Source of the DNA: Azolla caroliniana
Lineage: Eukaryota; Plantae; Polypodiophyta
Direction of reading: 5' to 3'
Length of the DNA stretch: 64,000 nucleotides
NCBI GenBank assembly: GCA_043228905.1
Contig: JBHGNT010000005.1
Coordinates: 13,082,001-13,146,000, forward strand
Part shown: positions 1 to 64,000 of the stretch, in pieces
Layout: every line of letters starts with the position of its first letter
How positions within the stretch are numbered: position 1 is the stretch's first letter
Notes under the pieces: generated by a model
Told to the model about the DNA's origin: nothing
Seen by the model: only the letters and a program-made list of their open reading frames with translations
Databases searched by the model: none
Made by a program: the position numbers and the translations under genes

Positions 1-324
1 GTTCGAGACATCAATCATTTCGGCGATCTAAACCTAGTTGTTAAAGCGAGATTGGCAAGTGGTTGGGGGCATAAATTCTTTGTTCCGCATAAAGAAATTC
101 CAAGGACAGATCAAATGCCAGGAAACAAATCTTGAGTTTGCTTGCTTGCTTGCTTGCTTGTGGGGAAATCACAAAGAAGTTCTGGGACACAGGCGGCAAA
201 AACCTAGAGACCCTGCAAGCAACACTGCTCGCCCGTAGCAATGCTCGCCTTAGCCATTATCGCCTGCCGAATTACACTTTTCAAAACTCGCTCTAGCCAT
301 TTCTCTTATGCTTTCCGGCATTGC

Positions 325-717
325 TGTTATTGCTAGGGCCGGACAACAACCTAACACAAGGTGTCCCCTTAAGACACGTCACCAAAGGGTGGTACGACAG
401 AATGACTTACGACACAATGCTTAATTAGACCTTAATCGATTTCTTAGCCATCCGTAATTAACACGCGTAAGATATGACAATAATCACAGAACGGTAATCA
501 ACACTTGAAGATTAAGACCATAAGCTTTATTAATTATCCGCTACTGATTACATTGTAACCGAGCCTTTATATAGGTCTCCGGTGCGAAATACAAAACGGT
601 GCCAAACGGCACCTTTACGGAATCGTTCCGAATCCGGATCGGCATACCGATTCCGGTCCGTCCGTCCACATCTTCTTATATAATAATATGTATATATTAA
701 GACTACTAATTCCAACA
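325..717 (-). repeat. LTR of a gag-bearing Gypsy-type element (family A)
   Basis: Starts TG and ends CA; similar to 2700-2773 plus 9855-10154 (tagggccggacaa...accaaagggtg; gatcggcataccgatt...ggtccgtccgt). The two copies are clearly diverged. Confidence 0.6.
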
Positions 718-848
718 GTTCCCGAATAACTATTCATTTCTCACTCTGGTTTGGAGTTTGGACCTCCTTTAGCCTTCTTTGCCGGCCGGTAACACATGGC
801 ACGCCCATGGGACAGTACCTTGTATGTCGAACCCACTATCCGGCCCTT

Positions 849-2320
849 TTACGCTTCATCCAAAATGTCCAGAATGCTTTGCTCCAAAATTTCCAATGGC
901 TCGTCGGGAATCTGTTGTTGTTGTTGTGGCTGTGGTTGTGGCTGCTGCTCCGTTTGTGGCTCTGGCACCGGTGTTTCCGTCGTTGGTTCCTTCGTCGGAG
1001 TTGTTTGTGGATGACTGACCCCGGCATGTTCCCCCTCCGGTCTTTGCACCGGCGATGGTTCCTCATCACTAAGGTTGACCGTTGCCGTCTTCCGCGCTTT
1101 TTCTTCCCGGAGCCGGGACCGCTCATAACTTTCGAACTGGATTTGAGCCTCCAGCCGATCATCGTCTAGTTGAGCTACAAGCTGCCGGACCTGCACCAAT
1201 TGTTCATCCGCTAGGGCTGTGAAATCTTCCACCATACCGGTCACAGTCATAAGCGTTTCTTCGATCACCGTACCGGACATCTTGTGCGGGCCGGTAACGC
1301 TCCTCTCGCCGCCAACGCTCTTCTTCCTCCTCCTAGTTGCTTCATGGTTCGATTTGCCGGACTGGTGGTGCTTGCCGATTCAGCAAGTTATACTCGCACC
1401 AATCCATTGTGTGGCTTCTGGAATGGCAAAGCAGGCATTGAGAACGCATGGTGCACTCCAGCGCTGAATGTCCGGCATTTAGGCAAGTCGTACATTGAAC
1501 TGCTTGTCGAAAGCGGAGGTCTTCATCAATCGGTAACATTCGTTGGAGTGCCCCCATTGTCAGCCACGAGTTGGAGTTTTCCATTTCCTAGACTCGTTCT
1601 ATGACCTAGTCGATGGAACTCGTGCGTAAATCAATGGCTGTGCACACCGTTTGTAGGGGTTCCCGGAGTGTTGCTAGGAATATCGCCTTAGTCTCTTCCT
1701 CCGGTGGCGCCCGACTGAGCTGGCTGTGCATTCTCTGGAATTGGATTACAAATTGTTGCATGTTCTCTGTGGGCTCCTGCCTGATGGTATAGAATAGGCC
1801 AACCATTTCTCGCTGATCCACTTCTTTGTGAAAAAAATGTAAGAATTTAGATTTCAAGGCGTCAAACGTCGTGATGGTACTTGGATCTTGCGTCAGGCAC
1901 CATCTAGGGGCGGGCCCCTCCAGGGTCCTGCCAAACTCCGCCATCTTTGAGCATTCTGCTTCGACCGCGGTTAAGCAATGTGAAACATGATTTGTTTCCC
2001 AGGTCTACTGAAATGCATAGACGTGGGCCTTTGCGTCCGGATCATCCCGATACTTGGGATATTGAAACGGCATGTCGTCGTCCGGTGTTGGAACTCGGGT
2101 TGGTGGTGTTGGAGGTCTCTCTTCCTCCTCCGTCGGAGGTCTATCCGCCTCCTCTGTTGGAGGTCTTTCTTCCTCTGGGGGAAGTCTTTTGGCCTCTGCT
2201 TCGGCTGTTGGGGTTTGCTTAGTCCTTGGCCGATCTGTGGCTCCCAGCTTTGTCAATTCTGGTTCCGGTGTCGGTGAGGTATCCGATTCCTCGTCCGCCG
2301 GTCCGTTTGGGGTGTCGTGA
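849..2320 (-). pseudogene. Retrotransposon gag with two CCHC zinc knuckles and an acidic/Q-rich tail, broken by in-frame stops
   Basis: ORF pieces 2005-2256, 1606-1944, 1342-1584 and 849-1280; knuckles CTTCLNAGHSALEC and CLLCHSRSHTMDWC; homologous to the gag at 16553-17870. Confidence 0.75.
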
Positions 2321-2773
2321 CTGCTACGGTAATTAGAGTGAGTGCTATATTTGCCATTCGAGTCCGATTCAAAGGCCGAAAATGGTTTAGAATCGATGTC
2401 TCCTACAGCTAATGCCTATAGCAGGGATTCCGTTTCCCGAAGACTACTCAAGCTGCTTCCTTCGTCGGGGGTGGAAATCTTGTTGCAAACGGAGTGACTC
2501 CTTGGCCACTTGCTGGATCATTTTGGAAAATGATTAATCCGAACGAATTTCTTCCGCCGATTGCTGGAAGGCGTCTCGCTTCCGCAGCCGCTCAACGAGT
2601 CTCCTTGCTCGATCTGTAATCGGTCTGCTCGCTGGTCTAGTCATCCATTCCCGCCGTTGTTCGTTGCGCTTATGTAGGAATCGTGGTCGCCAAAAACTGT
2701 GTTACTCCTTAGGGCCGGACAATAGCCTAACACAGGGTGTCTACAAAAGACACTTCACCAAAGGGTGTTACGG

Positions 2774-3479
2774 TGTCGTGCCCTTCGGCTCCGGATCGTT
2801 GCGTGAGTCGGGTGGGAACCGCCGAGGTTTTTGACTAGGAGGAAGAGGAATACAACTTAAGGCTAGTTATGAATAGTGGAAAGAGAAGTAAGATAGCAAT
2901 CTCATGAATCCCACGAGTCTAGTGTAATTAAAACAATATTTAGATTATAAGGGCAATTAGATGGCAAAATTCGTGAATCCCACGAATATATTAGATTGAT
3001 CAAACCTTGTATCTTAATCAACAACCATATACATATTTTTCTCCTCCTTATATATAAAGATGGAAGAGGCTAAGCATGGCTTCATGCTTTTTCACCTAAA
3101 GTGCCCATGCACACTAAATGTGCATGTGATGCTTTGTCATTTCCTAAATATAGGGCTCATGCACGCTAGATGTGCATGAGTCACTTTTAATGTCACGTGT
3201 AAATAAAATATTCACACTCTAAAGAATACATGATTTTTACCTTTTAATAAAGGTATGTGTAAATAAAGGTCTTATACGTATTAAATCTATATTTATAACA
3301 CTAAAGATAAGTTATTACAATGGTAAAGTTGGGGTTTATCTACGTGGAGGTGCATGGTTCGAATCTTGCCCTATGCACGTGATAAATACTTTTGATATAT
3401 TATTTATTTATTTATATGTATCTAAAATCGGATATATTATTTTATGGTTTTCACGTAGTGTGTGGAATACACTACGACA
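2774..3479 (-). repeat. 3' LTR of element B
   Basis: Matches 9149-9854, 55482-56187 and 58230-58935; adjacent to the polypurine tract. Confidence 0.95.
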
Positions 3480-6400
3480 CTCGCCCCCTCCGAACCCGCA
3501 CATCCTCCGGTATGTGCCGAAGTTCTCGATTCCCCATATCCGTCTTCACCCAAAACTTCCTCCGATTCTCCCCTTATGTCGACTATGAGTTGTAATTCAC
3601 TTTCTTCGCTTCCCGCATCACCGTGGTCTTCGTCCGATTGCTCCTCGTTGTCGGCCTTGGCTTGGATCACATAGGGTTTGTCGTCGGTCCGCTTCTTGAA
3701 AATCTTCACCCGCTTCCCGGCTATAGGCACTCGTAGTATTGTTCCATCCAACTCGGACAGTCGGTACGTTCCGTTGTCGAAGACTTTCCGAACCTCGTAT
3801 GGCCCGAACCACCTTTGCGAATTTCCGCATCGTTGTATGTTGATGGTCCAAACTACTGTCATAGACGATCACCCAATCTCCTTCTTCAATCCTCCTCGGT
3901 CGTAGTCGGTGCTTTGTGTCAAACCGGCTTTTGTTCCTTAATCGTGCTTCTTGTTTTCGGCGTATTGCTTCCGCTATGTCTGCCGGTCTTCCCTCTAGTT
4001 GTCGTATCCGGACCGCTAGTAGTTCTTCCCGGCTCATCTCTTCCTTCCACGGTAGCACTGTCCATGTTGCGATCGCGGTTTCCGTCGGCATTACCGGTGC
4101 TTGTCCGGTCATGAGTTCTGCTGGCATGTAACCGGTTATGGAGCTATGCGTTGTCCAATCCGCCCATAGTGCATACGGAAGCATCTGCGGCCAGTCCTTC
4201 ACCTTTCCATCGCATGCCTTCACAAGTGCTTTCACGATCGGACTATGTCCTCGTTCGATTTTCCCGTTGGTGTCCGGATTGTATGTGGTTGTCAGCGATA
4301 ACCCAAATCCGTGTTTGGCGAAGAATCCCCTAGCTTTGTCCGAGTCGAGTTCTCCCCGGTCCGCAATCACTTGTCCTACGCACCCGTACCTGCAAAATAC
4401 TTCCTCCAAAAGAAATTGGCATACCGCGGAACACGTTTTCCTCTGAAGCGCTCGACCTTCTACTTGATTCGTGAGATCTTCCCGAGCTAATACCAAGTAT
4501 TTCTTTTGTCCGATCCCGGTCGGCATGGCCACTATGTCAACCATCCACTTGAAGTTGATTGTCGGTGAGAATGTCGGATGTAACTCATCTCGATGTCGAA
4601 CCCCGGAGTAGACTTGACATTTCTCGCAGCTTTCCGTGAACTCCGCGACATCTTTGTACATTTTCTTTCACCAATATTTTTGCTTAATCTTCACAAATGT
4701 TGCCCATGTTCCTCGGTGTCCAGCCCAATCGGATTCGTGAAACTCGGACATTATCCGGTTTCGTTGCTCTTTTGTCCCGACTACTCGAAGTGGTATACCA
4801 TCCGGTCTTTTCGGCGCCCTCCATATTAATCCGTTTTCCAAGAAGAATTTTTGGACTTGCCTCTTCTTCCTTCGGATTTTGGCTCTTCTTCCTTTATCGT
4901 TTGTCGAGTCCTCGGCCTCTTGTAACATCTTCCCGATCATCAAACTTTCTCCCTCGTATTCTTCTTCCCGGAATTCTCGGATTACGTTCACTCGGCATAT
5001 GTGCTCCGACGCGAAGTAGTCTTCGGAAACTTCTTCATTATCCGATTCGGTTATGCCGTCTCCGAACCGAGCCCTTGATAACATATCCGCTACCGCGTTG
5101 TCCTTCCCCGAGATGTGTCGAACCTCCGGATTAAGCGACTTGACATATGCAACCCACCTTAGCATAGCTACATCCGGTATCGTACAACACCGCATCATCC
5201 CGAGTATCGGAAGACAATTCGTCTCGATCACCACTTCGGCTCCGATCAAATAATCCCGATCCGATTTTATCGCCGACACGACCCCCCATAGTTCTCTTTT
5301 GACTTGTGCATATCCACGTTGCCTTTCGTTGAGAACCTTTGCTCCGAATCAGATCGGATACCGCGAACCATCCGAGTCGGCTTGATTGATGACCCACCCG
5401 ATACCGGTTGGACTTGTATCAACCGTTACTATGATCGGTCGGTCATAGCTCGGCTTCTTAAGTGCCTCCGCCCTCCGAAGTGTCTTCTTCAATTTGTTCA
5501 TGGCTTTGGTGTGTTCCGGTTTCCATTCGAATTTCTTACCTTTCTGCAACAAGTGGTAGAGCGGGTCCCCTATATGTGCATAGTGCGGAATCCATATGTG
5601 ATAGAATGCACATGCACCGAGAAACCTTCGGACTTTGGATGTTGACTCGCATACTTCCTCCATAGCTTGAATCGCATCGATCTTTGTTGGTGATGGTCTT
5701 CGGCCGTAGGGCCCACATAGATGTCCGACCACCAATATTTCTTCTTGCCCGAATGCCGATTTCTCCCCGGAAAGTGTTAGGTGCACATCTTCTAGCTTTC
5801 GCAACACTTTCTCGCAATCATGAATATGGTCGACCACGAACTTTCGGCATCCCCGATCATCCATAGTCTCATCTTTTTCTTCTACCGCGCATCCTTTCAT
5901 CGGAATGTCATCGAGGAACGGCATCGTTATCTCCGGAATGCAGTCTCGAAGCACCTTGTTCATCGCGTTCATCATATGAGCAACCGAGTTTGTCGCTCCT
6001 TGTGGTAGTGTGCACATTCGGACTAATCCTATCGGTGTTCGCATGGTTGTGATGTCTCGGCTCTCCACGGCTAGTTGGAATTGGTCATACCCCGAGTATA
6101 GGTCTCCGATGGAGTATATCGCACGACCGGCAAAAGCTTCCGCAAATTCGTCCACTATCGGATCGACTCCCGAGTTCCGGATCGTGACCTTATTCACCGG
6201 TTGCAAGTCTTGGATAAATCGGAGTGACCCATTCTTCTTCGGAACCGTAAACCATCGATTTGAGTACGGAGCAGTTGATGGCTCTAGAATCCCCATCGCC
6301 ACCTTCTCCTTGAGCAAGTCAATGACTTTCGGAATATGCGCTCGTGGCACCGGAATCGGCTTCAGGCTCCACGGTACATGGTCAATCGTGAAGATCACCA

Positions 6401-7070
6401 TCGGCTCCACTATTCTCGGATCGACGCACCCTATCTCCCTTGATGTAAATGCAAACGCTTTGCCGTGTTGCTCCAACATCTCGCGAAACCTTTCTTCTTC
6501 TTTTTGTAATAGGAACCCACCTCCACCGATCCGAAGTTTCTTCCGGGTCTCATCCGTGAAGGCATGTCCGATATCCACGAACTTCCGAAGTGTCGGATCT
6601 CCTGAGACTTCTTTCCTCTTTTGTTCGCTATCGGCGGGTAGTGGTCCCGCGGCCGGTTTCACCTTCTTCTCCACGGTCTTGTATTTCGTACTTACCATTG
6701 CTTCTTCTTTAGGGAGCGTATCCGGCTCCATTTTCGCAATGATCTCGTACATCTCGACCGATTCCACCGGGACTACCCGGTTCCCTTGGCTTTTATCTTC
6801 TGCAAGCTCTTCAAGTCGTTGTAGCGTGCTCCCATAGAACACTTCTTCGACTATCCCCACGATTTCTTCATCTTCTTTTATTATTGATGCCGACCGCAAC
6901 TTATCCTCCACTTGTTGGTATCCTTTATTCAATCCTCCGGTTACGGTCGTGTACGTAGATACCCCATCCGGACCGATTCGTACATGTTTTGCTCCGAGAG
7001 TTTTCTTCCTGTGTGGGGTATCAGGGCTTCTCGGACTATCACTTCCCCACTCCGCAACAGTCCGCTTTAA
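3437..7070 (-). pseudogene. Gypsy pol (RT, RNase H, integrase) of element B, with a few stops/frameshifts
   Basis: RT motifs DLYSGYDQ, LPQGATNS, FLDD; RNase H VTVDTSPTGIG and ADMLSR; integrase HHCC, WMVDIV, IADRGE, NGKIERGH; contiguous in the copy at 58893-61868. Confidence 0.93.
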
Positions 7071-9109
7071 AAATCCATTCTCACTTGGGACAAGAGTTCC
7101 CTCTTGTTCCTTTCGTGATTTGCTGGCACCGTTAGGAATTGGACGGATTTCCCACCGTTTTGGCTCCGAATTCGCGCAAAAGCCGCACCGCTATCGAGCA
7201 CCTTCGTCTCCATCCGTGATGCCGTGATAAAGGGTTGGCCGAGGATGACGGAATGTGAAACCTCATCTTGCATGAAGAAATTTTGGTCGATCTCGACATC
7301 CCCGATCTTCACCGTCACATCCGGACAAGCCGCAAATAGATCTTCCGTTGCTTTGGTGGCCGCCCGAATCTTCCATCCATGGTTGGTGTTAATAGGCCAC
7401 TTCCCCTTCTGGTAGAACTCCTTGGACATCAAGTTGATCTCCGATCCGTGATCAATCAATGCTAGCACGGGTTCTTTGATGTTGCCGATTCGGACCGGAG
7501 TCTCCGTAGTCGCGCGTGCCCAATGTGGCCTTGTATAGTGGGAGTTCGGAATTTTGTCCTCCACTTCGGTGTCGTTCATTAAAACGGTGTTCGCATTCAC
7601 CCTTGGAGCATTTTCCTCCGTACTTTGTCTTTTTCGCTTCACGAGATCTACGAGAAGATCGTGGAACTCCTTCTTTGCTATTCCGAGTAGCTCCCGAAGC
7701 GAGAAATCTACCCGGCTATCCAAGATTCTTTCCTCGAACACTCTTTTCAAGTCGGTTTGTTGTTCTATGTCCGAGGCGAGCTTGAATGCCGGAGTCGCCT
7801 TTTCTTTTCCCTTACCTCCGGAGTTCCAGCTTTTCGGTATCTTCGATGGCCCGGCCGCATCCTCCGTGCGTCGTTGTTTCTCGTCCACATACACCTTATG
7901 CAATTGACACAGGGCGTATACGCTATTCTTGTCGACAGGGCACTCCCATCCCGTAGCTTCCCGGACGCCTTCCGCGGTGCTTCGGATCTCGTTGGAGTCG
8001 GTTTTCTCGGTGTTTTCTAGAACTTCCGGCCAAAAAGACGTCTTTGCTCTCGATGACTCCCCGACACATATTCCCGCGGTTGTCGCATAGTTGCTTCTTG
8101 CCGCCAATTCCTCCTCGAGCACCTTCTTCATGCTGCCTTTTCGGAAGTTCGGTCGGAGTGGCTTCCGAGAGTCCATCGAATGAATCCGGTTTCCCTCGTA
8201 GTAGATGAGATCACGCCGTAGCGCCTCCTTATGCTCGTCGCAATCCCTCCGATCGTGTTCGGCGCTATCGCACCATATGCACCGTCGGTCCGTATACTTG
8301 GAGCTTGTGGGGCGGTCATCCGACTTCTTCACCATCGCGATCTTCAGATTCTCCATCTCCTTCAATAGTTGCTCCACCGTATATGCATCAATCCCCTTCT
8401 CGGTTGTAGTCTCTCGAGCCCTCAGTTGATGGTCTTCCAATCCGGTTCTCGGTTTCGGAATCGGTTCCGAAGCCCTCTTTTCCTCGTCGGCAAGCCATTG
8501 CCCCCTCTTCGTGTATCGCGCGACGATATCCCGCACACTTTCCCATGTTTCGGTGAGGCCGCTCTCCGTGGTCGTGTCCTCCAAGAGCACTCCGAGATCT
8601 TTCCGGTCCCGGACGTCCACAGCTCGCAAGAACATGATCACCTTGTCCGGTACGAGGATAGCCTGATCTCTCGCGGACAACCTCCCGAACCGGCTTTCGA
8701 ATGCCGAAAACACATCAACGACCTTCAATCCCTTGTCCGGCGTCTCCACCCAATCTTCGAATCCCCTTGGCGTCGCCTTGGAGGAATCCTCGATGGCGAA
8801 CGTCCTCTTTAGCTCTACTTCAAACGCCTCCCATGTCGGATTTTGCTGTCGTAGCCCATGGATGCTTGCTTGAAGCCCGTCGGTCGCCACCCGGTTGAAG
8901 GACGTCACTTGCAGTCCTTCGGATATTCCGCACCGTAGCATCTCCGCCTTGTAGTCCCGAAGATACCGCGACACGTCTTTCCCGTTGAATTGCCCGTTTC
9001 GTTGCACGAGCCGCTCCACTGATGCCGCTATCTCCGACATCGCGCGTTGTTCTTGTAGCATGCGCTCGAACATCATCATCATGTTGCTAGCCTCCGGTTG
9101 ATTTTCCAT
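7067..9109 (-). CDS. Gag-protease polyprotein of element B (680 aa)
   Basis: Intact ORF beginning just after the PBS; knuckle CIWCDSAEHDRRDC; aspartic protease motifs LIDHGSEINL and VILGQPF. Confidence 0.92.
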   Translation of the reverse strand: MENQPEASNMMMMFERMLQEQRAMSEIAASVERLVQRNGQFNGKDVSRYLRDYKAEMLRCGISEGLQVTSFNRVATDGLQASIHGLRQQNPTWEAFEVELKRTFAIEDSSKATPRGFEDWVETPDKGLKVVDVFSAFESRFGRLSARDQAILVPDKVIMFLRAVDVRDRKDLGVLLEDTTTESGLTETWESVRDIVARYTKRGQWLADEEKRASEPIPKPRTGLEDHQLRARETTTEKGIDAYTVEQLLKEMENLKIAMVKKSDDRPTSSKYTDRRCIWCDSAEHDRRDCDEHKEALRRDLIYYEGNRIHSMDSRKPLRPNFRKGSMKKVLEEELAARSNYATTAGICVGESSRAKTSFWPEVLENTEKTDSNEIRSTAEGVREATGWECPVDKNSVYALCQLHKVYVDEKQRRTEDAAGPSKIPKSWNSGGKGKEKATPAFKLASDIEQQTDLKRVFEERILDSRVDFSLRELLGIAKKEFHDLLVDLVKRKRQSTEENAPRVNANTVLMNDTEVEDKIPNSHYTRPHWARATTETPVRIGNIKEPVLALIDHGSEINLMSKEFYQKGKWPINTNHGWKIRAATKATEDLFAACPDVTVKIGDVEIDQNFFMQDEVSHSVILGQPFITASRMETKVLDSGAAFARIRSQNGGKSVQFLTVPANHERNKRELLSQVRMDF

Positions 9110-9127
9110 CTCCTTGCCACCCGGTCT

Positions 9128-9144
9128 TCACGTCGGGTTCACCA
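9128..9144 (-). promoter_or_regulatory. Primer binding site complementary to the plant tRNA-Trp 3' end
   Basis: TGGTGAACCCGACGTGA immediately inside the 5' LTR; same PBS at 43935-43951 (-) and, with one mismatch, 15376-15392 (+). Confidence 0.85.
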
Positions 9145-9148
9145 ATTG

Positions 9149-9854
9149 TGTCGTGCCCTTCGGCTCCGGATCGTTGCCTGAGTCGGGTGGGAACCGTAGA
9201 GGTTTTTGACTAGGAGGAAGAGGAATACAACTTAAGGCTAGTTATGAATAGTGGAAAGAGAAGTAAGATAGCAATCTCGTGAATCCCACGAGTCTAGTGT
9301 AATTAAAACAATATTTAGATTATAAGGGCAATTAGATGGCAAAATTCGTGAATCCCACGAATATATTAGATTGATCAAACCTTGTATCTTAATCAACAAC
9401 CATATACATATTTTTCTCCTCCTTATATATAAAGATGGAAGAGGTTAAGCATGGCTTCATGCTTTTTCACCTAAAGTGCCCATGCACACTAAATGTGCAT
9501 GTGATGCTTTGTCATTTCCTAAATATAGGGCTCATGCACGCTAGATGTGCATGAGTCACTTTTAATGTCACGTGTAAATAAAATATTCACACTCTAAAGA
9601 ATACATGATTTTTACCTTTTAATAAAGGTATGTGTAAATAAAGGTCTTATACGTATTAAATCTATATTTATAACACTAAAGATAAGTTATTACAATGGTA
9701 AAGTTGGGGTTTATCTACGTGGAGGTGCATGGTTCGAATCTTGCCCTATGCACGTGATAAATACTTTTGATATATTATTTATTTATTTATATGTATCTAA
9801 AATCGGATATATTATTTTATGGTTTTCACGTAGTGTGTGGAATACGCTACGACA
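9149..9854 (-). repeat. 5' LTR of element B
   Basis: 706 bp, TG...CA, followed by TSD ACGG. Confidence 0.95.
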
Positions 9855-10154
9855 ACGGTGAAACAGAGTTAGACCGACGAGTAATCAAACCTTAATCAGT
9901 TACTTAATCAAAAGATCCTTAATCTTAATACACACATAAGATAGAAAGTAATTAGCACAAAACGGTAATCAAATCACAGAGATAAGGAAATAGAGCTTTA
10001 TTAATTATCCGTCCCCATTTACAATGTAATCGGGCCTTTTTATAGGTCACTGGCACCCTAATATGAACCGGTCCGGATCCGGATCAGCATACCGATTTCG
10101 GTCCGTCCGTTCACTTCTCTAAAATCTACTTAATTACTTAATATCCTAATAACA

Positions 10155-12577
10155 ACCTCCGATTATTTTTGCCCTTCCATATTCTGGACTGTCCTTCACT
10201 CCTTGCCGGTTGGCTAATAATTCGAAGACTATGCTTTTCTTCTCGATGAGGTAGATCCATGTGTCTAGGCTGTAGTCGTTGATAAAGGAGACAAAATACC
10301 GACTCCCGCCAAGACTGACGTTTTGTGCCGGTCCCCATACATCTGAATGGATTAAGTCGAGCTTGTTACAACTCCGGTTTCGTTCGGTGGGGAATGGAAG
10401 CCAGTGTTGCTTCTCGAGTTGGCAGGCTTCACAAACTTGGGCTTTCCAACCACTGAATTTCGGCAAACCGAACACAACTTGTTTCAATTGTAGGTCTTGA
10501 AGCCTCCGGTAATTGACGTGGCCGATCTTCTTGTGCCAGAGATCCATGTCCGATTCAATCTTTTGTCCTTTGGAAAACATGGCGGTGCTGACGTTATTAG
10601 TTTTGAGGGTGAACATCCTCCCTTCTCTGTGCCCTTGCACAATTATCCACCCTTCTTCCTCGACAAAGCACCTGAGGTGCGTAAACCGCACATGCACCCC
10701 CTAGTCGACGATTTGTACAACCGACACCAGGTTCTTTGTGATAGTCAAAACATGTAGTACGTTCATCAGCCTCCCCTTTTGTCCAACATGGCTTAAAGGG
10801 ACTTTTCCAACATGCACAATCGGGTGACGGGTGTCGTCTCTGGTTTCGACAATCCCCGGTTGTTCCAGTTTCTTCAAAAAAGAGAACCACTCTTCATGGC
10901 TCATCATGTGGTTGGACGCTCCGGAATCAACGCACCATATTTCCTCTGATTTGGAAGTAGTATTCTTCATCGAGTTAGGCTTGTGATTCATCACAAAGGC
11001 CAGCCCTTTACTGGTCTTCCCGGTTCCAGATCCTTTTGATCCTTCTGCTTAGTGCGAACTTTGCCGATTTTCATGACCGGCTTTGCCAGATCCGAATTTG
11101 TTCGAATCGGTGCGCTTCTTCAAGCACTCGCTTTCCTTGTGGCCTTTCTTGCCACAATACCAACATTCGGTGTCAGCCTTTTCTTGCCACACTCACTTTG
11201 ACTCCCCCTGCGTGTGGAGGGTCCGGAACTGCTCTCGGCACTATCTCTGTGCCTTCGGTCCTACTCTTGCCGGCCGCCTCCATTGTGTGCCGACTCACCT
11301 CGTCCTACACGTCCGGGGTCGACCCAACTCAATGTACAACATTTGGGTGTCCGATTGAGTGGTCTCGACCCGTTCGTGCGGTTTTCTTCGACCATCAACA
11401 TTGAATGTAAGTCAAAGAAGGATGGTGGCTTCTCTCGAGTGCACATTGCCGTCCGGATTGGCCCGAACCTTTGCGCTAGACCACCGAGGTAGATTTGTAC
11501 CATCTCGTATTCGTCCACCATCACGTTGATGGACCCAAGTGCGTCACAAATCTCCTTTATCTTGGTGGTGTAATCCGTAACCGACATGTCTCTTTGTCGG
11601 ATGTTGTTCAGCTCTTGCCAGAGCTACAACCTACAGGCTGTGGTACTCACGGAGAAAATCTTCCTCAGATTTTCCCAGACCTCCTTCGGCGTTTTTGCAT
11701 CCTTTATGTAGCCAAGCATCTGGTCGTGCACACAGGATGCGAGGCACTACAATACTCGGCTCACTCCTTGCTCCCATACCGGGAAGTCTTCGTGTGCCGG
11801 CTCCGGGGCTACCTTGCTCGTTCCTTCCATGAAGCTCCAATATCCATGCTCTAGCAAATACTAGTGCATCTTGTATGACTAGGATGCGTAGTTGCTCCGG
11901 TCGAGCTTCTCTCTTGAAAGTGAATTCGTCATTCCTCTATCCATATCTTCTCTCTGTTTGTTGTTACTTGGTTCTAGGGTTCGTCTACTAAAGCAAGTGT
12001 CAGCTGTAGAGGTTCTCAACCCTCGTGCTCTGATACCATGTGCATGTTAATGTCTGAAACAGTTAGACAGAACTGGCTCAACTGGATAGCAACAAAGAAT
12101 AAGATGATGGTTTAATGGAGAAGCTTAATACACAGAGAGTATATGCGGGAGAGACAGAGAGAGCAGAACATAAACGTAGATTCAAAAATAAAAGCAGTCT
12201 GTAAACTTTGTACATACAACGTGCTAAACAACACTATTTATACAAGTCCTCAGAAGGATTGACAAAAGTACTATGTACTTTAACACTCATATGAGCGACT
12301 GACACTAACTACGAGACAATGATTACCTAGTAGTCTAGGCTACTACTAGGCTTCCGGTTCGCACTCGAATCAGGCTCTCCGATTCGTCTCCCCGATCCGG
12401 CCGGTTGTTTCCGGATACCATCCGGATACCGATCCGACTCTGGCTTATTCAGCCCTCCAATGATACTCATACCCAGATGTAGGTCGACCCCCATACCCCA
12501 ATGGAGATCGACCATGTTCGGTGTTGAGCGAGCAAGCTCATACCGATCCGGATCCGTTTGAGCTTGCTCGCTCAACA
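10155..12577 (-). mobile_element. Truncated Ty1/Copia element (5' LTR ~12039-12577, iMet PBS, gag, protease, pre-integrase, integrase start)
   Basis: PBS TGGTATCAGAGC at 12027-12038; motifs WCVDSGASNHM, LWHKKIGHVN, CEACQLEKQ, LDLIHSDVWGP. Confidence 0.88.
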
Positions 12578-12645
12578 CCGAACATGGTCGATCTCAATTG
12601 GGGTATGGCGGTCGACCTCCATCTAGGTATGAGTATCATTGGAGG
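12454..12645. repeat. ~190-bp near-perfect inverted repeat (hairpin)
   Basis: 12454-12540 is the reverse complement of 12559-12645 with few mismatches; the centre is itself near-palindromic. Confidence 0.92.
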
Positions 12646-13450
12646 ATAGCAACTGTGGAGTGGAAGGCGAAACTGGTACATATGACCTTGTGATGGGAGC
12701 GTTGCGGGAGGAAGACTAAAATCCTCGAGTCCCACGTTCCTCCAATCGAAGCTCAAAAAGATGATTATCACATTGAATAGCTTGGGAGATTACCTGAGAC
12801 AATGATGTGGACTACAGAAAGTTTAAGATAAGAGTCTTGACATCATTTCGGAGGCCTTGATGGAAATGGTCACGTAAGGTTTCATCATCCTAGCTGACAT
12901 CGCATGCGATTTGACGAAACTCTTAAGCATAGATGGAGGTGGGACGGGAGCCTTGTTGTAAGGAATAGAGCTTCGTGAGTGTCGTTCGTCGTCAGTCTAT
13001 CTCTCCAAATGTGGCTTCAAGCTCCGTAGGGAAGGCAAGAAAGTTTTCTAAGAGTGGGGATGAGGTTTTGATCAATGGTGCAAACCACGTTTGTGCCGGT
13101 CCGGAGAGAAGGGTGCCAACGAGGCCGACCCAAGAGAAATCCCTAGCATAACGTTGGGGTTGTAAACGGAAGATAAGCCGAATTTGATTGATGAAGCCGA
13201 GAAGATGCGCCGCGCCCTCAAGCCGTTGAATTTGTCAGGTAGGCTGACGCTAGGTTCGAGAACCTATGGATGGGAAGAGGAAGGGGTTGGGTTAGGTGTT
13301 GACGGAGGGAGGGTGAGGCTCTGCGAATTGGGGTTTGTTGGATGTGCAATTTTGAAGCTCTCGTAAAGATCCACGAAGGATTTCATTTTCTAGTTAAAGT
13401 TGTTCCAAGGCTGCCATTACTTGGTTTAAGTTGTTAATAGAGTCAGGCAT
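12578..13450 (-). pseudogene. Chromovirus-like Gypsy gag remnant
   Basis: Minus-strand translation gives VGLVGTLLSGPAQTWFAPL, EFRQIACDV and PIEID-type motifs, with stops. Confidence 0.65.
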
Positions 13451-13509
13451 GGTAGCAAGAAGAATAAAGGTGAATAAACTATAATGGATGAGTAGTGGAG
13501 GCTAAATAC

Positions 13510-13556
<47 letters not shown>

Positions 13557-13859
13557 AGACAAGAGATCAGGAACTGATATTATGCTTCCGTAACTGGTGT
13601 TGTTCACCTAGATTGTAATCAAGGTGCACCCAAGTATTTATACAAGAATGTGGAGGTATGCATGTAAGCTAGGAAACTTCTAGAGAATGCATGAAGATGC
13701 ATTCTCTAGAAGTTTCTTGAAAGTTCTAGTGATTAACCTATAGTGTCATAAGTTGAATCTTATACAATACAATAATGTATAGATGGATGTAGCTTAATTG
13801 GTAAGGTTGCCTAGTAAGACTAAGAGGACATGGGTTCAACCCCTTACATTCCATCATGG

Positions 13860-14140
13860 CATTCAGTCTCTCCGAAATCAAATTCCTTGTCCGATTCGAC
13901 TGCTTGGACATCTCTCCCCTTGTCACATTTGCTTTGACTTTTGCTTCTCCCCCTCAAGTTCAGCAAGTCAAGATGTTATAGACCAAGCATAGTCGAAAAT
14001 TGCCGCAACTTGTCAAGGCCGAGACGTTTGGTGAAGATATCGGCGACTTGCTAATCTTTCAAAACATATACAACTTCCACTTAACTGGGGAGAACTCGCT
14101 CCCGGACAAAATGATAGTGCGCTTCAATGTGCTTTGACCA
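13860..14140 (-). pseudogene. Copia RNase H C-terminal fragment with PPT
   Basis: KHIEAHYHFVRE and VADIFTKRL on the minus strand; PPT ttgagggggag. Confidence 0.7.
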
Positions 14141-14144
14141 GGCT

Positions 14145-15392
14145 TGTCGTGAAGATTTTCAACAACGGTGTGAAAATTAAGTGTGGTTTTTCACACACGA
14201 TATGAAACAATAGTAGGCAGAAACTATTTTAGATTAGCTTAATATCTTGGTATGAAAAGATGGATGTCTTCAAGAGCTTTCGAATGCATTTTACTATATA
14301 TCCAACGAACAACTAAGTGTCAAGTTATGTGAGTGTGAAGTTTGAGAAGAAAAAGAGGAAAATAAAACTGTGAGATATCCCACATAGAAAGGAAAACATT
14401 AGGATCTTAGAGTATATAAGGAGACCCATACCTCTTTACATAATATATATGTGTTTGGAGAACCGAAAGGTTGGGTTGTATAACTTGAATGAATGGATGT
14501 CACCGAATTTCCTAGATGAACAGATGCGGTCAAGTTGATCAAATTGGTTTTTGGACGGAACTGGGCGGCATGGTGTCGTGGAGAAAACCATCCGTAGGCG
14601 GAATCGAAGAATATCGGGAGAATCGACGGTGTGCACCATGTGTACGTACCCTTGTAATAATAGGTGTTAAGTCGGGACAAAGGGTCCCATGTAATAAGGG
14701 ATTTATCCCACATTGTAACGCATCTCCCTCCTTGTTCTATAAAAGGAAGGGAGCACCTCTTGTGAAGGGGTTGCCCATTTTGAGTCGTAAGGGTATATAC
14801 CGTTTTGTGTTTCTTTCTAGGGTTAGCTACATTCTTTCCTTTCTTCTTCGTTTCTTTTCTGCTCCTTCTCGAGGAGTCGAGCAGTAGCTATGACAGCAAG
14901 TTGTTAGATTAGTTTGTTTTCTTCTGTGCGTAGCTGGCTCGGGCCGTGGTTGTATCCCCCCCCCCCCCCCCCCCCCCCCCTTTGAGGTTTGCTTCTGCTT
15001 AGTTTTGTGCAAGACCCCGCTCGGCGCGATAGCCTGTGAGCTCCTTGACCAGCAGCTTGGCAACCGACTGCGGCTGTAACCTACCTTGGTCCGGCTCGAA
15101 GCCGGATTTGTATTAGTTCCCTTGTAATATACACATTTGCGTTTGTTTGTGCATATCGGTGTACTTGGTGGTGTCGGAAGCACAATCCCTTTGCTTCCTT
15201 TGCAAAGGAGTTGGTGTCACGCGCACACACACTCTCTCTCTCTCTCTCTCTCTCTCTCATTCGGTTGCCTTCGGAACGCGACTGGAATCGTCTTCTCGGC
15301 TTCCCTTCTTCTCTAGTTCGAGACCCCCGTGGTCCCGCCCTTTCTACACACACGCGCGTAACAACGCGACATATTTGGTGAACCCGACATGA
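14145..15392 (+). mobile_element. ~1.2-kb LTR plus tRNA-Trp PBS of a B/C-related Gypsy; internal region lost
   Basis: TGTCG...CGACA ends (14145-15371); the 3' end matches the reverse complement of the family C LTR start; PBS tggtgaacccgacatga. Confidence 0.65.
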
Positions 15393-15649
15393 AGGGCGGC
15401 AAGGGAGGATGAAGTTGGAAGAAGACGACTTTGCGCAACTTTTTGTTGAAGCGGTGAGGGAGTTTGGACGAGCAACAACAAGAAGACAGACGGTGTAGCA
15501 AGTGGTTGAGCGAGTGGTCGAAAGAGTCGGCCGTTTCTACGGCGTACACAACTCTCGAGGCGATGCTCGAGGAAGAGGAAAGATTGAGGTTGCGAGCCGA
15601 GGCCGAGGAGACGAACTTGCCCCACGAGACGGCAGAAGATCGGTACCAC

Positions 15650-18600
15650 AGTACCACGGGAGAGGGTACGGAACATAACACCCTCTCGACTTGCGGAGAA
15701 AGAACGACAAAGGACAAGGCCGAGATACCGATCGCAAAATCAGAGCGTCGGGACTGGCGGTTTCGGGCACGTCAGCCCGGAACTCCGGACGTTGGAGAAG
15801 CAAGCCCAGGAGGGGCTTGCACGATCGGTGTTGTCCGCCGGAATAGTAACCGACAGACAAGAGCGTGGGAATAAGAAATAATATAAGATCATAACTCATG
15901 TAACGGTTCACGCAGGAAGCGTGAACGGCTAAATAGTCCCTGCGTATATAAAGGGCAGAAAACCTCTAATAGAGGGAGCATGTAATTTTGAATTGTAAAG
16001 AAGCGTATCGTAATAGAATTCTATCTTCTCTGAAAATTTGTGTATAGCTACGGCTAATCTACTGTGTGTCTGGAATACCTAAGCGTGTAAGAACGTAAGT
16101 GTAACCATTAATAAGGAGTCGGTTGTAGCTGTCCCCCTTATACGCTGAAAGGTTACAGGGAACATTCCCCTACGCATTATGCATAGATGCCTATTCGTTG
16201 TTCCACAACCACTTGAAGGTCTAGGTCGAAGGACTGACCGTAGACCGTGTTCCTAATCGGTAACACTTTTGGCACGCTTGGTGATCTATGTCTTCTCATA
16301 GACGAGCAATGACGAATGGATGTTTAGCCGCAGACGCCCAGAGAACCAAGACGACAAGACCGGCCAATCACAAGGTCCGTCACACGCCGGGCAGAAGAAC
16401 GTGCACGGCAAAAGCCTCGCCTCAGCAACCTCAGTACTACCTGCCGTGATTACAAAGGTGATTCTTCTCTCTCCAAATACCTCGACGATACGCGGGGAGT
16501 ACGCTCACCACAGCCACCCTATGGTCTTTCTCGACCCGTCGTAGCCCCCAGCATGGCCTTTGCCTATCCCCGCTTTAACGGCGAAACCGACGCCGCAACC
16601 CATATTCGCATGTTCCTTAATGTCTGGAATACGAACCACATGGCGCAGAACCTTTCGGAGGTGGTAGCGCACCAGTCAAAAATGACGGAGTTCGGGTTAA
16701 CATTGGATGGGCGAGCGTCATTTTGGCATTCACAGATGGATTTACTAGCAATCACAACCTTCGATCAGCTGCAGTCCGCTTTCTTGTGGTTCTTCCATCG
16801 GAGGATTCCACAACGCGAAATCCTCGGATAGTTCTACACGATTAAGCAATTGTCGACCGAGACGATCGCAGACTTCAGCTTACATTTCCAAAATTTATGG
16901 CGGAAACTAGAATGGAGCAGCCCCACGGAGGACGAGGCTCGAGAAACATTTCTGGCAACATTACCCCGACCCATCCGGGCAACGCTCAAGACAAATAGCG
17001 TGAAAGGGGAAACAACGGATATGGTCATTGAAAGAGCGTTATAGCTCGAGTTGGACGAGGAGGAGGAAAGGTTTTCTATGTCCTCCTTACGACAAGCGCT
17101 ACCCCAGGACGAGGAATGCCAATTTCGTCAGGCAATCCAGTGCACGATTTGCTTGAACTCGAGGCATTCCGCAGTGGAGTGCAATATGCGAATCCACTGC
17201 CCAATCTGCCACTCGAAGGCTCACACAGTCAAACAATGCGAATACAATATGTTGAACAGAGCCACTCCCGCAATCCGCAGCATGGACACCCAGCGTCCAC
17301 CACGCCGGATTGAACAAAGGAGGCAAGAAGACCGACCACGGTATATGGATCGCAACCCACGGGACGACATCGGAATCACCGAAATCACAACGATTCCGAG
17401 GAAGATGAACCAGAGGACGAGGATTATCGTGGACATCCGAGTTATGCTAAAGGGGGCCGGCGCTATGAGAATCACCGGCCGACAACCAAACGGGGCGGCT
17501 TCAATGGTTATCGTGGTAAGCCGCGGCAATATCGAGATCACCGGCGTTACGACGAAATCTCGGGAGATGAGCGACACCAGGAACAACGACGGGACCAACA
17601 ACAACCACCGCGTGCATTTCGACAAATGAGGCCGGACCACGAGGAGCAAGTCGCACGAGGGGAGCGACACACACCACCAAGAGCCGAGAAGGTTGAATCA
17701 AGCATCCATTGTTTTATTTGTCAGCAGCCCGGACATTATACCACGCAATGGCCAACACGCAAGGGTAAGGGGCCCACCATCAATACAATTACAGTGGAAT
17801 TGCAACAAGTCACGACACGCCAACAAACAAAAACGACTGATTGGGCTGCGCAAGACGAGATACGATGACAAGCCTAGGCATGGGTGGAAAAAGCAAACGC
17901 GACCAATACGCATGCGGAAGGAGTCCGAGAATGCGAGGGAGCGACCAGAGGACAAAGGACCTGTCCCGGACCCCATTTGGTAGGCATTAGCGGGTTGCGA
18001 GATAATGTTAACCATGGAGAAGCTGTTGCAGCTAGTCCCACGCTTCTCTCTATCGCAAAGGAATTAAGGCCGGACTAGAAAAACACGATGATCGCACTAC
18101 TCAAGAAATATAAAGATGTGTTCGCTTGGGCTCACGAGGACATGATGGGGTTAGATCCCAAGTTCTATCAACATAAGATCAATTTAGCAACCGACGCAAA
18201 ACCCGTCCAGCAGCGCCGGTACCGCATGAACCTGAACTATGCGGCCCACATAAAAGAGGAAATTGACAAACTCTTGAAGGTGGGGTTCATACGGCTAGTT
18301 AAACAAGCCATATGGTTAATCCCGATAGTGGTCGTTCCAAAGAAAAACGGAAAATACGGGTATGCGTGGATTACCGAAAATTAAACGCCGTAACCATTAC
18401 GGACGCATTCCCTTTACCCTTCACCGATAGCGTACTAGACGCCGTCGGAGGACATGAGATGTACAATTTTTTAGATGGCTTCAGTGGATATAACCAGGTA
18501 GGCATGCATCCCAAGGACCAGGAAAAGACGACATTTGTCACGGACTTGGGAGTCTATGTGGCAGTCGTCATGATGTTCGGGCTAAAGACGGCTCCGGCAA

Positions 18601-21600
18601 CATTTCAACGGACAATTACGAAGATCTTTGGGGAATACATTCCGGCGTTCATGCAAGTTTTTTTAGACGACTTTGCGGTATATGGGAGAACAATAGACCA
18701 TTTTACGCACTTGCAACTGTGCCTGGAACGTTGCCACACCGCACGCTTAAGCCTGAATCCCGCGAAATGTGCTTTCGGCGTGACCAGCGAGACTCTCCTC
18801 GGCCATATAATCAGCAAGGAGGGAATAGCGGTCGATCCAAACAAGATCTCCGCGATTACGCAAGCCAAAACTCTGACAAACGCGAAATCACTTGGCCTCG
18901 GGCTTCGTTTGGCTGGCCTCCTCCGGTCCTAGCAACATTCGATGGTTGTCCTAGAGATTGCTCTCCGTCATTGATGTTAACTACCACTGACATTTGCGAT
19001 GCTATTTGCCGTCTTCGCTCCTATTCGTATCACTCAAACTAGAGTTGAGTGCCAAGATGCCGCCTTACAACCGCCAATTGTTCCCTTGCTAGGGACAAGA
19101 AATCGTCCGACAACTCCTCTCGGATGGTTACAATGCTCTCTGCATCTATCTTGTAGAAGTTGTCACCGTCCTTTCCAAGTTTTTCGCATCCACTTGCAGC
19201 GTCTGTAATTCTACCACCTGTTGGGCCCATTTTGACCACCATTGCACTGAGCTTTCACCAATCATACACTTTGTCCTTTCTTTCCATGCTAGCAGAATCG
19301 CGCGGATCTGGCTGAGCCCCATCTTGGATTTGTCCTCCGCAGCCTGCTTTTCCTCCTTTAACTTCTTTAACAAGCCCGCGGTTGCCTGTGCTTGCACCTC
19401 ATATTCCAGCAATTGCGTTTGATAAGTTGTCTGAACTCTATTCAACGCCATTTTTGCTCGTTCCGTCTCCTCATAATGCTATCGGGTGAGCTCCATCCAG
19501 TCCCTTATCGCTTCTTCCAGTGCCATTGCCATGTCGACCGCCTTGGTCTGCTCTTCCGCCAATGCCTCTGCCGCCCTGTTGACCTCATTCCGGAGTTCCC
19601 CTAGTTTCTCTTGCTGCTGGTCACCTTTTGCAATCAACTTCTTCTGCTCCACATCCAAATGCTTATGATCCCGGTGCAATCATTCAAAATCCTCCGTCTT
19701 TTGCTTCAGCTTTTGGTTTATTTGGCGTCGAGCGTGGTCTTCCCGGTCTTTCTGCTACCGGAGTTCTTCTTTCAGCTCCTCAATTTCGGTTTCCGCCGAT
19801 CACCGGAGCTTATCCTTCTCTTGTAGTAGCTTCTCCTTTTCTTCCTTCAACATACCCGGGGTGAGTGTCGCTACAAACCTTACAGACGTTAGCGACGAAC
19901 CGCCGGTAGTGGATCAGCACAACCCGGCTATTACATTAATATTACATGGACAGGAAATTCCTGAATGCATAATCGATGGCGGCTTAGGTGTCAATGTAAT
20001 TAGCGAGAAAACTTGCGAGCAGTTAAGCATTTCAGAATGGGAGGCTTGCCCATTCTGGCTCCGAATGGCAGATACCCGCTCAACACGACCATTGGGCTTA
20101 ATTCGCAAGATAGGCATTATCGTGGGCGGACATCGCTTTGGCATCTTGGTGGTCGTCCTCGCCTTGGACGCCCCAGGGGCGTACCCAGTGCTTCTGGGCA
20201 GACCATGGCTTTGGGCAGCAAATATCAAGCAAAGCTGGCAACACAAATGTATCAGTTTCCAACACAGACGCACCAAGGTTCGCGTACCTACGGAAGGAAG
20301 TACGCCACAACCCAAGGGTATAACACCATTATACGTAGAAGATATAAATATGTTGGCCGGGGTAGAGGATGCAGAATTAGAGGCATACCTAGATGAGCAC
20401 CCACGGATCATTCCGCTGTTTGAAATCGACGTCATCGCAACCGCGACAGAATATGCCACAACCACTATTCTCCATGACGAGGCATACGAACCAAACCCAG
20501 AGTCCATATGGGAACTCAGCAAAGCACAGGAGACATTCGAAAGGGAAATAGAAATTTCACGACGAGTCAACGCTTCCTCCCTGGAAGAAGTAAATGTGGG
20601 TATGGAGTCGGAACAGAACAAAGTCAGGTTCATCATCTCCACATACGAAGGGGTAAAGGTGGATTGGCCGATAATCATCGCTGATTGTTTGCGCACGGCC
20701 ATACAATTGGTAGTAGACGGCAAGAAGGTGTGGACAACAGTGGCTCAATGGCTCACTCTCCTCGTACCGCCAGTGCTAACATTAAAGGCAAAGAGGCGGG
20801 GCCGAACGAACGATATGATGCCAAACAAGCCCTTGAAGCGGCAACAATTCTTTGCAATGCACACTCCCGGTTGGACAAAGGGAGGTTCATCACAAAAAGA
20901 AAAGGAGCAGCCCAATCGAAAGTGGCAAGCGGAGACTAAGGCACCGATAGAGCAACCAGTTAGGCCTCTTAAAATCAAATTGCGCCGGCAAGAGCAAGAG
21001 CCGCCTAACTTGGCTCAAGGGATAAACATGGGAACCCAAGAGGAGGAGGCGGAGGAAGAACCCGCCTACACTCTCCTACGTCGCCGGAAAAGAAGCGACA
21101 CGGAGCAGAAGGGGGACGAATCGGGTCCGGTAAAGGACAACACACCGACACCCCGCTCCGAGGGACTAGAACCAAGGAAGGAAATTGAGCCTGTTCGGCC
21201 AGTGATGGTAATAGAAGTACCAATGTCACCAAGTTGATAGGCACAACCAGAGAAGGAGTTGCCGCTAGAGATAACAATACAACAAGGGTTTGTCGTGAGA
21301 GCAGAGCTAACACTGGAACTGGAACCGGCAAGGCAACAAGGCACCAACAGTCAATGGCTGCGATGGATTGGAGAGCAGGTGGCCGGGGTTGTATGTCAAA
21401 TTAAAGTGAAAGAGAGAGCGCAACGGGTTCGGTTGTTCTCCACAACTGAAGAACTCGAGAGGGGCCGAAGCATGGAGGAAGAGGTTGAGAAGGCCAAAAC
21501 AGACGGGCTGACAGGACCAGAACCGGTGACACCGGTGACTCAATCGATAAATAACACGCCGGTAGCTCCTATAGCACCGGACAAAAGTATTACATGGGAG

Positions 21601-22450
21601 CAAGAACTCTCCACTCTCAGGGAAGAGTTAGAAGCCCAGGAAGCCTTGAGGGCTAGAGAACGAGAGCAGAAGTAGGCAGCGGAGGAGAAGAAACGAAGAA
21701 TTGAAAAAAACCTCCAGAAAAGTTGCCCATTGGCATTGCCGGGGGTCGGGGGGCGCACGTACCCATACTCGTGAAGCACGCGAGCTACTTCTCGGAACAA
21801 GGCGTCGTCGCCACACTGTGTCAGGTACGCTTTGCTAGCCAGGGAGTACTCTCCGAAGAATTTTGTCAACGTCTCTGGTGAAGGATTCTCAATGGAGTAG
21901 ATCCCTTCCTCCGGCAATCCATTTAAGGTGCGGATGACCTCCTCCGTGATTACTTCTAGGTCAATCTTCTTCGCAACCTTTTCTGCTTCTTCGTGCAGAG
22001 GTGCCTCTACTATCCGTAGGAAGCACTCCAAACCATGTTGCGTAAACCATTTCTTGGCCGTCTCGAAAAGCACCATGGGCTCCAGCGTGTCCTCTGTTGC
22101 GGTGGTGGTGGGGAGCTTTGGTGTGCCTGTGGTAGCTTCTTGTGTTCGCCTAATTACCTGTATCCGCCTCTGTGTGCTAAGTGCTCTGTGTTCGCGAAAT
22201 GAGAGAGACTCTATTATGCAGAGATTTTGTGTTCTTGCCGCCTTTTCTAGATTCCCGCTCATGCACGTCGTGTGCTTTAATAGTGGCTATGTGACGCATG
22301 GTGTGCTTTAAATGGCTGACGTCACACTGTTTCGAGGTGTCCATTCATTTTTTGATGGCCTTCACTTTTCTCTTCTTTATTATTTTTATTATTTTTATAT
22401 ATTTTTTTCTCTCCTGCATGATGTCTTTGACACGCGTGGTATTCTAAACC
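15650..22450 (+). mobile_element. Degenerate, internally rearranged Gypsy (family-A-like gag, RT, displaced protease, accessory ORF pieces)
   Basis: LTR end TAACA at ~16265 plus PBS-like TGGCACGC; gag at 16553-17870 with CCHC motifs; RT at 18088-18900 (VCVDYRKLN, LDGFSGYNQ, FLDD); protease IIDGGLGVNV at 19861-20610. Confidence 0.8.
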
Positions 22451-22849
22451 CTTGTATCTAGCAACACTGGATCGGTTGTTACCCTAAACAACTGTGCATC
22501 AAAAGGTCGTCTTTGACGTCGTCACTTGACTCTCCGGATTCTAACTGGCTCAAGTAATCTGCTACCGCATGTTGTACTCCCGGTCTGTGGTAAATCTCGA
22601 ATTCGAACTCCTGTAGAAGCAACGTCCATCATGCTAGTTTTCCGGTTAGCGATGCCTTGGAGACTAAGTACAGTAATGCCGAATGATCCACGTGGAATGA
22701 GAATTTCCATCCCAACAAGTAGTGATGGTACTTTGTTACATTGTATATCATTCCCAAGGCTTCCCTTTCTGTTGTCGAATAATTTTGTTCCACCTGGGAG
22801 AGCTTCCGATTGGCGTAGTAAACCAGCTAGCACCACTTCGGTTTGGTGA

Positions 22850-23697
22850 GCTCAAGTGGATACTCCGGTACCTGAAAGGCAACTCGAGCATGTGCCTCCG
22901 ATTCAGCTCAAGTAAACCCGTACTAGAAGGATTTATGGATTCAGATATGTCAGCTCATGCAAATACTAGCTGGTCTACATCCGGATATGTCATGACATAT
23001 GCAGGGGGAGCCGTATCGTGGCAATTGAGGCCACAGAAGTCCATTGCACTATTGACAATAGAAGCAGAGTACATGGCGGTCGTAGAAGCCGGTAAAGAGG
23101 TAATCTGGATTAAGGACTTCATCAAAGAGCTAGGGATCCAGTAGGAGGAATTCGAGCTCTACTGTGACAGTCAAAGTGTCATTCACCTTGCAAAGAATGC
23201 GGCCTACCATTCCCAGACCAAGCACATCCAGAGGATATATCATTGGCTCCGGGAGAAGGTAGAAGATAAAGAGTTCTTGTTGACAAATATCCATACGGAG
23301 GTGAACGAGTCGGACATGCTGACCAAGGTGCTGTCAACCAACAAGCCGGACAGGTGAAAGAGACGGAGCCGATTGACAAAGCATCCCATGATGGAGTGAA
23401 GGGGGAGCTTGTTTAGAATTTTTTCCCTTTGGATGGAATCCGGATGAAAACTGGAGGAGCCGGATCGAACAAGCCGAAGGAAGGAACCGGACCAGACGGA
23501 TCGAACGAGCCGAAGTAAGGAACCGGACCGGACGGATACGGAAGATATCCGGATGAATCTGGTGTGAATCGGATCTAGGGACATATCTATAAATATTTTT
23601 CTAGAGGGCCTGTCATGGCCATATTTGTAAATATTTGTAAATATGACTTAGGGCAATTACTATTGGGGTGTTAGAGTTGTTATTATTATTGTTGTAA

Positions 23698-23728
<31 letters not shown>

Positions 23729-23989
23729 TACATAAAGCTTTTCTATTGTAACCGCCGGTTGGCGAAGACATAGACCTCGAGGTCATTACCTCCGAGTCTC
23801 GCTTTGTATCCTCTTCTCATAGGGATAGTTGGAGTCTTTGGGCTCTTGTGGTTTTTCCCTATTAGGGTTTTTCACGTAAACATCTGGTGTCGTCTCATAC
23901 TTTGTAAGTGCATTAATCTCATTTCTATTTCCTGCTCTCTTCCATTGAGAGTTTAAGACTCAGTTGTGGCCGAGGTCTATTCCGCACAC
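22850..23989 (+). mobile_element. Copia RNase H end, PPT and 3' LTR
   Basis: Motifs STSGYVMTYAGGAVSW and IEAEYMAVVEAGKE; PPT gaagggggag at ~23398; the LTR is similar to 47600-48690. Confidence 0.78.
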
Positions 23990-26085
23990 AAAAAAATACC
24001 CAAGAGATCTCAGAATATATCATTTGCCATGTCCTGGAAAACTAGTGCTGCATTAGTGACACAGAATGGCATAACTGTATACTCGAAGTGCCGATATCTG
24101 GTGCGAAAAGCGGTCTTCCTTTCATCTACTGGTCGGATCCGTACATGGTTATATGCTCCTCATAAGTCGATGTTTGTGAAGAACTTTGTACCATTGATCC
24201 GTTCTAAAAGACTCGAGATAAAGGGAAGTGCATACCTATTCCTTGTGATGACCTTATTCAAGCCCCGGTAATCTACGACGAGACTAAGTGATCCATCCTT
24301 TTTCTTGACAAAGAAAATGGGTGCGCCGGTGGGAGATTTCAAATGTCGAATGAAGCCGTTTGCCAAATTCTCCTCTATGTAGGCTTGAAGGACTTCTAGC
24401 ACAGTTGGTGACAAGTTGTAGATCGGTCCCCATGGTGGCTCTTTTCCTCGTTGTAAATCAATGAGACAATCATACGGTTGGTGGTGAGGAAGCGTACTGG
24501 CTTGTACCTTATCGAACATGTTGGCATAATGAAGATACTTCTCTAGAAGTTGAACTATGCATTCCTCTTTAGTGGTGTTGGAAGGTTTTACTAATAACAA
24601 AGACAAACATTGCTTCCTTGCCTCCTTCCTCATGCAATTGATGTAGCGAAATGGTTGCAATGCTATGAGTAGGTCCTTGGGTTTGTTAATACCGGATTTC
24701 TCTTGTTCTCCAATCTATGTCTGGGTTATGTAATTCGAACCATGGTAACCCCAAGACAATTGGATGATCTGGACTACTAATTATATTAATGATACTGCAC
24801 ACACCAAAATATCTAGGACAACCTGAATTGGCTCTGACTCTTCTATGATATTTCCGGAAGAAATGGGACGCCCATCAATAACTACTATAGATGCTGGCCA
24901 TGAAATTTTTCTTAGGGATATCTGATGAGCTTGGGAAAAATTCCTATCCATGAAGCAAGAGTTGGCTTCGGAATCTAAGAGTGCTAAGACATGTATGGAG
25001 GAGTACTTTTAGTACTAACCATTACTTGAGCTAAGAACACATTTCTAACTTTCTTAGAGGGAATGGAACCACTAATGGGTTGCACAGATCTAGGGTTGTC
25101 CAACCAAACAACTCCTATTTTGGCTAGACTTAGTCGTTTAACTCTTTTTCTAATTGACTAAGGACTTCAAATTTGTTCCATAGATTTGGGCTATTAGTAC
25201 TATTAGAACTATTAGAAATTTCTAATGAAATAGACTCGGGTTAGGTTTAGTACAAGTTACTACTTGATTTACCTGCCTTCTTGGCCTATGTGGATAGTTT
25301 ACTACGATATGCCCTAGCCCTCCGCAATAGAGACATAATCGATTTGCTCAATGCCATTGCTTTTCTTCTTCCGATAATGGAGCACAACGACGTGTGGTGT
25401 CGATTTCCATCGGTGCCGGAGATGCATTGTATGATTCCCTTGCAAATGGTTTTGTTGCGATTGAGGTGTATGTGGGATCCAATCTGGTCCTTGGCCTTTG
25501 TAATTGGCATTCCAAACATCGCTCGAAAAGCTAGTTATCTCATCTTACCGCTCGACTGATTGCCTCTGTGAGTGATTTGGATTCTTCAGGGAAAGTCAGG
25601 AGTAAGTCTTTGATATCATTTCGTAGGCCGTATCGAAATTGCTCCATCAATGCTTGATCATCCTAGGGGATATTGGAGGCGAGTAGACGGAAATGTGCAA
25701 CGTATGCGGAGGCTGGACGATTACCTGGACGTAATCGTCGGATTTTGTTGATTGATGTCAGTATCTCCAAAACAAGCTTTAAACTCATTTATAAACTCCT
25801 CAGAATTATTTAGTAATGGAGATTCCTTTTCTAACAATGGAGTGAACCATGCCAAAACTGAGCAACTTAGCAACGTGCGTACTAGACCCACTCATGATGC
25901 ATTTGTGGGATATCAGGAAGGATGCATTTGAATGACTAATTGTACCTGATTAACAAATCCTCAAAATTGCGACTATGCTCCATCAAATTTCATAAGAAGG
26001 CAGATCTTGGATTCTTTATGAATCTCTTGCGTAGTTGGTCCTTATTGTTGTAATGCTACAATGGTTGCTTCAAGTTGTTGCACGT
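23990..26085 (-). pseudogene. Chromovirus-like Gypsy gag-PR-RT remnant, host of element C; continues at ~44555-44700
   Basis: Motifs PPWGPIYNLS, APIFFVKKKDGSLSLVVDYRGLN and ALLDSEANSCFMD; the gag N-terminus resumes after the element C right LTR. Confidence 0.82.
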
Positions 26086-27851
26086 TGTCGTGTTGTTACG
26101 CTCTCGCGTGTGAAATGAGGCGGGACCGTGGGGGCCTTGAACCAAGGAGGGTGAGAAAGAAGAGGGAGAGCGATTCACAGAAACACAAGGAGAGAGATGG
26201 GAAAGGAAGATTCAATTACAATGTCAACAACAATTACAACTAGTAAACCGGCAACAGACCCAAAACGGAGGTACCATGCACACACATGGACGACACAAAG
26301 AACGTGTGGTGGAGCCTCTGCTGGAAGCACACGGGCTTACACGCAACAGAGGCAACCGACACATAAACGTAGTGGAGAGCAACGATTGAGGAGGAGAGAG
26401 CTTGGTCCCCAGTTCGATAGCACTTTGTCCTCGCCAAAACACGATCCCTATCTTCTTCTTCTCCCCTCCCTTTTGTAGGTCGCTGAGGAGGCCGTTACAT
26501 CAAAACACATCAACTTTATTCTTTGTCCTTTTGGACAGAGATACACATTGATTCCCTAGACAATTAATACCCTTCCTAGTACATATGTACATCAGCCGAT
26601 GTATTCCTAGCTATGTACAATTCATAAACACACACGCACGCAAAAAGGATTGGGTCTCGCCTCCTCCCCTTTATTCCTCCTACGGGCAGTTTTCTACACG
26701 ACATCCACCCCCAGCAAACCGCACGTCCACCGGTGCATGCCAAGTAGGAACAACCTTGGTGGAAACCGGCCCTAGATCACTGGTGATTTTCCAAACTCTA
26801 GCCTTCCCCGATTCAGGCATCGCCGCTGCCATCGTTCACTGGGTCCGGTTCGTCCTCTTGCCGCTTCTTGAACATCTTGACCCTCTTGCTGGCCACCGGT
26901 ACCGCTATCCGCGTCCCATCGAGCTCCACGAGATTTTATGTGGCATTGTCTTTCGCGCTTGTTACCATGTAGGGTCTCCCCGATCCGCCACGATTTTCCC
27001 TACGCATCCGTAACGGCACACTACCTCTTCGATCAGGAACCGGCATACCGCCGCAATCATCTTCTTTGTCAGTGCGCGACCTTCCACTTGGTTCGTTAAA
27101 TCTTCCCGTGCAAGCACCAGATACCGCATCTGCCCTACTCCCCTCGGCATCGTCACTAAGTCCACCATCCATTTGAAGTGGATGGTCGGCGGGTAGGTTG
27201 GGTGCAGCTCGTCTCGATGCCGGAGCGCGGAGTGCATTTGACAGTTTTCACACGTCGTCACGAACTGGTACACATCCCGGTACAGCCCCGGCCACCAATA
27301 CTCCTCTTTCAATTTCTTGAACAAGGCCCATGTCCCGCGGTTTCCGGCCCAAGGACTCTCATGGTACGCCGTTAACAACTTGTCTTGCTCGTCCTTTCTC
27401 GCCACTACGCGGACTGGAACGCCGCCTCGCTTCTTTGGGAGCCTCCATATGTTGCCGTTCCGTAGGAAGAACCAGTAAGCTTTCTTTCGGATCTAGTTAG
27501 AACACGTTCGCGTTCACAAGTGGAAGGATCGCGCATAAATGGAAGGATAAGGGAAATTTTGGTTGATTTTAGGGCTTTTTCAATGATTTTACAAAACACA
27601 TTGATACCAGTATCATACATGTTCAAACATACTATGAAAAAGGTTAAAAATCCACTATTTTCGTGATTTAGAAGTAACTAAAAAAAGACGAATTTCAAAA
27701 AGATACATTCTCAATTTATATCACAAACTTTACAACCAATGTTATTTTATAAGAAATGATTTTTTAGAAATCATAAGAATTCAAAACACATGCTTTTATA
27801 TTACTCGATTTGTTACACTTAATAGCCAAATATACATTTATGATCACTCCT

Positions 27852-30632
27852 TTACGGAGAATCACTACTATAACTAATATACAATGACGATTCCTCTTCC
27901 TCATCCTCGGATGTACCAATCAGTGCATTATCTTCGTCATAAACCAAATGGTTTGACTCTAGATTATATGTAGCAGATCTTGTTTGCCTTTGACTCGAGC
28001 CACCTTGTAGACCTAGTAATTTTTCTTTTATTATATCTATTGTTGACTTCCTTAATCGTCCGACTTTTGTAAGTGTGAAGTCGTACACGATGATATCCAC
28101 ATCAGAGATATCAAGGGTCGAGGTGTTACGAATGTTTCGCTTCCTCTTCCTACCTCCCCTTCTTGTTGGGCATTCAATCATCTCTAATGTATACTTACCT
28201 GTAAAAGCATTTGCACTTCTAGTGTTGTACCAATGAACATTTATAGACTTGATTGTGTTTTCTATTTCATGCATTAGCACTTCTAGAATTTTACCAACCC
28301 AAAATTGGTGGCCATGTGAGTTCTCATCAGCCGGCGTTGCAATCAACATCCCTGCGGTGAGCTCTTGCAAATTGCCTTGCCATCTAGCTTCGACTGCTTT
28401 GGTCATCCTTGGTCCCACATAAATGTCTCTTTGTTGTGGATGGACTAAGCTATCATTAATCGCATTTGCTAGTTGCTCCGGAGTTCTATTTACGCGATCA
28501 TGTTGCAGTGACCATGTGAATGGCGTTTCCAAATTCCAATTATCACCAGATACACAATTGTCTATAATTCCTTTCTGATCACTATAAAATACATCCCACC
28601 ATGACATGTCTTGTTGTCCGGCATATTTCTTGGCGGCCTCAATATGCTTTCTTTTTTCTTCTAAGGCTTGGAGCCATGACCGTTTTTGTTCTGATACCAA
28701 GTCGCTCTGCAACTGTCCTTTCTTCTCAATTGGCATTTGCTTAGCTCCATGGACAATTGTACTCGGCATACAAAGTAATAACTGGCAACCATCTTCAGGT
28801 TCCCATGTTGTAGAAGATGAATATTGTTTAGCATACAAAAGTGTAGAACCACTTATTCTATTTTTCTTTATCATAAAAATGTGATTGAAACTTATATTGT
28901 TTAACTGAGCAAGCACTTTAACATTCCCACCACCCCCATCTGATATATATCTCTTAAAGTCATATACCTCCTTCAAGTGTAACACTTTTGGGTGTGGTGT
29001 ATATGCATCACAAATGACATCAAATAGTTTAGGTAAAGTGAAAGCATCATGCCGAGACAACTGCCTGGAGAATCTGCTAAACATCTTATCTATATGGTCA
29101 TGTGTGTGGCCAACCAAAAGAAAATTGACTTTCACTTTCCTAAACAATTCTTGGTTGACCAACATACTTAGATAGCCAAATACAGTTGAATTTTTGTTCT
29201 CTCTAGCAGTATTGTCCAATTGAATGTATAGAACAGGGGGGAAAGGTTGGCCCCAAGACATCAAAACTCGGTGAATGACTGTAACTGTTAGGTTAGGGTC
29301 ATTGTGAACATTGGGGTATGTAATGAAGACGTGAGGTCCAACAGACCTATTATAAGCCAAGCATCCCACCAAGTGCATTTGAACAAGGCACTCATCATTG
29401 ACATCTTTGGGGAGCCTCTGCATATGAGACAAGCACGTCTTCTTCTGGTCCATGCCATCTATCATTAAGCACATGTATTGTTCGGGCCTCTTCAAACACT
29501 TCTCTCTATGATGCATCGCCTTCTTTCATTCTAAGGATTGTGCCTCACGATGCTCTTGTAGTAACTTCTTACTCATATCCTTTTCCATTGATGTCTTTGC
29601 ACCTTTAGCCAAACTTTTAAGATTTGCACAAATGGAGCAATACCCCATACGTACTTTACGAGGAATGATAACATTTGAAAACCGAGCTCTCCATAATCTT
29701 GTGAATTGGCTATAGGTGATAGACTTATTACGTGAGCCCAGCATATCAGATCGATAGACATCATAAACTTCCCGACGTGTATAATTATCAGAAAGGTGCA
29801 TCCTACCTGTAGTGGGCATTACTTCACAATTTAACTGAAAGTAAGTTTTCATCCAACCAATAGCATGTCTTCCAATTGCACCTTTCATACTTGGAACCTC
29901 TTTACAATTGAGCATCTGATCCCCGCTAAGTAGACGTTGTTGTACTCTATGTAGCCGCATGTTACTAACACATAACGCAATTTTGAATGCAACTCTACAT
30001 ATCTGTTGCGCATGGAAAATATAATACTCGAATGATACTTTGATCCCTGTACATTTGTCAGATACTAGTTGCATATGTGACCCGAGGTAAGTGTCTTGCT
30101 CATCACCGGTCATTGAAAAATAGTATCGCCTTAATTCTCGCAACTTTGATTTTCCAATCATAGACATACAACCACGAGCACAACATATTTTTTTGACATC
30201 AAATCCAATTTGTTTATCTGATGTCACCAAGCTAAATCTAGCCAGACGAATTCTTCGTGGGATTCTTCTAATATGCATAGGTCTCCCAGATTTCTCTTCC
30301 TGCATAGAGGTTGGTGTAACCTTGTTACAATCTAATTCTTTGTTGTGACCATCGCCAATGTTATTCAATGTTTCCTTGGCACTACCTTCATTCTCCGTAT
30401 CTTTATTAATATCGTATTCTTCAATAGAGAACTCTTCACATGTGTCATTATTTACATTCCCTATAGATGAGCTTAGACAATATTCTTCGATAGAATATGG
30501 TGAGTCTATCGACAGACAATATTCTTCAATGGAATATGGTGACTTTGTCGACAAACAATACTCTTCAGTAGAAAACGATGAGTCTGATAACAAACAATAT
30601 TCTTCAATCGAGAACGGTGAATCTTCACTCAT
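27852..30632 (-). pseudogene. Sola-like (DUF7869-type) DDE/D transposase, ~926 aa, with one in-frame stop
   Basis: ORFs 29526-30632 and 27852-29516 are in one frame, separated by a single TGA (QSLE*KKAMHHREK). Motifs IDGMDQKKT, LYIQLDNTARENKN, FLLVGHTHDHIDKMFS; Cys clusters CCARGC, ICRVAF, YCSIC. Confidence 0.8.
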
Positions 30633-31459
30633 GGCTCAAGGTCTAGATAGGGCTCTGTAAGTTATGTGCTTAGGGTAAGGAAAAAAACTAATAAGCTCCT
30701 CTCTAAACATATACTCCTCTCTAAACATAAACTTCTCTCTAAACAAAAGCCAAATCAATAGAATGTCTATATTATGTAATATTATATTAATACAATACAT
30801 AAAAAATTTATTTTTAATATGGTAATTGTATTTAAAATATCAATTATTATTTAAACTACATCTATATGAAGTTAAATCAAGTATAATATAAATCTAATCA
30901 TTACCAAGCCAAAAATATGTTGGATTAATGTTAAAATCATTGGCTAATTAATGGCACCCATATTTGATATAGAACCTCTCACTCATTGGTTCTTTAATGC
31001 TCACCATTTTAAATATTAGACTTATCAATGATTGGTTAAGTCATGCCCACATCTTTAATACACAACATTTGAGAGTCATAAAAATTGTTGCTTTTAGTAA
31101 TCAATCATTGGTACATTCATGAACCTCTATCATTGTCTCCTTCATGACCTTTGAAGTCATTGCAGGTTGTTATCACTATAAAAGATTGATCAATATGTTA
31201 GTTTGACTTTGTAATAATTAATGCAATCATAAGTTACTCTAGTTAATGTCACTGTGGTTACCAACTAACTATCCTCAAACTTACCAACCTTGGTTAAGGT
31301 GACTATGGTTACTTTAACCAATGTGGTCAATCCCTATAAATAAGAAGACCTCGTCATATTTCACTCACAAGAGCACACAAGAGCGTACAGAGCACACAAA
31401 GCACACAGAGCACAAAGCACAAAAGCGCGATCTCCACCTCCACTGCCACACGATCAACC
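30633..31459. promoter_or_regulatory. Divergent promoter region between the transposase and MTase genes
   Basis: AT-rich; TATA box CCTATAAATA at ~31332-31341, ~120 nt upstream of ATG 31460; three ctctctaaaca repeats at ~30697-30745. Confidence 0.55.
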
Positions 31460-34400
31460 ATGTCTTCAAAGAGAATCGAGTGCGAGGACTCCAGGTAGGC
31501 CTCTAACACTGTGGACATTTTTGTAAATATGTTTTGTCGCTCAAGAACTCGATACGCCGTATCGAGTTCCTGTATACAATACAAACTTTATATAGGAACT
31601 CGATATGGTGTATCGAATTCATTTTATTTTTTTTGCTTTTTAAACAGGAACTCGATACACCGTATCGAGTTCCCAGTTCCCGTTTAAAGTATAGGTTTTA
31701 AACGGGAACTCGATAAACCTAAACTTTAAACGGGAACTCGATACGCCGTATCGAGTTCCTGTTTAAAAAGCAATGAAATCATAGGAACTCGATACGGCGT
31801 ATCGAGTTCCTGTTTAAAACTTGGACTTTAAACGGGAAATCGATACGCCGAATCGAGTTCCCGTTTAAAGTCTAGGTTTTAAACAAGAACTCGATACGGT
31901 GTATCGAGTTCGTTTTAAAAACCTAAACTTTAAACTGGAACTCGATACGCCGTATCGAGTTCCTATATAAAAGAAGGCCCTAAAAGAGAAAAATTGTGTT
32001 TTTTGGGGCAACAATTAATTATTGTGTGGAAAAGATATCCAATTGTCTGTCAAAATCAGTCTTTTTTATGTTGACTTGCCTTACTTTTAAAAAAAATATG
32101 CCCTAATTATAGGTGTTTTATGACCTACTATTTGCTTAAAAGAGTAGAAAATAACTCACAAATTACCTTTATGATAGCAAATTCTCCTCAATATAGGTCT
32201 GGAATCTATATAAGTCATACCTCCTCTTTAAAAGAATATATAACCCTGTTTACTTATTATGATATATATTTTCTAGTTTGAATAGCCCTGCCTAGAATGG
32301 ATTTTTGAATATAGGACTACCATGTACTCTGAATGCATGATTGATATTTTCACTTCAACACTAATCACCTGCTAGTGAGAACTGTTCTTCATCTTCTTAT
32401 TTATATTTTAATATACAACCTTAATCTACGTGACCACCTAACTTAGGTTTTTGCATGTACTTTCTTAAATAGGTCGTTTGAGAACCTGTCGGACCGACCC
32501 GTGAAGAAAATAAAGCTTCGCATACAGGGTTCTCCAATCGAAGCCCAGACCAAGGTAGCTCCTGAGACCATGAAGAGAGGAAAAAAGCTTCTCTTCAACA
32601 AGGAGACAAAATCTCAGCCACACATTGACTTTAGCCAAAAGAAACTTGTCGCCGCTACTGGAGGTGAAGACCTTCCTGACCGTGATCTAACGAACAAGGA
32701 ATGGTGTAGGCAATATGTCGACTCAAAGAAAAAAGTCGTATTGTATACAACAAAGAAGAAGGGGGAGGGGCATCTTGGAAAGGAAACCCCATTTATGTAT
32801 GGCCGTATTCTACGATTTCACTACGAAGATGCAGATTCGGCCAACATACTGGTAATGATAGAGTGCTCCAAGGGGGTACGTAAAGTGTTCCTTTCAGAAG
32901 ATCTTTTAGTAAAGGAATCTTGTGGGCCAGAAGCGTTCAAAAAAGATCTTGAAAAGCTCACAAAACCTTATTGTTACCTTGAGGCCTTATATACAAAGGC
33001 CATGTAACTCTAAGAGATGAAGTGCCCTCCCCATTGAAGGCCACAAAAAGGGTATCCAAAGTCCAGTCAAGACCACCAAAGAAGAAGACATCCAAAATGT
33101 CGGACACCGATTCAACAAGTGAAAACGAAGAGGAGGACAATAAGGGGATGCTAGGAGCTGAGCTGGCATCGGGTGTTTTGTCATCCGAGGAGAATAAGAT
33201 AAGGAGAGAGTTCATGCAGCGTAAACTGGTCAGGAAAGGGAAAGTGTTTAATTTGCCTATAACACACATCCATCGGCCCCCTATTGATGAAAAAACAGGT
33301 CGACGACCACTTGAGATTAGAGAGCCACACCGCATGCATGTTCAAAATCTCAAGAAAAAAATGAAAATTAATCCTCATGCCACTGTGGTGCCTTTTATTG
33401 TTATGGTAGATCCTGAGAATGTGAAACCATTGAAGATTTTGATATCAGAAAGCATGATCAATATAATTACTTTGTCATTGGTGGATCGCATTCAGCGGAG
33501 GCACGTCGGCAACTTGTGAGAGAACATCCAACGACTTTCATCTTCAAGTATGCCGAGTGCAAAATTTATGTTGGGCTCACAACCGAAGAGGCTAAGCTGT
33601 TGGCATGGGACCATAATAATGATAATAACTATAGGCAGAAAATGTCATCCATTGAGCGTATACGGTTCTTCCACCATGAGTATTTGGACGTGAAACAAAA
33701 GTTTGGTGTGAAGTTACATCCAGGCCTACGACATCAATGTCTGCATGAAGTCGGCATTGTTGTAGATGATAATGTTAAGTCTGATGGTCTTCGAAAATAC
33801 GAGTCTTGGTTTCAATTGGCATTTAGAGATGGAAAAGTATGGGACCTACAAGATCAAATCTTCTCAATGTGGGAGAATAAGGAGTTAAAGGGTCAACGAC
33901 AAAAGAAATGTAAGGTTGACCCTCAACTAGAGTTAAAATCACAAGCCGCCAAGAAAATTGACTTGACAATTGAAGAAGCCGCAGACGACATGAAGTTGTC
34001 TCTGTGGAGAGCGAAAGATTTAAGCCTTGAAGAAATGGTCACTGAGTTCAATAAGTAAGTCTTTCAAATACTGAAATTGTAGTCTATATGGTGTAATTCA
34101 AAGTTCTAATCTTGATTTCTAATTTTACAGTCATAAGGTGTACATGAAGATCCAAGAAGTTATGATGAAACAACTTGGATGTATAACTTGGGAACAAGTG
34201 ACCGAGGATTATCCTTTAACATCTTCATATAAGGTGTTATCAGAGTATTTTATTGCATTCAAGGATTGGGTTAGTATTGATGGTTTTTCATTACCCTTTC
34301 ATTATATGTAGAGCTTGTATAATAATACCTGATGTCCTATTGCTTCTATTAGAAACCGTGTCGAGGCAAGAAACAAGGAGAAGTTAAGGATATACATGAT

Positions 34401-35644
34401 TTCCCTACATCCTTCCTTGCACATCTCGAGCGAGCCAGAAAAGAAAAGGATCGTTGCTTAGTCAAGGCGTATGAAATGGAGGAAGATGGCTCCTTTAAAA
34501 AATTTAGCCACAAAAAAGATATTACGAGAGATCTTTACTACAATGTGGTTTGCGGTGATGTCGTCGACTTGATCCAAAAGGTGCCAAAGAAGGAATATAT
34601 GCTAATGATTGCAGATATTCCTTACGGATTTCGAATAGCTGGGTCATCATACGATGATGAACCGTTTAGGTTTAAACAATTGGAGAAGATGGTCAAGGAT
34701 TTCGTTGAGCTAACGACTGCATCCTTGTGGCGAATAGTTGTCTTTCATAGTATGGACCAAGGATACTCGGTAGCTCAAGCTTTGAGATATCGTTGCCATG
34801 GCATCGAGAACCTTGCATGGTAAGGATTATTTATAGGTGTCTTTCACTATATTGCATTTTTTAAGGTTGTTCAATCTATTCTTAACTCGATGTATTATTT
34901 TTTATAGGATCAAGACCAATGTAAATAGAGGGCCAACTTTTCGGTTCGTTAATGCCATTGAATACATCACGGTTGGCTACTTCGATGAAATTAAGAAACA
35001 AAGAATCAAGGAGCATTCTAATGAAGTGGGAGGTTCAAATCTGTTGGTATATCCAGCAGTGACACGGAAATTGCGACATGTCACCACGACAGAACGGGGA
35101 CTTGTCAACCCATATCAAAAACGTCAACGACTTATGATGCGCTTGATCGAGATGTTTTCTATCGAAGGAGACTGGATATTAGATCTCTTTTCTGGCACAG
35201 GTATTCCTCGAACTAGGGTAACGATCTTGAGATAACCAATCCCGAATCTTTTTTGTTTGACAACTAAATATTCTTGTTACTTACATCACAGGAACGACGT
35301 CTGCATGTGCATTGAAGCTCTTTAGAAATACAGTTGCATTGGAGAAGGACGAGGACCAGGTTATATTTATTAATATGCGGATTAAGGCTTTGTGGGAGTG
35401 CCCAAACTAGGATGAGGAGGTCGGTGCAAAGAACCTCGCTAATACAGAAAGGTTTCAACCTGCTTCGCGAGAGCCTATTCCTCGGTTAGCCGGCGAACCG
35501 GGGGAGCTAATAGAGCTTGATGATGAGCTTATAGAAGATATTTTGTTGGCTCGGCTAACAGGGGAAGCCAATGCACGTATAGCCGAAGAGAGTTCTACAC
35601 AAGATGATGAAGAAAATGATGTTGATGAATTGATTGCTATGTAA
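31460..35644 (+). pseudogene. Six-exon gene: ParB/Srx-like domain fused to a beta-class N6-adenine/N4-cytosine DNA methyltransferase (~956 aa reconstructed)
   Basis: Exons 31460-31494, 32473-34054, 34131-34269, 34353-34819, 34908-35200 and 35292-35644, all GT-AG and phase-compatible. ParB-like YFVIGGSHSAEARRQL; MTase CGDVVDLI, IADIPY, WIKTN, NPYQK, WILDLFSGTGTTSACALKLFRNTVALEKD. Two 1-nt frameshifts (~32983, ~33418) and a premature TAG at 35408. Confidence 0.85.
31545..31962. repeat. Array of 25-bp palindromes with 51-bp period (8 full copies plus a half)
   Basis: GAACTCGATACG[C/G]CGTATCGAGTTC at 31545, 31596, 31648, 31734, 31785, 31836, 31887 and 31938; half-site at 31706. Confidence 0.95.
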
Positions 35645-36249
35645 TAGACTCTATGAAGAATGTGAAACTGACGATTTGTTAGGATTTCACATTATTAATA
35701 CAAATTTTGGGTTTTACCTAGTGGATTCTATTCTTTATAATCTTCTATATGTTTCAATTTTATTTTTATATACTTGGTTAGTAGATTTATGACATTGGTT
35801 TCACCGCGTGCATAGCTGACTACCAAATTTATGGAGAAACATGAATTAGTTTAAATTGAGGCTGATTTTGGTCCAAGCTAACCTTAACAGAACATGGCCC
35901 TACAATTGTTGCCATGACTGTCCATGTTGTTATTATGGATCTTTGTCTTCTATTGTTAAAACTATTATGTTTCTATTCCATTGCTGCTTAGATTGTGTAG
36001 TGTGTTGATAATGGTTCCAGTTGCGTTATCGTTCGAAGTTTGATCATGTGTGAATCACCTAAGCAATAGAGTAGATCAATTTTAAATACAGATATGAAAG
36101 CCTAATAGGTTTGTTATTTCCACGACATTATCCTAATGTTCACTGCCTTACATTGTCCACAATTATATACATATGGTTTGATCCCATATGAACAAACTGA
36201 GGAATAGATTAGATCAACCCTAAATACAAGTATTGAATACTTTAATAAG

Positions 36250-39200
36250 TTAGTTATTCCACGTTGCTTCTGGTGTCATTTTCTTCAGGAACCTACTGAT
36301 CTTGAGCCACTCCCCGTCGTACTCGCCTTCGTGAAATTCGTTATGCGCTAGAGGGCTCCTGTCCCTCGTTATGTATGCCATCTCGAAGAAGTCTACGCCG
36401 ACTTCCTTGTCCTCCGAAACCATGTCGTCCTCTTCGTTGAACCGTGCTCTCGAAAGCATGTTGGCCATGGCGTTGTCCTTCCCGGAGTTGTGCCATATCT
36501 CCGGATTTAGGGACTTGATGTACGCGATCCACCTGAGCATTACCAGGTCTGGAGTCGCGCATCCGGAAATCATACCGAGAATCGGTAGGCAGTCCGTCTC
36601 GATTATTACCTCCATCCCTATAAGATAATCTTTGTCGGCCTTAACCATCGAAACGAATCCCCATAGTTTGCGCTTAACTTGGGTGTATCCTCGTTGTTGC
36701 TCATTGAGAACCTTCACCCCGAACCGGACCTGGAACCGTGTGCCACTCTCGTCCTCTTGATTGATCAGCCATCTGATTCCGGTCGGGCTTGTGTCAACGG
36801 TTACGTAGATGTGGACCTCCTTGCCGTAGACCGCTTTCCTGAGAGCCGGTGTTGCGGTAAACGCCTCCTTCAGTCTCTGGACCGACTCCGTATGCTCCTT
36901 GCCCCATTCAAATTTGTGCCCCTTCTTCAGCAACCCGTAAAGTGTTTTCGCGACGTGTGCGTAGTGCGGAATCCAGATGTGGTAGAAAGCGCACGCACCT
37001 AGGAACCTTCAGTCTCCGGACCGACTCCGTATGCTCCTTGCCCCATTCAAATTTGCACCCCTTCTTCAGCAACCCGTAAAGTGTTTCCGCAACATGTGCG
37101 TAGTGTGGAATCCAGATGTGGTAGAACGCGCACGCACCTAGGAACCTCCGCACCTCCGTAACCGACTTGCACTCTTCCTTTATTACAGAGATGGCTTCTA
37201 TCTTTGCCGGAGATGATTTCCAACCGTAGGGCCAGCACAGGTGACCGACCACTAGGATCTCCTATTGGCCGAACACTGATTTATCGCCGAAGAAGGTGAG
37301 CCACACGTCCTCCAACCTTTGCAGCACCTTCTTGCAGTCATTAATGTGGTCCGCGACGAACCTTCGGCATCCGTCCGGCCCAACCGCCTCGTCCTTATCC
37401 TCCACCGGACATCCTTTGATCGGGATGTCGTCCAGGAATGACATGGTGATGTCCGGGATGCAATCCCTCAGCACCTTGTTCATTGCATTCACCATGTGCG
37501 CCACCAAGTTCGTCCCTCCTTGCGGCAAGGTAGACATCTGCACTAAGCCGAGAGGGGTCCGCATCGTCGTGATATCCTTGCTCTCCACGGCTAGTTAGAA
37601 CTAATCGTACCCCGAGTACAGATCACCGACCGAATAGATTGACCTTCCGGAGAAGGCTTTCGCGAACTCGTCTATCCTTGGTCCGATACTTGCATTACAA
37701 ATGGTCACCATGTTGACCGGTTGCAGGTCCTGAATGAAGCGCAGCGTGTCATTCTTCTTCGGCATGGTAAACCACTGATTCGAATATGGGGCACTCGACA
37801 GTTCGAAGATGCCCATCTCCACTTTATGCTTCAGTAGCTCCATCAACTTCGGGAGGTGAGCTCTGGGTACTGGAATCGGCTTGAGATTCTACGACACATA
37901 CGGCACTGTGAATATCACCATCAGCTCCACGATCGTCGAGTCTATGCAGCCGATCTCCTCCGGTGAGAATGTGAAGGCTTTCCCATGCCTTCCGAGCATC
38001 CTCCGAGACCAGTCCTCCTCCGCTGGCAGTAGAAACCCAACCCCACCGACCTTGAGCTCCCGTAGCGGTATGCCGGTGAATCGGTGCCCTATGCCGACCG
38101 GTTGCCGTAAACTTGGGTCCGACACGACCCCCTTTATTCGCTCTTCGCTGCCCTCCGACAAGGGTGCCACGACTGGCCTCACCTTCCGGTCCACAGTCTT
38201 GTACCTGGTATCCACTTAGGTCGTCCGACCGGACCGGACCCTTTCCCCGAAGTCAGCGATGACTTCGTACATCTCCACTGAACTAACTGGCACTGCCCGG
38301 TCTTCACTAAGGCCTCCTTCGACAACCTCGCGCAATTCCCCCAAGGTGTCATCAAAGGAGACCGCCTCCACGGCGCTACCAATCTCTTCGCCAGGGCCGA
38401 GGACTCCATACGCCCTAAGTCTTCCTTCCGCCCGCTTCTTTTCCTGGCCACTGATGTCGGCTATAGTACAACCTCCGTTATCGGAGAACCAAAATTTCCT
38501 ATCTATGGGTACATGTGTGGGGTTCTTTTGGGGTGTCCGGACTATCGCGGCCCCACAACTTGATAGCCCTCTCTAAAAATCCCCTCGGCCCTCGCCGCCG
38601 AGGGTCTCACAGTTACGCTCATGGTTCGGCCTCACCGTTAAAAATTGAACAGAGTGTTGTCTGTCCTAGCTCTTCATGTGCGCGTACGCCGATCCGTTGT
38701 TAAGCACCTTCGTTTCCATCCGTGCCGCTGTAATGTATGGCTCGCCGAGTATCATCGGGTGTGAGGAGGTCTCTTGCACAAAGAAGTGTTGATCTATTTC
38801 AACGTCATTGATCTTTATGCGCACATTCAGGCACGCACCATGCAGCTCCTCCATAGCGCGTGTCGCCGTGCGTATCTTCCACCCGTGCTTGGTGTTGATC
38901 GTCCACTTCCTCTTTTTGTAGAAGTCCATGGACATTAGGTTGATCTATGAGCCGTGGTCTATCAATGGCACCACCGGCTCCTGCACATCCCCAACCTGGA
39001 CAGGGGTCTCCATAATGGCTCTGGCCCAATGTGGCTTCGTGTAGTAGCTGTCCGCCAACTCATCCTCTAGGGCCGTGTCTTCTAGGTGGTTCGTTTGAAC
39101 CTCCACAGGCTTCTCCGGCTCTGGCTCCGTCGAGAGCCGCTTTTGCTTCACCAAGTCCACAATGGAGTCATGGAACTCCTTCTTGGCGATTCCAAGCACC

Positions 39201-40437
39201 TCCCTTAGCGACATCTCCACCTTGTTGTCGAGAATCCGCTCTTCGAGGACCTTCCGCAGGTCCGTCGACCTCTCAATCTCCGTGCTCAGCCAGTAACCAG
39301 CCCATTTCGTTTTGTCTGGCACCCTGGTGTTGCCGGCATCGTTCTGCTTTGGTCCGACCCGGGTCTCGTACCATTGTGAGGGACCGGCGCCTCCAGCCCT
39401 TCCCACGTGCTTGTCTTCTACTAGAACCTCGTAGTTCAGGCATGCGGCTTCCACGAAGCCAGTCTTTTCTTCAACCGGATCGTCCCATCCGGTGACCTCC
39501 TGGATCCGTTGTTCCGCGCGGTCTGCCTCCTCCTTCTTTAGCCATACCCCGGAGAGGCCTTCCAGCACCAGCGGCCAAAATCCGAGGTCTTTCGCCTTTC
39601 AGCCCTCATCGCCCCCGACCCGGATACCCGCCGATACGGAGTAGTGGACAGCCTCCGCATGTCGCACATCGGCTTCTTCCATCAAGCGCTTCATCCCCCC
39701 GCGCCCGGTGTTCAACTCTAGGGCTTTCCGTGTGTCGCCGGCATGCACCTGCCCATTCCAGAGGTACACCACGTTCGCCCGGAGTGCCTCTGTGAAATCC
39801 TCACATTCTATCTGGATGTGACCGACAACGTCACACCACATGCATCGATGCCCTGTCAGCGGCCTCCGGTCATGAGGTTGATCGCCGTTGTCCCTCCGTG
39901 CTTGTGCGATCTGAAGTTCGCGCACCATTTGCGTCAGCTCTTCCAAAGCTGCTCCTCCGAAAGAGCCTTGGACCACTCCGGTTGAGGCTGGGCCCGTCTC
40001 AAGCCAATTCCGATTCTCTTCCTTCCCAGCCAACACCGATACCGGCTCCTCGAGTTTCCTCGCCGGGACCGGCCCCAACACCATCGAGCCCTCATCGCTC
40101 CACTCACGCCGCTTGTCAAAGCAGGCATAGACCCCTTTGACCATGACCCAGTTGGCCATGAGGCCTTCATCCGTCTCCAATAGGAGAGCCACCTTCTCCT
40201 GATCCAACGCGTGCACCGACTTGACGAACAGCAAGACCCTACTCATGTCGAGCACGATTCGATCCAGAGCTGACAGCCTAGCGAATCGTTGTTCGAATTC
40301 CTGGAGGAGCACTGACGTGTTCCTCCCCTTTCCAGGGCTCTCAACCCAAGCCATGAAGTTCCGCTTCGATAGCTGATGCGAATCATCGTATCCGTACTTC
40401 TCAAGGAGCCGCCCCTCGAGCTCCACCCAAGCTTGGC
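36250..40437 (-). pseudogene. gag-PR and RT-RNase H of element C (fragmented)
   Basis: Motifs LIDHGS, DLYSGYD, LPQGGTN, FLDDIPIKG, VTVDTSPTGI; a ~139-bp tandem duplication at ~36870-37147. Confidence 0.88.
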
Positions 40438-40652
40438 TTTGTTGATCATACGATCGTCGACAAGGAGTGCGCATGGTGTATCATCGGTGCATGGCTTAGA
40501 GAGCATGAGAGAGAGATTAAACCTTCATAACTTAAATTACTATAAGGATTAAAACTTAAATATAACTAAAATATCTAAAACTATAATGAGAAAGGGAGAG
40601 AAGGCTAGTCATTAGGTATTAATTCAAAAGACAAACAAATGTTACTAACATG

Positions 40653-40700
<48 letters not shown>

Positions 40701-41114
40701 AAAGCTACTACTAATTATCATTAAGATTAGGCAAGAAAAGATATTACATGGGGATATGGTCATGAGCAAACTAGTTTCGCCCACTATGGGGCTCATCAGT
40801 GCTAAAATGACCATTAGGGTTGGATAGGTTTATATAAGGAGTTTTAGGAGAGGGTTTAGAGAAATGACAATAGGGAGTGGGGGTGTGTGCTTATGGATAT
40901 GATTTGGAAAGGGGAAGATTTGGAGAAGAAGGAAAAAGATACTATGAGCTTTAATGTGACAAGGGGGAGGTTTTGGTAGAAGAAAATAGAGGTTATAATG
41001 TTGAGGAATAAGAGAGAGTTAGGATATGAAATGTAAAAAGAGGGGAAATATTAAAAGGGGAGTCAAGATTGAGGGGGAAATAAGGAAAATCAGTGAGATG
41101 ATGAGAAGGGAAGG

Positions 41115-41152
<38 letters not shown>

Positions 41153-41870
41153 TAGACATAAGAGGAGTGAGTAGATCTACGAGGATCAAGGGTGGGAAAA
41201 CGTGAGAAAAGTATGAGAGAGAAAGAGGGTAGAGAGAGGAGAGAGATGCACGTGTAAACTAGACAAAGCAAGAAAGAGAAAGGAAATAGGAGAGAGGTAG
41301 GGGAGAGAGACAAGTGTGGGGAAAGAGGAAAAAGAAAAAGGGGGAAGGTTATAGATTTAGGAAGAGGATGGGGAGGGGTAGAGTAAGAAAAAGTAGAACA
41401 TGGGTGAGGGTAGAAAAACAAAAATGGAAAGGTGGATAAAATAGGATAAGAAAAGATTTTGAGAGAGAGAAGGAAAAACTAAGAGAGGGAGAAGTGATAG
41501 CTTAAGTGTGAGAGAGGAAAAGATTTATAGAGAGGAGGGGTGGGGGTAGGGTGTTTAGTTTTTAAGGAATGAGGGGGGGTGTTTAGGGGAGGGGTAGAGT
41601 GGTAATAGGAAAAAGTGGGAGGAGGGGTAGAAAGGTAAATTTGAGAAAGTGAGGGGGAAGGGTAGGAGGGTAATTAAGGGTAATTTAGGAAAAGTAATTT
41701 AGGAAGGTGAGGGAGGGGTACGGCGATAAATTGACAAAGTGGGGGTGAAGTGAAAAGTTCACCAAGAACGATTTGAGCGCACCCAAACCGTTTGATACAC
41801 TTGGTGTGAGCTAGGGAGGGTTAAGGTTTAGGGTAGGGTGGTAATATAAAAGTAAAGGGAGGGAGAGAGG

Positions 41871-41914
<44 letters not shown>

Positions 41915-41940
41915 CAAGATATAAAAGTAAGAAAGTTAGA

Positions 41941-41979
<39 letters not shown>

Positions 41980-42005
41980 CAAGATATAAAAGTAAGAAAG
42001 ATAGA

Positions 42006-42042
<37 letters not shown>

Positions 42043-42068
42043 CAAGATATAAAAGTAAGAAAGATAGA

Positions 42069-42105
<37 letters not shown>

Positions 42106-43641
42106 CAAGATATAAAAGTAAGAAAGATAGAGGAAGAGAGAGAGAGAGAGACAAAAGAGGATATGAAAATAGGAAATAGAGAGAGAGAGAGAGAGAGAGA
42201 AGAAATATATGGGGGAACCAAGAAGTCAAAGAGAGAGGGGAATGAAAAAGGAGAAGAGTGTTATGGAGAGAGAAGAGGGAGGGGTAGGAAATAAAAAATT
42301 AAAAAAAATGGTGAAACATGGGTGAGGGTAAAAACTACAAATAAAAGGAAATCGAGGTTGCATTAAAAAGCTACTAAAAGAAGAGTTAAGGGGAGGGCCA
42401 AAGTTAAACTATGTAGAAATGGAGGAGAGGGGTGGTGGGTAAATATAATCTAAAGATTAGGTTTTTAATAAAAGTGTAGGAGAGAGATATGAGTCAAAAT
42501 ATGAAAAAGTAGGGGTTGAAATTACTAGAAAGTAGGAAGGGTAGGACTGGAAATAGGAAAAAGTATGGAGGGGTAGGGTTGAAAATAGAAGAAAGTAGGG
42601 GGGAATGGTAGGGCTCAAAATAGGTGAAAGTACGGGAAGGGTAGGGCTAAAAATAAGTGAAAGTACAGGAGGGGTAGGGCTAAAAATATGAAAAATCTAA
42701 CACGGAGTGAGTGCATATGTAGGGATGTGGGTGACGAGCATCGTGATTGACAATTTTAGGGTTTGAGATACAAAATGAAAATAATGTCGGCTATCGAATG
42801 TAGTCCCGGACATATACAATGAAAAAGAGATAAGAAATGGGAAATGCATGGCTACCGAATGTAGTCCCATGCTTACAACATAATGGTGTGCAACATAATG
42901 ATGTGCGCTCGGTGTTCAACTCTAGGGCTTTCCGTATGTCGCCGGCATGCACCTGCCCATTCCAGAGGTACACCACGTTCGCCCGGAGTGCCTCTGTGAA
43001 ATCCACGCATTCTATCTGGATGTGACCGACAACGTCACACCACATGCATCGATGCCCTGTCAGCGGCCTCCGGTCATGAGGTTGATCGCCGTTGTCCCTC
43101 CGTGCTTGTGCGATTTGAAGTTCGCGCACCATTTGCGTCAGCTCTTCCAGAGCTGCTCCTCCGAAAGAGCCTTGGACCACTCCGGTTGAGGCTGGGCCCG
43201 TCTCAAGCCAATTCCGATTCTCTTCCTTCCCAGCCAACACTGATACCGGCTCCTCGAGCTTCCTCGCCGGGACCGGCCCCAACACCATCGAGCCCTCATC
43301 GCTCCACTCACGCCGCTTGTCAAAGCAGGCATAGACCCCTTTGACCATGACCCAGTTGGCCATGAGGCCTTCATCCGTCTCCAATAGGAGAGCCACCTTC
43401 TCCTGATCCAACGCGTGCACCGACTTGACGAACAGCAAGACCCTACTCATGTCGAGCACGATTCGATCCAGAGCTGACATCCTAGCGAATCGTTGTTCGA
43501 ATTCCTGGAGGAGCACTGACGTTTTCCTCCCCTTTCCAGGGCTCTCAACCCAAGCCATGAAGTTCCGCTTCGATAGCTGATGCGAATCATCGTATCCGTA
43601 CTTCTCAAGGAGCCACCCCTCGAGCTCCACCCAAGCTTGGC
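39701..43641. repeat. ~737-bp direct duplication (39701-40437 / 42905-43641) flanking a 2.47-kb purine-rich insert
   Basis: Near-identical gag segments (ORFs 39599-40474 and 42791-43762 share sequence). Confidence 0.9.
41845..42200 (+). repeat. Minisatellite of ~52-bp units (ggaaacaagatataaaagtaagaaagatagagga + (GA)n)
   Basis: Four clear units plus degenerate edge copies. Confidence 0.9.
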
Positions 43642-44899
43642 ATCCGGCCAACACCTCGAGCACGTCCGCGTGGATGCTCGGCGTCACCACTCGAGGGAAT
43701 CCGAACAATCGTCTGTCCTCCGGGATGTCCCTCATGATCATTTCGGCCCGATAGGCCTCCAAATAGCTCGTGGCATTCTTCCCACCGAATCGGCCTATGG
43801 TGTCGACAATCGATTCTACGGCCCTATCAAGGGCACCTGTTCCCTCACGAGCACTAAATTAGCCAGTCGACGACTACTGCCATAGCTTCACCAAGCTCGG
43901 ATCCCCTCATCTTCAACTGCTTTGCCGCCTTCTTTCACGTCGGGTTCACCAAATGATGACGCGTTGTTACGCTCTCGCATGTGAAATGAGGCGGGACCGC
44001 GGGGGCCCTGAACCAAGGAGCGTGAGAAAGAAGAGGGAGAGCGATTCACAGAAACACGGGGAGAGAGACGGGAAAGGAAGATTCAATTACAATGTCAACA
44101 ACGATTACAACCGGTAAACCAACAACAAACCCAAAACGGAGGTACCACGCACACACACGGACGACACAAAGAACGCGCGATGGAGCATCTGCTGGAAGCA
44201 CACGGGCTTACATGCACCAGAGGCAACCAACACAGAAACATAGTGGAGAGCAACAATTGAGGAGGAGAGAACTCGGTTCCCAGTCCGACAACACTTCGTC
44301 CTCGCCAAAACGTGATCCCTATCTTCTTCTTCTCCCCTCCCTTTTATAGGTCGCCGAGGAGGCCACTACATCAAAACACATCAACTTTATTCTTTGTCCT
44401 TTCGGACAGAGATACACATCAATTCCCTAGTACATATGTACATCAACCGATCTATTCCTAGCTATGTACAATTCATAAACACACACACACGTGAAAAGGA
44501 TTGGGTCTCGCCTCCTCCCCTTTATTCCTCCTAGGGCCAGTTTTCTCCACGACAACGCATAATGCTAGAGCCCCATGTTGTTGTTGTGTTTGTTGCTTTT
44601 CTAAGGAGATTTGTTGGAGATCCCCCAACAACCACTGATTTTCTTGTTCCAATGTGAGAAACTTCTCTTTCAAGCATTGCAACTCTGAGAAAATGGATTG
44701 ATATTGTTGAGCGCTAATAGTTGCCAGTATGAAGATAGAAGGAAGGACAATCGGTTCAAACTATCATGAATAGTATGAAGAAAGAGAGGGAATTAGTACT
44801 AAAAGATGAGGATTAGTACTAAAAGGGGTGTAGCACTCTCGGGAGAAGGAGAGAGAGAGAGAGAGAGAGAGAGATTATATTTTTGGTCTCATAGGTCAT

Positions 44900-44945
<46 letters not shown>

Positions 44946-45609
44946 ATTTTTGGTCTCATAGGTCATATAAGAGAGAGAGAGAGAGAGAGAGATTATATTA
45001 TCGTCTTCGGAGGTCAAAATGACCTATGAGACCAAAAATATTACATTTCACATGATACGTGTGAAGGTGAGTAGCGACTCTCAATGTTCAAGAACTTTAC
45101 CAATGAATGTTCCATTCGAGTGTGCACATCGTGGTTGTGAGAGAAATTCGTGCAAGGATTGGGCTCAATCGAAGAGATATGGAAAGCATGGTCGAATATG
45201 ATCAAAGGCAGAGCATTGTATCAAAGTGTGATACTTAGAGTCTTGAACTTGTTTAGAGCAAAGTGTGCATAGTCAGCCACTCGGCAAAGAGAGAGAGAGA
45301 ACGATGATAACAGAAGATATATATTATATGAAGAGAATATACAGGAATATCTAGGAGGCTTAAGACTGGCGTTGAAACGATTTGGTTCTCAATAATGCCA
45401 TGTGCCTCTTTTTATAGTGGCTTACGAATACTATTGACATTTCTAGAATGTTCCAGAAAATCTAGAATATACATGGATTTCCTAAGTGAAATAATTAATG
45501 GAAATAAAATTCTTCGTATTACAACGTATAGCTTAATGGTAAGGCTTCAACACATGTGACACAAGGTCATGGATTCAAATCCTTTTGAAGCCATACCATG
45601 CTATATCAT

Positions 45610-47600
45610 GACAACTACATGCTGGCTCGTCATTTGACTGGTCCTTCCGACTCAGCCTCTCATTCGGCCCACGTAGCCGGATGAGATTAGACTCTCTTCT
45701 AGAGTACTGATTTCTTCTTCATCTAGGGGCATCTTGGCGTCACTGGCCTCATCGTTAGAATCCGGAATGGAGTTTATGGGGCTTGGAGACAAAGGTCAAT
45801 ATCACAAAGCCGACTCGTCAAATATGACATCTTGGTTGACTCGGACCTATTTCATTCGGGGGGCTATAACACTTATAACCCTTTTGCTCATCCGAGTAGC
45901 CGACCAAGATACACTTCTCGACTTTGCCGTCTAGCTTCCTCCACTTCTCCTTCAGCACATGCACATATGCTATGTTGCCAAACACCCTTAAGTATGCCAA
46001 GTTGGGCTTCTTTCCAAAGTATAACTCGTGTGGTGACACTTTTCCTCTAGCGGCAAATGTCTGATTTTGAAGGTACATGGTTGTTCTGACCGCTTCGGCT
46101 AAGTAGAACTTTGACATATGCTTCTTCTCAAGCATTTCTTGTGCCACTTCCTCTATCGTCTGATTCTTCCGTTCGGCCACAACATTCTACTCCGGTTTGT
46201 ATCTAGAAGAGAACTCGTGTCGGATTCCCTCCTTCTGCAGGTAGCTTCAGAACTAGTTGGAAAAGTACTATTTCCCACCATCGGACCTTAGGCACTTGAT
46301 CTTCCTTCCGGTCTCCTGTTCGGCAAGGCTCTTCACCTTCAAGAAATAGGAGAAGACTTCACTTTTCTTCTCGATCAAGCACACCCAAGTGTGCCAAGTG
46401 TAGTCATCGATGAGTGTTACAAAGTAACAACTCCCACCAATACTCACATTCTGCACTGAACCCCACACATCCGAATGGATTAAGTTGAGCTTGTTTCGGC
46501 TCCGATGATGCTCGTTGGGGAATGGATGTTGGTGTTGCTTCTCAAATTGTCAAACATTGCAGACTTGGCCCTTTCAGCCACTGAATTTCAGCAAGACGAA
46601 AACAATGTTTTCCGTCTGCATCTCTTGCTCCCCGGTTCTAACGAGATAGGAGTATCATCGCTGGTTTCGACGATCCCCAACTGCTCTGGCTTCTCGAGAT
46701 AGGAGAACCATTCTTCATTGTTCATGATGTGATTCGATGCACTTGAGTCCACATACCACACCTCCTTCAATTTTGAGTTGCTCATCGCCATTGAGTTGGC
46801 TATATGCTTCATGATGAAGGTAGGGCTTTGATCCGGCTCGCCTTGAGCATTCAGTGTAGTATGATCTTTGACGCCTATCTACATCCCCTCGGCTCGACCT
46901 ACCTCTATCTAAGTCAACTTGCTTCTTCTAGCAATCACTCTATCGGTGACCCTTCTGGCCACAGTACCAGTAGTCCATCCCGGTCTTTCCTTACTAGCTT
47001 CCGATGCCGCCTTGACTCCCCCTGCTCATGGAGGGTCTCGAACTGATGTCGGCATTTCAATTATGCTTCGAGTTCGACTCTTGTCGGCTGCCTCCAATGC
47101 ATGCCGACCGCCTCGTCCACTAGTACCACGAGGCCGATTCGCCTCCGTGTACAACATCTTGTTGTCAGCGTGCGTACTCATCGACACACCTATGTGGTTC
47201 TCCTCTACAAGGAGCATCAACTATAAGTCAAAAAATAACAGTCGCTTCTCTCTCGTGCAGATAAACATCCAAATCGGCCCATATTTCTGAGCTAACCCAC
47301 CGAGGCAGATTTGCAGCATCTCGTCTTCGTCCATAGTAACACTGATAGACCCAAGTGTATCACAAATCTCCTTGATCTTTGTGGTGTAGTCAATCACTGA
47401 CATACCTCCTTGTCGAACATTGTTGAGCTCCTATCTAAGCTGCAACTTCCGAGTTGTGATGTTGGAGGCAAATAACCTCTTCAAGTTCCGCCAAGCATCC
47501 TTCAGCGACTTCGTGTCTCTTATGTAACCGAGCATCTGGTCATGGACACACAAGGAAAGACAGTACAGGACTTCACTTATTGCTTGCTCCCAAGATGGTG
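45610..47600 (-). pseudogene. Copia gag-PR-integrase remnant
   Basis: Motifs WYVDSSASNH, IKCLRSDGGK, AERKNQTI, KCILVGYSDEQKGYKCY. Confidence 0.85.
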
Positions 47601-48690
47601 TTAGGATTTCGGTCCCTCCGGATGGGATGATGAAGGCCTGGTGAGAACCGGATGATGAGTACCCGGCAAGGAAGACCCGGTGAGAACCGGATGGTGCAGG
47701 CCCAGTGAGAACCTCTCACCGGATGAAGTGACATATATGTAAATATGTTTCTGAGAGCCCATTGGGGCTATATTTGTAAATAGTCCTAAAGTCATATTAG
47801 TATAAATATGACCTAGGGCAAACACTTTAGTAGATGATGGTGTATTGAGGCCAGTATTGCTATACAGGGCAAAAAAAACAGAGGGAGAGAGAGAGCATGA
47901 GAGTAGCTATGAGCAGTCTTTGTTGTAACCGCCATTTGGCGAGGATCATCCGACAAGATAGATATTGGGGATGCATATCATCCGGGACCATTCAAAGAAG
48001 AAATTGTGGCTATCACAACAGAAATACGTGACAAAGGTGCTTCAGCGGTTCAACATGTTAGATACGAAACCGGTCGGATCGACACTACCGACAAACTGCA
48101 GGTTATCCGGTAAGCAAAGCCCGAAGACGAAGGTAGAGAAGGCGGATATGATGAAGATACCATATGCCTCTGCCATCAGGAGCTTAATGTACGCAATGGT
48201 GTGTACCCGACCAGATATCAGATCCACAATCGGAGTGGTGAGCCGGTTTCTGAGAGCCCATTGGGGCTATATTTGTAAATAGTCCTAAAGTCATATTAGT
48301 ATAAATATGACCTAGGGCAAACACTTTAAGATTATGGTGTATTGAGGCCTGTATTGCTATACAAAGCAAAAAAAACACAAAGAGAGAGAGAGAGAGCATG
48401 AGAGCAGCTACGAGCACTCTCTGTTGTAACCGCCGCTTAGCGAGGATCACGAGGACGAGGTCGTTGCCTCTGCACCTGCATTTTGTATTTCCTCTCTTCA
48501 TAGTGATAGTTCAGAGTCTGTGGGCTCCCTTGGTTTTTCCCTATTAGGGTTTTCCACGTAAACATCCTGTGTATCATTTTCTTGTGTACTCTCTTTCAGT
48601 GTTTTGTGCATACGTACATCTATCTCCACATTCCCATTTTTGTGATTGCAATTCTCAACTAAGTGATCGAAGACTCGGTTGTGCCTGAGC
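47600..48690 (+). mobile_element. Copia LTR fragments with an internal RT piece and a duplicated LTR segment
   Basis: 47749-47945 is repeated at 48248-48450; LWLSQQKYV and YAMVCTRPDI at 47965-48260; similar to the LTR at 23410-23989. Confidence 0.7.
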
Positions 48691-50300
48691 ATTATTCCTC
48701 ATATTTCCTGTCAGATGGGAAGTCTTTGTGTGTCGGCTCTAGTGGTACTTCGTTTGCTCCTTTAATGTAACTCCAGTATACGTGCCCAATCAAGTACTAG
48801 TGTATCTTCTAGGACCAAGATGTGTTGTTGCTCCTACCAAGCTTTTCTTCGGAGGTGAGTTGCCCATTCCTCTTTCCATGTTCTTGTTATTCTGGAAGAA
48901 AATAACGTCTCTGTGTCGTTTTTCTCTTTCCTGTCAGTTGTAGTGGATTCTCAAACCTTGCGCTCTGATACCATGTAAAAAGATAAGAACACAGTCGGCT
49001 ATGTCGAGACAGATAATAGTTAGGTAAACACAACGAATGTAAGATAGATAGTGAGAGAGACACGGAGTAAGCAAACAACAGAAACTATTTTCAAAATAAT
49101 AACACTTTGTACATACAACTATGCTCAGAGAGCACTTTTATACAAGCCTTGACAACACTTTGAACATACAACTATGATGGTACTGGAATGTTCATAGATG
49201 TGTCGGACACTAACTCTGCCTATAATATTCCTATTTACTATAATAGGAATATCGGTCCCTAACGACCTATCAAATTCCATCCAACTTGGCCATCAGATTT
49301 AACCTACTAGCGGATTTGGCTTTCGGCTTATTCAGCCGATTCGGGCCTAGCCGACTGGTCTCCATCCGATCCGTCTCTGGGTTTCTTTAGCCGATCCAGC
49401 CGAAGTTGACACTAACTTTGTAACCTAGCTCACGATGATGTTGATAGTGTCATTCTTGTATTGTAACCTTTGGAATACGATTTTTACATTGTGTCCTTCT
49501 TTGTCTCTCTCTCTCTCTCCATCTATCTCCTTGATCTTGCTTCCAATTGTTAACACGGTCTTAACATAGATGTTGTTCCTGTTCTGGTCTCAGACTCCAA
49601 CATTTGGTATCAGAGCTAGGTTCCTCAACTCGCCGTCGAGTGTCATCTGTCTTCAACAACATCCTTGCCCTTGTCTTCTTGGAGACTCTAAGTTCAGCAA
49701 CCATCAAAAGAAGAGAAGAAAGACACTAGTTGGTTTGCACTCCACTGAAGTAGATGTTGAGCGGAGAAGCTCAATCGGATCCGGATCGTCTGAATAAGAC
49801 GGAGCCCGATCGGTATCCGGAACGGAGAACTGGATAGGTATCTGGAATCAAGAACCAAATAGGAGAGATGGATTAGATTGTAACCGATAGGCTGTTTGAG
49901 GTCTACAATCTTAGCCTAGTGCATATGTAGATTCATTAGAGTTAGTGCTAGTCGCACATATGAGCATTGAAGTACTTGTCAGTACTTCTGTTAGTCCTTT
50001 TTAGGATAGAAGGTCGAGTTAGACATCCACCTATGGAATAAGTGGTTCAGTCATGTTAACTTCTCGCACCTTTGTGAAATGCAGATGAAGAACATCGCTT
50101 TCGGATTGCCGAAATTTAGTGGCTAGAACGGCCAAGTTTGCGAAGCCTGTCAGCTCAGGAAGCAGCACCGACTTCTGTTTCCCAATGAGTGTAATCGTAG
50201 TCAAAATGTGATCCATTTGGATATATGGGGACTGGCACAGAACGTGAGCATCAGAGGAAGTTGTTACTTCATAACCTTCATTGATGATTGTAAAATGAAC
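48690..50300. mobile_element. Copia 5' ends and LTR fragments in both orientations
   Basis: iMet PBS on minus at 48962-48973 and on plus at 49606-49617; IHLDIWGL integrase fragment at ~50208. Confidence 0.6.
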
Positions 50301-50429
50301 AACGTGCGGAAGCAACAGAAAACCAAACGTAGGAGAGAACACAGGTTTAATGGAAAGCTTGGACACACACAGTACGCGGGAGAGACAGAGAGAGAGTGTA
50401 TGTGAGAGAGACAATACACACACCTCTCA

Positions 50430-52980
50430 AGCTTTTGCAACACCTTCTCGCTATCCTTTGACAAATCTTCGGCAACCATCTTCATCTTTTGATTCATCTT
50501 TTTCTTCCACCAAGCATCCTTTGATCGAAATGTCATCTAAGAAGGGCATTGTGATATCAGGAATACGATCCTTTAACACTTTGTTCATGTAATTCACCAT
50601 GTGGGCTACGGAGTTTGTCACACCTTGGGGTAAGGTGCACCTTCTTACCAACCCGATCGGTGTCCTCATTGTTGTAATCTCTACTATCGACTAACAATTG
50701 AAATTGATCATAGCCCGAGTAGAGATCACCAATGGAATAGATCGATCTTCCCGCGAAGTCTTCGGCAAACTCATCCACGCTTGGACCGATTCTAGCATTT
50801 CGGATTGTCACCTTTTTGACGAGTTGGAGATCTTGAATAAAGCGTAAGGACCCATTCTTCTTCGGCACTGTAAACCATCTATTGGAGTAGGGAGCATTGG
50901 ACAGCTCAAGAATTCCCATCCTAACCTTTTCCTTTAGAATCTCAATCAACTTCGGAATGTGAGCTCTTGGAACTAGTATCGGCTTGAGGTTCCAAGGTAC
51001 ATGTGGCACCGTAAATATCACCATCAACTCTATCATCTTCGGGTCGGCACATCCGATTTCTTGTGGAGAGAAGGCAAAGGCTTTCCCATGTGTCTCAAGC
51101 ATCATTGTAAACCTTTCTTCTTCTTTGGGGAGAAGGAAGTCATCCTTCTCGACTTGGAGTTTCCCTCTTGATTAATTGGGGAAGATATGGCCTATCCCTT
51201 TTGGCTCTCTGAGACTTGGATCCTTGGTAACTTCTTTCATCCTTTGCCAGCTATCCTCCGGTAACGGAATAGCTACCGACTTGACCTTCTTATCTACTGA
51301 TTTATATTTTGTGTTTAATTTGACCAACTCCTCCATGACCCCTTGTCGGCATTCGTCGATGGTGGTATACATGTTGATGGAGTTGACTTGAATCGTATGT
51401 TGCTCATGAGGTCTCAAGTCCACGATACTCTCTATTTCTCTGATTATATCGTTAAATGAGGCTTCCTCCATGACCCATGATATGTTGTCAACTTCTTCTA
51501 ATATTCCTTATTCTTTTAGCCAATGTTCAAAGTTTTGAACTTGGCACTTCTCTCTCTCATTGAGTGTAGTTATCCCACACGCACCATTAGGTGCTAAATA
51601 TAGTTTCCCTTCTTGCTTCTTTCTTCTTTTCGGGGACTTACATTTTCTCGGACTATCTTTGGCCCCATTCTACAATAGTTCGTGTTAAAAATTTGAGGCC
51701 TCATCTCTGAGGCTATCTTGGTTCCTCTCATGATTAGCTCGCACTGTCAAGAATTGAACTGACTTTTGACCATCAAGACTCTTCACCTGAGCGAATGTTG
51801 CTCCACTATCGAACACCTTAGTCTCCATCCTTGATGATGTTATGTAGGGTTGCCCAAGAATCACCGAATGGGAAGCCGAATCTTGCACAAAAAAGTGTTG
51901 GTCTATCTCTACATCCCCGATTGTGACTTGAATGTTGGGACATGCTCCATAAAGATCTTTCGTTGCCTTCGTCACCGCATGAATCTTCCATCCATGGTTC
52001 GTGTTGATAGGCCATCTTCCCTTCTTGTAGAAATCCGTCGGCATCAGGTTAATCTCTGATCCGTGGTCTATAAGAGCCACAACCGTCTCTTTCTTCTCTC
52101 TAATCTTCATCAGAGTTTCCGTTGTTGCTCTCGCCCAATGGGGTCATGTATAATGACTGTACACTAGATTTTCTTCTTTCTCTTCCGTTCTTGTCATAGT
52201 TATGGCATTGGTTGTCACCTTTGTTGAAATTCCCTCTTCCTCATCTGCTTGTTGTCTTTTACGTTTGTTGTCTTCCTCATGGAAATCCTTCTTTGCAATT
52301 CCAAGTAGTTCTCTCAATGTAAGGTCAATACGGCTATCGAGCATTCTTTCTTCAAGAACCTTCCTTAAGTTAGTTGTTTGTTCAATATCCGACCTTACTT
52401 TATATGTTGGCATGGATCTATCCTTCCCCTTCTTGGCATTCTCTTCAATGGGTTCTTCGGTTCCTCGGCTCTCTTGTTTGAGCTTCCATCTTCTTGACGT
52501 GTGGTCTTGATAATCTCTTCCTTCTTTTTAAAGCTTCTTGTGTCATGTTTCCTAGAAAGGCCTTCATCTAGATCCATCCTCTTCCGCTTCTCATCCACAA
52601 ACACTTCGTGGGTTTCGCATATGACCTCTACGGAGATCGTGTTGTTATCAACCGGATCCGCCCACCCGGTAAGGTCTCGTACATGAAGGTTGGCTAGCTT
52701 TGCATCATCTGAATTAATCTTCCCTTTTTTTTCGTATTCGAGGACGATCGGCCAAAACCCCCTTCCCAGTTTAATCATTCCAAGCTTCTCCTTCCTGATT
52801 CTTATACTGGCAGATGCGGCATAGTGTATAGCTTCGACATGGCTCGCATCAGCCTCATCCATGATTTTCTTTAGACCCCCCATACCAAAATTCACTTGCA
52901 AGGGATTTCGTGTCTCACTTGAGTGTATAATATTGCCTTACATGTAGACGAGGTTTTGTCAAATTGCCTCTTGAAGGCTA
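50430..52980 (-). pseudogene. Third B-related Gypsy subfamily: gag C-terminus, protease, RT
   Basis: Motifs ALIDHGSEINLM, YSNRWFTVPKKNGSLRFIQDLQ, FLDDISIKG. Confidence 0.88.
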
Positions 52981-52989
52981 GCACAATCT

Positions 52990-55480
52990 TTCCTTGCATT
53001 ATCAACACTATCACACCATACACATCTATATGGGTCTGTAAAGAATCAGGTATGATTCTTGAGTAGTGGAAGAGATGTGTGTTATGTGTATGTGTGAGAG
53101 GAATTAGAGGAGAGATGAAAGAACACAAGATAGATAGAGAAAGGAATACTCAAGAAGAAAGTGTATATTTCACAAGTAGAATAAGAATTACAAAATGTAG
53201 CATAATAAGGAGTCACAATCGACTTAGTATGAAGTATGAGAAGGGTGCTTTATATAGAGTCACCCTCTCTCTTCATTAACTTACAACAACCACTCTCTCT
53301 CTTGGGGAATGTGAAGACTCATAGTCATCGGGAATATGTAGCTTATTAGTAATGTGTCATAGAATATGATTCTATGACACATAGTTAATGTGTAGAGAGT
53401 AGTGGTGTGACTCTTGACCTTTGTGTAATCATGGATTCTCAAAAGCTGTGTTCACACGTTGCACTATGATGAGCTTGATTCTCAACACGCCCCCTCAAGC
53501 TCAACTCGGGTCGGTTCCTTTTGATTGATGTTCGCTTCGGCTGGTATCCGGTTCGGATGATCTTCGGTGTTCGTTTTGGCTCGTACCCAGTTCAGACGGT
53601 ATCCGGTTCTCGCTTGTACTCCCCCTCAAGCTTGGCAAGTCAGGGATCATCAATCCGAGGTCTAACATGAATTGCCAAAGCTTGTTAGCTCCTAAGGCTT
53701 TGGTGAAGATGTCAACCGTTTGAAGATTCGTGTTGATGTGTTCAAGGTCAACATCTCCGGCCTGTACGCGCTCTGGAATGAACTGATAGTGCACTTCGAT
53801 ATGCTTTGTGCGTGCGTGGAACACCAGGTTTCGAGCCAGATATATACTGCTCATGTTGTCATAGTAAATGGGAGTCGGATCCTTGATGGGGATGCCCAGA
53901 TCCTTCAAAATACTCTTGAGCCATATGGTTTCACATGGAGCTACGACTGCGCCCCTGTATTCTGCCTCCGTACTCAAAAGTGCGATGGTAGGCTGCTTCT
54001 TACTACTCCAAAATATTGCTCTGCTACCAAGCGAGAAGACAAATCCGGAGGTTGATCGTCGATCGGCTTTATAGCCTGCCCAGTCCGCATCTGTGTACCC
54101 TTCGAGTCATATTGGTGTGGCCGATGCGTAGAGAACGCCATAATCCATTGTGCCGCTCATGTATCGTTATACTTGCTTAGCACAATCGAAATGGATATCT
54201 CGCAGAGTTTGCATGAATTGGCTAAGGAGTCCGACTGGATAGCTAAGGTCGGGTTGAGTGATCGTGAGATAGATGAGGCTCCTGATCAGCTGATGATATT
54301 GGGTTGGCTCGCACTCGTCAGTGCCGGAGTCAGCATCTAGTTTGAGGTTTCAATCGAGAGGCGTAGCGATCGATTTGCACTCCGTCATCCCGAACTTGTA
54401 TAACAAGTTGAGGATGTAGTGTCATTGTGAGATCACAATGCCGGTCGGAATCCAAATTACTTCGATGCCATGGAAGTAATGGAGCTCCTTCATGTCCGTC
54501 ATCTCAAATTTTCCGGAGAGGAGGGACTTGACCTTGTTGATGTCGACTAGACTTTCACCTCCAATGACCAAATCATCCACGTATAGGATGATGACAATTA
54601 AGCTTCTGGAGTCGTGTCGTACGTAGAGGGAGTTGTCGGATTTCGACATTTGAAAGCCGATTTGATGAAGATATTGCGTAATCTTCGAATGCCAAGCACA
54701 CAGTGCTTGCTTGAGGCTGTAGAGAGGCTTCTTGAGTTGGCATACGGCTTTTGGATGAATGCACAATTCAAAGCCGGGTGGTTGTACCATGTACACCTCC
54801 TCTTCTAATTCACCTTGAAGAAAGGCATGCTTGATGTCCATTTGGTGGAAGTGCCCACCCTTTTGCTGCTGCAAGTGCGATCACGGTCCGCACGGTCATC
54901 ATCTTTGCCACCGGAGCAGAGGTCTCTTCATAGTCGACTCCATGTGTTTGTACATATCCTTTCGCTACGAGTTCAACTTTGTAGAGGTTGACGGAGCCGT
55001 CGACGTTATACTTCACCTTGTAGATCCATCTGCAGCCAATTGCCTTCTTGTGCGGTGAGTGGGGAACGAGATCCCATGTCTCGTTCTTGCGTAATGCACG
55101 CATCTCCTCGTTCATTGCTTTGATAAAGGTTTCCGGCTCCCGTATTGTTGCCACCTTCATCATAAATGCGTAATGGTACGCCATGTACTCATCGTAGCTG
55201 AATCGGCTTACGGGGTTCTTTTCATGGGTTGATCAGTGGAGCTTCTCATTTGCAGATTCTAAGGCTTTCTTCACTCCATTTGTCTGGATGTCAAGGCCTT
55301 CAAACTCACTATCAAGGGAGTGAGTCGATTCGATGTCGTCAAAATGATCATCTTCATACTCTGGCATTTTGGCCTTCCCTTTGTCTAGCTTCGGACTCGG
55401 TCGAGATGTGCTTTGATCGCTCGAAGGCTCGTGTCGTCCGCTCAGTCAGTTCGTGATCGGACTTTCTTCGAACATGCGCG
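52990..55480 (-). mobile_element. Copia 3' half: RT, RNase H, PPT, 3' LTR
   Basis: Motifs [41 protein letters not shown]; PPT at ~53488-53498; the left boundary of the LTR is approximate. Confidence 0.85.
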
Positions 55481-55481
55481 T

Positions 55482-56577
55482 TGTCGTGCCCTTCGGCTCC
55501 GGATCGTTGCCTGAGTCGGGTGGGAACCGTAGAGGTTTTTGACTAGGAGGAAGAGGAATACAACTTAAGGCTAGTTATGAATAGTGGAAAGAGAAGTAAG
55601 ATAGCAATCTCGTGAATCCCACGAGTCTAGTGTAATTAAAACAATATTTAGATTATAAGGGCAATTAGATGGCAAAATTCGTGAATCCCACGAATGTATT
55701 AGATTGATCAAACCTTGTATCTTAATCAACAACCATATACATATTTTTCTCCTCCTTATATATAAAGATGGAAGAGGCTAAGCATGGCTTCATGCTTTTT
55801 CACCTAAAGTGCCCATGCACACTAAATGTGCATGTGATGCTTTGTCATTTCCTAAATATAGGGCTCATGCACGCTAGATGTGCATGAGTCACTTTTAATG
55901 TCACGTGTAAATAAAATATTCACACTCTAAAGAATACATGATTTTTACCTTTTAATAAAGGTATGTGTAAATAAAGGTCTTATACGTATTAAATCTATAT
56001 TTATAACACTAAAGATAAGTTATTACAATGGTAAAGTTGGGGTTTATCTACGTGGAGGTGCATGGTTCGAATCTTGCCCTATGCACGTGATAAATTCTTT
56101 TGATATATTATTTATTTATTTATATGTATCTAAAATCGGATATATTATTTTATGGTTTTCACGTAGTGTGTGGAATACACTACGACACTCGCCCCCTCCG
56201 AACCCGCACATCCTCCGGTATGTGCCGAAGTTCTCGATTCCCCATATCCGTCTTCACCCAAAGCTTCCTCCGATTCTCCCCTTATGTCGACTATGAGTTG
56301 TAATTCACTTTCTTCGCTTCCCGCATCACCGTGGTCTTCGTCCGATTGCTCCTCGTTGTCGGCCTTGGCTTGGATCACATAGGGTTTGTCGTCGGTCCGC
56401 TTCTTGAAAATCTTCATCCGCTTCCCAGCTATAGGCACTCGTAGTATTGTTCCATCCAACTCGGACAGTCGGTACGTTCCGTTGTCGAAGACTTTCCGAA
56501 CCTCGTATGGCCCGAACCACCTTTTCGTGAATTTCCGCATCGTTGTATGTTGATGGTCCAAACTATTGTCATAGACG
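55482..56577 (-). mobile_element. Family B 3' LTR (55482-56187) plus ~390 bp of integrase end
   Basis: Near-identical to 2774-3868 and 58230-59325. Confidence 0.93.
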
Positions 56578-56699
56578 AGTGAAAGTTTTCTTCAATAGTA
56601 TTAAAACATCGAGAAAGTACAAGTGAAAGTTATCTGCCCGTAGGTTTACAACGTAATGTATGTACACCTAAACTTGTACATGCAAAAACAACTTATATA

Positions 56700-58229
56700 G
56701 GGTTGTTGAGCCTTAAACGATACATTAACATGTTGGTTTTATATCAAGAAAAGGTCCATGGAAGATGATAATTCCATTGAGGTCTTTGGTTTGTCATTAC
56801 AAAGAGAGGCACCTTCCTCCATAAGTGAAGAAGCTTCATCCTTCTTTTATGAATATTTTCTGGAGAACCAGCCATGTTATCATACTGCCCATGAACTATT
56901 GTCAAAAATGTTTCCCATATCTCAAGCAATACCTCTGGAATGCCAAGTTTTGCGGCATCGTAAAGTCGACTGCATCTACATTTCCATAATACCCATAATG
57001 TTATCGTAGTCACAGTTTTCCAGATCTCAACAGATCGCATCTGCTTTCGAGGTTGCTGAAACGAACAAACTTATATCAATCTTCTGTTATATGCCGTCAT
57101 GGCCTCTTGCATATCATCTACCTCATACAACATCAGGCTAAAGCGTAATACTCCCCACACCGCTGCTCCCCATGAGAACAAGAAACCAACATTGATTGTT
57201 AGGAATAATGAAAGAACTTTATTCCATACTTGCTAAGCCAAGGGACAAGACCAGAGGGCATGCTTAGTAGTCTCCGGCGTTGCATAACATAATCCACATT
57301 GCCTTTTAACGTTTCCCTTTTAATGTTTGGCCAACTGGTAATGCAGCATGCAGTAATAGCCATCTAAAAAGAATAAATTTAGAAGGCCCCTTGAAAGACC
57401 ATATCCATCTCCAATATGTTTTCAGCTGCAACGTTGAAACACCCCAGTTAGTCCAATGTTTTTGTGCTGCTAGCGTCATTACATTCATAGACCTTAGTAA
57501 TGAACTTCCTAGCTTTATTGTATACTGAAAAAAGGGAACCTTTATGATATGTTCCCCCAAGGAATATGTCTAGAACCAACCCCCCAGATCCCATAGTAGT
57601 CTTGCAACAGGTTCTTTTGCATACAACCACATCATATCACACATATGTGCAATAGAAGGATAAGGATCCAGCAACCACTTCTTTCCCATTTTTGCAATCA
57701 CTCTGACTGGTGCATTCCGCACATGCTGAAAGTAGTTGCAGTCAAAAGCATGAGGCTGCATTCTATTGTTATCAAGAACCTCAAAATAAGAGATGGACCC
57801 ATTAGGTGAGATACCCTTGACAACCAACAATGTATCATTTATGAAGCTTCCAAACCAGAAATGCTCCTATATGGGTTCGAAAGTCGCCGCTAATGAGGAA
57901 TATGAAGATGAAATGGCAGCCGTCATTATCTTGGCTCCATGAATAGTTTGTAGTTGCGCAAGTCGATCTGCTTGTGGCATCTGTTGGAAACGAATCCAAG
58001 TATTTATAGAAGCAGTTGGCCCATTATCTAGTTTACCCCAAGCAAGGTGAGTTCTGAGACCCAGTACTTTTCCTATATTATCCCGAAATAGAGAATCTCT
58101 AAGAAGAGGCTGATTAAGCAATGCATCCCAAGTCGAGGGCTTCTCCTTAACTAGAAATGACTTGATCCCATCCCATGCCCTTATGATTCCTAACAAAAAA
58201 CGGTTAGAAGCTAGATCTCGCCTTGGCGT
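56700..58229 (-). pseudogene. LINE (L1-like) ORF2 C-terminal fragment (zf-RVT region)
   Basis: WRWIWSFKGPSKFILFRWLLLHAALPV, CGLC...ETTKHALWSCP, ITLWVLWKCRC. Confidence 0.78.
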
Positions 58230-58892
58230 TGTCGTGCCCTTCGGCTTCGGATCGTTGCGTGAGTCGGGTGGGAACCGCCGAGGTTTTTGACTAGGAGGAA
58301 GAGGAATACAACTTAAGGCTAGTTATGAATAGTGGAAAGAGAAGTAAGATAGCAATCTCGTGAATCCCACGAGTCTAGTGTAATTAAAACAATATTTAGA
58401 TTATAAGGGCAATTAGATGGCAAAATTCGTGAATCCCACGAATGTATTAGATTGATCAAACCTTGTATCTTAATCAACAACCATATACATATTTTTCTCC
58501 TCCTTATATATAAAGATGGAAGAGGCTAAGCATGGCTTCATGCTTTTTCACCTAAAGTGCCCATGCACACTAAATGTGCATGTGATGCTTTGTCATTTCC
58601 TAAATATAGGGCTCATGCACGCTAGATGTGCATGAGTCACTTTTAATGTCACGTGTAAATAAAATATTCACACTCTAAAGAATACATGATTTTTACCTTT
58701 TAATAAAGGTATGTGTAAATAAAGGTCTTATACGTATTAAATCTATATTTATAACACTAAAGATAAGTTATTACAATGGTAAAGTTGGGGTTTATCTACG
58801 TGGAGGTGCATGGTTCGAATCTTGCCCTATGCACGTGATAAATTCTTTTGATATATTATTTATTTATTTATATGTATCTAAAATCGGATATA

Positions 58893-61868
58893 TTATTTTA
58901 TGGTTTTCACGTAGTGTGTGGAATACACTACGACACTCGCCCCCTCCGAACCCGCACATCCTCCGGTATGTGCCGAAGTTCTCGATTCCCCATATCCGTC
59001 TTCACCCAAAGCTTCCTCCGATTCTCCCCTTATGTCGACTATGAGTTGTAATTCACTTTCTTCGCTTCCCGCATCACCGTGGTCTTCGTCCGATTGCTCC
59101 TCGTTGTCGGCCTTGGCTTGGATCACATAGGGTTTGTCGTCGGTCCGCTTCTTGAAAATCTTCACCCGCTTCCCGGCTATAGGCACTCGTAGTATTGTTC
59201 CATCCAACTCGGACAGTCGGTACGTTCCGTTGTTGAAGACTTTCCGAACCTCGTATGGCCCGAACCACCTTTTCGCGAATTTCTGCATCGTTGTATGTTG
59301 ATGGTCCAAACTACTGTCATAGACGATCACCCAATCTCCTTCTTCAATCCTCCTCGGTCGTAGTCGGTGCTTTGTGTCAAACCGGCTTTTGTTCCTTAAT
59401 CGTGCTTCTTGTTGTCGGCGTATTGCTTCTGCTATGTCTGCCGGTCTTCCCTCTAGTTGTCGTATCCGGACCGCTAGTAGTTCTTCCCGGCTCATCTCTT
59501 CCTTCCACGGTAGCACTGTCCATGTTGCGATCGCGGTTTCCGTCGGCATTACCGGTGCTTGTCCGGTCATGAGTTCTGTCGGCATGTAACTGGTTATGGA
59601 GCTATGCGTCGTCCGATCCGCCCATAGTGCATACAGAAGCATCTGCGGCCAGTCCTTCACCTTTCCATCGCATGCCTTCACAAGTGCTTTCACGATCGGA
59701 CTATGTCCTCGTTCGATTCTCCCGTTGGCGTCCGGATTGTATGTGGTTGTCAGCGATAACCGAACTCCGTGTTTGGCGAAGAATCCCCTAGCTTTGTCCG
59801 AGTCGAGTTCTCCCCGGTCCGCAATCACTTGTCCTACACACCCGTACCTGCAAAATACTTCCTCCAAAAGAAATTGGCATACCGCGGAACACGTTTTCCT
59901 CTGAAGCGCTCGACCTTCTACTTGATTCGTGAGATCTTCCCGAGCTAATACCAAGTATTTCTTTTGTCCGATCCCGGTCGGCATGGCCACTATGTCAACC
60001 ATCCACTTGAAGTTGATTGTCGGTGAGAATGTCGGATGTAACTCATCTCGATGTCGAACCCCGGAGTAGACTTGACATTTCTCGCAGCTTTCCGTGAACT
60101 CCGCGACATCTTTGTACATTTTCTTCCACCAATATTTTTGCTTGATCTTCACAAATGTTGCCCATGTTCCTCGGTGTCCAGCCCAATCGGATTCGTGAAA
60201 CTCGGACATTATCCGGTTTCGTTGCTCTTTTGTCCCGACTACTCGAAGTGGTATACCATCCGGTCTTTTCGGCGCCCTCCATATTAATCCGTTTTCCAAG
60301 AAGAATTTTTGGACTTGCCTCTTCTTCCTTCGGATTTCGGCTCTTCTTCCTTTATCGTTTGTCGAGTCCTCGGCCTCTTGTAACATCTTCCCGATCATCA
60401 AACTTTCTCCCTCGTATTCTTCTTCCCGGAATTCTCGGATTACGTTCACTCGGCATATGTGCTCCGGCGTGAAGTAGTCTTCGGAAACTTCTTCATTATC
60501 CGATTCGGTTATGCCGTCTCTGAACCGAGCCCTTGATAACATATCCGCTACCGCATTGTCCTTCCCCGAGATGTGTCGAACCTCCGGATTAAGCGACTTG
60601 ACATATGCAACCCACCTTAGCATAGCTACATCCGGTATCGTACAACACCGCATCATCCCGAGTATCGGAAGACAATCCGTCTCGATCACCACTTCGGCTC
60701 CGATCAAATAATCCCGATCCGATTTTATCGCCGACACGACCCCCCACAGTTCTCTTTTGACTTGCGCATATCCACGTTGCCTTTCGTTGAGAACCTTTGC
60801 TCCGAATCGGAGCGGATACCGCGAACCATCCGAGTCGGCTTGATTGATGACCCACCCGATACCGGTTGGACTTGTATCAACCGTTACTATGATCGGTCGG
60901 TCATAGCTCGGCTTCTTAAGTGCCTCCGCCCTCCGAAGTGTCTTCTTCAATTTCTTCATGGCTTTGGTGTGTTCCGGTTTCCATTCGAATTTCTTACCTT
61001 TCCGCAACAAGTGGTAGAGCGGGTCCCCTATATGTGCATAGTGCAGAATCCATATGTGATAGAATGCACATGCACCGAGAAACCTTCGGACTTCGGATGT
61101 TGACTCGCATACTTCCTCCATAGCTTGAATCGCATCGATCTTTGTTGGTGACGGTCTTCGGCCGTAGGGTCCACATAGATGTCCGACCACCAATATTTCT
61201 TCTTGCCCGAATGCCGATTTCTCCCCGGAAAGTGTTAGGTGCACATCTTCTAGCTTTCGCAACACTTTCTCGCAATCATGAATATGGTCGACCACGAACT
61301 TTCGGCATCCCCGATCATCCATAGTCTCATCTTTTTCTTCTACCGCGCATCCTTTCATCGGAATGTCATCGAGGAATGGCATCGTTATCTCCAGAATGCA
61401 GTCTCGAAGCACCTTGTTCATCGCGTTCATCATATGAGCAACCGAGTTTGTCGCTCCTTGTGGTAGTGTGCACATTCGGACTAATCCTATCAGTGTTCGC
61501 ATGGTTGTGATGTCTCGGCTCTCCACGGCTAGTTGGAATTGGTCATACCCCGAGTATAGGTCTCCGATGGAGTATATCGCACGACCGGCAAAAGCTTCCA
61601 CAAATTCGTCCACTATCGGACCGACTCCCGAGTTCCGGATCGTGACCTTATTCACCGGTTGCAAGTCTTGGATAAATCGGAGTGACCCATTCTTCTTCGG
61701 AACCGTAAACCATCGATTTGAGTACGGAGCAGTTGATGGCTCTAGAATCCCCATCGCCACCTTCTCCTTGAGCAAGTCAATGACTTTCGGAATATGCGCT
61801 CGTGGCACCGGAATCGTCTTCAGGTTCCACGGTACATGGTCAATCGTGAAGATCGCCATCGGCTCCAC
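58893..61868 (-). CDS. RT-RNase H-integrase (991-aa uninterrupted stretch of pol)
   Basis: All three domains lie in one frame; the upstream part of pol is frameshifted at ~61900 and ~62085. Confidence 0.88.
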   Translation of the reverse strand: MEPMAIFTIDHVPWNLKTIPVPRAHIPKVIDLLKEKVAMGILEPSTAPYSNRWFTVPKKNGSLRFIQDLQPVNKVTIRNSGVGPIVDEFVEAFAGRAIYSIGDLYSGYDQFQLAVESRDITTMRTLIGLVRMCTLPQGATNSVAHMMNAMNKVLRDCILEITMPFLDDIPMKGCAVEEKDETMDDRGCRKFVVDHIHDCEKVLRKLEDVHLTLSGEKSAFGQEEILVVGHLCGPYGRRPSPTKIDAIQAMEEVCESTSEVRRFLGACAFYHIWILHYAHIGDPLYHLLRKGKKFEWKPEHTKAMKKLKKTLRRAEALKKPSYDRPIIVTVDTSPTGIGWVINQADSDGSRYPLRFGAKVLNERQRGYAQVKRELWGVVSAIKSDRDYLIGAEVVIETDCLPILGMMRCCTIPDVAMLRWVAYVKSLNPEVRHISGKDNAVADMLSRARFRDGITESDNEEVSEDYFTPEHICRVNVIREFREEEYEGESLMIGKMLQEAEDSTNDKGRRAEIRRKKRQVQKFFLENGLIWRAPKRPDGIPLRVVGTKEQRNRIMSEFHESDWAGHRGTWATFVKIKQKYWWKKMYKDVAEFTESCEKCQVYSGVRHRDELHPTFSPTINFKWMVDIVAMPTGIGQKKYLVLAREDLTNQVEGRALQRKTCSAVCQFLLEEVFCRYGCVGQVIADRGELDSDKARGFFAKHGVRLSLTTTYNPDANGRIERGHSPIVKALVKACDGKVKDWPQMLLYALWADRTTHSSITSYMPTELMTGQAPVMPTETAIATWTVLPWKEEMSREELLAVRIRQLEGRPADIAEAIRRQQEARLRNKSRFDTKHRLRPRRIEEGDWVIVYDSSLDHQHTTMQKFAKRWFGPYEVRKVFNNGTYRLSELDGTILRVPIAGKRVKIFKKRTDDKPYVIQAKADNEEQSDEDHGDAGSEESELQLIVDIRGESEEALGEDGYGESRTSAHTGGCAGSEGASVVVYSTHYVKTIK

Positions 61869-62522
61869 TATTCTCGGATCGACGCACCCTATCTCCCTTA
61901 TGTAAATGCAAACGCTTTGCCGTGTTGCTCCAACATCTCGCGAAACCGTTCTTCTTCTTTTTGTAATAGGAACCCACCTCCACCGATCCGAAGTTTCTTC
62001 CGGGTCTCATCCGTGAAGGCATGTCCGATATCCACGGACTTCCGAAGTGTCGGATCTCCTGAGACTTCTTTCCTCTTTTGTTCCTATCGGCGGGTAGTGG
62101 TCCCGCAGCCGGTTTCACCTTCTTCTCCACGGTCTTGTATTTCGTACTTACCATTGCTTCTTCTTTACGGAGCGTATCCGGCTCCATTTTCGCAATGATC
62201 TCATACATCTCGACCGATTCCACCGGGACTACCCGGTTCCCTTGGCTTTTATCTTCCGCAAGCTCTTCAAGTCGTTGTAGCGTGCTCCCATAGAACACTT
62301 CTTCGACTATCCCCACGATTTCTTCATCTTCTTTTATTATTGATGCCGACCGCAACTTATCCTCCACTTGTTGGTATCCTTTCTTCAATCCTCCGGTTAC
62401 GGTCGTGTACGTAGATGCCCCATCCGGACCGATTCGTACATGTTTTGCTCCGAGAGTTTTCTTCCTGTGTGGGGTATCAGGGCGTCTCGGACTATCACTT
62501 CCCCACTCCGCAACAGTCCGCT

Positions 62523-64000
62523 TTAAAAATCCATTCTCACTTGGGACAAGAGTTCCCTCTTGTTCCTTTCGTGATTTGCTGGCACCGTTAGGAATTGGAC
62601 GGATTTCCCACCGTTTTGGCTCCGAATTCGCGCAAAAGCCACACCGCTATCGAGCACCTTCGTCTCCATCCGTGATGCTGTGATAAAGGGTTGGCCGAGG
62701 ATGACGGAATGTGAAACCTCATCTTGCACGAAGAAATTTTGGTCGATCTCGACATCCCCGATCTTCACCGTCACATCCGGACAAGCCTCAAATAGATCTT
62801 CCGTTGCTTTGGTGGCCGCCCGAATCTTCCATCCATGGTTGGTGTTAATAGGCCACTTCCCCTTCCGGTAGAACTCCTTGGACATCAAGTTGATCTCCGA
62901 TCCGTGATCAATCAATGCTAGCATGGGTTCTTTGATGTTGCCGATCCGGACCGGAGTCTCCGTAGTCGCGCGTGCCCAATGTGGCCTTGTATAGTGGGAG
63001 TTCGGAATTTCATCCTCCACTTCGGTGTCGTTCATTAAAACGGTGTTCGCATTCACCCTTGGAGCATTTTCCTCCGTACTTTGTCTTTTTCGCTTCACGA
63101 GATCTACGAGAAGATCGTGGAACTCCTTCTTTGCTATTCCAAGTAGCTCCCGAAGCGAGAAATCTACCCGGCTATCCAAGATTCTTTCCTCGAACACTCT
63201 TTTCAAGTCGGTTTGTTGTTCTATGTCCGAGGCGAGCTTGAATGCCGGAGTCGCCTTTTCTTTTCCCTTACCTCCGGAGTTCCAGCTTTCCGGTATCTTC
63301 GATGGCCCGGCCGCATCCTCCGTGCGTCGTCGTTTCTCGTCCACATACACCTTATGCAATTGACACAGGGCGTATACACTATTCTTGTCGACAGGGCACT
63401 CCCATCCCGTAGCTTCCCGGACGCCTTCCGCGGTGCTTCGGATCTCGTTGGAGTCGGTTTTCTCGGTGTTTTCTAGAACTTCCGGCCAAAAAGACGTCTT
63501 TGCTCTCGATGACTCCCCGACACATATTCCCGCGGTTGTCGCATAGTTGCTTCTTGCCGCCAATTCCTCCTCGAGCACCTTCTTCATGCCGCCTTTCCGG
63601 AGGTTCGGTCGGAGTGGCTTCCGAGAGTCCATCGAATGAATCCGGTTTCCCTTGTAGTAGATGAGATCCCGCCGTAGCGCCTCCTTATGCTCGTCGCAAT
63701 CCCTCCGATCCTGTTCGGCGCTATCGCACCATATGCACCGTCGGTCCATATACTTGGAGCTTGTGGGGCGGTCATCCGACTTCTTCACCATCGCGATCTT
63801 CAGATTCTCCATCTCCTTCAATAGTTGCTCCACCGTAGATGCATCAATCCCCTTCTCGGTTGTAGTCTCTCGAGCCCTCAGTTGATGGTCTTCCAATCCG
63901 GTTCTCGGTTTCGGAATCGGTTCCGAAACCCTCTTTTCCTCGTCGGCAAGCCATTGCCCCCTCTTCGTGTATCGCACGACGATATCCCGCATGCTTTCCC
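62523..64000 (-). CDS. Gag-protease of the second family B copy (5' end outside the window)
   Basis: Near-identical to 7067-9109. Confidence 0.88.
   Translation of the reverse strand, partial: ESMRDIVVRYTKRGQWLADEEKRVSEPIPKPRTGLEDHQLRARETTTEKGIDASTVEQLLKEMENLKIAMVKKSDDRPTSSKYMDRRCIWCDSAEQDRRDCDEHKEALRRDLIYYKGNRIHSMDSRKPLRPNLRKGGMKKVLEEELAARSNYATTAGICVGESSRAKTSFWPEVLENTEKTDSNEIRSTAEGVREATGWECPVDKNSVYALCQLHKVYVDEKRRRTEDAAGPSKIPESWNSGGKGKEKATPAFKLASDIEQQTDLKRVFEERILDSRVDFSLRELLGIAKKEFHDLLVDLVKRKRQSTEENAPRVNANTVLMNDTEVEDEIPNSHYTRPHWARATTETPVRIGNIKEPMLALIDHGSEINLMSKEFYRKGKWPINTNHGWKIRAATKATEDLFEACPDVTVKIGDVEIDQNFFVQDEVSHSVILGQPFITASRMETKVLDSGVAFARIRSQNGGKSVQFLTVPANHERNKRELLSQVRMDF

Follow-up and report, generated by a model that had tools for sequence, protein, structure and literature searches.

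The insert at about positions 27501..36259 of the window (the whole 64-kb stretch of Azolla caroliniana DNA analysed here) belongs to a high-copy Sola1-like transposon family and is a copy that has decayed and lost its right end; within this family the pairing of the transposase with a ParB/methyltransferase gene is stable. The reading we favour, with only modest confidence, is that the family's ParB-fold/amino-methyltransferase protein acts as a dimer that binds the array in intron 1 of its own gene, methylates the element (6mA) and keeps its promoter usable.

The insert interrupted a Gypsy pol reading frame, as the earlier note had described, and its left boundary was a terminal inverted repeat (TIR; 27501..27536, plus strand) beginning AACAC and 97% identical, inverted, to the right ends of eight related loci. 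The same terminus was found at both ends of loci L020, L046, L049 and L063, and in 4/4 of these two-ended loci the TIRs were about 36 bp (33-37 bp) and read AACAC…GTGTT; complete relatives measured 7.6-7.8 kb. The right boundary given in the earlier note did not stand. The 3' part of the element (35645..36259, plus strand) aligned with locus L041 only up to 36259, L041 extended 433 bp past the matching point before reaching its own right TIR, and no second TIR was found in the 64-kb window at up to 9 mismatches; therefore the element stops at about 36259 not with a terminus but at a break left by a deletion that took the right TIR. A TIR search confined to the window alone likewise found no pair. 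A 4-bp target-site duplication was seen at L049 only (1/4 two-ended loci), where the interrupted reading frame was continuous across the site; the remaining three had unrelated flanks, as expected of contigs collapsed from many copies. TAGTTA, present at both junctions of the window insert, was rejected as a target duplication, as its right copy is element sequence, and once the TIRs had come to light the left end was no longer read as a Helitron-like 3' hairpin.

The DDE/D transposase proposed for the minus strand was borne out by a Sola1-like DUF7869 gene of about 926 codons at 27852..30632 (Pfam PF25273, E 4e-52), which was 86.5% identical over 929 aa to the intact relative P0002 and carried a single in-frame premature stop at 29526-29528. 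The modelled relative P0001 adopted an RNase H/integrase fold resembling integrase, mariner and TnsB cores (best Z 7.7, rmsd 3.3, 134 aligned), and three acidic motifs were kept across transposase alignment A2. By eye, the second catalytic aspartate stood in a Sola1 signature, D-N-T-A-R-E-N-K-N-S here versus D-n-c-a-g-q-N-k-n-s in the Sola1 HMM consensus, as given in the accessible part of the PMC5751038 supplement; the comparison with the Sola3 HMM covered positions up to 93 only and was not decisive. The C-terminal domain gave weak BAH-like fold matches (Z 5.4-5.6), and a literature search for DUF7869 found no papers.

On the plus strand, a spliced gene of six exons and five GT-AG introns occupied 31460-35644, bearing out the ParB-like/amino-methyltransferase gene described earlier. 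A putative divergent promoter region (30633..31459) contained a TATA-like box some 125 bp upstream of the plus-strand ATG, and this box, the short exon 1 and the splice donor recurred across related families. Exon 1 (31460..31494, plus strand; 11-12 codons) splices in frame to exon 2, and an equivalent micro-exon was present in L030, L026, L037, L046, L049, L052, L055 and L045. Exon 2 (32473..34054, plus strand) encodes a small N-terminal beta domain, a ParB/Srx-fold domain and a helical (HTH-like) region; in the window copy it was damaged by two frameshifts (near 32952-32995 and near 33415) and by the loss of 19 codons near 34012. The linker exon 3 (34131..34269, plus strand) had an identical junction in the annotated Ceratopteris protein P0097. 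The methyltransferase is spread over the last three plus-strand exons, with the catalytic half and its motif DIPY in exon 4 (34353..34819), the portion up to the SAM-binding motif DLFSGTG in exon 5 (34908..35200), which alone matched Pfam N6_N4_Mtase at E 1.2e-6, and the end of the domain with an acidic tail in exon 6 (35292..35644), where a premature stop lies at 35408-35410. Exon 4 matched none of the longer proteins in a word-index search, which is weak evidence, and spliced contigs were absent among the 4 and 0 contigs from two RNA runs, counts uninformative on expression either way.

Both genes of the window copy are thus broken, as would fit a one-off capture or a chance neighbour with no function for the element. 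This explanation is refuted for the family, and we hold it to be extremely improbable. Of the 11 related loci whose upstream sequence reached 1.9 kb or more, 10 had the transposase head-to-head; all 49 loci with 1.3 kb or more downstream had methyltransferase exons; and the identities of both genes correlated across 11 elements (rho 0.68, Mantel p 0.0002). Consecutive locus tags covered both genes in two named genomes, Riccia (R1sor_010795/010796) and Adiantum (L7F22_049839/049838), and purifying selection, described below, likewise opposes a chance origin. Of 20 named methyltransferase genes, 2 could be paired with a transposase, the list of transposase tags being incomplete, and none of the 13 Ginkgo-like loci, whose contigs were short or interrupted, showed a transposase. 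Loci L014, L034 and L048 were rejected as alternative layouts, their transposase or TIR pieces elsewhere being nested insertions. In all, 20,804 contigs of run X1 matched the stretch, a figure that is not a copy number, and 4/4 runs covered every one of the 30 bins. The many copies, shared TIRs and recurrent linkage upheld the earlier proposal of a Sola-like family that stably carries the gene and array, and spoke against a single-copy gene.

The large exon of close relatives gave 13 Foldseek matches at E<=0.001, the best of them Noc/ParB (E 3e-6), and structure comparison of the ParB part returned PadC (Z 10.4, rmsd 3.0, 100 aligned) and pNOB8 ParB (Z 8.5 over 213 residues). The ParB/Srx fold was followed by a helical DNA-binding-type region, the order seen in ParB/Noc CTPase clamps. 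Profile A3 found no ParB chain in the PDB by sequence, and Pfam placed only DUF6551 on the ParB part, at E 0.035; the ParB identity therefore rests on fold. For the N-terminal beta domain encoded by exon 2, fold matches were middling (SANTA, Z 5.8; PH-like, Z 4-4.5). The ParB box read GGSHS or GGNHS in 24/24 sequences of alignment A1, and the arginine of the GxxR box, which is essential in ParB CTPases, was missing, making a CTP sliding clamp doubtful. The homodimer model scored 0.59 against 0.09 for the best control, with runs sharing at least 35% of contacts and pLDDT of at least 72; the score mark was reached by 21/30 solved homodimers and 0/23 monomers, and the pass may stem from resemblance to solved ParB dimers. 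In a tree of the ParB part (17 rows, midpoint root, two long branches), distant contigs grouped with Ginkgo (96/96); the backbone was left open, so no claim is made on the direction of transfer.

The methyltransferase part had the beta-class order, in which catalytic motif IV (DIPY) precedes SAM-binding motif I (DLFSGTG), and matched PF01555; the Ginkgo relative matched at E 7.6e-18, to a Pfam family (N6_N4_Mtase) that does not tell N4 from N6 enzymes. The catalytic motif was DIPY in 43 and DIPH in 6 of the 52 motifs read, the latter in a distant group; the canonical DPPY was not the form, and SPPY occurred in 0/52. The closest solved enzymes were beta-class N6-adenine methyltransferases (RsrI, MboIIA, CcrM and DpnA; E 2e-6 to 3e-3), followed by N4-cytosine ones at E 0.35-0.9. 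These resemblances suggest that the mark of the enzyme is probably 6mA. All 36 methyltransferase domains recovered in full were stop-free, the SAM-binding and catalytic motifs were nearly invariant, and the median dN/dS was 0.039 over the 15 of 406 pairs that were usable; purifying selection on the methyltransferase is strong. The non-canonical DIPY/DIPH motif and the presence of DpnA-type enzymes among the closest solved relatives would also suit a protein that serves chiefly as a DNA-binding or synapsis factor, or that methylates single-stranded DNA or RNA, leaving the element duplex unmarked. Iyer et al., in the available portion of their account, note that such enzymes have repeatedly shifted to RNA and that the transposon DIRS1 carries inactive copies (PMC4738411). 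However, near-invariant motifs and a dN/dS of 0.04 argue against such a role and the fused ParB-fold, DNA-binding part suggests DNA as the substrate, and we judge this role improbable.

The palindrome array was confirmed as eight phased sites; its location was not between the genes but within intron 1 (31495-32472) of the methyltransferase gene. The eight 17-bp palindromes (31549..31958; core TCGATRC-N3-GYATCGA) began about 90 bp past the start codon at spacings of 51, 52, 86, 51, 51, 51 and 51 bp, a period of 51 bp, and the rest of the window (63 kb) held one further site at 2 mismatches. At least two sites were present in 19/25 fern-type loci having at least 600 bp upstream, with 180 sites in 35 kb upstream and 21 in 265 kb elsewhere. 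The 17-bp core was kept across families, arm positions 6/12 were still paired in 163/180 sites, and the core was missing from 5/5 Ginkgo-like loci with at least 600 bp upstream. Spacings sat at 3, 4, 5, 6 and 7 helical turns, with a best period of 10.55 bp that 0/5000 jittered sets equalled, values that are not independent, as the families are related and long spacings are sums. The array contained 17 TCGA and had a CpG observed/expected ratio of 2.26, versus 0.6-0.77 in both genes, which could suggest 4mC as the enzyme's mark instead, placed for instance on the CG within the TCGA of each half-site, where it would block host CG methylation and deamination; the Pfam assignment leaves room for such a mark. 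The CpG excess, however, is explained by the palindrome motif itself, and the lack of SPPY and the far higher scores of N6 enzymes disfavour 4mC, which we rate as unlikely.

The dyad, with half-sites 10 bp apart, and the placement of sites on one helix face suggest that the ParB-fold/amino-methyltransferase protein would bind the array in the first intron of its gene as a dimer. Once bound, it would methylate adenines on its own element, and this mark may help the promoter shared by both genes stay usable in a genome that silences transposons via 5mC. The evidence in hand does not separate activation from repression. The same binding and methylation could serve self-restraint or timing, if a protein sitting on intron 1, or methyl marks close to the promoter and the element ends, dampened transposase expression or tied transposition to replication. 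The array lies inside the gene's own intron 1, where a bound multimer could block transcription, and Dam control of bacterial IS elements provides a precedent. The bdelloid N4CMT and its mark are also tied to transposon silencing in the accessible text of PMC8885841. The very high copy representation and long purifying selection fit a benefit to spread, although self-restraint is also selectable; we regard it as a rather unlikely purpose.

Several known systems resemble the self-marking that we favour. Sola1-1_Ec32 of Ectocarpus, in the available portion of its description (PMC12477816), combines a Sola1 transposase with an opposite-strand ParB-like/N4/N6 methyltransferase gene, and self-binding and self-modification were proposed there. 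By description, our family shares this gene arrangement and AAC…GTT termini (AACCG-CGGTT in Ec32), and the single duplication seen at L049 is 4 bp long, like the target duplication of Ec32. The Ec32 element belongs to a brown alga, is 21.5 kb long and has a 282-bp imperfect TIR and 2 intact copies, and the accessible part of that account mentions no palindrome array; in contrast, ours is a land-plant family of 7.6-7.8 kb with 33-37-bp TIRs and a phased intronic array, in a host with 5mC silencing. In Bostrychia, Plavaka (EnSpm) elements with PAG2 and PAG3 carry inverted-repeat arrays adjoining ParB-domain genes, according to the portion of the preprint at hand (bioRxiv 10.1101/2025.02.11.637652). 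A transposon-borne ParB-like domain beside tandem inverted repeats, a PF01555 methylase and a self-modification hypothesis are common to both, but the Plavaka elements have an EnSpm transposase, occur in red algae, span 17-19 kb and encode ParB-2OG oxygenase and methylase-SET as separate genes. The gene pair is already in print for Ectocarpus, and the novelty claimed in the earlier note was overstated. No land-plant description of the combination was found in the literature searched; one could be contained in Bao et al. 2009, in Iyer et al. 2011, to which green-algal cases are credited, in Repbase entries such as Sola1-1_PPa or in the supplements of the preprints.

Array-targeted anti-silencing is already proven in plants for VANC of the Arabidopsis VANDAL elements (PMC5735166, available text), where the accessory protein of a DNA transposon is likewise directed to tandem motifs within the transposon's non-coding DNA. 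VANDAL belongs to the Mutator superfamily, and VANC removes 5mC at targets that vary between families, whereas the enzyme here would add a mark and the core is kept across families. Among phages, ParB-N6/N4 methyltransferase fusions (ParB-terminase loci) share the order of ParB followed by a beta-class amino-methyltransferase (PMC4738411, available portion), unlike our gene in having neither its five introns nor its eukaryotic transposon context. Phage ParB_N+N6_N4_Mtase clusters were protein-atlas look-alikes at 0.87-0.88 (a lead only), and 301 phage records matched the methyltransferase part, at 23-29% among the matches listed, which included no phage match to the ParB part. MpDN4MT1 of Marchantia and N4CMT of bdelloids are also bacterial-type beta-class amino-methyltransferases in eukaryotes; in the accessible parts of their reports they are SPPY-bearing host genes without a ParB domain and proven 4mC writers. 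The DIPY/DIPH motif and ParB fusion set our family apart, and it does not appear to be the vehicle for those enzymes that the earlier note had suggested. The charophyte and dinoflagellate DNMTs are a further case of transposons carrying their own DNA methyltransferase, although these are C5 enzymes inside retrotransposon ORFs (PMC5890265, available portion).

Enzymatic 6mA in plant DNA is disputed. Self-marking appears to be the best reading of function, judged from sequence and modelled structure. In their available portions, the algal reports leave self-modification a hypothesis (PMC12477816; bioRxiv 10.1101/2025.02.11.637652), and, by the account of the Bostrychia preprint, self-binding and self-modification are known from no transposon other than VANDAL. 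A wider possibility, held tentatively, is that a sequence-addressed 6mA system travelled with Sola1 elements through streptophytes (Chara, liverworts, ferns and gymnosperms), its ParB-derived dimer loading cooperatively on a helically phased operator array and marking the surrounding element with 6mA so that 5mC silencing is evaded; in large plant genomes, the elements might then both place localized 6mA enzymatically and add to genome size. The family offers material for testing self-modification: the element is compact, its intact enzyme sequences are under strong selection, the candidate site is defined (17 bp) and helically phased, the model fern Ceratopteris has relatives, and the many copies suit methylation calling from long reads. 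Self-marking, if it takes place, would let a bacterial-type mark counter silencing in hosts that rely on 5mC for it, and may provide a programmable locus-marking tool.

The Gypsy pol frame in the window was split in two by a lower-GC insert, which carried a transposase, a ParB/methyltransferase gene and palindromes, all at the place where the earlier note had reported them. Its boundaries as a discrete insert were upheld on one side. A TIR search found no TIR pair inside the window, and comparison against 80 related loci showed that 27501-27536 matched, inverted and at 97%, the right ends of eight loci, so that the left end was a true TIR. The right end at ~36259 was a truncation, as the window copy tracked locus L041 up to 36259 and its final 433 bp were missing. 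Both ends were present in four loci, with TIRs of 33-37 bp starting AACAC; three of these were complete elements of 7.6-7.8 kb, and the fourth had an internal deletion. At one of the four (L049), a 4-bp duplication was present and the interrupted frame ran on across the site, while the other three had unrelated flanks. Among those loci of the distant (Ginkgo-like) group that were shown, three of four had a sharp end in TGTT. Family elements were nested in other family members at 3 of the 80 loci (L014, position 3960; L034, 3280; L048, 4040). An 85% identical pair (26500-26703 and 44371-44554) may represent the LTRs of the interrupted Gypsy element, whose pol region also contained a tandem duplication of 139 bp (36867-37144).

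The minus-strand gene encoded a DUF7869 transposase (Pfam E 4e-52) with one in-frame stop; compared with an intact relative, it was 86.5% identical across 929 aa. The nearest named relative was from the fern Ceratopteris (56%). The modelled intact relative contained an RNase H core of integrase/mariner type (best Z 7.7, rmsd 3.3, 134 aligned), the segment around the second aspartate fitted the published Sola1 HMM consensus (PMC5751038) when read by eye, and the termini, together with the length of the one duplication observed (L049), matched those of Sola1-1_Ec32. The transposon was filed as Sola1-like by core fold, signature and termini. The transposase start consisted of 39-bp tandem repeats coding for an acidic 13-residue unit (30477-30620), the unit number varying among relatives, and three direct repeats of 18 bp lay immediately upstream (30691-30745). 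The C-terminal beta domain (28100-28400) weakly resembled BAH domains (DNMT1 BAH1, Z 5.6; MTA1, Z 5.4), and on this modelled likeness is a possible chromatin reader.

The second gene lay on the plus strand at 31460-35644, with six exons and GT-AG introns. Both genes were highly repeated in all four DNA runs, with depth in 30 of 30 bins; the 20,804 matching contigs in run X1 are not a copy number, and that query included 1.4 kb of Gypsy flank. Recurrence of the head-to-head pair in relatives, which the earlier note had proposed to check, was borne out in 10 of the 11 loci whose sequence reached 1.9 kb or more beyond the ParB exon on its upstream side. The sole exception, L006 of the distant group, had a LINE-like insertion at the transposase's place. 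The transposase start was present in four of eight loci with 1.0-1.9 kb upstream, the remaining four being too short to judge, and methyltransferase exons were present in 49/49 loci that extended at least 1.3 kb downstream. Across 11 elements, the pairwise identities of one gene correlated with those of the other (rho 0.68, Mantel p 0.0002); beside this linkage, a pairing by chance would be extremely improbable. A profile search returned 737 matches at E<=0.001, and the 20 named matches were from Chara (9), Riccia (4), Adiantum (4), Ginkgo (2) and Ceratopteris (1). For at least two of these 20 genes, judging adjacency by tag, a transposase occupied the adjacent locus tag (Riccia 010795/010796, Adiantum 049839/049838).

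Sequence searches detected no ParB relationship for the large exon, and the nearest named relative of this part was again from Ceratopteris (64%); by these closest relatives of both genes, a fern is the likely host. The model of the large exon (pLDDT 70) matched Noc/ParB (Foldseek E 3e-6; with VIA, Z 10.4, rmsd 3.0, 100 aligned, to PadC) and an archaeal ParB (VIA, Z 8.5 over 213 residues). ParB CTPases typically carry an arginine in the nucleotide box; here the box read GGSHS or GGNHS in 24/24 sequences, without that arginine. The homodimer model scored 0.59 vs 0.09 for the best control (35% or more of contacts shared between runs, pLDDT 72 or higher). Of 30 solved homodimers 21 attained the score mark, as did none of 23 monomers, and the predicted score for this protein could possibly stem from resemblance to solved ParB dimers. 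For residues 225-542 of protein P0077 (33150-34054), the ParB-fold part, fungal DUF3723 clusters came up as atlas look-alikes (0.96), and Pfam gave no DUF3723 match. DUF3723 is among the Starship components listed in PMC12256816; as a lead only, giant fungal transposons may thus encode a ParB-fold protein in DUF3723.

Exon 5 alone matched N6_N4_Mtase (E 1.2e-6). The methyltransferase was beta-class, its motif reading DIPY in 43/52, DIPH in 6/52 and SPPY in 0/52, followed by DLFSG(T/S)G; the Marchantia and bdelloid 4mC enzymes (MpDN4MT1/N4CMT) differ in motif and architecture. Solved N6-adenine enzymes were closest (E 2e-6 to 3e-3), before N4-cytosine enzymes (E 0.35-0.9); 6mA would be the more likely mark, and 4mC appears rather unlikely. 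The complete spliced domain was obtained from 36 of 80 loci and was stop-free in every one. Its dN/dS (median 0.039, range 0.014-0.256; 15/406 pairs, dS between 0.1 and 1.5) describes selection between families, because many contigs collapse many copies. Alongside these values, we consider a non-DNA or non-catalytic role improbable.

Eight palindromes with a 17-bp core occupied 31549-31958, and the remainder of the 64 kb held one weak extra site. In related families a TATA-like box, exon 1 of 11-12 codons and the donor were all upstream of the array, which is therefore intronic. At least two sites were present in 19 of 25 fern-type loci having 600 bp upstream, with 180 sites in 35 kb upstream vs 21 in 265 kb elsewhere, and variable arm positions were complementary in 163 of the 180. 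Spacings clustered at 30-33, 39-43, 49-54, 63 and 71-73 bp, units of three, four and five turns repeating with hardly anything in between. The best period, 10.55 bp (49 family-level values, 19/33 families), was equalled by 0/5000 jittered sets, a p value that is optimistic, since the families share ancestry and the long spacings add up shorter ones. A dimer that binds cooperatively would be expected to select sites in phase, with their half-sites 10 bp apart. A second conserved motif, CTGTACGGAC, occurred 12-25 bp past the exon 1 donor, ahead of the array, in diverged families (L026 3730, L030 3604, L037 519, L046 6666, L049 4034, L052 6137, L055 3594, L060 3551) and was degenerate in the window copy (about 31508). 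The distant group (L001-L011, L017, L078) branched with Ginkgo in the tree and kept the intron positions; DIPH replaced DIPY and the 17-bp core was missing (0/5 Ginkgo-like loci with enough upstream DNA), and catalytic motif and site may have changed jointly.

Anatomy, repetition, linkage, selection and the conserved phased array are established, and to these we would add a mechanism. The ParB-fold dimer would bind the array beside the divergent promoter and would direct the methyltransferase to the element that encodes it and to sister copies. The benefit would be ongoing expression despite host 5mC silencing, which we rate likelier than self-restraint, an unlikely alternative. The whole chain, from array-binding dimer through self-methylation, likely 6mA, to continued expression under 5mC silencing, is in our judgment probable by a little.

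The earlier note knew of no description of the combination; comparable ones are in print for algae. According to PMC12477816, Sola1-1_Ec32 carries an opposite-strand gene for a ParB-like plus N4/N6 methyltransferase protein; the authors proposed self-binding and self-modification and cited green- and red-algal proteins of a similar kind. In Plavaka elements, according to the Bostrychia preprint (bioRxiv 10.1101/2025.02.11.637652), inverted-repeat arrays adjoin ParB-domain genes. Given these reports, the design was already known in algae, where self-modification stands as a hypothesis. Our literature search found no land-plant case, compact form, conserved intronic operator or helical phasing of the operator. 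The feature is real and represents, in land plants, a variant of a kind of transposon accessory system described only recently. Its value lies mainly in opening the self-methylation hypothesis to direct tests.
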